Shown in pieces: positions 1 to 45,584 of a DNA stretch of 45,584 nucleotides. The stretch lies in contig JAZSNU010000019.1 of the NCBI GenBank assembly GCA_045536565.1, forward strand, positions 1 to 45,584, in the 5' to 3' direction. Origin of the DNA: Clostridia bacterium. GTDB taxonomy: Bacteria > Bacillota > Clostridia > TANB77 > CAG-465. How positions within the stretch are numbered: the first letter of the stretch is position 1; every line of letters starts with the position of its first letter. The translations under genes were made by a program, and so were the position numbers. The notes below the pieces were generated by a model. That model did not search any database. It was given only the letters and a program-made list of their open reading frames with translations, and was not told where the DNA came from.

Positions 1-46
1 CAAATATAAAAGAACCTATCCATAATGAATAGGTTCTTTCTATTTG
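1..46 (-). terminator. Intrinsic terminator-like hairpin downstream of fmt and the candidate pseudoknot RNA
   Basis: AAAGAACCTAT (9-19) / ATAGGTTCTTT (29-39), extended by CAAATA/TATTTG. An inner mismatch becomes a G-U pair only on the minus strand. Confidence 0.7.
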
Positions 47-125
47 TCCACCTGCACATTTATTTTTCGCAAGCAGGGTTGCGAATAACATTTGAAACAT
101 GATACAAATTGTATCACTAATATTA
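47..125 (-). ncRNA. Candidate small structured RNA with an H-type pseudoknot
   Basis: Minus-strand stem UUCGCAA/UUGCGAA (85-66) has loop CCCUGC, complementary to GCAGG (55-51) after a 10-nt A-rich linker. It lies between a promoter-like site and a terminator. Confidence 0.4.
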
Positions 126-130
126 TATAT

Positions 131-160
131 ATAATACATTATATTATTTATAAAAGTCAA
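131..160 (-). promoter_or_regulatory. Putative sigma-A promoter
   Basis: TTGACT-18 nt-TATTAT just downstream of the fmt stop. The AT-rich background lowers specificity. Confidence 0.4.
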
Positions 161-174
161 TAGTTAATATATGT

Positions 175-1167
175 TTACTTAAATATTTCACCAATCTTAA
201 CTTTATTTCCTCTGATATATTCACCAACAAGCATTCTTTTAGAATTCTTTGGTTTTATATCATATAAATTTACATAGCCATCTTTGCAACGAATAGACAT
301 AATGTTCTTTTTGTCATTTAGATAAACTATTTGACCAATTTCGTAATAATTTGCTATATCTACATCCTCTATTTGTTCTATTTCTTCCTCAGTAACATAT
401 TCTGCTCCGTATACTTTGTATGTTCTATCTTCGTCTATCATACACCAGCTAGTTGGCATAGGGCTTAATCCTCTTACTAAGTTCACAATCTCTTTACCTG
501 TTTTTTTAAAGTCTATCTTCATTGTTTCTTTATCTATCATTGGTGCTATTGTATATTCACCTTGTTGTTTTTCCCTAGGAAGATTACCATCTAGTTCAAT
601 AAGTTTTTCTAATGTTTTCTTTAATGTCACACTACCTAATATTGCCATTTTATCATGTATTGTTCCGTATGTATCATCTTTTTCAATAGGTAATTCAGTT
701 TTGTATATCATATCACCAGTATCCATGCCCTTATCCATATACATAGTTGTAATACCTGTTTCCTCTTCTCCATTAATAATCGCCCATTGGATAGGAGCTG
801 CCCCTCTATATTTTGGAAGAAGTGAGCCATGTACATTAATACAGCCATACTTTGGAAGATTCAATATTTCTTCTGGAAGTATCTTGCCATAAGCCACAAC
901 TATTATTAGATTAGGATTTATTTCATTTAATATATCCATTACTTCTTGGTTATTTTTTACTTTTTCAGGTTGATATACTGGTATATTATTCTCTTGTGCA
1001 TATTCCTTTACAGGTGGAGGTGTAAGTTTCATGCCTCTTCCTGATGGTCTATCTGGCTGACAGAATACACCTACTACATTATATTTATTTTCGATTAGTT
1101 CTTCCAAAGATTTCTTAGCAAATTCAGGTGTTCCCATAAATACTATTTTTAAATCTTCTTTTTTCAT
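175..1167 (-). CDS. fmt: Methionyl-tRNA formyltransferase
   Basis: IVFMGTPEFA, QPDRPSGRG, INVHGSLLPKYRGAAPIQWAI and MDKGMDTGD motifs; follows def. Confidence 0.97.
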   Translation of the reverse strand: MKKEDLKIVFMGTPEFAKKSLEELIENKYNVVGVFCQPDRPSGRGMKLTPPPVKEYAQENNIPVYQPEKVKNNQEVMDILNEINPNLIIVVAYGKILPEEILNLPKYGCINVHGSLLPKYRGAAPIQWAIINGEEETGITTMYMDKGMDTGDMIYKTELPIEKDDTYGTIHDKMAILGSVTLKKTLEKLIELDGNLPREKQQGEYTIAPMIDKETMKIDFKKTGKEIVNLVRGLSPMPTSWCMIDEDRTYKVYGAEYVTEEEIEQIEDVDIANYYEIGQIVYLNDKKNIMSIRCKDGYVNLYDIKPKNSKRMLVGEYIRGNKVKIGEIFK

Positions 1168-1189
1168 ATATTTCCTCCTATGCTAATTA

Positions 1190-1732
1190 TTATTTTCTTT
1201 TACTCTTTTTGTTGTTCTTCTTTTTATTTTTTTCAGCATCTTTTTTGCTTTCTTCTTTTGCTTTTGCTATTTCTTCATCAGTTGCAGTATACAAATCATA
1301 GGCTTTATCTAAGAAAAGCACTCCGTCTAAATGGTCTATTTCATGACATAGAACAATAGCTTCTAGTTCTTTTGCCTTAACAGATACTTCTTGTCCTTCT
1401 AAATCATATGCTTTTACATGTAAATTAGCAGGTCTATCTACCATACCAAACACATTAGGAGAGCTTAAACATCCTTCCTCTCCTGATTGCTTACCGCTAG
1501 ATTTAGTAATGACTGGATTTATCATTACCTTTGGACCTTCTCCTACATCATAAACTATTATTCTCTTTAATATTCCTACCTGTGGTGCAGCTAGTCCTAC
1601 TCCATCATTTTTATACATAGTATCTAGCATGTCCAATACTAATTCCCTTATTTTATTATCTATGCTATCTACTTCTTTTGATCTTTTTCTAAGCAATTCA
1701 TCTTTATCATTTCGTATATTTCTAATTGCCAT
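1190..1732 (-). CDS. def: Peptide deformylase
   Basis: GVGLAAPQVG, EGCLS and HEIDHLDG motifs. Confidence 0.97.
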   Translation of the reverse strand: MAIRNIRNDKDELLRKRSKEVDSIDNKIRELVLDMLDTMYKNDGVGLAAPQVGILKRIIVYDVGEGPKVMINPVITKSSGKQSGEEGCLSSPNVFGMVDRPANLHVKAYDLEGQEVSVKAKELEAIVLCHEIDHLDGVLFLDKAYDLYTATDEEIAKAKEESKKDAEKNKKKNNKKSKRK

Positions 1733-1744
1733 ATTTAATTCCCC

Positions 1745-3988
1745 CTATCCAATATATGTTGGATTTCTTGTTATACTAACTTTAATCTTTTTCCCTTTTA
1801 TTTTATCATATTTTTCCAAATTTTCATATACTAATTTAAGTAATTTGTCTGAAACATTAAGTTTTAATAATAGATGTACTCTGTATTTGTTATTTATTTT
1901 CTGTATAAAAGGCATCTTTGGTGAATATATAGTATACAACTTGTCCTTGTTATTATCATTAAATACATTATATAACTTGGTACTTTCTTTCATTACATCT
2001 TGTTTAAATTCACTTGTAAGTTCAATAAGTAGCATATCTGAGAAAGGTGGGTACTTAAACATTTCCCTATATTCTATTTCCTTGTTATAGAAATCAATAT
2101 AGCTGTTGTTTTTTACACAGTCAAGTACATAAGACTCTGTATCATATGCTTGAAGAATAACTCTACCTTTTTTACTTCCTCTTCCGGCTCTTCCTGATAC
2201 TTGAAGTAGGTTTTGAAAAGCCCTCTGTGTCATTAAAAAGTCGTTTCCTGCAAATGTGCTATCTACATTTATAACGCCAACAAGAGTAACATTTTCTATG
2301 TCATGACCTTTACTTATCATTTGAGTTCCGACAAGAATATCTGCTTTTCCCTCTTTAAACTCATCAAGTAATTTTTCATGCATTCCTCTTTTTATAGTTG
2401 TATCCATATCCATTCTAAGAACTTTTGCCTCAGGAAACATTTCAGCTAACATTTCCTCTATATTTTGTGTACCTGAACTTCCTAGTCTTAGTTTATCAGA
2501 GCCGCATTTTGGACATTCGTTAACATTTTTATGTACAAACGAACAATAATGACATAATAGTAAATTAGATTTCTTATGGTATGTTAGATTAACATCACAA
2601 TTTATACATTTTAATATGCAGCCACATTCCTGACATGTAACATACGAAGAATATCCTCTACGGTTTATAAACAGGAAGGTTTGCTCATGCCTTTTTAAAT
2701 TTTCTGCTATTTCTTCTTTTAGTCTTGCACTAAACACTTTATTGCCTAAAACTATTTCTTCTTTCATATCAACTACATGTATATCAGGATTTTGTATTTC
2801 TTTTGGCCTTTTTGTGAGTTCATATAAATCTATCTTGCCGCTTTCTGCCCTATACATAGTACTTACATCTGGTGTAGCAGAACCTAGCATTAGACATGCA
2901 CTATGCATATTTGCCAAATATTCTGCTACTTCTCTTGTAATATATTTAGGTGTTGTTTGAGAAGAATAGCTTGCATCATGTTCCTCATCTATAATTATAA
3001 GTCCTAGATTATCAAATGGTACAAATAATGCTGACCTTGGACCTACTACTATTTGTACTTTCTTGTCTAGTATTTTCTTCCATTCTTTTTTTCTTTCAGA
3101 AATTGTCATTTTACTATGAATAACTGACACTATATCTCCAAACCTGGAAATAAAACGCTGTTTTGTTTGATGTGTTAGAGCAATCTCAGGAACAAGAACA
3201 ATAGCTTGTCTTCCTAAACTTAAACATTTCTCTATAACTTGAAGATATACTTCTGTTTTGCCACTACCTGTTACCCCATATAGCAAGGATTCATTGTATA
3301 TGTTTTCTTCTAGTTTTTTTGAGACACTATCTATAACATATTGTTGTTCATCTGTTGCTATTAGTTTTTGAGTTGGTATATAGTCTGTTTCTTTTTCATC
3401 TTCTTTTGGCATATCATATATTTCAATATAGCCATTTTTTTCTGCTGTTTTAACTACTGCTCTTGATATTCCAAGTCCGTTTATTATGTCTGGTAAAGAG
3501 GTATTGTCATAATCAATTAAAAACCTTAACAACTTAATTTGCTTAGGACTTGATATTTTTTCATACTCTATATCTTCTAAAATTTCCTCATGCGATTTTA
3601 GAAGCTTTACCATTTTTATCATTTTACCATTTAAATCTTTATTTTTATCTATTCCATGAGTCCCCGGTGGAAGCATGAGTTTTAGAGCATCATATACATT
3701 GCAAAAATACATTTTAGATATCCATTTACCTAGTTTTAATCTTTTACTATCTAAATAACTTTCAGTATCTAAAACCTCAACTATGCTTTTTAACTTTCTT
3801 CCGGTGTTTGCAGTTTCATTTTCTAACTTTACTACTATGCCTTCAATCTCTCTACCTTTACCACCACCAAAATTAACACTTACTCTCATACCTATTTTAA
3901 GTATATTTTCCATTTCTTTTGGCACCAGATAATCATATACTCTATTTAATTTTTTAACTGACATATCAATTAAAACCTTCGCTACCAT
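1745..3988 (-). CDS. priA: Primosomal protein N' (replication restart helicase)
   Basis: GVTGSGKTEVY, DEEHD, CxxC zinc cluster region, QVSGRAGR. Confidence 0.97.
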   Translation of the reverse strand: MVAKVLIDMSVKKLNRVYDYLVPKEMENILKIGMRVSVNFGGGKGREIEGIVVKLENETANTGRKLKSIVEVLDTESYLDSKRLKLGKWISKMYFCNVYDALKLMLPPGTHGIDKNKDLNGKMIKMVKLLKSHEEILEDIEYEKISSPKQIKLLRFLIDYDNTSLPDIINGLGISRAVVKTAEKNGYIEIYDMPKEDEKETDYIPTQKLIATDEQQYVIDSVSKKLEENIYNESLLYGVTGSGKTEVYLQVIEKCLSLGRQAIVLVPEIALTHQTKQRFISRFGDIVSVIHSKMTISERKKEWKKILDKKVQIVVGPRSALFVPFDNLGLIIIDEEHDASYSSQTTPKYITREVAEYLANMHSACLMLGSATPDVSTMYRAESGKIDLYELTKRPKEIQNPDIHVVDMKEEIVLGNKVFSARLKEEIAENLKRHEQTFLFINRRGYSSYVTCQECGCILKCINCDVNLTYHKKSNLLLCHYCSFVHKNVNECPKCGSDKLRLGSSGTQNIEEMLAEMFPEAKVLRMDMDTTIKRGMHEKLLDEFKEGKADILVGTQMISKGHDIENVTLVGVINVDSTFAGNDFLMTQRAFQNLLQVSGRAGRGSKKGRVILQAYDTESYVLDCVKNNSYIDFYNKEIEYREMFKYPPFSDMLLIELTSEFKQDVMKESTKLYNVFNDNNKDKLYTIYSPKMPFIQKINNKYRVHLLLKLNVSDKLLKLVYENLEKYDKIKGKKIKVSITRNPTYIG

Positions 3989-4026
3989 TATTACCCCCGT
4001 TTAGAAAAAAAGGAACTAGCAAAAGG

Positions 4027-4599
4027 CTAATCCCTATCTTTTTGTAACCATTCTTTATATTTTTCAATTATCATATTGGATATTTCTTCTGTTGATAGAT
4101 TTGTAGAATCAATTACTAAATCATAGTTGCTATCATCTAGTATGTCTATTCCATACTCTTTTTTGTATCTATCTTTTTCATAATTTTGTCTTTTAATAAT
4201 TGCAATCTTAGCCTCATCTGTTGTGCTGTATTTATCTTCTATATTTCTATTTCTAGAATCTAATACCAGTCTTTTAGCCGCTGTTTCTAAATCTACTTTT
4301 ATAAATACTTTAAATGCATTTTTTTCAAAGAACCAAGCAAGTCTAGAATCTACAATCAGATTATCATGATTTTTTAAATATTCTTGCATTGCACTATCTA
4401 TTGCTTTATCTATTTCTGGATTTTCTTCTATGAATGCATTAAAAGTTGCAATGTCCATGTTGTGTGTTCTGGCAAGCTCTCTAAAACGCTGACTTACAAA
4501 ATAAGTGCCCATACCTAGTTTTTTTGCTATTCTGCTTACAACAATAGATTTTCCACCAGCAATATTTCCGGTAATTGCAATTATTTGTTTCTTATCCAT
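4027..4599 (-). CDS. Cytidylate kinase-like NMP kinase, archaeal-type family
   Basis: N-terminal P-loop ITGNIAGGKS; FRELA, NPEIDKAID, DSRLA and RYKKEYGID...YDLVID motifs resemble archaeal-type (d)CMP kinases. Confidence 0.75.
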   Translation of the reverse strand: MDKKQIIAITGNIAGGKSIVVSRIAKKLGMGTYFVSQRFRELARTHNMDIATFNAFIEENPEIDKAIDSAMQEYLKNHDNLIVDSRLAWFFEKNAFKVFIKVDLETAAKRLVLDSRNRNIEDKYSTTDEAKIAIIKRQNYEKDRYKKEYGIDILDDSNYDLVIDSTNLSTEEISNMIIEKYKEWLQKDRD

Positions 4600-4604
4600 A
4601 CATC

Positions 4605-4799
4605 TTACTCCTTGACAATTGAAACCTTTCCTTCTTCCATTTCAGTTGCTGCTTTATCAACAGCGTCTTTAATATCAGGATCTCCTTCTTCTAATCTGTT
4701 CTTAGATATTTGTCTTGCTCTTTTTGCTACTGCAAGAGCTACTTCATATCTACTATCTCCTTTGTCTATTAATTCACTTACATTTGGTTTTGATAACAT
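4605..4799 (-). CDS. rpoZ: RNA polymerase omega subunit
   Basis: SRYEVALAVAKRARQI motif, 64 aa, upstream of priA. Confidence 0.92.
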   Translation of the reverse strand: MLSKPNVSELIDKGDSRYEVALAVAKRARQISKNRLEEGDPDIKDAVDKAATEMEEGKVSIVKE

Positions 4800-4915
4800 A
4801 AATTCCTCCTAAATTAATATTTATTACTAATATATATTATCACAAGATACTGCCTTATGCAAGAATTAACAAGTATATTTTGGATATATATTTATCAAAT
4901 TATACAATAAAAGAA

Positions 4916-4946
4916 AAATAGCAAAGATATATAATCTCTGCTATTT
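4916..4946 (-). terminator. Intrinsic terminator
   Basis: Minus-strand AAATAGCAGAGAT/ATCTTTGCTATTT hairpin followed by a U-run. Confidence 0.6.
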
Positions 4947-5130
4947 ACATGTTTTACTACTCTTCGCTTTCCATTATTAGTTTTAATCTCCATCTTCATA
5001 TTTGAATTGACTGAACAGAACGCTGAATTTTATCTGATAATTCCGCATCTGTCATTTTATGTTCTAACACTTTTTTCTCTGCTTCATGTTTTGCTGTTTT
5101 CCCGTAATATTTTTTCTTTCCTTATTAAGT

Positions 5131-5164
5131 AAACAAGATTTACATAAAAATGCAAATCTTGTTT
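5131..5164 (-). terminator. Terminator of the clpX-like gene
   Basis: AAACAAGATTT/AAATCTTGTTT inverted repeat 10 nt after the stop. Confidence 0.65.
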
Positions 5165-5173
5165 TTAAAATCG

Positions 5174-6496
5174 TTATGTTATAATAAATTTTGTATTATC
5201 ATATACTATTTCATCTAATAATTCACAACTTGAATATTTATCTATTCCTCCATTAGATAATTTATATAGTATATGTTCAAAAATATTATTAACAACATTT
5301 GAAAGTTCTCTTGCACCCGTTCCCATCTTTATAGTTTTTTCTGCTATTAAATTAAGTAAATTATCACTATATCTTAATTCAATACCATTTTTTGATAAAA
5401 CATTTTCATACTTTTTAAGTGCAGATAGTTTGGAAGTTTTAAGTATTCCTACAAGTATTTCTGCTGTTATATCATTTAGTTCAACAATAGTATCTATTCT
5501 ACCTATAAACTCTTGTGTCATACCATAGTTTGAAATATCTTGCTTAGTATATTTCCCTATATCAGAATATTTCTTCTCATTAGTCACAGATGAAAAACCG
5601 ATTTTTTTACCATTTGAATTCATCTTTTTTATCTCATCCATTTTAGAGAATGCACCCATAAAAAAGACTTTTAGGTTAGATGTATCAAAATCAACTTCCT
5701 TACATGTAACCGGATTTCTAATTTTAAGTTTTGTACCTTCGACTATTTTAAGGAGACTATTTAACACCCCTTGTCCGCTTATGTCTCTTCCTACAATTTC
5801 TCCTGCTGTTGCTTTTTTGTCTATTTCGTCAATTATTAGCATACCTCGGCTTGCTAAATCAATGTCTCCATTTGCATTTTCTATCAGGTTATATATCATT
5901 GTTTCTACATCTTCACCGACATACCCTGCTTCTGTATACGAATTTGCATCCTCAATAGTATATGGAATACCTAAAAGTTTTGCTATTTGAATCATTGTTT
6001 CTGTTTTACCGGTACCTGTTTTGCCAATAACAAGAACATTAGACTTTAAATCGTCAGATAAATTACTTCTGTATATAGATACTAAGATTTTACGAACTGC
6101 TTCATCTTGACCTATAATATATTTTTTTACTTCCTCTTCCAACTCCTCCAAGCTAGGCATTTTAAATGCTTTTTGTTCCTTTTCTTCGCCGGCTTCTTTA
6201 TTATCGTTTTTAGATTTTGAAAGTATATCTTGTTTATACATTTCGTATATAGGATTATAATTATTCTTTCTTTTTTCAAGAGCAGTATGTGCATTTTCAT
6301 AATCATAATCTGATTTTTTCATTATCATGTCTTCTTCGGTATCTGCTAATTCTTCGATACAAAAGCAACATAAATCTAGTAGCTTATCTGGCAAAATAAA
6401 AGGATCTTCCATGTTTTGAATACCAACTGGTGCTTCGATACCGCATCTTTGACATTTTGCGGTAACTATGTTGTCTTTATAAATATTATTACCCAT
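5174..6496 (-). CDS. Divergent orphan ClpX-like AAA+ ATPase
   Basis: YIIGQDEA, Walker A GKTGTGKT, pore loop GYVG, Walker B IIDEIDK, RDISGQGV, IGF loop, EFIGRI, GAREL; N-terminal CQRC...CCFC. Confidence 0.85.
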   Translation of the reverse strand: MGNNIYKDNIVTAKCQRCGIEAPVGIQNMEDPFILPDKLLDLCCFCIEELADTEEDMIMKKSDYDYENAHTALEKRKNNYNPIYEMYKQDILSKSKNDNKEAGEEKEQKAFKMPSLEELEEEVKKYIIGQDEAVRKILVSIYRSNLSDDLKSNVLVIGKTGTGKTETMIQIAKLLGIPYTIEDANSYTEAGYVGEDVETMIYNLIENANGDIDLASRGMLIIDEIDKKATAGEIVGRDISGQGVLNSLLKIVEGTKLKIRNPVTCKEVDFDTSNLKVFFMGAFSKMDEIKKMNSNGKKIGFSSVTNEKKYSDIGKYTKQDISNYGMTQEFIGRIDTIVELNDITAEILVGILKTSKLSALKKYENVLSKNGIELRYSDNLLNLIAEKTIKMGTGARELSNVVNNIFEHILYKLSNGGIDKYSSCELLDEIVYDNTKFIIT

Positions 6497-6541
6497 ATCA
6501 ATACCTCCTAAATTTTTATTTGGCTTAATTTGTTTTGATAG

Positions 6542-6570
6542 AGTATATCATAAAATCACTTGTTTTTCAA
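6542..6570 (-). promoter_or_regulatory. Sigma-A promoter of the clpX-like gene
   Basis: TTGAAA-17-TATACT with extended -10 TG. Confidence 0.6.
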
Positions 6571-6590
6571 CGATATTAAACAACAATAAA

Positions 6591-6610
6591 GGCTATATTC
6601 TCATATAGCC
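6591..6610 (-). terminator. Terminator-like hairpin after the methyltransferase gene
   Basis: GGCTATAT/ATATAGCC stem, U-rich tail on the minus strand. Confidence 0.55.
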
Positions 6611-6664
6611 CTATAATTTTATTTTTTATTCATAATCTGTTTTAGATTAAACTATTGTTAGCTA

Positions 6665-7555
6665 TTATATTTCCCACTTAGTTGTTATTCCACATGGAAG
6701 TACATAATTACTATCTTTCATTTTAATTCCAATTTCATCTGTTATTACTTTTGATGTTTTTAACATATCTTTTCTTTTTTGTTCTAATATCATTGTAAGT
6801 AGGTTTGAAATAATTGTTCCTGATAAACCTCCTGTATATGTATTTATAGCAAACATAATTGGGTTATTAGATAATAGCTCTACACATAAATCAACTAATT
6901 CATAAAGATTCTTTTCAATACTCCAAACCTCTCCATTTGCACCCCTACCATAACTAGGAGGATCCATAATTATAATATCATATTTATTCCCTCTTCTTAT
7001 TTCTCTTTTAACAAATTTTATTACATCATCTACTATAAATCTAACTGGTTTATCTTTAAGTCCTGATGAAACAATATTTTCTTTTGCCCATGCAATCATG
7101 CCTTTTGAAGAATCAACATGACAAACGCTTGCACCTGCATAACTACATGCAACTGTTGCTCCACCTGTATATGCAAATAGGTTTAATACCTTTATTTCTT
7201 CTTTTCTTTTTGTTTTCTCGCTTTGTATTTTTTCTATCATATTATCCCAGTTAACTGCATGTTCTGGAAAAAGACCAGTATGTTTAAATCCCATTGGTTT
7301 TATATTAAATGTTAATTCTTTATACTTAATTTGCCAGTCTTTATTTAAGCCTTTTAGCATTTCCCAATGTCCGCCACCAGTATTGCTCCTTATATACCTT
7401 GCATTTGCTTTTTTCCATAATTCTGGTTTTGTTTTTTTCTGCCATATTACTTGCGGGTCAGGTCTAATTAATAAATATTCTCCCCATTTTTCTAGTTTTT
7501 CGCCAGAGGCCATATCTAAAAGTTCATAATCTTTAAAATCTTTTGAATATTGCAT
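6665..7555 (-). CDS. Class I SAM-dependent methyltransferase (RlmI/YwbD-related, likely rRNA)
   Basis: KHTGLFPEH, VLNLFAYTGG, HVDSS and DPPSYGRG motifs. Confidence 0.85.
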   Translation of the reverse strand: MQYSKDFKDYELLDMASGEKLEKWGEYLLIRPDPQVIWQKKTKPELWKKANARYIRSNTGGGHWEMLKGLNKDWQIKYKELTFNIKPMGFKHTGLFPEHAVNWDNMIEKIQSEKTKRKEEIKVLNLFAYTGGATVACSYAGASVCHVDSSKGMIAWAKENIVSSGLKDKPVRFIVDDVIKFVKREIRRGNKYDIIIMDPPSYGRGANGEVWSIEKNLYELVDLCVELLSNNPIMFAINTYTGGLSGTIISNLLTMILEQKRKDMLKTSKVITDEIGIKMKDSNYVLPCGITTKWEI

Positions 7556-7596
7556 AATAAATTCTCCCTTTTCATAAAATTCTTATAGGTGTCAAA

Positions 7597-8763
7597 ATGA
7601 ATATATATTCTTTTTATATAAATAAAAAAAATAAATTTATACAAAATATATTACTATTTTTTATGATAACTATTTTATCATATTTTCTTGTATTTTCAAA
7701 TACTAACTTTAAAATAATGTCAGATATTATTGAAGTCTTTATTAATATATTACTCCCTTCTTTATTTCCTTATATATTGCTTAGTAACATACTTAGCAAT
7801 TCTGGATGTTTTGAACTGATTGCTACTTCAAAACTTAATGTACTTATCCAAAAAATATTTAAAACAAGCAGCTATGGCGCCTCGGCAATAATATTTGGCT
7901 TTTTATTTGGTTATCCAAATGGAGCAAAGTATGTAAATGATTTATATAGTAAAAAGAAGATTAGTTATAAAGAGGGTGAATATTTATTACTGTTTGTAAA
8001 TAATGCAAGTCCCACATTTATATTATCTAGTGTAGGAATAGGTATGTTTAAAAATATACGAATAGGTATTTTATTATTATTAATACACATTATCTCCTCT
8101 GTTATAATAGGCATATTATATAGTTGCAAATATAAATTATATTGTAAATTAAAAAAAGAAAATGTACATATAGATAATAACTATAATAATTGTGTTAATA
8201 CTCTAAATTTATCATTTAATACGATATATGAGTCAATCTCAAAATCACTTATAACAATGGGTATAATATTTGGTTTTATGACTATATTCATACTACTACA
8301 TAATTACCTAATAACATTAATTAATATAAACAAAACTGTATCTATTTGTTTATTACCTTTTATGGAAATATCAAGTGGATTAAAACAAATATCCTACTTA
8401 AATATAGATCTAAATATACTTTTAACATTAACATCATTGTTTTTAGGATTTAGTTCTTTATCGATAATATTACAACTTTTTTCTTGTATCTATACAAGTA
8501 ACTTTAAATTAAAAATATTGATAAAAGGAAAATTGTTACATGGTATATTATCTTGTATTATTACATATATTTTAGTAAATATTCCAATAGTATATCAATA
8601 TATTAATACATCAAAAACAGTAAATAATACTATTGATAAAACTTTTAATGCTAATACTTTATATACAAATCACATATTCATATCTTTGCTTATATTTTTA
8701 GTACTATCTTTTTTTACATACATCTTTGTTATATTAAAAAGAAAACGACTAACTAACTGTTAA
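7597..8763 (+). CDS. ylbJ: Sporulation integral membrane protein YlbJ-like
   Basis: LPSLFPY, GYPNGAK, NNASPTFI and EISSG motifs; multiple hydrophobic segments; SigE-like GCATAAT-14-CATAAAAT upstream (7552-7580). Confidence 0.75.
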   Translation: MNIYSFYINKKNKFIQNILLFFMITILSYFLVFSNTNFKIMSDIIEVFINILLPSLFPYILLSNILSNSGCFELIATSKLNVLIQKIFKTSSYGASAIIFGFLFGYPNGAKYVNDLYSKKKISYKEGEYLLLFVNNASPTFILSSVGIGMFKNIRIGILLLLIHIISSVIIGILYSCKYKLYCKLKKENVHIDNNYNNCVNTLNLSFNTIYESISKSLITMGIIFGFMTIFILLHNYLITLININKTVSICLLPFMEISSGLKQISYLNIDLNILLTLTSLFLGFSSLSIILQLFSCIYTSNFKLKILIKGKLLHGILSCIITYILVNIPIVYQYINTSKTVNNTIDKTFNANTLYTNHIFISLLIFLVLSFFTYIFVILKRKRLTNC

Positions 8764-8854
8764 TCGTTTTAAAAGGGGGATAATGTTTTAATATGAGGTT
8801 ATGTATATATTATGTTTAAATTTTTTCTAATTATACATTTTAGGAGGTGTTTTT

Positions 8855-9079
8855 ATGGAAAACAAACCATTTTTTGATCCATACAACTTTAACAATAATA
8901 TGATGCAAAATGCAAATCAGCAAATTCCAAATGATGATAATTCTTTTATGCCTAACATGGGAATTGATCCTACAATGTTTTACCAACAACAATTTTGGTA
9001 TTATAGTTATTTAACAAAAATGTTAGAATACAAAATAAAATTAAAAGAATATGAAAATATGAATAAACAAAAGAATTAA
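8855..9079 (+). CDS. Small Asn/Gln/Met-rich hypothetical protein, possibly sporulation-related
   Basis: Strong SD AGGAGGTG, 74 aa, followed by a terminator. Confidence 0.7.
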   Translation: MENKPFFDPYNFNNNMMQNANQQIPNDDNSFMPNMGIDPTMFYQQQFWYYSYLTKMLEYKIKLKEYENMNKQKN

Positions 9080-9092
9080 TTAAATATGTTAA

Positions 9093-9123
9093 AAAGATGT
9101 GATTAAAATTTAACCACATCTTT
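9093..9123. terminator. Bidirectional terminator
   Basis: AAAGATGTG/CACATCTTT inverted repeat between convergent genes. Confidence 0.65.
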
Positions 9124-9129
9124 AATTTA

Positions 9130-9345
9130 CTATTCTACTTTAAGAAAATCATTAATACTCTTTTCAAATGTTTCATCTGTTGTAAAGTCAAAAGTTGCTA
9201 TATTTTCTTTTTCAAGTGCTCTTGCCACTTTTTTTGCTTTATCTAGAAGAGTACTATTATCTTTCATTTCAAGTTTGTTTACTATCATCAGTCCATTTAT
9301 TTCTGTTAAAAGCTTTATTAAATCTAATTTTTCGTCACTACTCAT
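9130..9345 (-). CDS. Hypothetical protein (71 aa, start MSSDEK)
   Basis: SD GGAGGT before ATG at 9345; own promoter TTGACT-17-TATAAT overlapping the upstream gene's stop. Confidence 0.65.
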   Translation of the reverse strand: MSSDEKLDLIKLLTEINGLMIVNKLEMKDNSTLLDKAKKVARALEKENIATFDFTTDETFEKSINDFLKVE

Positions 9346-9424
9346 AAGAACCTCCACTATATATATTAATATTATTTGCATAAAATTTACTACACAACTA
9401 TTATACCACACTAGTTTACATAAG

Positions 9425-10060
9425 TCAATCTAACTGCATACCAAAAATATTATCATCCTTAAATTTAATATCATCTTTTTCGGATAACGGTGGAACCTCT
9501 ACATTATAACTACTTTCTACACTAGAAATGTTTGATTGCAACTCTTTAATAAAATCACTTTCTTCTTTTCCTTGCGTTATTCCAACTTCTGCAAAATACT
9601 CATTCATTTGTTTAGAAGTAGTTCTGCCTAGTTTATCTATAAATCCTAAGAAAAAAGCGGTTTCTTCATTTCTTGTTGGTATATTTGTATAATTATCTAT
9701 TTCTTTTCTAGTTAGCATATTACCATCATAAAATTTATCTAATCCGTGTTCCTCTCCAAATTCATTAAGTTCAAGTAAGGATTTTAAAGCAGCAGAATGA
9801 CAGTCACATCTTTTATCTTCGTAGTCATAGGCTTTCTCTTCTATTGCCCTAGAACGCTTTCCTTTGTTTAATTTAGAAAACCAAGCAGATTCAATACGAA
9901 TATTTCTATATGCCACAAATGTTTTAATTCTATCAACTGTTCTTAACATTATTTTATAGTCTGGTGAATTTATATCTATACCCGCTTCCTCATCCCATTT
10001 AAGCCTTAATTCTTTTTCTCTTTTTATATACTTTAAAAATAACTTGATTTTATCTTCCAT
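9425..10060 (-). CDS. Hypothetical helical protein, weak DUF3232-like resemblance
   Basis: 211-aa ORF with SD GAGGT. The segment DKRCDCHSAALKSLLELNEFGEEHGL loosely recalls DUF3232; family unverified. Confidence 0.6.
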   Translation of the reverse strand: MEDKIKLFLKYIKREKELRLKWDEEAGIDINSPDYKIMLRTVDRIKTFVAYRNIRIESAWFSKLNKGKRSRAIEEKAYDYEDKRCDCHSAALKSLLELNEFGEEHGLDKFYDGNMLTRKEIDNYTNIPTRNEETAFFLGFIDKLGRTTSKQMNEYFAEVGITQGKEESDFIKELQSNISSVESSYNVEVPPLSEKDDIKFKDDNIFGMQLD

Positions 10061-10135
10061 AATACATAACCTCTAAATATATAACAAAAAGCCTAATACA
10101 AAACAAATTAACTGCTTTATATCTAGGCTTTTAAA

Positions 10136-10324
10136 TTACATTGCTCTTTCAACTTTTCCTGATTTTAAACATCTAGCACAAACCTTTACACTTTTAACTG
10201 TTCCGTTATCATTAACTCTTACAGATTGTAAATTAGATTTTACTGTTCTAGAAGTTTTTCTATTAGAGTGACTAACATTGTTTCCAAAAGTTAATCCTTT
10301 TTCACAAACTTCACATTTTGCCAT
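10136..10324 (-). CDS. rpmB: 50S ribosomal protein L28
   Basis: CEVC...GNNVSHSNRKT...VCARCLKSG. Confidence 0.96.
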   Translation of the reverse strand: MAKCEVCEKGLTFGNNVSHSNRKTSRTVKSNLQSVRVNDNGTVKSVKVCARCLKSGKVERAM

Positions 10325-10403
10325 GCCTTATAGCACCTCCTTAAATATATAAGTCAAAACATTACTTACATATTGTAACACATAATTTCAAAATAATCAA
10401 TAG

Positions 10404-11885
10404 TTAAATTCTAATTATTGCTCCTAATGCCTGATTACATAGATAATTTTCTGTATTTACTTCTCTATTATATCCACCACTAATTACTATTGTATCACCA
10501 GAAGCTAATTTACCTTCTTCTTTTAATATGTTAATTCCCTTTGTTATTATTTCATCAAAATCATATACATCTGGTACATGAACTGCATGTACTCCCCATT
10601 CTAATGAGAATTGTCTATATGTTTTTTCACTTGCTGTTATAACATATATAGGACAAGCTGGTCTAAATCCAGATAAAATTGACGGCGTTTTACCATTTTC
10701 AGAAACAAGTATTACAGCTTTTGCTCCTGAGAACATTGCTGAACTACATACTGAGAAATTTACTCTTCTTTTATAATGAGTTAATTCATCTTCACCTGGA
10801 AGCGCATTGTCTTCTGCTTCAATATATGGAGTAAACATTTCTATATTTCTCTTTTTAAATCTGTTCCAGTATTTTATAGAGCCCTCAATAGTAGTAGCAA
10901 TTTCATCCATCATTTTTATACATTCAACTGGATAATCTCCCATTGCAGTTTCACCAGATAGCATTATAGCACTACTTGAATCGTAGATAGCATTAGCTAC
11001 ATCGGATACTTCTGCTCTTGTAGGTCTAGGGCTTGAAATCATGCTCTCTAACATTTGTGTTGCCGTTATAACTGGTTTTCCTGCTTTATATGCTCTTTTA
11101 ATCATTTCTTTTTGATTAATTGGAATTGTTTCAAGTGGCATTTCAACACCCATATCTCCACGAGCCACCATTATTCCATCTGATTCTATTAATATTTCAT
11201 CAAAGTTTTCTATTCCTTCTTGATTTTCTATTTTAGATATTACCTTTATTTTTTCTCCACCAAGACTTTTTAAGTATTCTTTTATTTCTCTTACATCATC
11301 TGCTTTTCTTACAAATGATGCTGCTATATAGTCTACATCATTTTCTACACCAAATTTAATATCCGCTTTATCTTGCTCTGTAATTGCAGGAAGAGATAAT
11401 TTTACTCCTGGAAGATTAACACCCCTTCTAGATTTAATATTTGCAGAATTTAATATTTTACAAATTATATCATTTTTAATAATTCTTTCTACTACTAAAT
11501 CAACTGCTCCATCATTTAAAAGAATATGTTCACCTTGCTTTACATCATTAACTATATTTTCATATGTAACATGAACTAAATCCTTAGTCCCTTCACATTT
11601 GTCAGTAGTTAAAGTTATATATTCACCTTCTACAAGAGACACTTCACCATCTTTAAAATCTCCAAGTCTTATCTCTGGTCCTTTTGTATCTAGCATTATG
11701 GCTACATCTGTCTTTCTTTCCTTATTTATTTTCTTTATTCTATTAATTTTTGCTAAATGTTCTTCATGACTTCCATGCGAAAAATTCATTCTAACAACAT
11801 TCATTCCTGCATCAATTAATTTTATAAGCATTTCCTCACTTTCACTTGCTGGTCCTATTGTTGCAACTATTTTAGTTTTTCTCAT
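10404..11885 (-). CDS. pyk: Pyruvate kinase
   Basis: RKTKIVATIGP, RMNFSHG, DTKGPEIR, MVARGDMGVE, TATQMLESM, MLSGETA. Confidence 0.98.
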   Translation of the reverse strand: MRKTKIVATIGPASESEEMLIKLIDAGMNVVRMNFSHGSHEEHLAKINRIKKINKERKTDVAIMLDTKGPEIRLGDFKDGEVSLVEGEYITLTTDKCEGTKDLVHVTYENIVNDVKQGEHILLNDGAVDLVVERIIKNDIICKILNSANIKSRRGVNLPGVKLSLPAITEQDKADIKFGVENDVDYIAASFVRKADDVREIKEYLKSLGGEKIKVISKIENQEGIENFDEILIESDGIMVARGDMGVEMPLETIPINQKEMIKRAYKAGKPVITATQMLESMISSPRPTRAEVSDVANAIYDSSSAIMLSGETAMGDYPVECIKMMDEIATTIEGSIKYWNRFKKRNIEMFTPYIEAEDNALPGEDELTHYKRRVNFSVCSSAMFSGAKAVILVSENGKTPSILSGFRPACPIYVITASEKTYRQFSLEWGVHAVHVPDVYDFDEIITKGINILKEEGKLASGDTIVISGGYNREVNTENYLCNQALGAIIRI

Positions 11886-12026
11886 ATTTTTTCCTCCTAT
11901 TGTTTATATTTATTATACATATTATACTACTAAATATACTATAACAACTAGAAACTTTTTTCAATACCAATAGAAAAAAGATTTCACAAATCTAACATTT
12001 ATATTTAATATACTCTGTCCTATTTA

Positions 12027-12054
12027 ACAAGTACAAACACACATACATAAAATA
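12027..12054 (+). promoter_or_regulatory. SigK-like promoter
   Basis: ACA-N16-CATA-AAA-TA matches the Bacillus sigma-K consensus, upstream of the Cys-rich gene pair. Confidence 0.45.
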
Positions 12055-12084
12055 GTTATATATATACATATTGGAGGGATAGTT

Positions 12085-12450
12085 ATGAGTAATTCTTGTT
12101 TTGCTATTTTAATAAGGCAGAGAGCATGTCAAAATGGAGTACCTGTAACAACCGATAAAGTTATTAGTAATATTAATGAGGCAGAAAATGTGAGTTTAAA
12201 TTTTGGATATACTGTAAGTCTATCTACTTTTGGCTCAGATGATATATTAGTTACATTTACAAATGTCGCTTTAAATCTTACGCTACGATTTTCAATATCT
12301 AATCCTGGAATTGGCGTATTTGACCTTCCAATAGATGGTGGTACATTTAGAGTTGTAATTATATCACAAGAGGTCTGTTGTAATACATCGTCGGTATGTA
12401 ATTGTTCTTGTTGTAATAATAACAATACATCTAATAGCGGTTGGTTTTAG
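12085..12450 (+). CDS. Small protein with Cys-rich tail, putative spore coat/exosporium protein
   Basis: SD GGAGG; C-terminal VCCNTSSVCNCSCC; SigK-like promoter. Confidence 0.65.
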   Translation: MSNSCFAILIRQRACQNGVPVTTDKVISNINEAENVSLNFGYTVSLSTFGSDDILVTFTNVALNLTLRFSISNPGIGVFDLPIDGGTFRVVIISQEVCCNTSSVCNCSCCNNNNTSNSGWF

Positions 12451-12462
12451 TGGAGGTGTATT

Positions 12463-12765
12463 ATGGATAATTTTAATGTTAACTTAACTATTAAAGATAT
12501 ATGCTGTAATAACTGCTGTAAATGTGTTAATGAAAAAACAATAACAATTACAGACAGTTCTACTATTATTTCACTCCAAGATGGTTTTTCGTTTAGGATT
12601 ATATCTGTTTCAAATAACAGGGTAATTTTTGAAATTAGAAAAGGGTTTTTAAGATTTATTAGGTTTGGTTATATAAATATTACTACTAATATTTGCCTTC
12701 CTTGCTCAGAATGTTGCCATGAACATATTCTTATTGTAACAATAAATAGCATAGTTTCAAATTAA
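12463..12765 (+). CDS. Small Cys-rich protein, putative spore coat protein
   Basis: SD GGAGGTG; CCNNCCKC and CLPCSECC clusters. Confidence 0.65.
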   Translation: MDNFNVNLTIKDICCNNCCKCVNEKTITITDSSTIISLQDGFSFRIISVSNNRVIFEIRKGFLRFIRFGYINITTNICLPCSECCHEHILIVTINSIVSN

Positions 12766-12777
12766 ACTATGCTATTT
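12744..12777. terminator. Bidirectional terminator
   Basis: Perfect 14-bp AAATAGCATAGTTT/AAACTATGCTATTT repeat between convergent genes. Confidence 0.75.
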
Positions 12778-12782
12778 GCTTT

Positions 12783-13745
12783 CTATACTTTTTCGATTAA
12801 ACTAAGTTCCTTATTGTTAAATACAATATCATATAACTTAGGTATTATATCTAAATTTATTTTCTTTTCTATCATATAGTTGTTAAGTGATTCTATAATC
12901 TTAATCCCTTCAACTGTTTTACCATCTAATTTTTCTACCGCTTGTTCTAGTGTATATCCTTGTCCTAAAAGTTTGCCACATGAAAAGTTTCTGCTTTTTT
13001 CGCTCATACAAGTAAGTATTAAATCACCTACACCGGCATATGTGTATACTGTTTTATGAGTTCCACCAAGAGAAGCTATTATTTTCATAATATCTTTTAT
13101 TCCTCTTGTAAGGTAAGCAGCCTTTGTTGAGTCTGCTGCACCTAATCCATGCAAAATACCAGAACCTATTGCAACTGCATTTTTTACAGCTCCACAAATT
13201 TGAACACCTACATCATCTTTACTTTTATCTATACAAATATTATCATTTTTTAATAATTCATATATACTTTCTACTGCTTCGTTATTTTTCCCAGCTAAGA
13301 CAAATGATATAGGGCTATTTGTTGCTATCTCAATTGCAAATGAAGGACCAGATAATGCACATACTTTATCTGTATTTAAAGCATTGGCAAATATCTCAGT
13401 TGTAGTTTCAAAAGTCGTCATATCCATGCCTTTTGTTGTACTACAAATATACTGTCCGTTATATATATCTTTTAACTCTTCTGCTACACTTCTTGCTGCA
13501 ACAAAAGGTAAACAATTTATGATAATTGTTGCATCATCTATTGCCTCTTTTAAATCAGATGTTATTTCTATTTCATCATTTATTTTTATTCCAGGAAGAA
13601 GCTTATCATTTGCGCGAGTCGTTTTTACTAATTCTTTTTCCTCTTCAAATTTAGTCCACATTGATAAGCTTACTTCTTTTGTTTCTGATATTACTTTTGC
13701 AAGTGCTAATCCTAGTGCGCCAGTTCCTAATATCGTTACTTTCAT
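12783..13745 (-). CDS. gpsA: NAD(P)H-dependent glycerol-3-phosphate dehydrogenase
   Basis: GTGALG Rossmann motif, LSGPSFA, GAVKNAVAI, GVGDLILTC...SRN, VEG. Confidence 0.95.
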   Translation of the reverse strand: MKVTILGTGALGLALAKVISETKEVSLSMWTKFEEEKELVKTTRANDKLLPGIKINDEIEITSDLKEAIDDATIIINCLPFVAARSVAEELKDIYNGQYICSTTKGMDMTTFETTTEIFANALNTDKVCALSGPSFAIEIATNSPISFVLAGKNNEAVESIYELLKNDNICIDKSKDDVGVQICGAVKNAVAIGSGILHGLGAADSTKAAYLTRGIKDIMKIIASLGGTHKTVYTYAGVGDLILTCMSEKSRNFSCGKLLGQGYTLEQAVEKLDGKTVEGIKIIESLNNYMIEKKINLDIIPKLYDIVFNNKELSLIEKV

Positions 13746-13755
13746 AAATTCTCCT

Positions 13756-15552
13756 TTATACTTTATCAGTTTCTTTTATATCAAGCTTTATGCTTAATTC
13801 TTCTAATTGTTTATCATCAACAGTTCCAGGAGCTTCTGTCATTTGACAAGATGCGTTTTTATCCTTAGGGAAAGCTATTGTATCTCTTATAGAATCTAAG
13901 CCTAACATAAGCATTATTAATCTATCAAATCCATATGCTAATCCCCCATGTGGTGGAACACCATATTTAAATGCATTTAATAAGAATCCAAATCTTTCTT
14001 GTGCTTCCTCAGCTGTAAATCCTAATGTTTCAAATACTTTTTGTTGAAGCTCTCTTGAATGTATTCTTATACTTCCTCCACCTAGCTCTGTTCCATTTAA
14101 TATAATATCATACGCTTTTGCTCTAACTTTACCAGGATCTGTATCCATAAGCTCTATGTCTTCATCTTTTGGAGCTGTAAATGGGTGGTGAACTGCATAA
14201 TATCTTTTATCTTCTTCATCATACTCGAACATTGGGAAATCTGTAACCCATAAGAAGTTATATTCTTTATTATCTATCATGTTTAGTCTTTTTGCCATTT
14301 CACATCTTAATGCTCCAAGAGAAGCAAATACAACATCGTTTTTATCAGCAACAAATAATACTAAGTCACCTTCTTTTGCGTCCATTCTCTCAATAACTTT
14401 ATTTATTTGTTCTTCACTCATAAATCTTAATATATTTGATTTATATTCGCCATTTTCTATTGCAAATGAAGCTAAACCTTTTGCTTTATATACTTTTACA
14501 AAGTCAATTAATTCATCAACTTGTTTTCTTGTATATCCTGCCGCACCTGGTACAGATATTGCTCTTACTGAACCACCCTTTGCAATTGTATCTGCAAATA
14601 CTTTAAAGTCGCATCCAGCAAATATATCAGATAAATCTTTAAGTTCCATTCCAAATCTTAAATCTGGCTTATCAGAACCAAATCTTTCCATAGCTTCTGA
14701 ATATGGCATTCTTAAAAATGGTATTTGAATATCTACATCTAATACTTTTTTGAATAATTCTTTAAGATATCTTTCTTGTATATCCATTACATCATCTTCA
14801 TCTACAAAAGATAATTCCATATCTATTTGTGTAAATTCAGGTTGTCTATCCGCTCTTAAATCCTCATCTCTAAAACATCTTGCAATTTGAATATATCTAT
14901 CATATCCAGAAAGCATTAATAGTTGTTTAAATATTTGTGGTGATTGAGGAAGTGCATAAAAACATCCTGGGTTTACTCTACTTGGTACTAAATAATCTCT
15001 TGCGCCTTCTGGCGTACTCTTAGTAAGCATAGGTGTGTCTACTTCTATAAATCCTTCATTATCAAAAAAGTTTCTAGTAATGTTAGATATTTTACTTTTT
15101 AACATTAAGTTTCTTTGCATATCTGGTCTTCTTAAATCTAAATATCTATATTTCATTCTAGTTTGTTCTGCAACATTACTATTTTCTTCTATTGCAAAAG
15201 GAAGTACATCACATTCAGATAATACTCTTATACTTTTTGCAATTATTTCAATATTTCCTGTTTTTAATTTGCTATTTATTGTTGCATCAGATCTTTTTAC
15301 AACTTCACCTTCTATTGAAAGTACAAACTCATTTTTTATATGACTTGCTTTTTCAAAATCTTCTCCAACATTTTTTGCATCTATAACTACTTGTACAATA
15401 CCAGTTCTATCTCTTAAATCAACAAATATTATACTTCCCATATCTCTTCTTACTGCAACCCATCCCATTGCAGTTACATTTTTACCTACATAAGTTTCGT
15501 CAAATTCTGCACATCTTGCTGTTCTTTTTTGTCCTGTGATTAATTCTGACAT
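13756..15552 (-). CDS. aspS: Aspartate--tRNA ligase
   Basis: FVDLRDRTG, TPEGARDYLVPSR, FRDEDLRADRQPEFTQ, ELGGGSIRIH, PPHGG. Confidence 0.98.
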   Translation of the reverse strand: MSELITGQKRTARCAEFDETYVGKNVTAMGWVAVRRDMGSIIFVDLRDRTGIVQVVIDAKNVGEDFEKASHIKNEFVLSIEGEVVKRSDATINSKLKTGNIEIIAKSIRVLSECDVLPFAIEENSNVAEQTRMKYRYLDLRRPDMQRNLMLKSKISNITRNFFDNEGFIEVDTPMLTKSTPEGARDYLVPSRVNPGCFYALPQSPQIFKQLLMLSGYDRYIQIARCFRDEDLRADRQPEFTQIDMELSFVDEDDVMDIQERYLKELFKKVLDVDIQIPFLRMPYSEAMERFGSDKPDLRFGMELKDLSDIFAGCDFKVFADTIAKGGSVRAISVPGAAGYTRKQVDELIDFVKVYKAKGLASFAIENGEYKSNILRFMSEEQINKVIERMDAKEGDLVLFVADKNDVVFASLGALRCEMAKRLNMIDNKEYNFLWVTDFPMFEYDEEDKRYYAVHHPFTAPKDEDIELMDTDPGKVRAKAYDIILNGTELGGGSIRIHSRELQQKVFETLGFTAEEAQERFGFLLNAFKYGVPPHGGLAYGFDRLIMLMLGLDSIRDTIAFPKDKNASCQMTEAPGTVDDKQLEELSIKLDIKETDKV

Positions 15553-15584
15553 TTAAATCCCTCCATTTGTTCTAATACTCGTAA

Positions 15585-15613
15585 ATTATATCATTAACTC
15601 TTAAATCTTGCAA
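15585..15613 (-). promoter_or_regulatory. Sigma-A promoter of aspS-gpsA
   Basis: TTGCAA-17-TATAAT with extended -10 TG, about 33 nt from the ATG. Confidence 0.65.
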
Positions 15614-15656
15614 CTATATACGGCTTGTAATTTAAATATATTACTGATTTTATGGG

Positions 15657-15693
15657 AAAATAAAGTGCTTGCACATATCAAGCACTTTATTTT
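15657..15693 (-). terminator. Terminator of the secG-rnr-trmB operon
   Basis: AAAATAAAGTGCTTG/CAAGCACTTTATTTT perfect inverted repeat. Confidence 0.75.
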
Positions 15694-15694
15694 A

Positions 15695-16201
15695 TTATTT
15701 TTTTACTTCATAACTATCTTTTTCTATATCATATATGTATTTTATAACTGTAACATTTTCTTTGGTATCAGTTATGCTTTTTTTAGAAATTATAATTTCA
15801 ATCTTTGTATCATTATCTATGTAGTCATATGTATAATCTATTTCAATCTTTTCATTATCTGTTATATTACTTGCATAATCGAACATATCTTGATATATGC
15901 GATACATTTCACTATTCATGGCTTGTATTTGAGTTGTTTCTAAATTAACCTTTGGAAGCCTTACCTTGAATTTTAGATTATATAAGCCAGATGATACTTC
16001 TTTTTCGGTATTCATGTATTCAGTTACTAAATTAGATTTTGGAACTGAAAGTTCTTGGTTACTTCCTTCATCTACACCAACTATATTGTTAATATTTTCA
16101 TCTTTTAATATTGCCGACATAAGTGCCAGTATAACAAGAGTTGAGCATAATACAATACATGCTACCCCAATAAATATACTAAATTTAACCTCTTTATTCA
16201 T
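15695..16201 (-). CDS. Hypothetical membrane-anchored protein
   Basis: Start MNKEVK (SD AGAGG) overlapping the upstream stop; one N-terminal hydrophobic helix. Confidence 0.7.
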   Translation of the reverse strand: MNKEVKFSIFIGVACIVLCSTLVILALMSAILKDENINNIVGVDEGSNQELSVPKSNLVTEYMNTEKEVSSGLYNLKFKVRLPKVNLETTQIQAMNSEMYRIYQDMFDYASNITDNEKIEIDYTYDYIDNDTKIEIIISKKSITDTKENVTVIKYIYDIEKDSYEVKK

Positions 16202-17420
16202 TAACCTCTTCCCTTCTTCTTTTGATTTTATGTACAATATTCTTTTTTATCTCCACTATTTCGTGTTTTGCGCCTTTACTTGAATACATTATGCCACATA
16301 TAACAGAGGTAAATGGTATTGTAAATAGCAGTCCTAAACTTCCTACTAGTGCTTGCATAATTTCAATTATTATTGCCTCTTTATTAAACAAATTAATCAT
16401 AGATGTATTGTATGCTACTATAAGGACAATGCTAGACAATGAACTACCTACATAAGCCAAAACCAATGTGTTTGTCATCGTTGCAATTATGTCTTGTCCT
16501 ATTGTTATTCCAGATTTAAATATTTCTTTAAAATTTGGTTCTTTCATTTTATTTGCTATTTCTCTTAAAGACGATGCAATATCAATTGATATATCCATAA
16601 TCGCCCCTATCGCTCCAATTATAATTGAGGCAAATACAATAGCTTTTAAATCAATTGGATTTTCTATATTGAGAAGCACCATAAACATCGACTCTTCACT
16701 AGTATATCCAGATATATGAATTATACTATCCATTATAACTAATATAACAATTGAAAGAAATATTCCTGCAATACAACCTAATGCTGTTGCTATACTCTTT
16801 TTATCTATTCCATAAACAATTATAATTGTTGTTAAAATTATATATATACAGGTCATTATACAAAACAAATATATATTATATCCTGCAAGTATAGATGGAA
16901 CAAATACAATAAATATAGAACATACATTAAATGCTAATGCAAGTATTGTATTTAATCCTTTCTTTTTTCCAAATACTATAAGAAGAGATAGAAATATAAC
17001 GCCTAAAAATATAACTGGATTAATTCTTGCTCTATCAATATACTTCCATATACTTCCGCTTTCTGTTTGACCTACTTCTATTACAAGAATTTTATCTCCT
17101 TCTTTTAATTCTACCGCATTTTCGGCATTTGGATAGCTAATAATTTGTTCTGATTGTATAATTTCACCTTTATTCTCTTTGCCTAATAACTTTGCTTCAA
17201 ACCTAATCGTTACATCCTTAGCATCATCTGTTAGTCCTACAAGCGAATTTTCTTCTGTAATTGATAATATCTTGGTAACTTTTGCTTTTGTATATGTATC
17301 CTCCATACTTGCGACTTTATTAGTATTTTTTGATATAACTTTATTACCAATAAATATATATAACACTGCTAAAATAATTGTAACTACATATATAATTCTT
17401 TTTTTATTCATATATATCAA
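16194..17420 (-). CDS. YibE/F family membrane protein
   Basis: IIIGAIGAIMDISIDIAS, GQDIIATMTNTLVLAYVGSSL and EIMQALVGSLG motifs; true start may be ATG 17411. Confidence 0.88.
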   Translation of the reverse strand: MIYMNKKRIIYVVTIILAVLYIFIGNKVISKNTNKVASMEDTYTKAKVTKILSITEENSLVGLTDDAKDVTIRFEAKLLGKENKGEIIQSEQIISYPNAENAVELKEGDKILVIEVGQTESGSIWKYIDRARINPVIFLGVIFLSLLIVFGKKKGLNTILALAFNVCSIFIVFVPSILAGYNIYLFCIMTCIYIILTTIIIVYGIDKKSIATALGCIAGIFLSIVILVIMDSIIHISGYTSEESMFMVLLNIENPIDLKAIVFASIIIGAIGAIMDISIDIASSLREIANKMKEPNFKEIFKSGITIGQDIIATMTNTLVLAYVGSSLSSIVLIVAYNTSMINLFNKEAIIIEIMQALVGSLGLLFTIPFTSVICGIMYSSKGAKHEIVEIKKNIVHKIKRRREEVNE

Positions 17421-18065
17421 CTACTTTCTAAAATTAAATACTAATTTATATATCGGTCCTAATTTAGAAAATTTTTCTTCATATTCTGTAACAATATTAG
17501 GAATATCTTCTTTATGCAAATCAAGTGATATATATTCCATATTTACCTTATTTTTATTTAAATTCATTATTGAGTATTCAAATAGTTTTCTATTATCAGT
17601 TTTAAATTCAATATTACCTTCATCATTTAATATTTGGTTATATACATTCAAGAAACTATCTGATGTAAGTCTTCTTTTTTCATGTTTATTCTTTGGCCAT
17701 GGATCACTAAAATTAAGGTATATCTTATCTACTTCATTTTCTTCAAAAACTTCACAAAGCTGTTTTGCATCTGTGCTAAGAAGCATTAAATTATCTAATT
17801 TAATATTTTGTTCTTCTTCAAATCTTTCTAATTTTTTTATAGCAAGCGCTAAAACAGGTTTGCATACCTCTATACCTATATACAATGTATCTTCATTCTG
17901 CTTGGCTAAATTAGATATAAATGTACCTTTACCCATCCCAATTTCTATATGCAATTCTTTATATTGACCTTTTTTCCATGTTCCTTTATTTTCTTTTGGA
18001 TTTTCTATATATTTTTCTGAATTATTTAATATTTCATCTTGATTTTTAACATATCTTTGTCTCAT
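17421..18065 (-). CDS. trmB: tRNA (guanine-N7)-methyltransferase
   Basis: HIEIGMGKG, LNFSDPWPKNKHEKRRLT, FKTDN, TEYEEKF. Confidence 0.96.
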   Translation of the reverse strand: MRQRYVKNQDEILNNSEKYIENPKENKGTWKKGQYKELHIEIGMGKGTFISNLAKQNEDTLYIGIEVCKPVLALAIKKLERFEEEQNIKLDNLMLLSTDAKQLCEVFEENEVDKIYLNFSDPWPKNKHEKRRLTSDSFLNVYNQILNDEGNIEFKTDNRKLFEYSIMNLNKNKVNMEYISLDLHKEDIPNIVTEYEEKFSKLGPIYKLVFNFRK

Positions 18066-18086
18066 TTTAATTCCCTTCTATTTTAA

Positions 18087-18791
18087 CTATATGATATTTT
18101 GGATTAAGCAGACAATTAAATTAATAGCAATAACAATAGGTGCTATTTTTATAATCATTCTGTAATCAATCTTAACATCATTTTTTTGCATATCTGCTGT
18201 TTTTTTCTCTTTTTTAGCTAATACTTCATTATATTTATCTTCTTTTTTAGTGATTTCATATAGATGCAACTTAACATCTAAAAACGAAAACGACATGCTT
18301 TGTGTATATCTATACTTCTTAGTTGTATAATTACACATATACATTCCAATTGCAACAATAATTGATATCGTTAATATATCTATTATTACAGGTAATAAAT
18401 TGAGTGTAAGGGTTAATATTCTGCCGTGTAATTCCATTTCAAGTAACAAATTTCCTGATAGCATAAATATGTATGCTACATATGCAATGGTTGGTATATA
18501 GAAATATGGAACCCATCCAGCAAGAAGTATTAATAGTAATATAACTAGTCTTTCCTTTAACACAGATAATATTGATGTCTTAGGAAAGGATATTATCTCG
18601 TCCGTCATTTTAAAATCTGACGATGAAACTATTAAAACAACGAGTATGCTCAATATAATTCCCATTATGCTTAATACCTTTGTTTTTGTTATAACATGCT
18701 CTTTTAAAAACTTGCCCAATTCTTTTTTGCTATTTATTTTTTCTTTATCTTTTTTATGCTCAGCTTTTTGGGTTTTATTTGTTTTCTCCAT
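18087..18791 (-). CDS. Hypothetical multi-pass membrane protein
   Basis: 234 aa, several hydrophobic segments, overlaps the rnr stop. Confidence 0.7.
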   Translation of the reverse strand: MEKTNKTQKAEHKKDKEKINSKKELGKFLKEHVITKTKVLSIMGIILSILVVLIVSSSDFKMTDEIISFPKTSILSVLKERLVILLLILLAGWVPYFYIPTIAYVAYIFMLSGNLLLEMELHGRILTLTLNLLPVIIDILTISIIVAIGMYMCNYTTKKYRYTQSMSFSFLDVKLHLYEITKKEDKYNEVLAKKEKKTADMQKNDVKIDYRMIIKIAPIVIAINLIVCLIQNII

Positions 18792-20958
18792 TTAAATCCA
18801 CCACCAATTCAAAATCTATTTGATGAAGTTTATCATCTGCTCTTACTACTTGTACCATAACTTTTGTTCCTATATCATATACTTTATTTGTTCTTTCACC
18901 TATTAATCTCATGTTTTTCTCATCATGAATATAATAATCATCTGCTAAACTTGCAAGAGTTACTAAACCTTCAACTGTATTTTCAAGTTTTACATACATG
19001 CCAAACTTAGTTATACCTGATACCATGCCTTCATATATGTCACCTAAATGTTTTTTCATATATTTAGCTTTATATACATCATCAAATTCTCTTTCAATTT
19101 CTGTTGCATTTTTTTCTCTCTCCGTGCTTGTTATAGAATATTCTTTTGCGTCTTTATATAATTTATTAAGTATTTTATCTTCTACCATATATCCACTATT
19201 TATATATTCAGATATTACTCTATGAATAAACAAATCTGGATATCTTCTTATTGGAGAAGTAAAGTGACAGTAGTATTTAAAAGCAAGGCCAAAGTGTCCT
19301 AAACATGCTTCGTTATACTTTGCAAGTTTTAACGAACGAAGTACTAACGAAGATACTACTACCTGTTTCTTTTTATCACCTGTTTTTTCTGCTTCAGCCA
19401 CAACATCTGCAATAGCCTTAGGATGTACTTTGTTATTAATTCCCTTTATAGCCATTCCCATATTAGCTAGAACTTCATTTAACTCTTTTAATTTATCAAT
19501 GTCTGGTTCTTCATGTATTCTATAAATAAAAGGTGCCTCTAAATGATAAAATGTTTCTGCTACTACTTTGTTTGCTGCAAGCATAAATTCTTCGATTATA
19601 TTATTTGAAAATCCTACTTCGTATGGTTTAACATCTATAACTTCACCTTGTTCATCTAAAACAATCTTTGTTTCAGGTAAATCAAAGTTAATACTTCCCT
19701 CTTTTTCTCTTCTTGCTTTAAGTATCTTAGCTAGTTTTGCCATAAGTTCTATATCTTCTATATAATCCATATACTCATACAAAACTTCTCTGCTAGATCT
19801 ATCTATTACTGCTTGTACTTTTTCATATGACATTTTCTTTGTTACATTTATAACTGATTTATATATTCTGTTGTCTAATATATTTCCTTGTTTATCATAT
19901 ACAATGTCAACTGCAAGAGTTAATCTATCTTCTCCTGCATTTAAACTACATATACCATTAGATAATTCCTTTGGTAGCATTGGTATTACAAGTCCTGGCG
20001 TATATATACTTGTCCCTCTTTTTATTGCTTCTTTATCCAATTCACTATTTGGTTTTACATAATGACTTACATCAGCAATATGAACTGAAAGTACATAGTT
20101 ACCATTTTTGTCCTCTTTAACTATTACCGCATCATCTAAATCTTTTGCATCTTCTGAATCTATTGTATATATTCTATTTTTTCTAAAATCCACTCTATTT
20201 TCCGAATACTCTTCAATATTTTGATTAGAAACAAATTCTGCCTCTTTTAATACACTATCTGGAAAATTCATTGTCACATTATATCCTACAAGTATAGTAG
20301 TTCTATCTATATCTTTGTCTGTGCTTTTTCCTATTACCTCTACTATTTTTCCTTCCGCTTTCCTATTTAATGTGGGATACTTTGTTATTCTAACTAAAAC
20401 TCTATCTTCATTATCTAAACCATAGCATTTATTTGCTGGTATGTATATATCATCAATTGCAGAATTTATTGGAACAACAAAACCGAAATTATTACTTTTT
20501 TCAAATATTCCAGCTATATTTTCTTCTGCTCTTGATATTATTTTTAAGACTTTTCCTTCTTTATTTTTCCCTTCTGGTCTTTCTATTACCTTAACAAGTA
20601 CTATGTCATTATTATATGCAAACAGGTTATTTTCTCTTGAAATATATATATCTTTATCTTCTTGCATATCTTGGGTTAATTCATTTTCTATAACTCGTCC
20701 AAATCCAAAACTACGAGATTTTACTTCATACCTGCAAACGAATATATTTTCATTATCTACTTTACATATTCTTTTGCTATCATCATAGTAAATGTATCCG
20801 TCTTTTTCTATGCTACTTAGTATTTTTTTATATACTTTATATTCTTCTTTGGGTATGGCAAAAATGACCGCAATTTGTTTTGCCGTCATTTTCGTGTATT
20901 CCTTAGAATTTATATATTCTATAATTTTATTTTTTCTAATTTGATCTTCTTTTTTCAT
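18775..20958 (-). CDS. rnr: Ribonuclease R
   Basis: TIDSEDAKDLDDA, HIADVSHYV, IEEFMLAAN, HFTSPIRRYPDL, C-terminal S1 domain; follows secG. Confidence 0.97.
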   Translation of the reverse strand: MKKEDQIRKNKIIEYINSKEYTKMTAKQIAVIFAIPKEEYKVYKKILSSIEKDGYIYYDDSKRICKVDNENIFVCRYEVKSRSFGFGRVIENELTQDMQEDKDIYISRENNLFAYNNDIVLVKVIERPEGKNKEGKVLKIISRAEENIAGIFEKSNNFGFVVPINSAIDDIYIPANKCYGLDNEDRVLVRITKYPTLNRKAEGKIVEVIGKSTDKDIDRTTILVGYNVTMNFPDSVLKEAEFVSNQNIEEYSENRVDFRKNRIYTIDSEDAKDLDDAVIVKEDKNGNYVLSVHIADVSHYVKPNSELDKEAIKRGTSIYTPGLVIPMLPKELSNGICSLNAGEDRLTLAVDIVYDKQGNILDNRIYKSVINVTKKMSYEKVQAVIDRSSREVLYEYMDYIEDIELMAKLAKILKARREKEGSINFDLPETKIVLDEQGEVIDVKPYEVGFSNNIIEEFMLAANKVVAETFYHLEAPFIYRIHEEPDIDKLKELNEVLANMGMAIKGINNKVHPKAIADVVAEAEKTGDKKKQVVVSSLVLRSLKLAKYNEACLGHFGLAFKYYCHFTSPIRRYPDLFIHRVISEYINSGYMVEDKILNKLYKDAKEYSITSTEREKNATEIEREFDDVYKAKYMKKHLGDIYEGMVSGITKFGMYVKLENTVEGLVTLASLADDYYIHDEKNMRLIGERTNKVYDIGTKVMVQVVRADDKLHQIDFELVVDLNGENK

Positions 20959-20977
20959 TGGTTACTCCTAATATGTA

Positions 20978-21217
20978 TTATTGCTTAGTTATTGCAATAG
21001 TAGTAAGGAAACATAAGATTATAAATACTATACTAAATACTACTGTAAGTTTAGATAGTAATCCGTCTAATGTTTTACCTTTATTTGAACCATAAAAAGT
21101 GTTACCACCTGTAACTGCTGATTGACCATCCTTAGATGATTGCATCATTACGATTATTGTTATAATTACACCTACTAGTAATGTAAGTCCAACTAATGTC
21201 CATGCTATCCATCCCAT
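20978..21217 (-). CDS. secG: Preprotein translocase subunit SecG
   Basis: Two TM helices, MQSSKDG...GG, secG-rnr synteny. Confidence 0.9.
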   Translation of the reverse strand: MGWIAWTLVGLTLLVGVIITIIVMMQSSKDGQSAVTGGNTFYGSNKGKTLDGLLSKLTVVFSIVFIILCFLTTIAITKQ

Positions 21218-21297
21218 AATTAAATACCTCCATTTGTCTTTTTTTCTTCATGTATTATACCATACAACAAATAATATTACAACTATTAAAACATAAA

Positions 21298-21330
21298 AAA
21301 TGATAGCATGTATTAAACATACTATCATTT
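21298..21330 (-). terminator. Terminator
   Basis: AAATGATAG/CTATCATTT stem, U-run on the minus strand. Confidence 0.6.
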
Positions 21331-21389
21331 AAATCAAACCTAATATTACGACTATAAGTAGTACCTTATGTGTCAAAGTAAAATATTTT

Positions 21390-22204
21390 TTAATTTAACT
21401 CTAAATACTTTTTAAAGATCTGCAAAAGTTCAATTGCATGTTCTCCAAGAGCCATTGGGGAGTCTGATTTTTCTTGATTATAAAAAGTAGCAAATTTTTC
21501 TGGTAGTTTAGTGCTCTGATCAATACTTTTATATACAAGTGTCAAACTTCTTGCAACAGCGCTTGTATTTACAATAAGCTTCTTAGCAATTTCGCCAAAT
21601 ACAGCATCTCTTGTTTCTAGTGTCAACTCTATTTTGTTTCCTAAAATATATTTTACACATTGATATCCTAATTTTTTTTGTTAATACAATAAAACTGGTC
21701 TAAAAACTTCTCGACATCACTAGGCGTTATTTCCTTTTTACATAAACTTTCATAATTTTCGTATATATACATCTGACATACTTTAACAAACTCTAATGAA
21801 TGTTTATAGTCCCAATGCACACTGCACTCATATTTATCAAAGAATGGTTCATAACACTCAGGTATGTTAGTTATACAAATTGCATAGACACCCATTATTG
21901 CTTTTGACACTCTGTCCGAACTAACATCAAATTTATTACCAATTACATCATATATGCTTTCTATATCTTTTGTAAGTCCAAGTTGATTCTCTAAAATATA
22001 TTTTAGATACTTAACACCTTTTTCGTCCATATCAAGCCGTGGAAACTTTTTAAGAAATGCTTCTACAACTTTGGGTGTTACATTTACATATTTAAACACC
22101 TCTTTGTTATTTACAACTACACTTTCTTCTACCTCAATTACTTTTGCTCCTTTCTCCTTTGCTATTTTAATTAGCTTTTCGTTATTTGTTATGATACAAT
22201 GCAT
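21390..22204 (-). pseudogene. Tandem Spo0A C-terminal-like domain protein, split by a frameshift in an A8 tract (21672-21679)
   Basis: ORFs 21668-22204 and 21390-21626 join into about 271 aa if A8 is read as A9. Two internal repeats (KGVKYLKYIL..IYDVIGNKF..SDRVSKAI; LGYQCVKYIL..VFGEIAKKL..SAVARSL) resemble Spo0A KGYQYL..LYPxIAKK..SRVERAI. Confidence 0.6.
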
Positions 22205-22317
22205 AACTTTTTTTCCTCCTTATATATTAATATTCTAATACAAATTTAAATTGCGCATATATTATATCATATATATTTATATTTTTCAGCCTTATGTAAA
22301 CTTCGCGAAAAACAAAC

Positions 22318-22340
22318 AAAGTAGCATATACTGCTACCTT
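22318..22340 (-). terminator. Terminator downstream of the DUF3800-linked RNA
   Basis: Minus-strand GGTAGCA-GTATA-TGCTACT followed by TTGTTTGTTTTT. Confidence 0.55.
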
Positions 22341-22361
22341 ATACTTTTCATATTTATTATA

Positions 22362-22430
22362 ATAAAAATGCCTAGGAGGCAGCGTACTTAACATACGCTT
22401 AGCATTTAGCTACCTTACCTAGGTCTTACT
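22362..22430 (-). ncRNA. Structured small RNA next to the DUF3800 gene (DUF3800-motif-like)
   Basis: CCUAGG/CCUAGG closing stem, AGGU/GCCU, hairpins AGC/GCU and AGCGUA/UACGCU, 3' U-run; own promoter. Confidence 0.7.
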
Positions 22431-22436
22431 ATAAAT

Positions 22437-22465
22437 ATTTTACCACACAAAAAAATGCATGTCAA
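22437..22465 (-). promoter_or_regulatory. Sigma-A promoter of the small RNA
   Basis: TTGACA-17-TAAAAT with extended -10 TG; the structured RNA starts immediately downstream. Confidence 0.75.
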
Positions 22466-22494
22466 ATATTTCACTAATATTCTATGTATAAATT

Positions 22495-23167
22495 TTATTT
22501 TTTATTCCTAATATTCTTTGGAAATAAACTCACTCTAAAATTTTTGGGTTTCAATTCTTTTATTATATTTGCAACCAAACTAATATTTTTGTAGTAATTG
22601 TAAAATGTGTTAACCGTTAGATCTGCTAATTGAATTCCATAATTAGTTTTTGAATCATAATATGTAATTTTAAAGTCATCATCATATATGCAAAATTCCG
22701 TCTTTAAATAAGTTTCTAAATTATTTAATTCTCCTACCCTTATATTTCTGTTATCTATACTAATAATAAATTCAATTGGTTCATAATTTTCTTGTAAATT
22801 GAGTTCTGGTAATATGCAATCTTGAATTAGAATTTTTACTGCATAATTAAAAAATATATTTGAATCAACTATTTCTTTTTTCATATATTTTTTATCAAAT
22901 ACCTTAACACAACCATGAAAAGTTTCAATATCTTGAATTTTGTTAAATATTCTTATCTTTTCTTCTTCTGTCATATTATATGATTTTATTTCAGTATCTA
23001 AATCTATATTTTTTTCTTTCTTCAATTTATGATTTTCTCTTTTATATTTTGCTTTTATTTTAATCCTGTCTTCTTCGGAAGAAAAATACCCACCAACAGC
23101 AAAATATCTTGTTTTACTATTTTTGTGAATAGAACCGACTTTCATCTAAGTATACATATATTTTCAT
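22495..23167 (-). CDS. DUF3800-family protein, +1 frameshifted after codon 10
   Basis: ATG 23167 (SD GAGGGG) reads MKIYVYLDES. One extra base at 23137 precedes GSIHKNSKTRYFAVGG; C-terminal DSKTNYGIQLAD. The DE and QxxD motifs typify DUF3800. Confidence 0.8.
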
Positions 23168-23257
23168 TTACAGTATCGTCCCCTCTTTTGCTTATTTTTC
23201 TAAATCATCTTATATTATTCAAATTGTTTTTTATTCTTAACTTATACTATATCACCG

Positions 23258-24085
23258 CTAAATCAATTCAATAATACTAGCCTGAACTCCATATGCTGGT
23301 TCATTTAACTCAGTTTTCTTTCTATAAGAGAAAAATGTATCCACATTACAGCAAGTACATATATTTTCATTAATTATATTTTCTTCTTTTATACCAGCTT
23401 TAATTAAATCCTTTGTAATAGCATAGGGAAAGTCCACATGAGTCCATCCCTCTGTATCTGTATAAACAAATTCTTCTATTGGCGTGTCCTCCCAATATTT
23501 TTGAAAGCCATATGCTAAGTTAGTATCTTTTGTTTTCCAACAACATTCTTGAATTGTAGGGCTGTATACACAAATAACATCATCTGGTTTTGTATTAAAC
23601 TCTTTTTCCATTGTATTTAATACGTTTAGATATATTTTTTGTATTGTTCCTTTCCACCCACTATGTATATTTGCTATAACATTATTTTTTGTATCATACA
23701 TAACAATTGCATTACAATCTGCTATTGTTATAACAAGAGGAATATTCTTTACATTTGTAATCATAGCATCGTATATTTTATTATGATGTTTAGAAAACAA
23801 AAATTCATCTTTATTTTCTTCTGTTATGACTACAACCTTATCTGTATGGTCTTCAAAAACACATACAGCATTTTCTCTTGTAAAACCCAATTTATCACAT
23901 GCAATATCTAAGTTTTTCTCAGAATTTTCTCTATCCTCTATATTTTTAAAAGATATATTCAAGGATTCATATGGATATTTACTTACGCCACCTAATCTAG
24001 TAGTAACAAAATATTTTACTTTATCTTTGTAATTATCCATTTTTTCTGATTTATATACTTTAAAACCATTTTCTAATGTTATCAT
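23258..24085 (-). CDS. pgeF: Peptidoglycan editing factor / YfiH-family purine nucleoside phosphorylase
   Basis: TTRLGGVS..YESLN, ADC, IHSGWKG, CTCC...FFSYR. Confidence 0.9.
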   Translation of the reverse strand: MITLENGFKVYKSEKMDNYKDKVKYFVTTRLGGVSKYPYESLNISFKNIEDRENSEKNLDIACDKLGFTRENAVCVFEDHTDKVVVITEENKDEFLFSKHHNKIYDAMITNVKNIPLVITIADCNAIVMYDTKNNVIANIHSGWKGTIQKIYLNVLNTMEKEFNTKPDDVICVYSPTIQECCWKTKDTNLAYGFQKYWEDTPIEEFVYTDTEGWTHVDFPYAITKDLIKAGIKEENIINENICTCCNVDTFFSYRKKTELNEPAYGVQASIIELI

Positions 24086-24101
24086 TAATACTTTCCTATC
24101 C

Positions 24102-25157
24102 TTATCTTTTTAACAATTTCTTTATCTTCTTTATAGTTTTTTGACCAAATGGAACTAGTTTAGTAAAAGTGAAATACCAAAATTTATTATACACTTTGTC
24201 TATTTCACCAATATATTCAGTAACTCCTTCTTGTCTACAAAAGCCTTCTTTAAATTTGAATAATCCGTTTGATTTATCAAGTATAAATACTCCTCCAAAA
24301 TCATACAAATTACAATTTGTTTCAATTGCCCATTTAATCATTTCTTGTTGCATTAAATAATTTGGCATAAGATTTCTTTTTTCGTTTGAACTTGCTCCAT
24401 ATAAATAGAAGACTTTCTTACCATAGTTTATAGCGATTGCAGCAGATAAAGCTTCACCCTCAAATTCAGCAATATATATTCTAAGTTTATTTTCATCAAA
24501 CGCTTTAAGCATTCTCTCAAAATATTCAAAAGGTCTAGAAACAATTTTATCTCTTATACCTGTTATTTCATATAACTTATGGAATATTTTTAAATCTTCT
24601 ATATCCCTTGAATATCTAACCTTAACACCTTTTCTTGTCGATAAACGAATATTATATCTTGTTTTTTCGCTATAGCCTTTAAATATTTCTTCTTCTGTTT
24701 TATCTTTAATATTAAGTACCATGTTATATCTAGGTTGTATTAAATCATCCTTCGTAGCCTTCTTATTTCTAACCTTAAATCCTTCTTTTATATACATTTC
24801 TTGCAATTCTTTGGCATAATCCACCTCAGGATCAATTCTAAACAAAAAGGCGTTATATTTTTTAGCAATTTCATCTATGTCTTTTAAAAGTAGTTTTATT
24901 TTTTGAATATCATATACATCTCCAACTGGTCCCCTAGGTGAATATATCATAGTTTTTGAACCTATAATTTTTCTAATAAGCAGTGACATAGCCATAACTA
25001 TTTTTCCGTCTTCTTCAAGATATACATACTCACTATCCCAACCTTTTTTTACCTCAGCCCAACTCATAGACTGACATAAACTTGCTGATGTATAATTATC
25101 CACAAATTCTTTATATTTTTTTACTTCCTCTATATTTTGTTTATTTAAAATTGCCAT
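24102..25157 (-). CDS. FemAB/FemX-family peptidoglycan aminoacyl transferase
   Basis: QSMSWAEVK, YSPRGP, KTRYNIR, YLYGASSN, YDFGG, FKFKEGF. Confidence 0.9.
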   Translation of the reverse strand: MAILNKQNIEEVKKYKEFVDNYTSASLCQSMSWAEVKKGWDSEYVYLEEDGKIVMAMSLLIRKIIGSKTMIYSPRGPVGDVYDIQKIKLLLKDIDEIAKKYNAFLFRIDPEVDYAKELQEMYIKEGFKVRNKKATKDDLIQPRYNMVLNIKDKTEEEIFKGYSEKTRYNIRLSTRKGVKVRYSRDIEDLKIFHKLYEITGIRDKIVSRPFEYFERMLKAFDENKLRIYIAEFEGEALSAAIAINYGKKVFYLYGASSNEKRNLMPNYLMQQEMIKWAIETNCNLYDFGGVFILDKSNGLFKFKEGFCRQEGVTEYIGEIDKVYNKFWYFTFTKLVPFGQKTIKKIKKLLKR

Positions 25158-25172
25158 ATATCTCTTCCTTTA

Positions 25173-26564
25173 CTAGTTTATTTTTTCTAATTTTTGTCCC
25201 TCTTTTGAATCAATAACTGCATATCCCATTTCTTTTAATTTATCTCTAATTTCATCAGAAGTACCATAATCTTTATTAAGTCTTGCTTGTTTTCTTTTTT
25301 CAAGCAACTCTTCTATTTCACTAGAAATTTCTAAATTTGCTTTTTTCTCTTCTTTTTTATCTATATCTAGAGATAAAATTTTATCAAATTCTAATAATAA
25401 ATTTGCTATTTTAGGAGATTTAACAGATAATTTTGCTACATCCCATACTACTGCAAGAGCCGCTGGGAAATTCAAATCATCATTGATACTCTCCATAAAC
25501 TTTTGAACATAACTACTAATTTCTACTTCGTTTATATCATCTTTTCCATTTAAATGAGTAGTATATGCATCTTTTAATCTATCTAATGCTTTTTGGCTAG
25601 CATCTAATCCATCCCATGTGAAATTTAGTTTATTTCTATAATGTGCTGTATAAGTAAAATATCTATACGCAAGTGGTGAATATCCTTTTTCTTCTATATC
25701 TGCAATAGTATAGTTATTCTTTAAACTCTTAGACATTTTACCGCCGTCTACTTGAAGAAATTCAATATGCATCCAGTAATTAGCTGGATTTTTACCAGTA
25801 ACTCCCTTAGACTGTGCTATTTCATTTTCGTGGTGAATTGGAACATGGTCTACACCACCTGTATGAATATCAAATTTATCTCCTAAATATTTGTTACCCA
25901 TTGCCGAACATTCAATGTGCCAACCTGGATAGCACATACCCCAAAGGCTTTCCCACTTCATTATATGGTTTTCAGGAGCTTTTATCCAAAGTGCAAAGTC
26001 TAGTGGATTTCTTTTTTCATTATCTACTTCAACCCTTGCTCCTGCTTTATTTTCTTTAATATTAGCTCTTGATAACTCTCCATAACTAGGAAGTTTTGAT
26101 GTATCAAAATATATACCTTTTGATGTTTCATAACCATAGCCATTTTCAACTATTTTTTTTACAAACTCTTCCATTTCTTTTATATGCTCGGTTGCTTTAC
26201 ATATAATTTCTGGTCTTTCAATATTTAATTTTTCTATATCTTGTAAAAATATATTAGTGTATTTTTCTGCAATTTCCCAAGGTGACATTTTTTGTTCCCT
26301 TGCTGCTTTGTTCATTTTATCTTCGCCTTCATCAGCATCAGATGTCATATGTCCAACATCAGTTATATTCATAGCATGTTTTAATGAATATCCATTTAAT
26401 TTTAAAACTTTTCTTAAATTATCCATAAATATATATGCTCTCATATTACCAATGTGTGCATATGAATATACAGTTGGTCCGCAACTATATATTCTAACTT
26501 CTTTATCATCTATTGGTTTAAATTCTTCTTTTTCTCTTGTAAGAGTGTTATATATTTTTAACAT
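25173..26564 (-). CDS. cysS: Cysteine--tRNA ligase
   Basis: CGPTVY..AHIGN, PGWHIECSAM, HHENE, KMSKS. Confidence 0.98.
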   Translation of the reverse strand: MLKIYNTLTREKEEFKPIDDKEVRIYSCGPTVYSYAHIGNMRAYIFMDNLRKVLKLNGYSLKHAMNITDVGHMTSDADEGEDKMNKAAREQKMSPWEIAEKYTNIFLQDIEKLNIERPEIICKATEHIKEMEEFVKKIVENGYGYETSKGIYFDTSKLPSYGELSRANIKENKAGARVEVDNEKRNPLDFALWIKAPENHIMKWESLWGMCYPGWHIECSAMGNKYLGDKFDIHTGGVDHVPIHHENEIAQSKGVTGKNPANYWMHIEFLQVDGGKMSKSLKNNYTIADIEEKGYSPLAYRYFTYTAHYRNKLNFTWDGLDASQKALDRLKDAYTTHLNGKDDINEVEISSYVQKFMESINDDLNFPAALAVVWDVAKLSVKSPKIANLLLEFDKILSLDIDKKEEKKANLEISSEIEELLEKRKQARLNKDYGTSDEIRDKLKEMGYAVIDSKEGQKLEKIN

Positions 26565-26632
26565 CTTATCACCTTTCTTTATATATTTTGTATTTGCTGG
26601 TAATTATTTTTACCAGCAAATCAAATTTTCAG

Positions 26633-28582
26633 TTAATTTGAGTTTTCACTATCTGATGTAGTATCAGAAGTTTGATTGTTTGTATTTGAATCTGCTGATG
26701 AATCACCCGTGTTTGCATTATTATCAGTATTTGTTCCGGTATTTGTTCCGGTATTTGTTCCAGGAGTATCACTGCCTGAATTTCCAGAACCAGTATTTGT
26801 ATTATCTTCTGGTTTTTGCTGAGTGCCAGGTGTTGTATTTTGTGTATTATCACCTGTTTCTTTATCCTGTTCTTTATTGTCTGTTTCTGTATCTTTATCT
26901 TGCTCTTTATCTACATTTGTATCGTCCTTGTCATCATTATCATCTACCGTTTCACCTGGCAATTCTTCATCTTTTGGCTCTTCAACTACATCTTGTGGTT
27001 TCTCTTCTTCAACAACAGGAATTTCAAAAGTTCTTAATGTTATTACATTACCTGTAACTGAATCATAAGCTCCCTCTAATGCACCACCAGAAATAATTGT
27101 TTGTATTTTACTCATTGCATCGTTTATTGAATTTCTGCTTGGAAGCATCACATAAAGTGGTGTACTTCCTGAACTATATGCATAAGCTTTTGCATCTGAA
27201 CCTGTTAAACTTACAGTAGAAATATTCCATGTAGGCATTTTTGATATTTGTAATTTTACAAGTTCCATCATTTTATCAGTACTCATATTTGTTTGGAATT
27301 TATCTGATAATGATTTTAGTAGAGAATCAAATTTAGTAATAATTGATGGTTTTGAAACCTGCTCAACTAGTGCAGATAAAACTGCTTGTTGGTTTTTACC
27401 ACGCATCCTATCTCCATCTCTAAATGCTTTTCTCTCTCTTGCAAATGCTAGTGCCTGTGCACCATTTAATTTATTCATACCTTTAACATAACTATATTGA
27501 CCCATATATTCTGTAAAATTATGTTCTGAATACACCTCTACACCACCAACTGCATCAACTATTGCTTCTAATGATGTAAAGTTTACTTTAAAGTAGTAGT
27601 TAATATCTATGTCTAGCAAATCTTCTATTGTAGTTACAGATCTTTCTACACCATACATCCCTGCATGAGTTAATTTATCCCTTTTACCAGAAGTTCCATG
27701 TAGTTGTACATAATAGTCTCTTGGGATATTTACTAAAAGTACTTGATATGTCTTTGGATTTATTACTGCAACCATATTAACATCACTTCTTGATACTGAT
27801 GCTATTTGACCATATGTATCTATTCCACTTATATATACAATAAATGGCTCAGATGCTACCGCAGCATCTTTTGCAATTGTTTCAACTGTTATATCAACAG
27901 CTAGTGTATAAATTACTTTTGTTTTATCCGCAAATCCTTCTAATTCTTCGTCCAACATTAATTTTTGAGATTCTTCAAGAAGTATAGCATCCACCTCATT
28001 ATTTAATAATGTGTTTGCAACAACATAAACATCTTCATTACTTACTGCGCTAACATTAACAAGTTCTTTTAACTCTTCGATCGCGTGTTCAGAGTTATCA
28101 AGTTCATTACTATAATATTCAACAACTTTTCCATCTAAATCTTTAATTTTACTATATTTGCTATCTTTTAGAACTATAACAGAATAATTTTCTTTCTTTG
28201 TATCAGTTCCTTCTGTCATTTTATTCATAAAACTATATGTTTTAAGAACATATATCATTATAACGGACTGAGCAATTATTAATATTCCTTGAATAATATT
28301 TATAACTGTTCTTGTTTTTTTGCCTTTTCTATTTTTAATTAGTATAAATCCTAATATGCCATTTATAACAAGCAAGGCAAGTATTAAAGCAATGTTATAC
28401 TTAAATGGTAACATATCTACTACTATCATTGTAATAACAAGAGCAGCGGAAACTGCTATTGTTATTAATGATATTATTAAACTAACTAATTTTCTTTTAT
28501 CTAATTTTGTTTTTTTATTTTCCTTAATATTAATATTTTCTTTTTCATTTGTATTTAAATTTCTTCTTCCCAAATTAACCAC
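26633..28582 (-). CDS. LCP (LytR-CpsA-Psr) family protein with N-terminal TM helices, an accessory domain and a low-complexity tail
   Basis: ISGIDT, RSDVNM, IPRDYYV, DKLTHAG, ALAFARER, GDRMRGKNQQ. Confidence 0.92.
   Translation of the reverse strand: MVNLGRRNLNTNEKENINIKENKKTKLDKRKLVSLIISLITIAVSAALVITMIVVDMLPFKYNIALILALLVINGILGFILIKNRKGKKTRTVINIIQGILIIAQSVIMIYVLKTYSFMNKMTEGTDTKKENYSVIVLKDSKYSKIKDLDGKVVEYYSNELDNSEHAIEELKELVNVSAVSNEDVYVVANTLLNNEVDAILLEESQKLMLDEELEGFADKTKVIYTLAVDITVETIAKDAAVASEPFIVYISGIDTYGQIASVSRSDVNMVAVINPKTYQVLLVNIPRDYYVQLHGTSGKRDKLTHAGMYGVERSVTTIEDLLDIDINYYFKVNFTSLEAIVDAVGGVEVYSEHNFTEYMGQYSYVKGMNKLNGAQALAFARERKAFRDGDRMRGKNQQAVLSALVEQVSKPSIITKFDSLLKSLSDKFQTNMSTDKMMELVKLQISKMPTWNISTVSLTGSDAKAYAYSSGSTPLYVMLPSRNSINDAMSKIQTIISGGALEGAYDSVTGNVITLRTFEIPVVEEEKPQDVVEEPKDEELPGETVDDNDDKDDTNVDKEQDKDTETDNKEQDKETGDNTQNTTPGTQQKPEDNTNTGSGNSGSDTPGTNTGTNTGTNTDNNANTGDSSADSNTNNQTSDTTSDSENSN
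26727..26762. repeat. 12-bp tandem repeat x3 encoding GTNT in the LCP tail
   Basis: GTATTTGTTCCG, GTATTTGTTCCG, GTATTTGTTCCA. Confidence 0.85.
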
Positions 28583-28608
28583 CTTTTCAAAATATATTTA
28601 AATTTTTA

Positions 28609-30399
28609 CTATTTATTAATAGCATCTTGTATTTCTTTATTAAACATTTCTTTTAAGTTATCAATACTCATTGTGCCTTTGTCTTCGCCAGTTCTTGATT
28701 TTACTGCTAATTCTTGATTTTCAACTTCTTTATCACCTACAACTAGCATATATGGAATTTTATCAAGTCTAGCTTCTCTTATTTTATATCCTATTTTTTC
28801 GTTTCTATCATCTACTTCTACTCTAAATCCTGCTCTTGTAAGTTCTTCTGCTACTTTATGAGCATATTCACTATGAGCATCTGCAATTGTAAGGATTTTT
28901 GCTTGCGTTGGTGCAATCCAAAGCGGCATAGCTCCTGCATATTTTTCAATTAAAAGCGCCAATGTTCTTTCATAACACCCAATAGAAGTCCTATGTATAA
29001 TATATGGTGTTTTCTTTTCTCCATCTCTATCTACATATTCCATTCCAAATTTTGCTGCTAACATTTGATCTATTTGTATAGTTATTAATGTATCCTCTTT
29101 ACCAAACACATTTTTAATTTGAATATCAAGTTTTGGTCCGTAAAATGCTGCTTCACCAATTCCCTCTTTATATTCTAAACCTAAGTGATTAAGTATTTTT
29201 TCCATCATGCCTTGGGCTTCATCCCACTGCTCTTCTGTACCTATGTATTTTTCTCTATCTTCTGGATCCCATTTTGAGAATCTGTATGATACATCTTCAT
29301 ATAATCCTAAACATTTAAGCATGTATATTGCAAGTTCTAGACATTTTTTAAATTCTCCTTCAAGTTGTTCTGGTGTACACATTAAGTGCCCCTCAGAAAT
29401 TGTAAACTGTCTTACTCTAATTAACCCATGCATTTCTCCTGATGCTTCGTTTCTAAACAATGTTGATGTTTCATTAAGACGCATTGGAAGGTCTCTATAA
29501 CTTCTTCCTCTATTTAAAAATACTTGGTATTGGAAAGGACAAGTCATAGGTCTTAAAGCAAATACTTCTGAATCTTTTTCTTCATCACCTAGTATAAACA
29601 TACCATCTTTGTAATGATCCCAATGTCCTGATATTTTATACAAATCAGATTTTGCCATAAATGGAGTTTTAGTAAGTTGCCATCCCCATCTTGCCTCTGT
29701 ATCTTCAACAAATCTTTGTAATAATTGTATAGTCTTAGCTCCCTTTGGAAGCAATATTGGAAGTCCTTGACCAATATAATCAACAGTTGTAAAGTATTCT
29801 AATTCTCTACCTAGTTTATTATGGTCTCTTTTTTTAGCATCTTCCATTTTTTCTATATATTCATCTACTTCTTTTTGAGTTTCAAAACATGTTCCATATA
29901 TTCTAGTAAGCATCTTGTTCTTTTCAGAACCTTTCCAATATGCACCAGTTGTAGAAATAAGTTTAACTGCACCTATTTCTTTTGCATATAATACATGAGG
30001 TCCAACACACATATCTACAAAAACATCATTTTCAAAAAAGCTTATTTCAGCATCTTCTGGTAATTCCTCAATCATCTCTAATTTATATGGTTCATCTTTC
30101 ATTTTTGCTTTTGCTTCTTCTTTTGATAGCACATATGCTTTAACTTGTTTGTTTTGTCCTAGTATATTTTTCATTACATTTTCAATTTTTCTTAAATCCT
30201 CTTGTTTTATATCTAAATTATCAAAATCATAGTAGAAACCCGAATCAGTTGCAGGTCCAATTGCAAGTTTTGCATCTGGATATAATCTTTTAACTGCTTC
30301 CGCTAAAACATGAGATGCACTATGTCTTGCTACATTTATATTTTCGTTATATTCTACTTCTTGTATATTTGAATATTTATCTATTATTTTTATACTCAT
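28609..30399 (-). CDS. thrS: Threonine--tRNA ligase (short N-terminus)
   Basis: RHSASHVLA, RDHNKLG, LRPMTCP, GEAAFYGPKLD, IHRTSIG. Confidence 0.98.
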   Translation of the reverse strand: MSIKIIDKYSNIQEVEYNENINVARHSASHVLAEAVKRLYPDAKLAIGPATDSGFYYDFDNLDIKQEDLRKIENVMKNILGQNKQVKAYVLSKEEAKAKMKDEPYKLEMIEELPEDAEISFFENDVFVDMCVGPHVLYAKEIGAVKLISTTGAYWKGSEKNKMLTRIYGTCFETQKEVDEYIEKMEDAKKRDHNKLGRELEYFTTVDYIGQGLPILLPKGAKTIQLLQRFVEDTEARWGWQLTKTPFMAKSDLYKISGHWDHYKDGMFILGDEEKDSEVFALRPMTCPFQYQVFLNRGRSYRDLPMRLNETSTLFRNEASGEMHGLIRVRQFTISEGHLMCTPEQLEGEFKKCLELAIYMLKCLGLYEDVSYRFSKWDPEDREKYIGTEEQWDEAQGMMEKILNHLGLEYKEGIGEAAFYGPKLDIQIKNVFGKEDTLITIQIDQMLAAKFGMEYVDRDGEKKTPYIIHRTSIGCYERTLALLIEKYAGAMPLWIAPTQAKILTIADAHSEYAHKVAEELTRAGFRVEVDDRNEKIGYKIREARLDKIPYMLVVGDKEVENQELAVKSRTGEDKGTMSIDNLKEMFNKEIQDAINK

Positions 30400-30416
30400 T
30401 TCTTCCTCCTTATATT

Positions 30417-31307
30417 TTATACTTTAAATTCCAATCCTATTACTTCATAATATTTATTTTCTCTGTTTTCTAATATTGAATATTTCATTGTAAGTTCTCT
30501 TGCTTCTTGAATAACAAGTTCATATTTATCATCATTATTTAAATCACATGCAAATTTAATTGAATATATTGGCCAATTAATTGAACTTTCTGTATTTTTA
30601 ACATATGAATATTTTACAATAGTATATTTATTAGGGGTTACTGCAACAATAACACTATATACACCAAAGGTGTTCTTTCCAGATGAAGTTGCAGATACAA
30701 GTCTGGTTTTTTGACCGTTTTCTAAATACACTTCATATACTTCATTTACTTTTACTGTATTATTAAATAATCTATATTTTCCGAGTGCTTTCTTAACGCT
30801 CTTTTTATCTTTTTCACTTGGCTCTATTTTAGTTAAACTTCTTACCATTATATTAGTATCTTTTTTATTTACTGCTATATATTCCTCGTTTTTTATATCC
30901 GTTAGTGGCATTACATAGCTTAAATTTTTTTCCATGTTATGACTTGATGAATATATTTCAAAAGTTCCCATTTTCCCTTTTGCATTATATAAATCTAATT
31001 CTGTACCCTTTAATATATTTGCTTTTTTAGTAGTAATTTCTTTATTTACCCATTTACCATTATCTGTTATACCACCTACAACAAGATTATTTATTATTAT
31101 AGGGGAAACATTGGTAACATTTTCTTCCTCTATTTTACTTCCAGCTTTATCTATATATTCAATATTTATATAATTTTGAGTATATATGTAAACCAGCAAA
31201 GCTCCACTTATGGCTAGTACTGCAAATAAAACAACAAATAGTGGCATAGCCATTTTATTTTTCTTATATTTAGTATTCTTCTTTACAACTTTCATATACC
31301 TTTCCAC
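30417..31307 (-). CDS. Hypothetical membrane-anchored extracellular protein
   Basis: N-terminal TM helix; DLNNDDKYE resembles a DxDxDG-type Ca-binding loop. Confidence 0.7.
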   Translation of the reverse strand: MERYMKVVKKNTKYKKNKMAMPLFVVLFAVLAISGALLVYIYTQNYINIEYIDKAGSKIEEENVTNVSPIIINNLVVGGITDNGKWVNKEITTKKANILKGTELDLYNAKGKMGTFEIYSSSHNMEKNLSYVMPLTDIKNEEYIAVNKKDTNIMVRSLTKIEPSEKDKKSVKKALGKYRLFNNTVKVNEVYEVYLENGQKTRLVSATSSGKNTFGVYSVIVAVTPNKYTIVKYSYVKNTESSINWPIYSIKFACDLNNDDKYELVIQEARELTMKYSILENRENKYYEVIGLEFKV

Positions 31308-31858
31308 CTTCCTTCGTCAATAGAAAATAGACAACCGCAATATTTTTGCATATATAGTCCCAATTCTCTTGCTTTATTTTGTCCTTCTCTAAATAGTGGT
31401 CTATAATCTTTGTACAAAAACCCTACTCCATATTTTTCTGCTAATTTATTACATACAGAAATTATTAAATCATGCTTTTGATATGGGCTAATTAAAAGTG
31501 TCGTCGTCACATGTGTGTATCCTTGTTCTTTTGCGTATTTAAAAACTTCTTCTAAGCGTGATGTATAACAGTATTCACATCTTATTTTGTATCCTAATTT
31601 ATCTAAACTCATAGAATCATAGATAAATTTATTCATATCATATTCATCAAGAACAATGGGTTCTTTTCCCATTTTATTAACATACTCTATGAAAGTTTCT
31701 TTTCTCTTTTTGTACTCAACCTTTGGATGAATATTTGTATTGTACCATATCACATCAAAATCTGATATTTCCATTTCGTTCATATTGTTTGATGTATCAT
31801 CATATACAGCAACTAAGCATGGTGCACAACATGCATGAATAAGTAATTTATTCTTCAT
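31292..31858 (-). CDS. queH: Epoxyqueuosine reductase QueH
   Basis: [37 protein letters not shown]. Confidence 0.92.
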
Positions 31859-32855
31859 ATCTTACCCCCATATGCTCATAAGCAAGTTTTGTTGCAACTC
31901 TACCCCTAGGGGTTCGATTAACAAAACCTATCTGCATAAGATATGGCTCATATACATCTTCTATGGTATCTCTATCTTCACCAATAGCTGCTGCCATTGC
32001 TTCTAATCCTACTGGTTTTCCACCAAATTTATCTATCATGGTCATAAGTATTTTTCTATCAATTTCATCAAGACCAAATTCATCTATTTCTAGTCTATTT
32101 AAAGCATCGTGTGCTATTTCATAATTAATGACATCACTATTTTTATTACTTGCAAAGTCCCTAACTCTCTTTAAAAGCCTGTTTGCAATTCTAGGTGTTC
32201 CTCTACTTCTTGCACCAATTTCAAGTGCTGCTTGATGGTCTATTGAAATATTTAAAATGTTTGCACTTCTTTCTATAATAGTTGCTAAATCCTTTTCAGT
32301 ATACATACTAAGCCTATGTATTATTCCAAATCTATCCCTTAAAGGTCCAGATAATGAACCCGCTTTTGTAGTTGCACCAACCAAGGTGAATTTTGGCAGG
32401 TCTATTCTTATAGAACGCGCTGATGGACCTTTTCCTATCATTATATCAAGATTAAAATCTTCAAGTGCAGGATATAGAACTTCTTCAACACTCTTTTTCA
32501 GCCTATGTATCTCATCTATAAAAAGCAAATCATTTTCTTCTAGATTTGTTAAAATAGCAGCTAAATCTCCTGGCTTTTCAATAGCAGGCCCAGAGGTTAC
32601 TTTTATATTTACACCCATCTCAGATGCAATAATACTTGCTAATGTTGTCTTTCCAAGACCTGGCGGACCATATAACAAGACATGATCCAAAGCCTCATTT
32701 CTAGATAAGGCTGCATCTATATATATTTTCATATTTTCTTTTACCTTTGCTTGTCCAATATACTCGGAAAAACTTCTAGGTCTAAGACTTATTTCAACTT
32801 CTGGTACATCTATCTCCTCATCATATTCGGGAGACACAACTCTATCTTCTATCAT
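31848..32855 (-). CDS. ruvB: Holliday junction branch migration ATPase RuvB
   Basis: [54 protein letters not shown]. Confidence 0.98.
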
Positions 32856-33060
32856 TTGTCTTCTCCTTATAATTTAACATATAAATTATACCACTAAACA
32901 CTAAGGAAATGCAACAAAAATGCGTGTATATAGTGTATTTTTTAAACTATTTACTTTTATGTATACTTATGATATAATATGCAGGAATTTATTAACAAAA
33001 AGTTTTAATTTTAATAAAGAAAAAATAATATTTATAATTAATTTAAAGGAGGGATTTTTT

Positions 33061-33405
33061 ATGTTAAAAAAAGAAATAATGAAGAATGCAGATATGTATA
33101 ACAAATTACCCAATCTCACATCAGAAGAACAAAAAAATAAAGTGTCAATTATATCACAAAAAAATCGGGAAAATATTTATATTACTTTATTAACCTTATC
33201 GTTAATACTTGTAATTCTTTTTCTTATTTTTTTGTTTATACCAAATTGTAATTTAGTAAATTGTATCTTGGCAGCTTTATTATCTATCTCTTTTTTCATG
33301 CTTTTTCTTACTGGAGATAAATCAAAAAAAGGACTATCTTCAAAGTGGTCTAATCTTGGGCTCAGCATTCTTTGGTTATTTAATTTTATTACTCGACTAT
33401 TTTAA
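33061..33405 (+). CDS. Small 3-TM membrane protein, paralog 1 of 3 (114 aa)
   Basis: SD AAGGAGG before ATG 33061; MLKKEIMKNADMYNK...ILWLFNFITRLF. Confidence 0.8.
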   Translation: MLKKEIMKNADMYNKLPNLTSEEQKNKVSIISQKNRENIYITLLTLSLILVILFLIFLFIPNCNLVNCILAALLSISFFMLFLTGDKSKKGLSSKWSNLGLSILWLFNFITRLF

Positions 33406-33471
33406 AAAGAATTTATAAAATTGAAACCAAGTAATTTTAACAAAATATAATTAATTTGAAGGTGAATTTTT

Positions 33472-33816
33472 ATGTTGAAAAAAGAAATAATGGAAAATGC
33501 AGATATTTACAACAAAGAACATTATCTTCTTGACGAAGCAAGAAAGAGAAATACAAAACACGAATCCAAAAAGAAAACAAAGAAAATTTATCCAGTAGTA
33601 GCAAGTTTAATACTAATAGCCTTAGTTATAGCACTGATTTCCTTATTTGCTACAACAGCTAATTTAATAGGTTGTATTATTTGTGGCATACTAGTTATAG
33701 TGTATCTTTTGCTTTTTCTTATAGAAAGCAAAGTTAGAACAACTTCAAGCTCAAAATGGATTTATTTAAGTGTTACTATCCTTTGGCTATTTAATCTTAT
33801 TCTTCGATTATTTTAA
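33472..33816 (+). CDS. Small 3-TM membrane protein, paralog 2 of 3 (114 aa)
   Basis: MLKKEIMENADIYNK...ILWLFNLILRLF. Confidence 0.8.
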   Translation: MLKKEIMENADIYNKEHYLLDEARKRNTKHESKKKTKKIYPVVASLILIALVIALISLFATTANLIGCIICGILVIVYLLLFLIESKVRTTSSSKWIYLSVTILWLFNLILRLF

Positions 33817-33833
33817 TAAGAAAGGCGATTTAT

Positions 33834-34178
33834 ATGTTAAAAAAAGAAATAATGGAAAATGCAGATATTTACAATAAAGTTCATTTTGTTCTTCATGAAG
33901 CAGCAAAAGAAAACATGCCAAAGTCATTCTGGCAAAAACTTAAACAAAATTATTTTATTCTACTTATCTTAGCACCAATATTATTAACCATAGCTCTAAT
34001 TGTTATGTTTGCCACTAGAAGTAAATTACCAAATCTTATTATTTGCGGATTATTAGTTGTTTTATATTTTATGCTTTTTCTTACCACAGATAAATGTAAA
34101 ACAGGATTATCTTCAAGATGGTCTAATCTTGGACTATGTATTCTTTGGCTATTTAATTTTATTATTAGACTTTTCTAA
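33834..34178 (+). CDS. Small 3-TM membrane protein, paralog 3 of 3 (114 aa)
   Basis: MLKKEIMENADIYNK...ILWLFNFIIRLF. Confidence 0.8.
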   Translation: MLKKEIMENADIYNKVHFVLHEAAKENMPKSFWQKLKQNYFILLILAPILLTIALIVMFATRSKLPNLIICGLLVVLYFMLFLTTDKCKTGLSSRWSNLGLCILWLFNFIIRLF

Positions 34179-34186
34179 GAAAAGAA

Positions 34187-34217
34187 ACTGCTTAAACTAA
34201 AATTTAGTTTAAGCAGT
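34187..34217. terminator. Bidirectional terminator
   Basis: ACTGCTTAAACTAA/TTAGTTTAAGCAGT with A- and T-runs on both sides. Confidence 0.8.
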
Positions 34218-34225
34218 CTTTTTGT

Positions 34226-36232
34226 TTAGCTTTCAATAAATTGTTCAAGTTCGCTTGAAGTTACAATCTTGTTCTTTATGAGATATTTTGCCATCTTATC
34301 AATCTCGTTCCAATGCTTATCTATAAATTCTTCTGTTTTGCTATATACGCGCTTAATAAGTTGGTTAGCCTTCTCATCAATTTTTGCAGCAAGTTTTTCG
34401 TTAAATAAATCTTCATCCAAAAGATAAATATTTTTGTATTCTTCATCGTCCATACCATATTCAGCAATAACCTGTTTAGCATATTCTTTTGCTTTTTTTA
34501 GATCAGACCTAGCACCAGAGGTAAGTTGTTTGGAAACCCTTTCTTGTGCAACTCTTCCAGCAAGCAAAAACATAATGTATGCGTCTACAAATTCTTTATC
34601 AGCAGAAACAAAACCATCTTTTTCTTCAAGTATGTTTACACCTAAGAAACCATCACCAGGTATAATTGAAATAGCCTTTACATCGTATGCTTCTTTTTCC
34701 TTTGTAAGTCTATTTACAATATAATGACCTATTTCATGGTACGCAATATCTCTTATATCTTTTTTAGAAATATTTTCATGCATTTTGAAACATTCATCAT
34801 ATACCGCATTTATATATGCTTTTGTAACAGTCTTCTTGTTTTTCATTTTTGTAATTGCCATACTTCTGTCGCAAAGGTCTAATGTCTTATCCGGATTACA
34901 ACTTTCAAAATTAAAGCAGCTAGAACAAAGTATAATATAGTCGAGTAATTTGCTTGGCATTTTTACTCCATGATACTCTTCCATCTTTTTAATTTTAGCC
35001 TTTATCATGTCTTTTATCTCTGAATTTTTGGGTTCCTTTATTTTTATAACTTCAAATCTCCTTTTAAAAGCACCATCCCTAGATAAAATACTGTTGTATT
35101 CATTTACTGTCGTAGCACCTACAAAAACAACATCATCTCTTGAAAGGACAGGTTTTAACGAACCACTAAGATCAACCGTTCCCTCTGATGTTCCACCAGC
35201 ACCAAGCATCTGATGCATTTCATCTACAAAAAGAATAACTTTTGGTGTAGTTTCAAGAAACTTTTTAAGAATTGCAACTTTTGTTTCAAATTCACCACGA
35301 TATTTAGTACCTGCAACCATTAAGTTAACATCAAGTGATAAAACCGTATATCCTATAAATTCCTTAGGACAGGTCTCATTTACAATCTCCTGCGTTACAG
35401 CCTCAATAACAGCAGTTTTACCAACTCCTGGCTCACCAACTAGCACAGAATTTCTCTTGGTTTTCTTTGAAGAAACATTGAATACTTTAAATATCTCTTT
35501 ATCGCGGCCAAGAATAGTAATTTCTTCGCCTTTTTCATACTTCTTGTTAAGTACCTCTACACATGTTTCAAGAATTGGTGGAAGTATAATTTCCCTTTGT
35601 GTATTTTCAGAACTTTCACACACATTTGCATTTATCCTTATTGCATTTATAAAATCATCTACATCTATTTCTAGTTGTGTGAGAAGATTTTTCATAAATT
35701 TATATGCGCTTGTGTCTTTGTTTTCCAAAATACAATAGATTATATAATCTAGTTCAATATAGTCCTTACCCATTGTTTTAGAAATACTTAATGCCTTATC
35801 AAATGCTGCTTCAAGTTTGTCGGAATATTGTGGCTCTAATATTTCTTCTCTTTCAAATTCCAACATTCCATAAAAAACATCCATAACTTTATTGGCAAAC
35901 TTTTCATCTTCCGTTTCTTCCTCACATGGTATGAATTCAACATCACCTTCATTTGGCTTTACTTCGTCTTTGAATAATTTTTCAGCAATATCTTTTCCAA
36001 ATATTTCACCAAATACTTCTTTGTTACTTAATATATAACTAATATTTGGACTTACTGTCATATCCATATCCGCAAAACATTTTGAAATTACTGACTCTGT
36101 GTCGTTAATTGCTGCGAATAAAAAGTATGCACTTCTTACCTTCTCGTCATCAAACCGCCAAGCAATATCCGTCGCAATTTCAAATGCCTTTCTCACATTA
36201 CCTGTAACTTTTGCATTTCTCCATTCATACAT
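34226..36232 (-). CDS. Chimeric AAA+ protease: Clp N-domain + ClpA/B/C-type D1 ATPase + FtsH-type M41 peptidase
   Basis: ILGRDKEI, LVGEPGVGKTA, AGTKYRGEFE, LFVDEMH, GATTVNEY, AFKRRF, PDKTLDLCD; then AYHEIGH, ISIIP..FLG, LLAGRVAQE, TSGARSDL, IAEYGM. Confidence 0.88.
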   Translation of the reverse strand: MYEWRNAKVTGNVRKAFEIATDIAWRFDDEKVRSAYFLFAAINDTESVISKCFADMDMTVSPNISYILSNKEVFGEIFGKDIAEKLFKDEVKPNEGDVEFIPCEEETEDEKFANKVMDVFYGMLEFEREEILEPQYSDKLEAAFDKALSISKTMGKDYIELDYIIYCILENKDTSAYKFMKNLLTQLEIDVDDFINAIRINANVCESSENTQREIILPPILETCVEVLNKKYEKGEEITILGRDKEIFKVFNVSSKKTKRNSVLVGEPGVGKTAVIEAVTQEIVNETCPKEFIGYTVLSLDVNLMVAGTKYRGEFETKVAILKKFLETTPKVILFVDEMHQMLGAGGTSEGTVDLSGSLKPVLSRDDVVFVGATTVNEYNSILSRDGAFKRRFEVIKIKEPKNSEIKDMIKAKIKKMEEYHGVKMPSKLLDYIILCSSCFNFESCNPDKTLDLCDRSMAITKMKNKKTVTKAYINAVYDECFKMHENISKKDIRDIAYHEIGHYIVNRLTKEKEAYDVKAISIIPGDGFLGVNILEEKDGFVSADKEFVDAYIMFLLAGRVAQERVSKQLTSGARSDLKKAKEYAKQVIAEYGMDDEEYKNIYLLDEDLFNEKLAAKIDEKANQLIKRVYSKTEEFIDKHWNEIDKMAKYLIKNKIVTSSELEQFIES

Positions 36233-36295
36233 AATTTTATGCCTCCTTATTCATTATTTAATGTTTAATTTTTGCAAACATATTTTATGTCACGA

Positions 36296-36324
36296 ATTAT
36301 ATAATTTTATATTGGAAATGTCAA
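36296..36324 (-). promoter_or_regulatory. Consensus sigma-A promoter of the chimeric protease
   Basis: Perfect TTGACA-17-TATAAT; SD AAGGAGG before the ATG. Confidence 0.8.
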
Positions 36325-36425
36325 TATGTAATGGCGGATATCATATATTAAATATCCATTTATCTATCACACCTGTCTATATTTTTCATATAATATACTA
36401 TCTAATATATATTAATATTAGAAAA

Positions 36426-36959
36426 TATAATATATGGTGGGTGTTATGTATTTAAATTGTGTACTTCGAAATTTTTTATGGTGTTTTCCTTGCAGACTGC
36501 CCTATGGCAGAGGACATTATGTTACAGGATGTGATTTAGTCTTGCTATCTAATGTTATTTCTATCGAACAATGTTTAACTAATTTTTCCTGTAATCTATT
36601 AGGTAATACGCCTAAAAAATCACCCTATCTATTAAATAATCATAGAAAGGAGAAATAAATAATGTCACAAGGTTATAATAATTGGGGCTGTTGCAACTAT
36701 CAAAATGACTATAAAGAAGAGAAAAAAGAAGAATGTTGCTGCTGCAAATGTTGCCATCCAAAAAAAGAAGAACCTAAAAAACAATGTGCTACTATAAAAG
36801 TATGCATTGAAGAAGAAAAGAAAGAAAAAAAAGAAGACAAAAAACAAGATGGCTGTTATTAATTCCAATTAATAAATACCATAAAACATTAACTATGTGC
36901 AAGTGCATTTTTGTATAAACTGCATTTGCACTACATACTCTTCCCACCGTTATATTATA
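36426..36959 (+). other. Segment bracketed by nested long-range inverted repeats (candidate 5'-3' paired structured transcript)
   Basis: 36426-36450 pairs with 36932-36959; 36474-36486 pairs with 36874-36886; several local hairpins. Confidence 0.6.
36662..36862 (+). CDS. Small Cys/Lys/Glu-rich protein (66 aa), putative spore-surface or metal-binding protein
   Basis: SD AAGGAG; ECCCCKCCH and KEEKKE repeats. Confidence 0.7.
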   Translation: MSQGYNNWGCCNYQNDYKEEKKEECCCCKCCHPKKEEPKKQCATIKVCIEEEKKEKKEDKKQDGCY

Positions 36960-37081
36960 ACTTTATTACATAATTATTTCGTATTGCCTATTTAAATTTA
37001 AGATAAGTGCTTTTTCCTTGTTTTTTCATAAGATGTATGCTATACTAACTTTGTTAAAATTATGATTTTAAGGGGGATTTT

Positions 37082-38365
37082 ATGGATAAGATTATTGTTG
37101 ACGGTCCATGCAGATTATCTGGTGAAGTAACTATCAGCGGTGCAAAAAATGCGGCTGTCGCTATTCTTCCTGCAACATTACTTGTTAATGGAAAATGTCA
37201 TTTAGAAAATGTGCCTGATATTAGTGATATTAGGGCTATTATAAAGATACTTAAATCATTAGGTTCAAAAATTGAGTACATAACACAAAATGAACTTATT
37301 ATAGATAATTCAAATATAACTACTGTTGAAGCGCCATATGATTTAACATGTAAATTTAGGGCTTCATATTACCTATTAGGTGCTTTAATAAGTAGATTTG
37401 GAAAAGCACAAATAAGTCTACCTGGTGGTTGTAACTTAGGTGCTAGACCTATCGATCAACATATTAAAGCATTTGAAAAATTAGGTGCAACAGTTGAGGT
37501 TAAAAGAGGAAATGTTTATGCAGATACTAAGGATACTTTATCTGCCGGAAGTATATTCTTTGATGTTGTTAGTGTTGGTGCAACAATTAATGCTATTTTA
37601 GCAGCTACACTTGTACCTGGAACTACAACAATCGAAAACTGTGCAAAAGAGCCTCATGTAGTTGATGTAGCAAACTTTTTAAACTCAATGGGTGCTAACA
37701 TTAAAGGTGCTGGTACAGATGTAATAAAAATAACAGGTGTTTCTTCTTTAAAACAAACATCTAGTTATGCTGTTATTCCAGACCAAATTGAAGCTGGAAC
37801 ATTCATGGTTGCTGCTGCTATTACAAAAGGAAATGTTTTAATTAAAAACTGTATTCCAAAACATATGGAACCAATAACTGCAAAACTACTAGAAGCAGGT
37901 GCAGAAGTAACTGAGTTTGAAGATACTATTAGAGTTTCTATGAATGATACTCCTCGCCCTATTAATGTTAAAACCATGCCATATCCTGGATTTCCTACTG
38001 ATATGCAACCACAAATATGTACTCTTATTGCTATTTCAAAAGGAACTGGAATGATTATTGAAAGCATCTGGGAATCAAGATTCCAATATACTGATGAACT
38101 TATTAAAATGGGAGCAGATATAACTGCTCACGGAAGAACAGCTATGGTAAAAGGTGTTAAAGAATTAGAAGGATGCCCTGTTGCAGCCCACGATTTAAGA
38201 GCGGGTGCCGCTATGATTTTAGCAGGCTTAGTTGCTCATGGAAAGACCGAAATATATGATATTCACCATATAGAAAGAGGTTATGAAAATATAGTTGATA
38301 AGTTTAGAAGCCTTGGTGCTAAAATAGAATTGGTAAAAGATAAAAGGTGTGATTGTAATGCTTAA
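37082..38365 (+). CDS. murA: UDP-N-acetylglucosamine 1-carboxyvinyltransferase
   Basis: SGAKNAA, RASYYLLG, LPGGCNLGARPIDQH, PYPGFPTDMQ, DLRAGAA, HIERGYE. Confidence 0.97.
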   Translation: MDKIIVDGPCRLSGEVTISGAKNAAVAILPATLLVNGKCHLENVPDISDIRAIIKILKSLGSKIEYITQNELIIDNSNITTVEAPYDLTCKFRASYYLLGALISRFGKAQISLPGGCNLGARPIDQHIKAFEKLGATVEVKRGNVYADTKDTLSAGSIFFDVVSVGATINAILAATLVPGTTTIENCAKEPHVVDVANFLNSMGANIKGAGTDVIKITGVSSLKQTSSYAVIPDQIEAGTFMVAAAITKGNVLIKNCIPKHMEPITAKLLEAGAEVTEFEDTIRVSMNDTPRPINVKTMPYPGFPTDMQPQICTLIAISKGTGMIIESIWESRFQYTDELIKMGADITAHGRTAMVKGVKELEGCPVAAHDLRAGAAMILAGLVAHGKTEIYDIHHIERGYENIVDKFRSLGAKIELVKDKRCDCNA

Positions 38366-39158
38366 TTTATATCCATTATATAGTAGCAGTTCCGGCAATA
38401 TGTATTTAATAGAAAGCGAAAACTCCAATATACTTATTGATATTGGAGTTTCATATAAGAAAGTTAAAGAGTCTCTTAATGCAATATCAAAGGAGGCTTC
38501 TAATATTGATGCCATTTTTATTACTCATGAACACAGCGACCATATAAAAGGTCTTAATATGTTTATTAAAAGCAATCCAACTGTTACAGTATATTCTTCT
38601 ACTGGAACAGCAGAATATTTAAAAAATTCCCTTACAAAATCTAAGATTAACAATTTTAATATTATAGATATTTCAAGTTTAAATAACACTGTTAATATTA
38701 AAGACCTATATATTGAAGCATTTAAAACATCGCATGATGCTATTGACCCTGTGGGTTACAAAATATCATGTGATGACAAATCAATTACTATCGCTACTGA
38801 CTTAGGTATAATGACAAATGATGTATTTTCTCATCTTTGTTCATGTTCTTTACCTGTAATAGAATCTAATTATGATAAAGATATGCTATTTGCTGGAAAA
38901 TATCCATTTGAAATAAAAAGAAGAATTGCAGGCCCTTATGGTCATTTGTCAAACGAAGATAGCGGACAAGTTATATTAAAACTTGCTGAAAATGGTAATA
39001 GAAACTTTTTACTTAGTCATATGAGCGAAAACAACAATATTCCTGAACTTGCAAAAGAAACCATACTCTCTACTCTATCATTATCAGGTTTTAATATAAA
39101 CGAATTTAATATAAACATTGCTAGTAAGGATTTTTCATCGGAGGTATACAGTTTATGA
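38358..39158 (+). CDS. MBL-fold metallo-hydrolase (YycJ/WalJ-like)
   Basis: SSSSGN, ITHEHSDHIKG, SHDAIDP, ATDLG, IESNYD, GHLSN, LSHMSENNN; precedes rlmH. Confidence 0.9.
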   Translation: MLNLYPLYSSSSGNMYLIESENSNILIDIGVSYKKVKESLNAISKEASNIDAIFITHEHSDHIKGLNMFIKSNPTVTVYSSTGTAEYLKNSLTKSKINNFNIIDISSLNNTVNIKDLYIEAFKTSHDAIDPVGYKISCDDKSITIATDLGIMTNDVFSHLCSCSLPVIESNYDKDMLFAGKYPFEIKRRIAGPYGHLSNEDSGQVILKLAENGNRNFLLSHMSENNNIPELAKETILSTLSLSGFNINEFNINIASKDFSSEVYSL

Positions 39159-39643
39159 TAAACATTAATATAATTTGTTTAGGGAAAATAAAAGAAAAAT
39201 ATTTATCAGATGCTATTTCGGAATATTCAAAAAGACTATCTAAATTTTGCAAACTAAACATTATAGAGTTACCAGATGAAAAATTACCAACTAACCCTAA
39301 CGATAGTTTAATAAAAGAAGTTAAAGAAAAAGAAGCAAAATTAATTGAAAACAAACTTGCTAATATAAAATCAACATATGTAATATGTTTAGACGAATTA
39401 GGTAAAAGTCTATCATCAACGGAATTTGCTGATAAGATTAATGATATATCAATAAATAATTCTAGTTCTATCACTTTCGTAATTGGTGGAAGTTTAGGTC
39501 TTTCAGATACTATTAGAAATAAAGCAAACTATGTTTTATCGTTTTCTAAACTAACCTTCCCTCACCAATTATTTAGAGTATTTTTGCTAGAACAATTATT
39601 TAGATGTTTTAAAATATTAAATAATGAACAATACCATCATTAA
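39155..39643 (+). CDS. rlmH: 23S rRNA (pseudouridine1915-N3)-methyltransferase
   Basis: GKIKEKY, FVIGGSLG, SKLTFPHQLFRVFLLEQLFR, YHH. Confidence 0.96.
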   Translation: MININIICLGKIKEKYLSDAISEYSKRLSKFCKLNIIELPDEKLPTNPNDSLIKEVKEKEAKLIENKLANIKSTYVICLDELGKSLSSTEFADKINDISINNSSSITFVIGGSLGLSDTIRNKANYVLSFSKLTFPHQLFRVFLLEQLFRCFKILNNEQYHH

Positions 39644-39699
39644 TTTCCAGATTTTCCCTTATTTGTCGATGTGTTTTTGCAAAAGTAAGACATATTTCG

Positions 39700-39728
39700 T
39701 TGAAATTTGTCATATTTTGTGATATATT
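39700..39728 (+). promoter_or_regulatory. Sigma-A promoter of abrB with degenerate 0A-box-like sites nearby
   Basis: TTGAAA-17-TATATT with extended TG; TGTCGAT at 39664-39670 is one mismatch from TGTCGAA. Confidence 0.5.
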
Positions 39729-39757
39729 GTTTTAAGAAAAAAGGAGTGTGTAAATTT

Positions 39758-40006
39758 ATGGAAACTACTGGAATCGTAAGAAGACTGGACGAGTTAGGTA
39801 GAATAGTTCTTCCGATGGAACTTAGAAAAACATTAGATTTAAAAGTAAGAGATTCACTTGAAATTACCACTGATAAAGGAGCAATTATTTTAAGAAAATA
39901 TTCTCCTGCATGTACTTTCTGTGGTAAAGATACAAAAGTGACAGATTTTAAAGGTAAAAACATCTGTTTAAAATGTCTAGAAGAAATAAAAGCACAATTA
40001 GATTAA
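39758..40006 (+). CDS. abrB: AbrB-family transition-state regulator
   Basis: METTGIVRRLDELGRIVLPMELRKTL, C-terminal CxxC...CxxC; SD AAGGAG. Confidence 0.92.
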   Translation: METTGIVRRLDELGRIVLPMELRKTLDLKVRDSLEITTDKGAIILRKYSPACTFCGKDTKVTDFKGKNICLKCLEEIKAQLD

Positions 40007-40020
40007 TAATTTATATTAGG

Positions 40021-40065
40021 AAAAAGAAGGAATGTGTATAATAAAATATACTTTTCCTTCTTTTT
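40021..40065. terminator. Bidirectional terminator
   Basis: AAAAAGAAGGAA/TTCCTTCTTTTT between convergent abrB and smpB. Confidence 0.7.
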
Positions 40066-40511
40066 TACCCATTTTGTTTTGTTAACTTGTCTAACCTTCT
40101 CTTTACTTCTTTCTCTTTAATGCTTTCTCTTTTATCATATAGTTTTTTACCTTTACATAGTGCAAGTTCTACTTTTACATATTGATTATTAAAGTACACT
40201 TTTGACGGTATTAATGTATATCCGTTTTGTTTTATGCTACCTACAAGTCTTAATGTCTCTGATTTATGTAATAGTAATTTTCTATCTCTTGTTTCATTAA
40301 CATTATTAATATTACCATGTTCATATGGCGCAATATACATATTTTTTAATATTACTTCCCCATCTTTTATAAGGGCAAAGCTATCTTTTATATTAAGTTT
40401 AGAATCTCTTATTGATTTTACCTCTGTTCCTTTAAGTGCTATTCCACATTCGATTTTCTCTTTTATTTCATATTTATATCCTATTTCTTTATTTGTTGAA
40501 ACAATCTTCAT
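40065..40511 (-). CDS. smpB: SsrA-binding protein
   Basis: GIALKGTEVKSIR, RDRKLLLHK, GKKLYDKRE. Confidence 0.96.
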   Translation of the reverse strand: MKIVSTNKEIGYKYEIKEKIECGIALKGTEVKSIRDSKLNIKDSFALIKDGEVILKNMYIAPYEHGNINNVNETRDRKLLLHKSETLRLVGSIKQNGYTLIPSKVYFNNQYVKVELALCKGKKLYDKRESIKEKEVKRRLDKLTKQNG

Positions 40512-40530
40512 GTTAAATCTCCTTTTACTA

Positions 40531-41979
40531 CTACTGATTATATTTTATATATTTATTAACTATGTCTGTATTAGAATAAATTGCCTTATCCCAAGCATTT
40601 TTATTATATTTACTATTACTCCCATCAAATCTTGCACCTAATTCATATGCCTTAATTAACACTTCGTCAATATCTTTGTTACCATTTTTGAGCAACACCT
40701 TTGTTATATATGTATCCGGAATGTCGAGATTTACTTTAATAGCAGCATCATATTGTTTTTCTTTTATATATCTTATTTTTGTTTCCAATTTATTTATATT
40801 GTTTATGGTACATTCAGTATTCTCTTTTACTATTGGTATATAGTTTGTTATATTGACTATTAAACTAAGTTTATCTTTTGCTTTACTTTGAGAATATATT
40901 GTTACTATTTCTTCTGCTACTGAAAATATATCATCTATATCTTCATATGTTTCATATGGAAGACCAATATTAAAATTTAGTTTAATACTACTCCAATTGT
41001 TTTTAAACACCGTTTTTATCTTTTCTATTAAACTACTTCTATCTATACCTAAACAGTCTATTTCTTTGTTTATTCTTGTGCTACATGTTCCTACATTAAA
41101 GGTAACACTTGCTTTTTCAAAGCATGACAATAATACTGTTATAATATCAGTATTAAAAATACTAAAATCAATATTCTTTATACTTATCCTTATATTTTCT
41201 ATATTTGCTTTTAATCTGTATACTATATCACAAAATTTTATTTCAGTAATTTTATCATAGTTTATAAACGAAACTTTTGTTATTCCTTGATTTTCAATGC
41301 ATTTTTTTACCATATCTATCATACTATCTATATCGTTTACTTCAAGCACATCTACTATTATGCTAGAATTTTCAATTTTTATAGAAGGAATAACATCAGA
41401 TATAGGATAATCAATATCAATGTTTTTATGTATTCCTAATTTTTTTGTTATATAATGAATTACCTCTTTAATTTGTTTATTTTCTTTATCGCATTTTATT
41501 ATTTCATCTACAAAATTTTCTATTAATTTTGTATTTGTATTTTCGTTTACCGTTACAATAATTTCTGGGAATTCTTTATTTCTGTCTGATTTATTTAATG
41601 GAATGTTAGATAGTTTTAACATATTAATAAAATTAGTATAATCTGTTTCATTGTCTATAACAAACACCAACATATTTTTATTTCTTATATTTTTAAAATC
41701 TTCAAGTGAATATAGCTCGTAACTATTTTGCAAAAGTAAATTTTCAAAATCTTTTTCAGGAGTAAAACATCTTGTACAATATACATCGTCAATTTTATTT
41801 ATATTATGATATAGCATTTTTACAACATAATTTGACATTGCTTTTTCATATATGTTTGGATAGCACAATGTTATCGAATATCTATATTTTTGTTTAATAA
41901 TTTGATTAACTTCTCCACCAATATATCTTGCAGGTTTAGTTATATTTTTAAGCATTCCATTTTCTATTATCTCTCTCAC
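40531..41979 (-). CDS. Degenerate homolog of the TIGR03960-type B12-binding radical SAM family, lacking CxxxCxxC
   Basis: KPARYIGGEVN, CYPNIYEKAMS, IKLNFNIGLPYETYEDI, AYELGARFD; no three-cysteine motif in the translation. Confidence 0.7.
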   Translation of the reverse strand: MREIIENGMLKNITKPARYIGGEVNQIIKQKYRYSITLCYPNIYEKAMSNYVVKMLYHNINKIDDVYCTRCFTPEKDFENLLLQNSYELYSLEDFKNIRNKNMLVFVIDNETDYTNFINMLKLSNIPLNKSDRNKEFPEIIVTVNENTNTKLIENFVDEIIKCDKENKQIKEVIHYITKKLGIHKNIDIDYPISDVIPSIKIENSSIIVDVLEVNDIDSMIDMVKKCIENQGITKVSFINYDKITEIKFCDIVYRLKANIENIRISIKNIDFSIFNTDIITVLLSCFEKASVTFNVGTCSTRINKEIDCLGIDRSSLIEKIKTVFKNNWSSIKLNFNIGLPYETYEDIDDIFSVAEEIVTIYSQSKAKDKLSLIVNITNYIPIVKENTECTINNINKLETKIRYIKEKQYDAAIKVNLDIPDTYITKVLLKNGNKDIDEVLIKAYELGARFDGSNSKYNKNAWDKAIYSNTDIVNKYIKYNQ

Positions 41980-41997
41980 TGCTATATCCTTTCTAAA

Positions 41998-42927
41998 TTA
42001 AAAATATCTTGTCCAATAAATAGATGTTCCATAATTTACACTATAAAAACTATTATTTATTGCATTACTAATTAGTTCCATTTTACTCCTTATAGGGCTA
42101 TCTATATTAGTATAATATGTTGGTATATCTTCTGCTATCATTGTATCTGCAAATACTTCTGCCCTATCTTCTTTATCAGAATATTTAGAATAAATACTAA
42201 CAAAATGTGGCTCTCTATTTTCATCCATATTAAGTACATATGATGTATCTAAAAGTGCTATATTATTTTGATAACTAAATCCTTCTGGATTATATTTATT
42301 CCAATCTTTATATATTTCATTAATATCAAATTCTAATTTCATGTAATATTCTAATATATGATACATTTCATGGTGTACTGATTTTGGTATTTTTGAGTTT
42401 TGTGTAGCATTGCTTAAATAAATTTTGAAATTATTATTTGAATCCCTTGTTGCCAAAGCAATATTATCATTTTTAAAAACATTTACCAAACAAATCTCTA
42501 CACCATAATCTTTTAATTGAATTTCTTTAAATATACTACTTGGGTATTTTTCTAAGCAATCAATTAATTCTACCAACATATTGTTTATATCTTCCTGATT
42601 ATATATAGGTGTTGCATCAGCAGAACTTGCCAAATACTCAGTACCTTCACCATATATAACATCTAGATTATATACTCTCTTTATTTCACCTATTAATTCA
42701 AGATTTGATGTAGTCTTATCTACTATATTATTAGACTTTTCTAAAATAAGTGGATTTATTTTTTCTACTTGTCCATATCCTACTTCTTGTAGTTTCTTTT
42801 GTATGTTATTTTTATTATTATCCCTAAAAATAAATGTACTTACCACAAGGGATGCCATAATTAAAACGAATAATGAAATTGTTACATTTAAAGAATAATG
42901 TTTTTTATCATAATTTCTTCTATTCAT
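41998..42927 (-). CDS. Membrane-anchored putative zinc metallopeptidase
   Basis: N-terminal TM helix; HHEMYH (HExxH) and downstream FVSIYS...EDRAEVF. Confidence 0.7.
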   Translation of the reverse strand: MNRRNYDKKHYSLNVTISLFVLIMASLVVSTFIFRDNNKNNIQKKLQEVGYGQVEKINPLILEKSNNIVDKTTSNLELIGEIKRVYNLDVIYGEGTEYLASSADATPIYNQEDINNMLVELIDCLEKYPSSIFKEIQLKDYGVEICLVNVFKNDNIALATRDSNNNFKIYLSNATQNSKIPKSVHHEMYHILEYYMKLEFDINEIYKDWNKYNPEGFSYQNNIALLDTSYVLNMDENREPHFVSIYSKYSDKEDRAEVFADTMIAEDIPTYYTNIDSPIRSKMELISNAINNSFYSVNYGTSIYWTRYF

Positions 42928-42928
42928 C

Positions 42929-43933
42929 TTATATGCCCTCCTTGCTGTTTAATACTTCTTGTTTCATGCCGTTTAGTATATACTCTGCTGTTATATTTTT
43001 ATCATTTAAATCATTTTTGTTTATACTAACTGCCTTATCGTCAATTTGTATGTCAATTCTATTTATATCTTTAAAGTATTCCCATTTTTTTAACTTGTTA
43101 ACGAAAGTTAATAAATTATCCATGTTTGAACTTTGTACATTAGATATATTGATTTGTATAATATCAGGTATTGTTGCAATTTTTGAATACTCATATCTAC
43201 ATTTTATATCCAATTCAGCAACTTTATTATCTTTAACAAATATATTCATACTAGCATTTATTCTTTTATTAAACTCTTCTTTTCTATTAATTAAATTTAC
43301 ATCTACTATCTCTTTTTTGTTATTATAATTTAATGTAACTTCTGTATTATCAATAATTGCAGTAAATTCATATTTCCCACCGTTATATGAAGGTATATAT
43401 TCAGTTTTATCTATGTAACACTCAGAATATCCATAATTTCTATTTATATAGTCTGATATGTTTTTCTTTGCAACTATATAACTTATCATGTTACTATTTA
43501 CTATATTATTTAAAATAATTGGTAAAAGTACAGTAAATACTAATGCGACAATATATGCGATCTTATGGTAGTATTTTATAAATTTCCTAAGTTTAATGTT
43601 TTGAGATAACACATTTAATATATGTCCTGTAACAACACCAAAGACAATCATAATAGCAGAATATATTGCAAATAGAACAATATTTAAATTAACACTATTT
43701 TCTATCAAAGCACCAAATGTAAAAATGCTAATTGTTCCAAGCAGTACTGTTATTACTGGTTTATTAAACATAATAACACCAAATATACCAACAATATATA
43801 GCATTGGTACCATTCGTATAAATAAATTACCACATATGGTAAAATATGCACCTAGTATTATTAGAATAATATATACAATTGCTTCAATTGTTATCAATAT
43901 TTTTTCCTTTTTAGGAATGAACATATCTGTCAC
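42929..43933 (-). CDS. Hypothetical membrane protein
   Basis: SD GAGGTG before GTG 43933; multi-TM N-terminal half, soluble C-terminal half. Confidence 0.7.
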   Translation of the reverse strand: MTDMFIPKKEKILITIEAIVYIILIILGAYFTICGNLFIRMVPMLYIVGIFGVIMFNKPVITVLLGTISIFTFGALIENSVNLNIVLFAIYSAIMIVFGVVTGHILNVLSQNIKLRKFIKYYHKIAYIVALVFTVLLPIILNNIVNSNMISYIVAKKNISDYINRNYGYSECYIDKTEYIPSYNGGKYEFTAIIDNTEVTLNYNNKKEIVDVNLINRKEEFNKRINASMNIFVKDNKVAELDIKCRYEYSKIATIPDIIQINISNVQSSNMDNLLTFVNKLKKWEYFKDINRIDIQIDDKAVSINKNDLNDKNITAEYILNGMKQEVLNSKEGI

Positions 43934-44044
43934 AATACCCACCTCATCCCATATATTATATCTTAATGTCTTATATAATGTCAATCAAAATGAATAGAAA
44001 AACACCCTCAAAATACAACTATTTTAAGGGCAAAAATGTTTTAA

Positions 44045-45208
44045 TTATATAAGTTTAACTTCAAGTTTAAACATATCTTTTATTCCATTTACAACATAAT
44101 CCATAACCGTTTTCTTTTCTATTTGCCTATCTAGGTAAATACTTTCTTCATATATTTTTTCATTTTCAACATACATCTCTATAAATCCTAATTTGTATCC
44201 TTTGCAAAGTGGTGCTTTTATAACAGGAAGTAATGTTTGTTTTATATATATTTCTTCATATTCCTCATCTGTAAGTGCTACTTTCATTTCACGGGTTATA
44301 TATTTTTCATAACATTCTTGTTTACCTTTATATATGGGAATATTTATATACCAATTCATATTCTTAGATATATCTCTCATTTTATAATTATTAAGTGCAT
44401 ATTCTAGTAAAAGTTTAGCATCGTTAAATCTTATATCTGTTGTTTCTGCTCCTAATATAACTGCAATAACTCTTAAATCTTGTTCTGATCCAGAAGCAAT
44501 TAAACATCTATTAGCGCCATTTGTAAAGCCTGTTTTAACGCCATCTGCTCTATTATATGTCCTAAGTAGCCTATTTGTATTAGAAAATGTTTTTACTGTT
44601 TTTCCAAACTGAATATTTATGGTATTTGTGCCTACTATTTCATTTATTATCTTATTATTTAAAGCATATCTTGTTATAATGGCCATATCATATGCCGTGC
44701 TATAATGTCCTTCCACATCTAACCCATGAGGATTTTTAAAACTAGAATTTTTAGCGCCTATTTCTTTTGCTTTATCTGTCATCATATTTCCAAATGTATC
44801 TATATTTCCTCCAACATATTCAGCCAGCGCATATGCACAATCATTTCCGGATTCCATTAGCATTCCATACATTAAAGCCTTTACAGTTATTTCATCACCT
44901 TTTTTAACCCCAACAGTAGAGCCTCCTATGCTACCTGCACCAGTTTTAATTGTTACTATCTCATCTAATTTTACATTTTCTATTGTAACAATTGCTGTCA
45001 TTACTTTTGTTAAACTTGCTATATTTCTCTTAGAATATCCATCTTTTTCATATAATACTCTACCACTAGTAAAATCCATAACAATAGCAGAAGGTGAAGA
45101 TATTTTTACTTTACTATTATTTTGTTCTATACCATAGATTTCTAAATTGTGAGAAAAAAATATAATTAACATGCAAGAAGTTATTGCTATTTTTTTTATT
45201 ATTTTCAT
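44045..45208 (-). CDS. D-alanyl-D-alanine carboxypeptidase (S11, DacB/DacF-like)
   Basis: Signal peptide; ASLTK (SxxK), SGN, KTG, NPHGL motifs. Confidence 0.93.
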   Translation of the reverse strand: MKIIKKIAITSCMLIIFFSHNLEIYGIEQNNSKVKISSPSAIVMDFTSGRVLYEKDGYSKRNIASLTKVMTAIVTIENVKLDEIVTIKTGAGSIGGSTVGVKKGDEITVKALMYGMLMESGNDCAYALAEYVGGNIDTFGNMMTDKAKEIGAKNSSFKNPHGLDVEGHYSTAYDMAIITRYALNNKIINEIVGTNTINIQFGKTVKTFSNTNRLLRTYNRADGVKTGFTNGANRCLIASGSEQDLRVIAVILGAETTDIRFNDAKLLLEYALNNYKMRDISKNMNWYINIPIYKGKQECYEKYITREMKVALTDEEYEEIYIKQTLLPVIKAPLCKGYKLGFIEMYVENEKIYEESIYLDRQIEKKTVMDYVVNGIKDMFKLEVKLI

Positions 45209-45236
45209 AAAAGCACCTCTTTTTATATATTATGCA

Positions 45237-45271
45237 AAAAGCAAAACTAGCATTACACTAGTTTTGCTTTT
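45237..45271 (-). terminator. Terminator after rsmE
   Basis: AAAAGCAAAACTAG/CTAGTTTTGCTTTT perfect inverted repeat. Confidence 0.75.
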
Positions 45272-45276
45272 ATGTA

Positions 45277-45584
45277 TTAATTATCATAAATATAATTAAA
45301 TATTGATAGAAGATATAAACTTGCTGTTTCTGCTCTTAATATTCTTTTACCTAGACTTACTTCATAAACATTGCTGCATTTTGATATAATTTGGATATCT
45401 GTTGTATCAAATCCACCTTCTGGTCCAATTATTATACCGATAGATACTTTCTGATTTTCATATTTTTCTTGTACTCTTAATATAGTTTCCTTTAAACTTT
45501 TATTACTTTTTTCATAAGCAAATATATTTATATCATTACTATTTAAAGATGATATAAATGTTTCTTTATCTTTTATATCAATAA
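45277..45584 (-). CDS. rsmE: 16S rRNA m3U1498 methyltransferase, 3' part (truncated by the window edge)
   Basis: Hand translation gives IIIGPEGGF and SLGKRILRAETA; stop at 45277-45279. Not in the ORF track. Confidence 0.93.
   Translation of the reverse strand, partial: IDIKDKETFISSLNSNDINIFAYEKSNKSLKETILRVQEKYENQKVSIGIIIGPEGGFDTTDIQIISKCSNVYEVSLGKRILRAETASLYLLSIFNYIYDN

What the first reader, a model, noticed from the sequence alone, without database searches (positions are those of the whole stretch)
34226..36324. Soluble Clp-FtsH chimera: ClpC-type N-domain and D1 ATPase fused to an M41 zinc protease
Seen: two Clp-repeat-like helical segments separated by an acidic insert, then a complete ClpA/B/C first AAA module (GEPGVGKT near residue 266, KYRG pore loop, DE Walker B, RRF arginine fingers, PDK lid). 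In place of the M-domain and D2 is an FtsH-type protease domain with HEIGH (34724-34738), LLAGRVAQE and GARSD, retaining the third-ligand Asp. No TM segment is apparent. Known: Clp ATPases normally use a separate ClpP through D2, and M41 domains are normally fused to classical-clade AAA domains in membrane-bound FtsH. I know of no characterised protease with this architecture. A perfect promoter, strong SD and intact motifs argue that it is functional. Inference: a new class of self-contained cytoplasmic ATP-dependent protease.
Basis: partly seen in the sequence, partly recalled or inferred. Interest (0 to 1): 0.85.

Follow-up and report, generated by a model that had tools for sequence, protein, structure and literature searches.

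The report
Soluble Clp-type ATPase fused to FtsH-type protease
This intact gene from a small-genome gut bacterium joins the front half of a Clp unfolding motor to the zinc protease domain of FtsH in one soluble protein; the family is conserved, I found no paper describing it, and it probably works as a self-contained ATP-driven protease.

Summary
Window 34229-36232 (-) encodes a 668-aa protein with four parts: a two-repeat Clp N-domain split by an acidic insert, a ClpA/B/C-type D1 AAA+ module with its AAA_lid_9 lid, no M-domain or D2, and a C-terminal Peptidase_M41 domain (Pfam E 5e-28). No hydrophobic stretch fit for a membrane helix was found. It is not an assembly artefact: 119 of 120 listed 90%-identity clusters and 95 of 149 fetched 50%-identity representatives carry both halves, and independent metagenome contigs bridge the joint. 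Across 92 diverse members the zinc site (H499, H503, D577) is invariant and E500, Walker A/B and the arginine fingers are nearly so. Trees place the family's D1 and M41 domains each in one clade, which fits a single old fusion. The family was found only in the window's own order (46 of 201 genomes), not in 400 other genomes of the phylum. It has no conserved neighbour and no plasmid, phage or defence signal. Eight literature searches found no description. The best reading is a hexameric, ClpP-independent, cytoplasmic ATP-dependent zinc protease; this is inferred, not shown. Clp D1 belongs to the same "classic" AAA clade as FtsH's ATPase, so I rate it a new variant of a known kind.

The parts
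36296..36324 (-). Sigma-70-type promoter, TTGACA-17 nt-TATAAT
   Evidence: 12 of 12 consensus matches. The region gave 13 promoter-like sites against 19.0 +/- 4.0 in shuffles, so only the perfect match is notable; it is a consensus match, not shown to be used.
36242..36248 (-). Shine-Dalgarno AAGGAGG, 9 nt before the ATG at 36232
   Evidence: Read from the sequence.
34229..36232 (-). Coding sequence of the 668-aa Clp-N / D1 / M41 protein (stop codon 34226-34228)
36008..36211 (-). Clp N-domain repeat 1 (residues about 8-75)
   Evidence: The family HMM of residues 1-85 hits both Clp_N repeats of the own ClpC-like protein (E 5.5e-4) and the protein's own repeat 2. tblastn matches to ordinary Clp genes start at query residue 8 (e.g. 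L014, L026, L030).
35834..35977 (-). Acidic insert between the two repeats (residues 86-133; 35% D+E)
   Evidence: In the 19 members of A1 it is 26-71 aa long with 21-40% D+E.
35618..35833 (-). Clp N-domain repeat 2 (residues about 134-205)
   Evidence: Family HMM against the own ClpC-like protein, E 2.6e-6. Aligns with ClpC/MecB residues from 79 on. Pfam Clp_N E 0.09.
35024..35533 (-). D1 AAA+ large subdomain (residues 234-403): Walker A 266-273, pore loop 308-313, Walker B 334-338, sensor-1 region 372-375, Arg fingers 391-392
   Evidence: 39.2% identical to the own ClpC-like D1.
34772..35023 (-). D1 small subdomain / lid (AAA_lid_9; residues 404-487, with NPDK 446-449); no M-domain insert
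   Evidence: Pfam AAA_lid_9 residues 406-481. Alignments to ClpC and ClpB stop at query 462-473, where I recall their M-domain begins. ClpA, which has no M-domain, aligns on to residue 495.
34229..34771 (-). Peptidase_M41 zinc protease domain (residues 488-668): HEIGH 499-503 (34724-34738), LLAGRVAQE 556-564, GARSD 573-577
   Evidence: Pfam E 5.4e-28. PDB FtsH protease domains E 2e-18, with HEIGH on HEAGH and GARSD on GAAND. 29.2% identical to the own FtsH.
34185..34219 (.). Bidirectional intrinsic-terminator-like hairpin shared with the convergent gene
   Evidence: 16-pair stem on the - strand, 14 pairs on the + strand, each followed by a T run.

Best explanation
The gene encodes a soluble, single-chain AAA+ metalloprotease. 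Inferred mechanism: six subunits form a Clp-D1-type ATPase ring stacked on an FtsH-type M41 protease ring. The ClpC-like N-domains, each interrupted by a variable acidic insert, sit on top and select substrates or adaptors. The pore-loop tyrosine (Y311 in GTKYRG) grips the polypeptide. ATP hydrolysis (Walker B E338, with Arg fingers R391/R392 acting on the neighbouring subunit) threads the substrate into the chamber. There a zinc ion held by H499, H503 and D577, with E500 as the catalytic base, cuts it. With no D2 module the protein has no place for a ClpP-docking loop, so it should act without ClpP; with no TM helix it should act in the cytoplasm. Shown: domain make-up, intact gene and expression signals, conservation of both catalytic sites, one clade for each half, and restricted, patchy distribution. 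Inferred: hexamer, ATP-dependent proteolysis and substrates. It is an accessory, lineage-restricted addition to a genome that already has FtsH, ClpXP, a ClpC operon, a second two-ring Clp and a Lon-related protein.
For: Domains. The D1 family profile hits the own Clp proteins at E 1.6e-68 and 7.4e-61 but the own FtsH AAA only at E 0.13. M41 aligns with solved FtsH protease domains. Conservation in 92 representatives of 23-71% identity: K272 92/92, G266 92/92, D337 91/92, E338 86/92, R391 87/92, R392 85/92, pore aromatic 79/92 (72 Y + 7 F), H499 92/92, E500 91/92, H503 92/92, D577 92/92. Recurrence: 119 of 120 listed 90% clusters and 95 of 149 fetched 50% representatives have both halves, 94 of the 95 with HExxH. 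The joint is bridged by independent contigs: run X3 record 17 lies on 34005-35170 and run X2 record 11 on 34592-34824. It is also present in 46 of 201 genomes of the order. One clade for each half: D1 SH-aLRT 99; M41 SH-aLRT 100. No TM by hydropathy. Perfect promoter, SD and terminator. [quoted passage not shown] D1 and the FtsH AAA are both in the classic clade (PMC7226402, passage).
Against: The human M41 protease YME1L does not hexamerise or work once its TM span is removed, unless an artificial hexamerising coiled coil is added (PMC5095350, passages), so a soluble M41 enzyme is not guaranteed to assemble. Some members deviate: Walker B Glu is replaced in 6 of 92 and the pore aromatic in 13 of 92. 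The gene is dispensable: it is absent from 155 of 201 genomes of the order, including 2 of 5 other genomes of the genus, and copies with in-frame stops exist (G048 four stops, G018 one TGA). The 'no TM' call rests on Kyte-Doolittle hydropathy alone. The role of D577 as third zinc ligand rests on alignment to the FtsH GAAND motif plus my recollection of the FtsH crystal structures.
Confidence: 0.7

Rival explanations
1. It is a narrow, adaptor-gated regulatory protease rather than a general one. The ClpC-like N-domain borrows ClpC's partners (MecA, or McsB-made phospho-arginine tags) and routes a few specific proteins to the M41 chamber instead of to ClpP.
For: The N-domain is homologous to that of the own ClpC-like protein. 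The genome has McsB directly upstream of the ClpC-like gene, and also MecA. N-domains and the acidic insert vary strongly between members, while the catalytic cores do not.
Against: The N-domain is only about 25% identical to ClpC's over 87 aligned residues. The GTEH-like motif of ClpC repeat 1 reads RSAY here. Five of 92 representatives have fewer than 75 residues before Walker A, so no N-domain at all. No conserved neighbour was found in 16 loci. No CtsR-like box (up to 3 mismatches) lies upstream, though two sit upstream of the mcsB/clpC operon. The ClpC residues that bind pArg or MecA are recalled, not tested here.
Confidence: 0.15
2. It is a chaperone, unfoldase or scaffold whose protease domain is vestigial, like the plant FtsHi pseudo-proteases, or an ATPase-dead protease.
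For: FtsHi proteins show that M41-bearing AAA proteins can lose proteolysis (PMC9020784 passage; PMC8197885, abstract in the listing only).
Against: FtsHi1, 2, 4 and 5 lack HEXXH. Here the zinc triad is the most conserved feature of the family (92/92, 92/92, 92/92; E500 91/92), and the ATPase motifs are kept as well.
Confidence: 0.05
3. It does not act alone but mixes into rings with membrane FtsH (through M41) or with ClpC (through D1).
For: Its halves are homologous to the genome's own FtsH and ClpC-like proteins.
Against: Identity to those partners is low (29% and 39%). Each half forms a separate, well-supported clade apart from FtsH and ordinary Clp. The D1 and FtsH AAA modules are too unlike to be recognised by each other's profile (E 0.13).
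Confidence: 0.05
4. It is part of a mobile element or an anti-phage defence system.
For: Its distribution among close relatives is patchy. There is a weak match to the defence ATPase IetA (E 1.5e-6, over the AAA core only).
Against: No full-length match was found in 2196 matching plasmid records or 189 matching phage records (0 with at least 80% coverage in each). Within the genus it lies between ruvB and murA, and no integrase or defence neighbour is conserved. The IetA match is the generic AAA fold.
Confidence: 0.04
5. It is an assembly or gene-calling artefact joining a Clp fragment to an FtsH fragment.
For: None found.
Against:: the same fusion occurs in many independent assemblies and genomes. 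Contigs from other runs bridge the joint. The frame is open with no stop, and the joint region is conserved.
Confidence: 0.01

Closest known systems
FtsH (MEROPS family M41; membrane-anchored AAA+ zinc protease)
   Same: C-terminal M41 domain with HExxH and the GAxxD aspartate. One classic-clade AAA module directly in front of it, and collinear with the own FtsH over residues 249-668 (24% identity; M41 part 29%). Single polypeptide, with a presumed stacked hexamer.
   Different: No TM helices or extracytoplasmic domain. The ATPase is Clp D1 with AAA_lid_9, not the FtsH-type AAA. A Clp N-domain takes the place of the membrane anchor. It scores 101 bits against the 600-bit cut-off of the FtsH equivalog model. 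Its M41 forms a clade apart from 30 canonical FtsH and 8 short FtsH paralogues.
ClpC / ClpA / ClpE-type Hsp100 unfoldases that work with ClpP
   Same: Two-repeat N-domain and a complete D1 with KYRG pore loop, Walker A/B and double arginine. 39% identical to the own ClpC-like D1.
   Different: No M-domain and no D2 (AAA_2, ClpB_D2-small), hence no place for a ClpP-docking loop. A protease is fused on instead. It scores 228 bits against the 993-bit cut-off of the ClpA model. An acidic insert splits the N-domain.
Lon (LonA): soluble single-chain AAA+ protease
   Same: The functional analogue: N-domain, one AAA+ module and a protease domain in one soluble chain, needing no partner peptidase.
   Different: Lon has an HCLR-clade AAA and a Ser-Lys S16 protease, unrelated to D1 and M41. 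A strong Lon_C match (E <= 1e-40) was found in only one of the five families of this order (f3 9/9; f1 0/29, f2 0/29, f4 0/4, f5 0/29). That family is one of the two in which the fusion was not found (f3 0/9, f4 0/4). This is a single contrast among kin, so a weak hint only.
Engineered hexYME1L (M41 protease made soluble with an artificial hexameric coiled coil)
   Same: A soluble M41 AAA+ protease whose membrane anchor is replaced by another N-terminal element (PMC5095350, abstract and passages).
   Different: That construct is man-made and keeps the FtsH-type AAA. Here nature replaced both the anchor and the ATPase.
Giant 3xAAA-M41 proteins of the same bacterial order (seen here, not known to me from print)
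   Same: Also without a predicted TM segment (max hydropathy 1.32 and 1.54), with M41 at the C-terminus behind non-FtsH AAA modules.
   Different: 1984 and 2114 aa: about 1000 residues of unknown N-terminal sequence, then three AAA modules with AAA_lid_6. Their M41 is only 28-30% identical to this protein's and 37-38% identical to FtsH's, so this is a separate fusion.

Membership tests
Peptidase family M41 (domain level) | Match to the Peptidase_M41 profile above the curated cut-off | tested here: met
   98.6 bits against a cut-off of 29.9, profile positions 3-190 of 191.
Peptidase family M41 (domain level) | HExxH zinc site plus a downstream Asp ligand | tested here: met
   HEIGH 499-503 and D577 align with HEAGH and the Asp of GAAND in T. 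maritima FtsH. They are invariant in 92/92 (E500 in 91/92). That this Asp is the third ligand is recalled, not from a call.
FtsH proper | N-terminal transmembrane anchor | tested here: not met
   Maximum hydropathy 1.08 over 19 residues. FtsH is described as membrane-anchored (PMC9020784 abstract).
FtsH proper | FtsH-type AAA module / whole-protein equivalog score | tested here: not met
   TIGR01241 scores 101.2 bits against a cut-off of 600, matching residues 452-661 only. The family D1 profile against the own FtsH AAA gives E 0.13.
Clp/Hsp100 class I (ClpA/B/C/E) | Double Clp_N repeat N-domain | tested here: met
   Weak by Pfam (E 0.09), but both repeat profiles hit both ClpC repeats. The family profile aligns from position 5-7 with ordinary Clp genes.
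Clp/Hsp100 class I (ClpA/B/C/E) | D1 AAA+ module with AAA_lid_9 | tested here: met
   The family D1 modules form a clade (SH-aLRT 99) among Clp D1 modules when rooted on the own FtsH AAA.
Clp/Hsp100 class I (ClpA/B/C/E) | Second AAA+ module D2 (AAA_2 + ClpB_D2-small), which carries the ClpP-docking loop in ClpA/C/E | tested here: not met
   There is no AAA_2 or D2-small match in the protein. The genome's AAA_2 matches lie elsewhere. ClpA and ClpB models score 228 and 226 bits against cut-offs of 993 and 1232.
Lon | S16 Lon_C protease domain | tested here: not met
   The genome's only Lon_C matches are on contigs C4 and C17; there are none in this protein.
Self-compartmentalised AAA+ protease (functional class) | Hexameric ring with the protease sites in an enclosed chamber; ATP-dependent degradation | not testable with these tools
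   This needs biochemistry or cryo-EM.

The most novel reading that the evidence does not exclude
M41 is a portable protease cassette that one order of small-genome gut bacteria has bolted onto at least three different AAA ring types: FtsH-type, Clp D1, and a triple AAA module with AAA_lid_6 lids. The Clp-N/D1/M41 form would be a further type of bacterial AAA+ protease: a ClpP-independent, cytoplasmic 'soluble FtsH' that reads substrates through a ClpC-style N-domain. It may take over soluble quality-control proteolysis in lineages where no canonical LonA was found.
Probability: 0.3. Interest if true: 0.75.

Novelty: new variant of a known kind. Interest (0 to 1): 0.62.

Why it matters
[quoted passage not shown] In those lists M41 proteolysis is tied to membranes. 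A natural, conserved, soluble M41 enzyme driven by a Clp D1 ring would show three things. First, the D1 ring alone can feed a protease, although D1 is often treated as the auxiliary ring of Hsp100 proteins (my own knowledge, not from a call). Second, the M41 disk can pair with a foreign classic-clade motor. Third, ClpC-type N-domains can be wired to a ClpP-independent degradation route. It would also give structural biologists an M41 AAA+ protease with no predicted membrane anchor, without the engineered hexamerisation tag that YME1L needed. Its restriction to one order of reduced-genome bacteria, relatives of which were seen in gut and faeces metagenome runs, makes it a lineage marker and a case study of domain shuffling in proteostasis.

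Tried and rejected
There is therefore no model, no fold search and no check of the D1/M41 geometry or the N-domain fold.

ESM Atlas: it holds neither the protein nor the homologue P0113.

I cannot say what NCBI or UniProt call these proteins, nor whether InterPro lists the architecture.

Genome contigs pattern scan: swamped by ordinary Clp genes. Of the 80 loci kept, only L011 is a full-length member (its record title reads 'uncultured Clostridia bacterium'). It was of little use for taxonomy.

Sequencing runs: no RNA holder was listed, so nothing can be said on expression. The DNA holders held at most 0.20 of the sampled words; parts of the gene without contig cover in single runs mean nothing.

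Regulon check: there is no CtsR-like box (up to 3 mismatches) upstream of the gene. The genome's only CIRCE match (up to 3 mismatches) is on contig C11, not in this window. Both consensus motifs were recalled.

Conserved partner: none in 16 neighbourhoods. The three small membrane-protein genes next to the gene are not kept even within the genus.

Defence, phage, plasmid: nothing specific.

Rejected idea: that the M41 half was recently captured from the host's FtsH or from the ~500-aa FtsH paralogue. The family M41 is a separate clade (SH-aLRT 100) and only 27-29% identical to both. The branching order of the three groups is unresolved (support 27).

Not searched: split forms (stand-alone M41 or N-D1 genes) and longer fused forms were not searched with the 'shorter' or 'longer' option. 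I do not claim there are none; P0121 (923 aa, two AAA modules) is one longer form seen.

Supplementary files of papers were not opened.
Full report
**The observation**

The ORF at window 34226-36232 (- strand) is open for 668 codons from an ATG.

- Pfam gives Peptidase_M41 at residues 488-664 (E 5.4e-28, 98.6 bits against a cut-off of 29.9), AAA at 263-395, AAA_lid_9 at 406-481 (E 1.6e-7), and only a sub-threshold Clp_N match (E 0.09).
- NCBIfam aligns residues 115-491 with ClpA (2e-67) and 86-465 with ClpB (8e-67). Both score far below their equivalog cut-offs. It aligns residues 452-661 with the FtsH family model (6e-29, 101 bits against 600).
- Against solved structures, the N-terminal two thirds match Hsp104, ClpC, ClpB, ClpE and ClpA D1 (best E 2e-54).
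- Residues 488-666 match FtsH protease domains (E 6e-19). HEIGH aligns on HEAGH, LLAGRVAQE on LLGGRAAEE, and GARSD on GAAND of T. maritima FtsH.

**N-domain, solubility and expression signals**

- Profiles built from the family's residues 1-85 and 125-215 each found the two Clp_N repeats of this genome's ClpC-like protein as the best non-self hit among 2328 ORFs (E 5.5e-4 and 2.6e-6). The repeat-1 profile also recognised the protein's own repeat 2.
- The 48 residues between the repeats are 35% Asp+Glu. The insert varies from 26 to 71 residues in 19 relatives.
- No 19-residue window is hydrophobic enough for a membrane helix (maximum 1.08).
- A 12-of-12 sigma-70 consensus promoter, an AAGGAGG ribosome-binding site and a bidirectional terminator frame the gene.

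**Not an artefact; a family**

- The 120 best 90%-identity clusters all come from other assemblies. 119 of them carry both a D1 and an M41 match by my family HMMs; the exception is a 401-aa fragment.
- In an exhaustive search of 1.84 billion 50%-identity representatives, 95 of the 149 fetched best hits carry both halves. 94 of those have HExxH.
- Contigs of other public runs, about 94% identical, lie across the D1/M41 joint at about 34771: X3 record 17 on 34005-35170 and X2 record 11 on 34592-34824.

**Selection on both activities**

In an alignment of 92 representatives sharing 23-71% identity with the query, the counts are:

| Site | Kept |
|---|---|
| Zinc ligands H499, H503, D577 | 92/92 each |
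| Catalytic E500 | 91/92 |
| Walker A K272 | 92/92 |
| Walker B D337 / E338 | 91/92 and 86/92 |
| Arg fingers R391 / R392 | 87/92 and 85/92 |
| Pore-loop aromatic | 79/92 |

The protease site is the most conserved feature of the family. That argues against a pseudo-protease of the FtsHi type, which lacks HEXXH (PMC9020784 passage).

**Origin of the halves**

- The D1 part is 39% identical to the own ClpC-like D1. The family's D1 profile scores E 1.6e-68 and 7.4e-61 on the two Clp proteins, but E 0.13 on the own FtsH AAA. The M41 part is 29% identical to the own FtsH.
- D1 tree (142 rows, IQ-TREE quick search, SH-aLRT only, rooted on the own FtsH AAA). For speed I used every second one of the 92 family members (47 rows) and every second named Clp locus (40 rows), plus all 52 non-M41 representatives.
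  - All 47 family rows fall in one clade (support 99), together with 7 short proteins of 230-498 aa that are probably truncated members.
  - The sister clade is a set of six proteins with a single D1 and no M41.
- M41 tree (70 rows: 32 family, 30 canonical FtsH from 30 genomes of the phylum, 8 short FtsH paralogues). The family is one clade (support 100) and the paralogues another (99). The order of the three groups is unresolved (27).
- Both trees have long branches and no bootstraps. Together with the shared collinear architecture, they fit one old fusion and give no sign of a recent capture from the host's FtsH.

**Distribution and context**

- With the protein as query, 46 of 201 genomes of the window's order have a full-length match at E <= 1e-80. 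By family the counts are f1 36/77, f2 6/77, f5 3/33, f3 0/9 and f4 0/4; within the genus, 3 of 5 other genomes.
- In samples of the class and the phylum, no genome outside the order matched. The class sample gave 6 of 399, all in family f1, with 2 genomes not scored. The phylum sample gave 1 of 401, the window's own genome.
- A profile search with the 92-member alignment over the phylum sample gave the same picture. Among the 150 listed matches, only the window's own reached the M41 part (747 bits). Every other listed match ended at profile position 473 or earlier, the best at 324 bits (426 weaker matches were not listed).
- Carrier genomes are 1.1-2.0 Mb. Two copies carry in-frame stops (G048 four, G018 one) and one genome has two adjacent copies.
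- Neighbourhoods of 16 carriers share genes only among close kin. In the genus the gene lies between ruvB and murA, and no partner gene is conserved.
- There is no full-length match on plasmids (0 of 2196 matching records) or phages (0 of 189). There is only a generic AAA match to a defence model.

**Genomic background**

The 1.13-Mb genome (completeness given as 100%) also encodes:

- a canonical FtsH (833 bits, over the cut-off);
- ClpP, with ClpX beside it;
- a ClpC-like gene preceded by McsB and two CtsR-like boxes;
- MecA;
- a second two-ring Clp;
- a ClpX-like paralogue;
- a Lon-related 798-aa protein that stays below the LonB cut-off.

The fusion is therefore an extra, not a replacement for FtsH or ClpCP. 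A strong Lon_C match (E <= 1e-40) was found in 9 of 101 genomes of the order, all in family f3 (9/9; the other four families 0/91). f3 is one of the two families without the fusion. This is one contrast among relatives, and many genomes have neither gene, so it is only a hint that the fusion may fill a Lon-like role.

**Mechanism and comparison**

- A review places ClpA/B/C D1 in the same classic AAA clade as FtsH, and D2 in the HCLR clade (PMC7226402, passage). The protein is collinear with FtsH from the Walker A region to the C-terminus.
- Bacterial FtsH cytosolic fragments hexamerise, and the M41 domains form a rigid six-fold disk beneath the ATPase ring (PMC9020784, passages). YME1L, by contrast, needs its anchor or an artificial coiled coil (PMC5095350).
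- The most economical reading is an FtsH-like stacked hexamer in which the motor has been exchanged for Clp D1 and the membrane anchor for a Clp N-domain.
- This gives a cytoplasmic, ClpP-independent ATP-dependent zinc protease. Its substrate choice would be set by the divergent N-domain and its acidic insert.
- All of this beyond the domain make-up and conservation is inference.

**Novelty**

Eight full-text searches found nothing on this architecture. The terms combined Peptidase_M41 or M41, Clp_N, ClpC, Hsp100, AAA_lid_9, soluble FtsH, fusion and domain architecture. Only open-access papers and bioRxiv were searched. Database names for the homologues could not be retrieved. I rate it a new variant of a known kind: known modules and a known logic (AAA ring fused to a protease), in a combination and cellular location not described in what I could search.

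**Family variants**

- Five of 92 members lack the N-domain.
- One member (P0121, 923 aa) has two AAA modules.
- Two of 95 have an N-terminal hydrophobic stretch and may be membrane-tethered.
- The same order also holds giant proteins of 1984 and 2114 aa with no hydrophobic stretch fit for a TM helix. They have three AAA modules (AAA_lid_6) and a C-terminal M41 that is a separate fusion.
- Many genomes of the phylum hold a roughly 500-aa single-TM FtsH paralogue.

M41 thus appears to be more modular in these bacteria than the textbook view suggests.

Noticed in passing
L170:886-6840 (-) and L171:675-7019 (+); further M41 matches in open frames of 980-2117 aa in G020, G005, G040, G028, G043, G036: Giant proteins (1984 and 2114 aa) with no hydrophobic stretch fit for a TM helix, from the same order. 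They have about 1000 residues of unassigned N-terminal sequence, three tandem AAA modules with AAA_lid_6, and a C-terminal Peptidase_M41 with HExxH. Their M41 is 37-38% identical to FtsH's and 28-30% to the chimera's, so this is a second, independent non-FtsH M41 architecture.
   Followed up: partly
L162-L169 (e.g. L162:514-2016 +): A roughly 500-aa FtsH paralogue with one N-terminal TM segment, Walker A near residue 105-115 and HExxH near 332-342. A weaker second M41 match (about 80-120 bits) in an open frame of about 500 aa occurs in many of the 36 other phylum genomes sampled. It was not seen in the window's own genome.
   Followed up: partly
window 32920-33405, 33472-33816, 33834-34178 (+): Three tandem paralogous genes for small hydrophobic proteins (about 114 aa, all starting MLKKEIM.NAD.YNK), convergent with the protease gene. 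They have no Pfam family. Two unrelated small ORFs occupy this spot in one genus relative and none in another.
   Followed up: partly
window 36662-36862 (+): A 66-aa ORF rich in Cys, Lys and Glu (runs of CC and CCCC) between the protease promoter and murA. It was not examined further.
   Followed up: no
window 5174-6496 (-): A ClpX-like paralogue (440 aa) scoring 250 bits against the 359-bit ClpX cut-off, in addition to the ClpX next to ClpP on contig C18.
   Followed up: partly
order-level genome sample: A strong Lon_C match (E <= 1e-40) was found in only one of the order's five families (f3 9/9; the others 0/91). The window's genome has only a Lon-related 798-aa protein below the LonB cut-off.
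   Followed up: partly
proteins P0249, P0250, P0257, P0215, P0235, P0241: The sister clade of the family's D1 consists of proteins with a single Clp-D1 module (AAA + AAA_lid_9) at the C-terminus, a long unassigned N-terminal region and no M41. They may resemble the pre-fusion state, or be truncated gene calls.
   Followed up: partly
proteins P0121, P0139, P0171; genomes G087, G048, G018: Family variants: a 923-aa form with two AAA modules before M41; two members with an N-terminal hydrophobic segment; one genome with two adjacent copies; and copies with in-frame stops.
   Followed up: partly
protein P0216 (694 aa): A Clp-D1-like protein whose last 150 residues match the C-terminus of CRISPR-associated Csd1 (E 2e-53). 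This is possibly a gene-call or assembly chimera.
   Followed up: no

What the first reader, a model, noticed from the sequence alone, without database searches (positions are those of the whole stretch)
36426..36959. Tiny Cys-rich gene locked inside nested long-range 5'-3' helices
Seen: TATAATATATGGTGGG-TGT-TATGTA (36426-36450) is complementary to TACATA-CTCTT-CCCACCGTTATATTATA (36932-36959), about 500 nt away. Nested inside, TTTTATGGTGTTT (36474-36486) pairs with AAATACCATAAAA (36874-36886), and an 11-bp hairpin (36897-36931) sits between the two 3' arms. The imperfect positions are mostly G-U pairs on the + strand, favouring RNA structure over DNA repeats. A SigK-like AC-N16-CATAnnnTA lies upstream (36369-36395). 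Inference: an mRNA or dual-function RNA whose UTRs clamp the 66-codon CDS, for stability, RNase III-type processing or circularisation, or translational control during sporulation.
Basis: partly seen in the sequence, partly recalled or inferred. Interest (0 to 1): 0.7.

Follow-up and report, generated by a model that had tools for sequence, protein, structure and literature searches.

The report
Sporulation mini-operon with end-pairing mRNA
The complementary stretches are really there, but the supposed 5' untranslated region is a conserved small gene sitting ahead of the cysteine-rich one, and the long-range pairing, seen in only three of six related species, would at most mask that first gene's ribosome-binding site.

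Summary

The interpretation needs correcting. The "5' UTR" is a protein-coding ORF (ORF1, 36446-36658) with dN/dS of 0.08-0.22. ORF1 is single-copy in 73 of 77 genomes of this bacterial family and in 0 of 123 genomes of sister families. It lies directly upstream of murA in 30 of 30 loci. It follows a conserved sigma-K-type promoter.

In sister species ORF1 is fused in frame to the Cys-rich ORF (ORF2, 36662-36862). In the window a TAA separates them.

Two local hairpins covary and are solid: one at the 5' end (36401-36422) and one at the 3' end (36897-36931).

The long-range 5'-3' pairing is better than shuffles in the window, G004 and G003. It is absent in G005, G001 and G002. It shows no change on both sides in the MAFFT-based count and no species-specific co-evolution.

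If the pairing is functional, a C-rich patch downstream of the 3' hairpin masks ORF1's Shine-Dalgarno sequence and start codon, as in icaR. No RNA data were available.

The parts
36296..36324 (-). Sigma-70-type promoter (TTGACA-17-TATAAT, 12 of 12), probably for the divergent Clp_N-AAA-M41 protease gene (34226-36232)
   Evidence: The GTCAAT core is conserved in W, G004 and G003.
36369..36395 (+). Sigma-K-type promoter: AC, 16 nt, CATATAATA
   Evidence: The -10 is invariant in 6 of 6 genus members. CATAnnnTA is found in 25 of 30 family loci. C sits at -18 or -17 in 25 of 29 loci, against 2-6 of 29 at control offsets. The C. difficile sigma-K consensus comes from passages of PMC3789822.
36401..36422 (+). 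5'-terminal stem-loop (8 bp), starting at about the expected transcription start
   Evidence: 97.5% of cells paired, with one A-U to G-C double change. The loop length varies. Energies are -4.8 to -7.6 kcal/mol. It is absent from other genera.
36426..36450 (+). Outer helix 5' arm. It contains ORF1's Shine-Dalgarno GGTGGG (36436-36441) and its start codon (36446-36448).
   Evidence: P 0.92-0.95 in W.
36446..36658 (+). ORF1: 70-aa conserved small protein of unknown family, ending in TAA at 36656-36658
   Evidence: dN/dS is 0.08-0.22, with third-position changes dominant. Present in 73 of 77 family genomes. Upstream of murA in 30 of 30 loci. No Pfam, NCBIfam or PHROGs match.
36474..36486 (+). Inner helix 5' arm, lying inside ORF1 codons 10-14 (F-L-W-C-F)
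36585..36590 (+). UUUCCU inside ORF1, predicted to pair with ORF2's SD (AGGAGA, 36648-36653)
   Evidence: RNAalifold consensus. Only one-sided C/U changes, so the support is weak.
36646..36654 (+). Shine-Dalgarno region of ORF2 (AGAAAGGAG)
   Evidence: Found in all 6 genus sequences, including species where ORF1 and ORF2 are fused
36662..36862 (+). ORF2: 66-aa hypervariable Cys/Lys/Glu-rich peptide
   Evidence: Present in 6 of 6 genus genomes. The three insertions seen in run contigs are all 3 nt long. No family match.
36874..36886 (+). Inner helix 3' arm, in the 3' UTR of ORF2
36897..36931 (+). 3' stem-loop (11 bp) without a T tract
   Evidence: 92.4% of cells paired, with 3 pairs showing double changes. 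Energies are -12.2 to -15.4 kcal/mol. No terminator-like site is found here, although T-tailed terminators occur elsewhere in the window.
36932..36959 (+). Outer helix 3' arm: TACATA, a C-rich anti-SD-like CCCACC (36943-36948), and an AU-rich TATATTATA
37020..37048 (+). murA's own promoter (TTGTTT, 17 nt, TATACT with TG upstream), followed by murA at 37082-38365
   Evidence: Read by eye from the conserved blocks; coordinates come from the sequence printed. murA is identified.

Best explanation
The 850-nt gap between the protease gene and murA holds a two-cistron sporulation transcription unit, not one tiny gene with long UTRs.

**Gene model.**
- A sigma-K-type promoter (late mother cell) drives ORF1, a roughly 70-aa protein specific to this family of small-genome gut Clostridia. 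ORF1 always sits in front of murA.
- In this genus ORF1 is followed by ORF2, a hypervariable Cys-rich peptide with its own strong SD and ATG.
- In sister species the two ORFs are one reading frame. In the window a TAA splits them.
- The genus also gained a stem-loop at the 5' end and another after ORF2. Both probably protect the mRNA ends from exonucleases. This role is inferred.

**Long-range pairing.** It is a lineage-restricted addition, seen in the window, G004 and G003.
- Downstream of the 3' hairpin lie TACATA, a C-rich anti-SD-like patch and an AU-rich run.
- These pair with ORF1's start codon, its SD (GGUGGG) and the AU-rich run upstream of the SD.
- A second, weaker helix ties ORF1 codons 10-14 to ORF2's 3' UTR.
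- If these helices form, they close the mRNA into a loop and block ribosome entry at ORF1, much like the 3'-UTR/SD pairing of icaR.
- I put about 40% on this pairing being functional.

**Protein role.** ORF1 and ORF2 as spore-surface structural proteins is an inference from the promoter type and the amino-acid composition only.
For: **Shown.**
- ORF1 is coding: dN/dS 0.08-0.22 in the four pairs where dS could be estimated, against 0.34-2.0 in the other two frames.
- ORF1 and ORF2 are fused in the 3 sister genomes G003-G005 and in 13 of 15 database homologues. One homologue (P0015) ends like the window.
- Contigs of 3 runs that cover the TAA list no variant there.
- ORF1 family: one copy in 73 of 77 genomes of family f1, and 0 of 123 in other families of the order.
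- murA lies downstream in 30 of 30 loci.
- Promoter: CATAnnnTA in 25 of 30 loci. C at -18 or -17 in 25 of 29 loci, against 2-6 of 29 at other offsets.
- This matches the clostridial sigma-K consensus: -10 CATATAAT and -35 AC, against ATA for sigma-E (passages of PMC3789822).
- The genome has spo0A (352.6 bits), spoIVA (727.5 bits), and best hits to sigma-K (269.8 bits) and sigma-E (334.3 bits).
- Both local hairpins covary.

**Pairing.**
- Outer duplex against 1000 shuffles: W p<0.001, G004 p=0.003, G003 p=0.026.
- Inner duplex: W 0.003, G004 0.029, G003 0.018.
- In full-length folds the SD is paired with P>=0.93 in these three species.
- Observed 5'x3' pairs exceed 14 of 14 shuffles in each of the three.
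- The + strand is always the stronger one.
- The three 3' arms differ (CCCACC, ACCCAU, CCACCAU), yet each complements the same 5' site.
- The hairpin has no T tail, so transcripts may run on through the outer 3' arm.
- RNase III is encoded in the genome.
Against: - No transcript data exist, so the promoter, the RNA ends and the pairing are all predictions.
- The pairing is absent in G005, which has an intact fused gene (p=0.17, and its inner 3' arm is deleted). It is also absent in G001 and G002.
- On the MAFFT alignment the long-range helices are 68-74% paired, with no change on both sides.
- RNAalifold does not predict them.
- The window's 3' arm pairs better with the 5' arms of G004 and G003 (-22.5 and -22.4 kcal/mol) than their own 3' arms do (-17.5 and -16.0). 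So there is no sign of co-evolution.
- Shuffled 3' pieces still give 12-18 expected end pairs.
- The 5' arms are conserved anyway, because they are an SD, a start codon and coding sequence.
- Translating ribosomes would open the inner helix.
- The sigma-K and sigma-E hits fall just below the curated cut-offs.
- A sigma-70-like match also overlaps the same -10 (10 of 12).
- The proteins match no known spore protein family.
Confidence: 0.55

Rival explanations
1. Same gene model, but the long-range complementarity has no function. It is generic end-to-end pairing of an AU-rich RNA, plus sequence inherited by three close relatives.
For: - Shuffled 3' pieces still give 12-18 expected 5'x3' pairs.
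- With wide-window dinucleotide shuffles, only the window's outer helix reaches p=0.02. All other tests are at p>=0.13.
- No change on both sides in the long-range helices.
- Not in the RNAalifold consensus.
- Absent in 3 of 6 species.
- No species-specific co-evolution.
- W, G003, G004 and G005 form one tight clade.
Against: - Three species each exceed their own shuffles, for both helices.
- The 3' arms differ in sequence and register, yet keep complementarity to the same SD.
- The + strand is consistently favoured through G-U pairs.
- C-rich patches are unusual in this 28% GC genome.
Confidence: 0.35
2. One reading: a single 66-codon gene, or a dual-function RNA, whose long 5' and 3' UTRs clamp it for stability, RNase III processing or circularisation.
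For: The helices exist and are in the MFE. RNase III is encoded. The promoter fits.
Against: - The 220-nt leader is an ORF under purifying selection. It is fused to the Cys-rich ORF in most relatives.
- No Rfam family matches: 0 at gathering scores, and the best E-value is 4.8.
- No data bear on circularisation.
Confidence: 0.05
3. RiPP-like precursor: ORF1 is a conserved leader and the hypervariable Cys-rich part is the core peptide, which gets modified and cleaved.
For: The fused forms have a conserved N-terminal 70 aa followed by a hypervariable Cys-rich tail. A partial B12-binding radical SAM protein lies about 3.6 kb downstream, at 40531-41979.
Against: - In all other genera ORF1 stands alone at about 66 aa.
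- The Cys-rich part keeps its own SD and ATG and is a separate cistron in the window and in G001; in G002 most of ORF1 is deleted.
- The neighbours are housekeeping genes: ruvB, thrS, murA, rlmH and smpB.
- The radical SAM hit is to a widespread uncharacterised family and is below its cut-off (215 against 462 bits).
Confidence: 0.05
4. DNA-level inverted repeats: an invertible phase-variation switch or a miniature mobile element carrying the small gene.
For: Imperfect inverted repeats of about 25 bp flank about 500 bp.
Against: - The orientation relative to murA is the same in 6 of 6 genomes.
- No joint appears in the contigs of 4 runs. Contigs would miss a minority orientation.
- The G-U positions become mismatches on the other strand.
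- The genome has no serine recombinase, and none of its 3 tyrosine recombinases is on this contig.
- The elements are unique in the genome.
Confidence: 0.03

Closest known systems
icaR mRNA of Staphylococcus aureus: the 3' UTR pairs with the SD region (PMC3868564; abstract and outline read)
   Same: A C-rich motif downstream of the coding region (UCCCCUG there; CCCACC, CCACCAU or ACCCAU here) is complementary to the SD of the same mRNA. This would block initiation and create a long duplex that RNase III could cut.
   Different: - Here the 3' arm lies beyond a second cistron and a stem-loop.
- The masked SD belongs to the first of two cistrons (or to a fusion).
- The pairing is found in only 3 of 6 species.
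- Nothing has been tested experimentally.
hbs mRNA of Bacillus subtilis: a 14-bp 5'/3'-UTR interaction modulates RNase Y cleavage (PMC5737220; abstract and outline read)
   Same: A Firmicute mRNA for a small protein, with a structured 5' end and a long-range 5'-3' helix linked to mRNA stability and to initiation.
   Different: In hbs the helix overlaps an RNase Y site in the 5' UTR. Here it overlaps the SD and the start codon. No cleavage site is known here.
Sigma-K-dependent spore coat and exosporium genes, including the Cys-rich CdeC and CdeM of C. difficile (PMC3789822 passages; PMC6101409 and PMC7677010 seen only as search listings)
   Same: A promoter of the AC / CATATAAT type, in a spore-former, driving a small Cys-rich product.
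   Different: No sequence or fold similarity to any known coat protein. No localisation data.
Stabilising 5' and 3' stem-loops of long-lived sporulation mRNAs, such as the B. thuringiensis cry 3' retroregulator, STAB-SD and the aprE leader (recalled; no call made)
   Same: A stem-loop at each end of a transcript made late in sporulation.
   Different: This is a resemblance recalled from memory only. Half-lives were not measured.

Membership tests
Sigma-K-dependent promoter | -10 element CATAnnnTA / CATATAAT | tested here: met
   36387-36395. Present in 6 of 6 genus members and 25 of 30 family loci.
Sigma-K-dependent promoter | -35 AC about 16-17 nt upstream (sigma-E has ATA instead) | tested here: met
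   AC at 36369-70. C at -18 or -17 in 25 of 29 loci; an exact AC in 11 of 29. Four of those rows took a CATA after the SD by mistake.
Sigma-K-dependent promoter | Sigma-K encoded in the genome | tested here: inconclusive
   The best hit scores 269.8 bits against a cut-off of 298.65. It scores higher on the sigma-K model than on the sigma-E model (196.6 bits).
Sigma-K-dependent promoter | Mapped start site, and loss of expression without sigma-K | not testable with these tools
   No RNA run was listed.
icaR-type 3'-UTR/SD interaction | A 3' motif complementary to the SD of the same mRNA | tested here: met
   W, G004 and G003 have the SD paired at P>=0.93. Duplex p<0.001, 0.003 and 0.026. Not met in G005, G001 or G002.
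icaR-type 3'-UTR/SD interaction | The 3' arm lies inside the transcript | not testable with these tools
   The hairpin lacks a T tail, so read-through is plausible. No 3' ends have been mapped.
icaR-type 3'-UTR/SD interaction | Inhibits initiation, and the duplex is cut by RNase III | not testable with these tools
   Only the rnc gene is shown to be present (243.5 bits).
Intrinsic terminator | A G+C-rich stem followed by a T tract | tested here: not met
   The stem is present, but the tail is TACATACT. Zero terminator-like sites were found in 36000-37300.
Any Rfam family | Covariance-model match at the gathering score | tested here: not met
   0 matches in the window. The best E-value in 36150-37150 is 4.8.
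RiPP precursor | Maturation enzymes and an export system next to the precursor gene | tested here: not met
   The 18 neighbouring ORFs scanned are housekeeping genes or gave no family match. One partial radical SAM of an uncharacterised family lies about 3.6 kb away.
Invertible DNA switch | Both orientations present, with a recombinase | tested here: not met
   One orientation in 6 genomes and in the contigs of 4 runs. No recombinase on the contig. Raw reads were not available.
Known spore coat or exosporium protein families | Sequence or fold similarity | tested here: not met
   Pfam, NCBIfam and PHROGs give nothing. The best PDB profile E-value is 0.11. The best Foldseek E-value is 3.1.

The most novel reading that the evidence does not exclude
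A sporulation mRNA carries an intramolecular anti-SD clamp. By closing or opening ORF1's ribosome-binding site, the clamp would decide what gets made: the Cys-rich tail attached to its conserved 70-aa domain (initiation at ORF1, in fused species) or a free peptide (initiation at the internal SD). An RNA loop would then set the ratio of two spore-surface products from one gene. The repeated fusion, splitting and loss of ORF1 within the genus would be evolution tuning that same ratio at the DNA level.
Probability: 0.12. Interest if true: 0.7.

Novelty: new variant of a known kind. Interest (0 to 1): 0.45.

Why it matters
Long-range 5'-3' pairing within a single bacterial mRNA has only a few worked examples; the two read here are icaR and hbs. 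If this one is real, it would be an example in a sporulation transcript acting on the first cistron of a two-part gene.

Apart from the RNA question, three things came out of the work.
- An uncharacterised small-protein family is nearly universal in one family of small-genome (about 0.9-2 Mb) gut Clostridia.
- That gene is welded to murA and sits behind a sigma-K-type promoter.
- In one genus it has a hypervariable Cys-rich extension that is fused, split or orphaned in different species.

These are candidate spore-surface components in uncultured gut spore-formers. They also give a clean natural series for studying gene fusion and fission with internal translation starts.

Tried and rejected
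- **RNA evidence.** No RNA holder was listed among 24 runs. Only contigs of 4 DNA runs could be laid.
- **Rfam.** Nothing.
- **More loci.** The search for related loci first failed on alignment A1. With A2 it gave only the three sister genomes already held, one near-duplicate of G005 (L024) and one spurious hit (L025, a membrane protein). No extra sequences for covariation were obtained.
- **Wide-window duplex test.** Mostly non-significant. Narrower windows gave the per-species results.
- **Family and structure searches.**
  - Pfam, NCBIfam and PHROGs found no family for ORF1 or ORF2.
  - The ESM Atlas gave no usable hit, and a 0.86 chance-level hit for P0044.
  - AF2 of the fused protein was poor (pLDDT 44.3).
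  - AF2 of ORF1 with 37 sequences was moderate (pLDDT 66.6).
  - There was no Foldseek or PDB sequence match.
- **ORF1-MurA binding.** A complex-prediction job to test whether ORF1 binds MurA never got a queue place, so there is no result.
- **murA tree.** The rows for G001 and G002 were frame-shifted translations and were ignored.
- **16S 3' end.** A search of the genome found nothing, so SD strength could not be computed.
- **Element copies.** The 5' and 3' elements were searched for elsewhere in the genome; the locus is unique.

Full report
**1. Observation**

- Outer arms: 36426-36450 and 36932-36959.
- Inner arms: 36474-36486 and 36874-36886.
- 11-bp hairpin: 36897-36931.
- AC-N16-CATATAATA: 36369-36395.
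- 66-codon ORF: 36662-36862.

Folding 36400-36970 gives an MFE of -124.1 kcal/mol that contains both long-range helices and the hairpin. Shuffles give -99.8 +/- 6.2 (z -3.94; 0 of 100 as low). The centroid keeps only the outer helix. Of the 35 long-range pairs, 33 are Watson-Crick and 2 are G-U.

Against 3000 random genome places with the same geometry, 0.2% reach the outer duplex energy, 7.5% the inner, and 0.03% both. After a scan of 45 kb this is not decisive. The position at the two ends of a transcription unit is what makes it worth pursuing.

**2. What the "5' UTR" really is**

The window lies in a 1.13-Mb genome that is 100% complete and 28% GC. Five other genomes of the same genus hold the orthologous region upstream of murA.

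In G004, G003 and G005, the frame that starts at the window's 36446 runs without a stop into the Cys-rich ORF. This gives proteins of 135, 144 and 128 aa.

Over the first 53 codons the substitutions are mostly third-position changes. dN/dS is 0.08-0.22 in the four pairs where dS could be estimated; in the other two pairs dS was saturated. The other two frames give 0.34-2.0 and contain 3-7 stops. So 36446-36658 is a coding ORF (ORF1).

A search of 5.8 billion proteins found 15 homologues. Thirteen are fused forms, one ends after ...HRKEK as in the window (P0015), and one is ORF2 only.

In the window a TAA (36656-36658) splits the two ORFs. Contigs of three runs that cover this site, at 90-95% identity, list no variant there. 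So the TAA is not an assembly error (5 variant rows were not shown).

The state of ORF1 varies across the genus.
- In G001, ORF1 carries an in-frame TGA, and its stop overlaps ORF2's ATG (ATGA).
- In G002, most of ORF1 is deleted.

The motif AGAAAGGAG, and an ATG after it, is found in all six genus sequences. Among the 16 fused proteins, 14 have Met and 2 have Val at the ORF2 start position. ORF2 is therefore probably also translated on its own. This is an inference.

**3. ORF1 is a family-wide gene tied to murA**

An exhaustive profile search found 18 proteins at E<=0.001. Most are stand-alone proteins of 60-97 aa.
- In whole genomes there is one copy in 73 of 77 genomes of family f1.
- There are none in the 123 genomes sampled from the four other families of the order.
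- murA starts 57-423 nt downstream in 30 of 30 loci.
- In the other genera ORF1 is about 66 aa, has a canonical GGAGGTGA SD, and has no flanking hairpins.

The Cys-rich extension, the 5' stem-loop and the 3' stem-loop are therefore innovations of this genus. The conserved TATGGTGGG (36432-36440) is a degenerate descendant of that SD.

No Pfam, NCBIfam or PHROGs family matches ORF1 or ORF2. The AF2 model of ORF1 has pLDDT 66.6 and shows a helix, a beta-hairpin and a long helix. It has no PDB neighbour.

**4. Promoter and biology**

CATAnnnTA precedes ORF1 in 25 of 30 loci, and three more loci have CATATAAT or CATATACT.

A C sits 17-18 nt upstream in 25 of 29 loci, against 2-6 of 29 at control offsets. 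Four of these rows took a CATA after the SD by mistake.

Passages of PMC3789822 state that clostridial sigma-E and sigma-K share the -10. Their -35 elements differ, ATA for sigma-E against AC for sigma-K. They also state that sigK P2 has CATATAAT and AC.

The genome encodes:
- Spo0A and SpoIVA, both above their cut-offs;
- best-reciprocal sigma-K-like and sigma-E-like genes, both just below their cut-offs.

A spore-surface role for the Cys-rich product is an inference from the promoter type and the composition.

**5. Local hairpins**

On the six-genome alignment:
- The 5' stem-loop (36401-36422) is 97.5% paired, with one A-U to G-C double change.
- The 3' stem-loop (36897-36931) is 92.4% paired, with three pairs changed on both sides.

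Loop lengths vary widely, which argues against a protein operator. The 3' stem-loop has no T tract. T-tailed terminators do occur elsewhere in the window. It is therefore more likely a 3' stabiliser or a processing element than an efficient terminator. This is an inference.

**6. Long-range helices**

*Evidence against conservation*
- On the MAFFT alignment the outer helix is 73.6% paired, TATGTA/TACATA 85.7%, and the inner helix 68.3%. None has a change on both sides. Slid controls give 33-51%.
- RNAalifold does not predict these helices.
- That alignment does not keep the 3' arms in register, so I also tested each species on its own.

*Evidence for pairing in three species*

| Species | Outer duplex, p vs 1000 shuffles | Inner duplex, p |
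|---|---|---|
| W | <0.001 | 0.003 |
| G004 | 0.003 | 0.029 |
| G003 | 0.026 | 0.018 |
| G005 | 0.17 | 3' arm deleted |
| G001 | 0.69 | 0.10 |
| G002 | 0.57 | not tested (ORF1 region mostly deleted) |

- In full-length partition functions, W, G004 and G003 have 5'-3' helices at P 0.77-0.99, with the SD paired at P>=0.93. G005, G001 and G002 have no such helix (G002 shows only one 3-bp contact, at P 0.54).
- The observed numbers of 5'x3' pairs are 26, 35 and 34. Each exceeds 14 of 14 shuffles. The shuffles still give 12-18 pairs.
- The + strand is stronger than the - strand in 6 of 6 comparisons.
- The 3' arms differ (CCCACC, ACCCAU, CCACCAU) but all complement GGUGGG.

*Further evidence against*
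- The window's 3' arm pairs better with the 5' arms of G004 and G003 than their own 3' arms do, so there is no sign of co-evolution.
- W, G003, G004 and G005 are one tight clade.
- In near relatives from sequencing runs, 36434 A>G keeps the pair as G-U, while 36949 G>T and 36426 T>A weaken pairing. The GGTGGG and CCCACC cores are unchanged.

**7. Mechanism**

My best reading is a sigma-K-driven bicistron (or fusion gene) whose mRNA ends are capped by stem-loops. In three species a downstream anti-SD-like patch can pair with ORF1's SD and start codon. This resembles icaR (PMC3868564, abstract) and hbs (PMC5737220, abstract).
- The pairing would close the RNA into a loop and block initiation at ORF1.
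- RNAalifold also pairs UUUCCU (36585-36590, inside ORF1) with ORF2's SD. That would couple ORF2 translation to ORF1 translation, but the support is weak.
- I put about 40% on the clamp being functional and about 85% on the gene model.

**8. Rivals**
- *DNA inversion.* The orientation is fixed in 6 genomes, there is no joint in the contigs of 4 runs, and there is no recombinase on the contig.
- *RiPP precursor.* ORF1 stands alone in the other genera, there are no maturation genes nearby, and ORF2 has its own SD.
- *Known RNA family.* None matches.

**9. Verdict**
- The gene model is new but ordinary in kind.
- The clamp is a plausible, lineage-restricted variant of known 5'-3' mRNA interactions, and it awaits transcript mapping and structure probing.

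Noticed in passing
window 34226-36232 (-): A 668-aa fusion of a Clp_N-like N-terminus, a ClpA/B-type AAA module and an FtsH-type M41 peptidase domain. A table passage of PMC3789822 lists a sigma-G-controlled M41-family ATP-dependent peptidase in C. difficile. A perfect TTGACA-17-TATAAT lies at 36324-36296 on the - strand.
   Followed up: partly
whole genome G000: A 1.13-Mb, 100%-complete genome still encodes Spo0A, SpoIVA and sigma-E-like and sigma-K-like factors. This is a very small genome for a putative spore-former.
   Followed up: partly
window 36585-36590 with 36648-36653: RNAalifold pairs UUUCCU inside ORF1 with AGGAGA, the SD of ORF2. This could be a translational-coupling hairpin. Only one-sided C/U changes are seen.
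   Followed up: partly
L005 (G001) and L006 (G002), start of murA: Relative to the window, murA has a one-base frame change about 13 codons in. An alternative in-frame start seems to be used in both genomes.
   Followed up: no
G001, G168, G198, G006 (table): ORF1 homologues with a single in-frame stop (TGA, TGA, TAA, TAA). In G001 the TGA replaces a conserved Gly codon. Decay, recoding or sequencing error were not distinguished.
   Followed up: no
window 36960-36990: A conserved block, TTATTACATA(A/T)TTATTTC, lies between the outer 3' arm and the murA promoter in the genus. Its function is unknown.
   Followed up: no
window 36662-36680 with 36953-36971: RNAalifold proposes an alternative pairing between the start of ORF2 and the same AU-rich 3' run used by the outer helix. 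Some pairs change on both sides, but the overall covariation term is unfavourable.
   Followed up: no
window 40531-41979 (-): A partial match to the TIGR03960 B12-binding radical SAM family (215 bits against a cut-off of 462), covering only the N-terminal third of the model.
   Followed up: no
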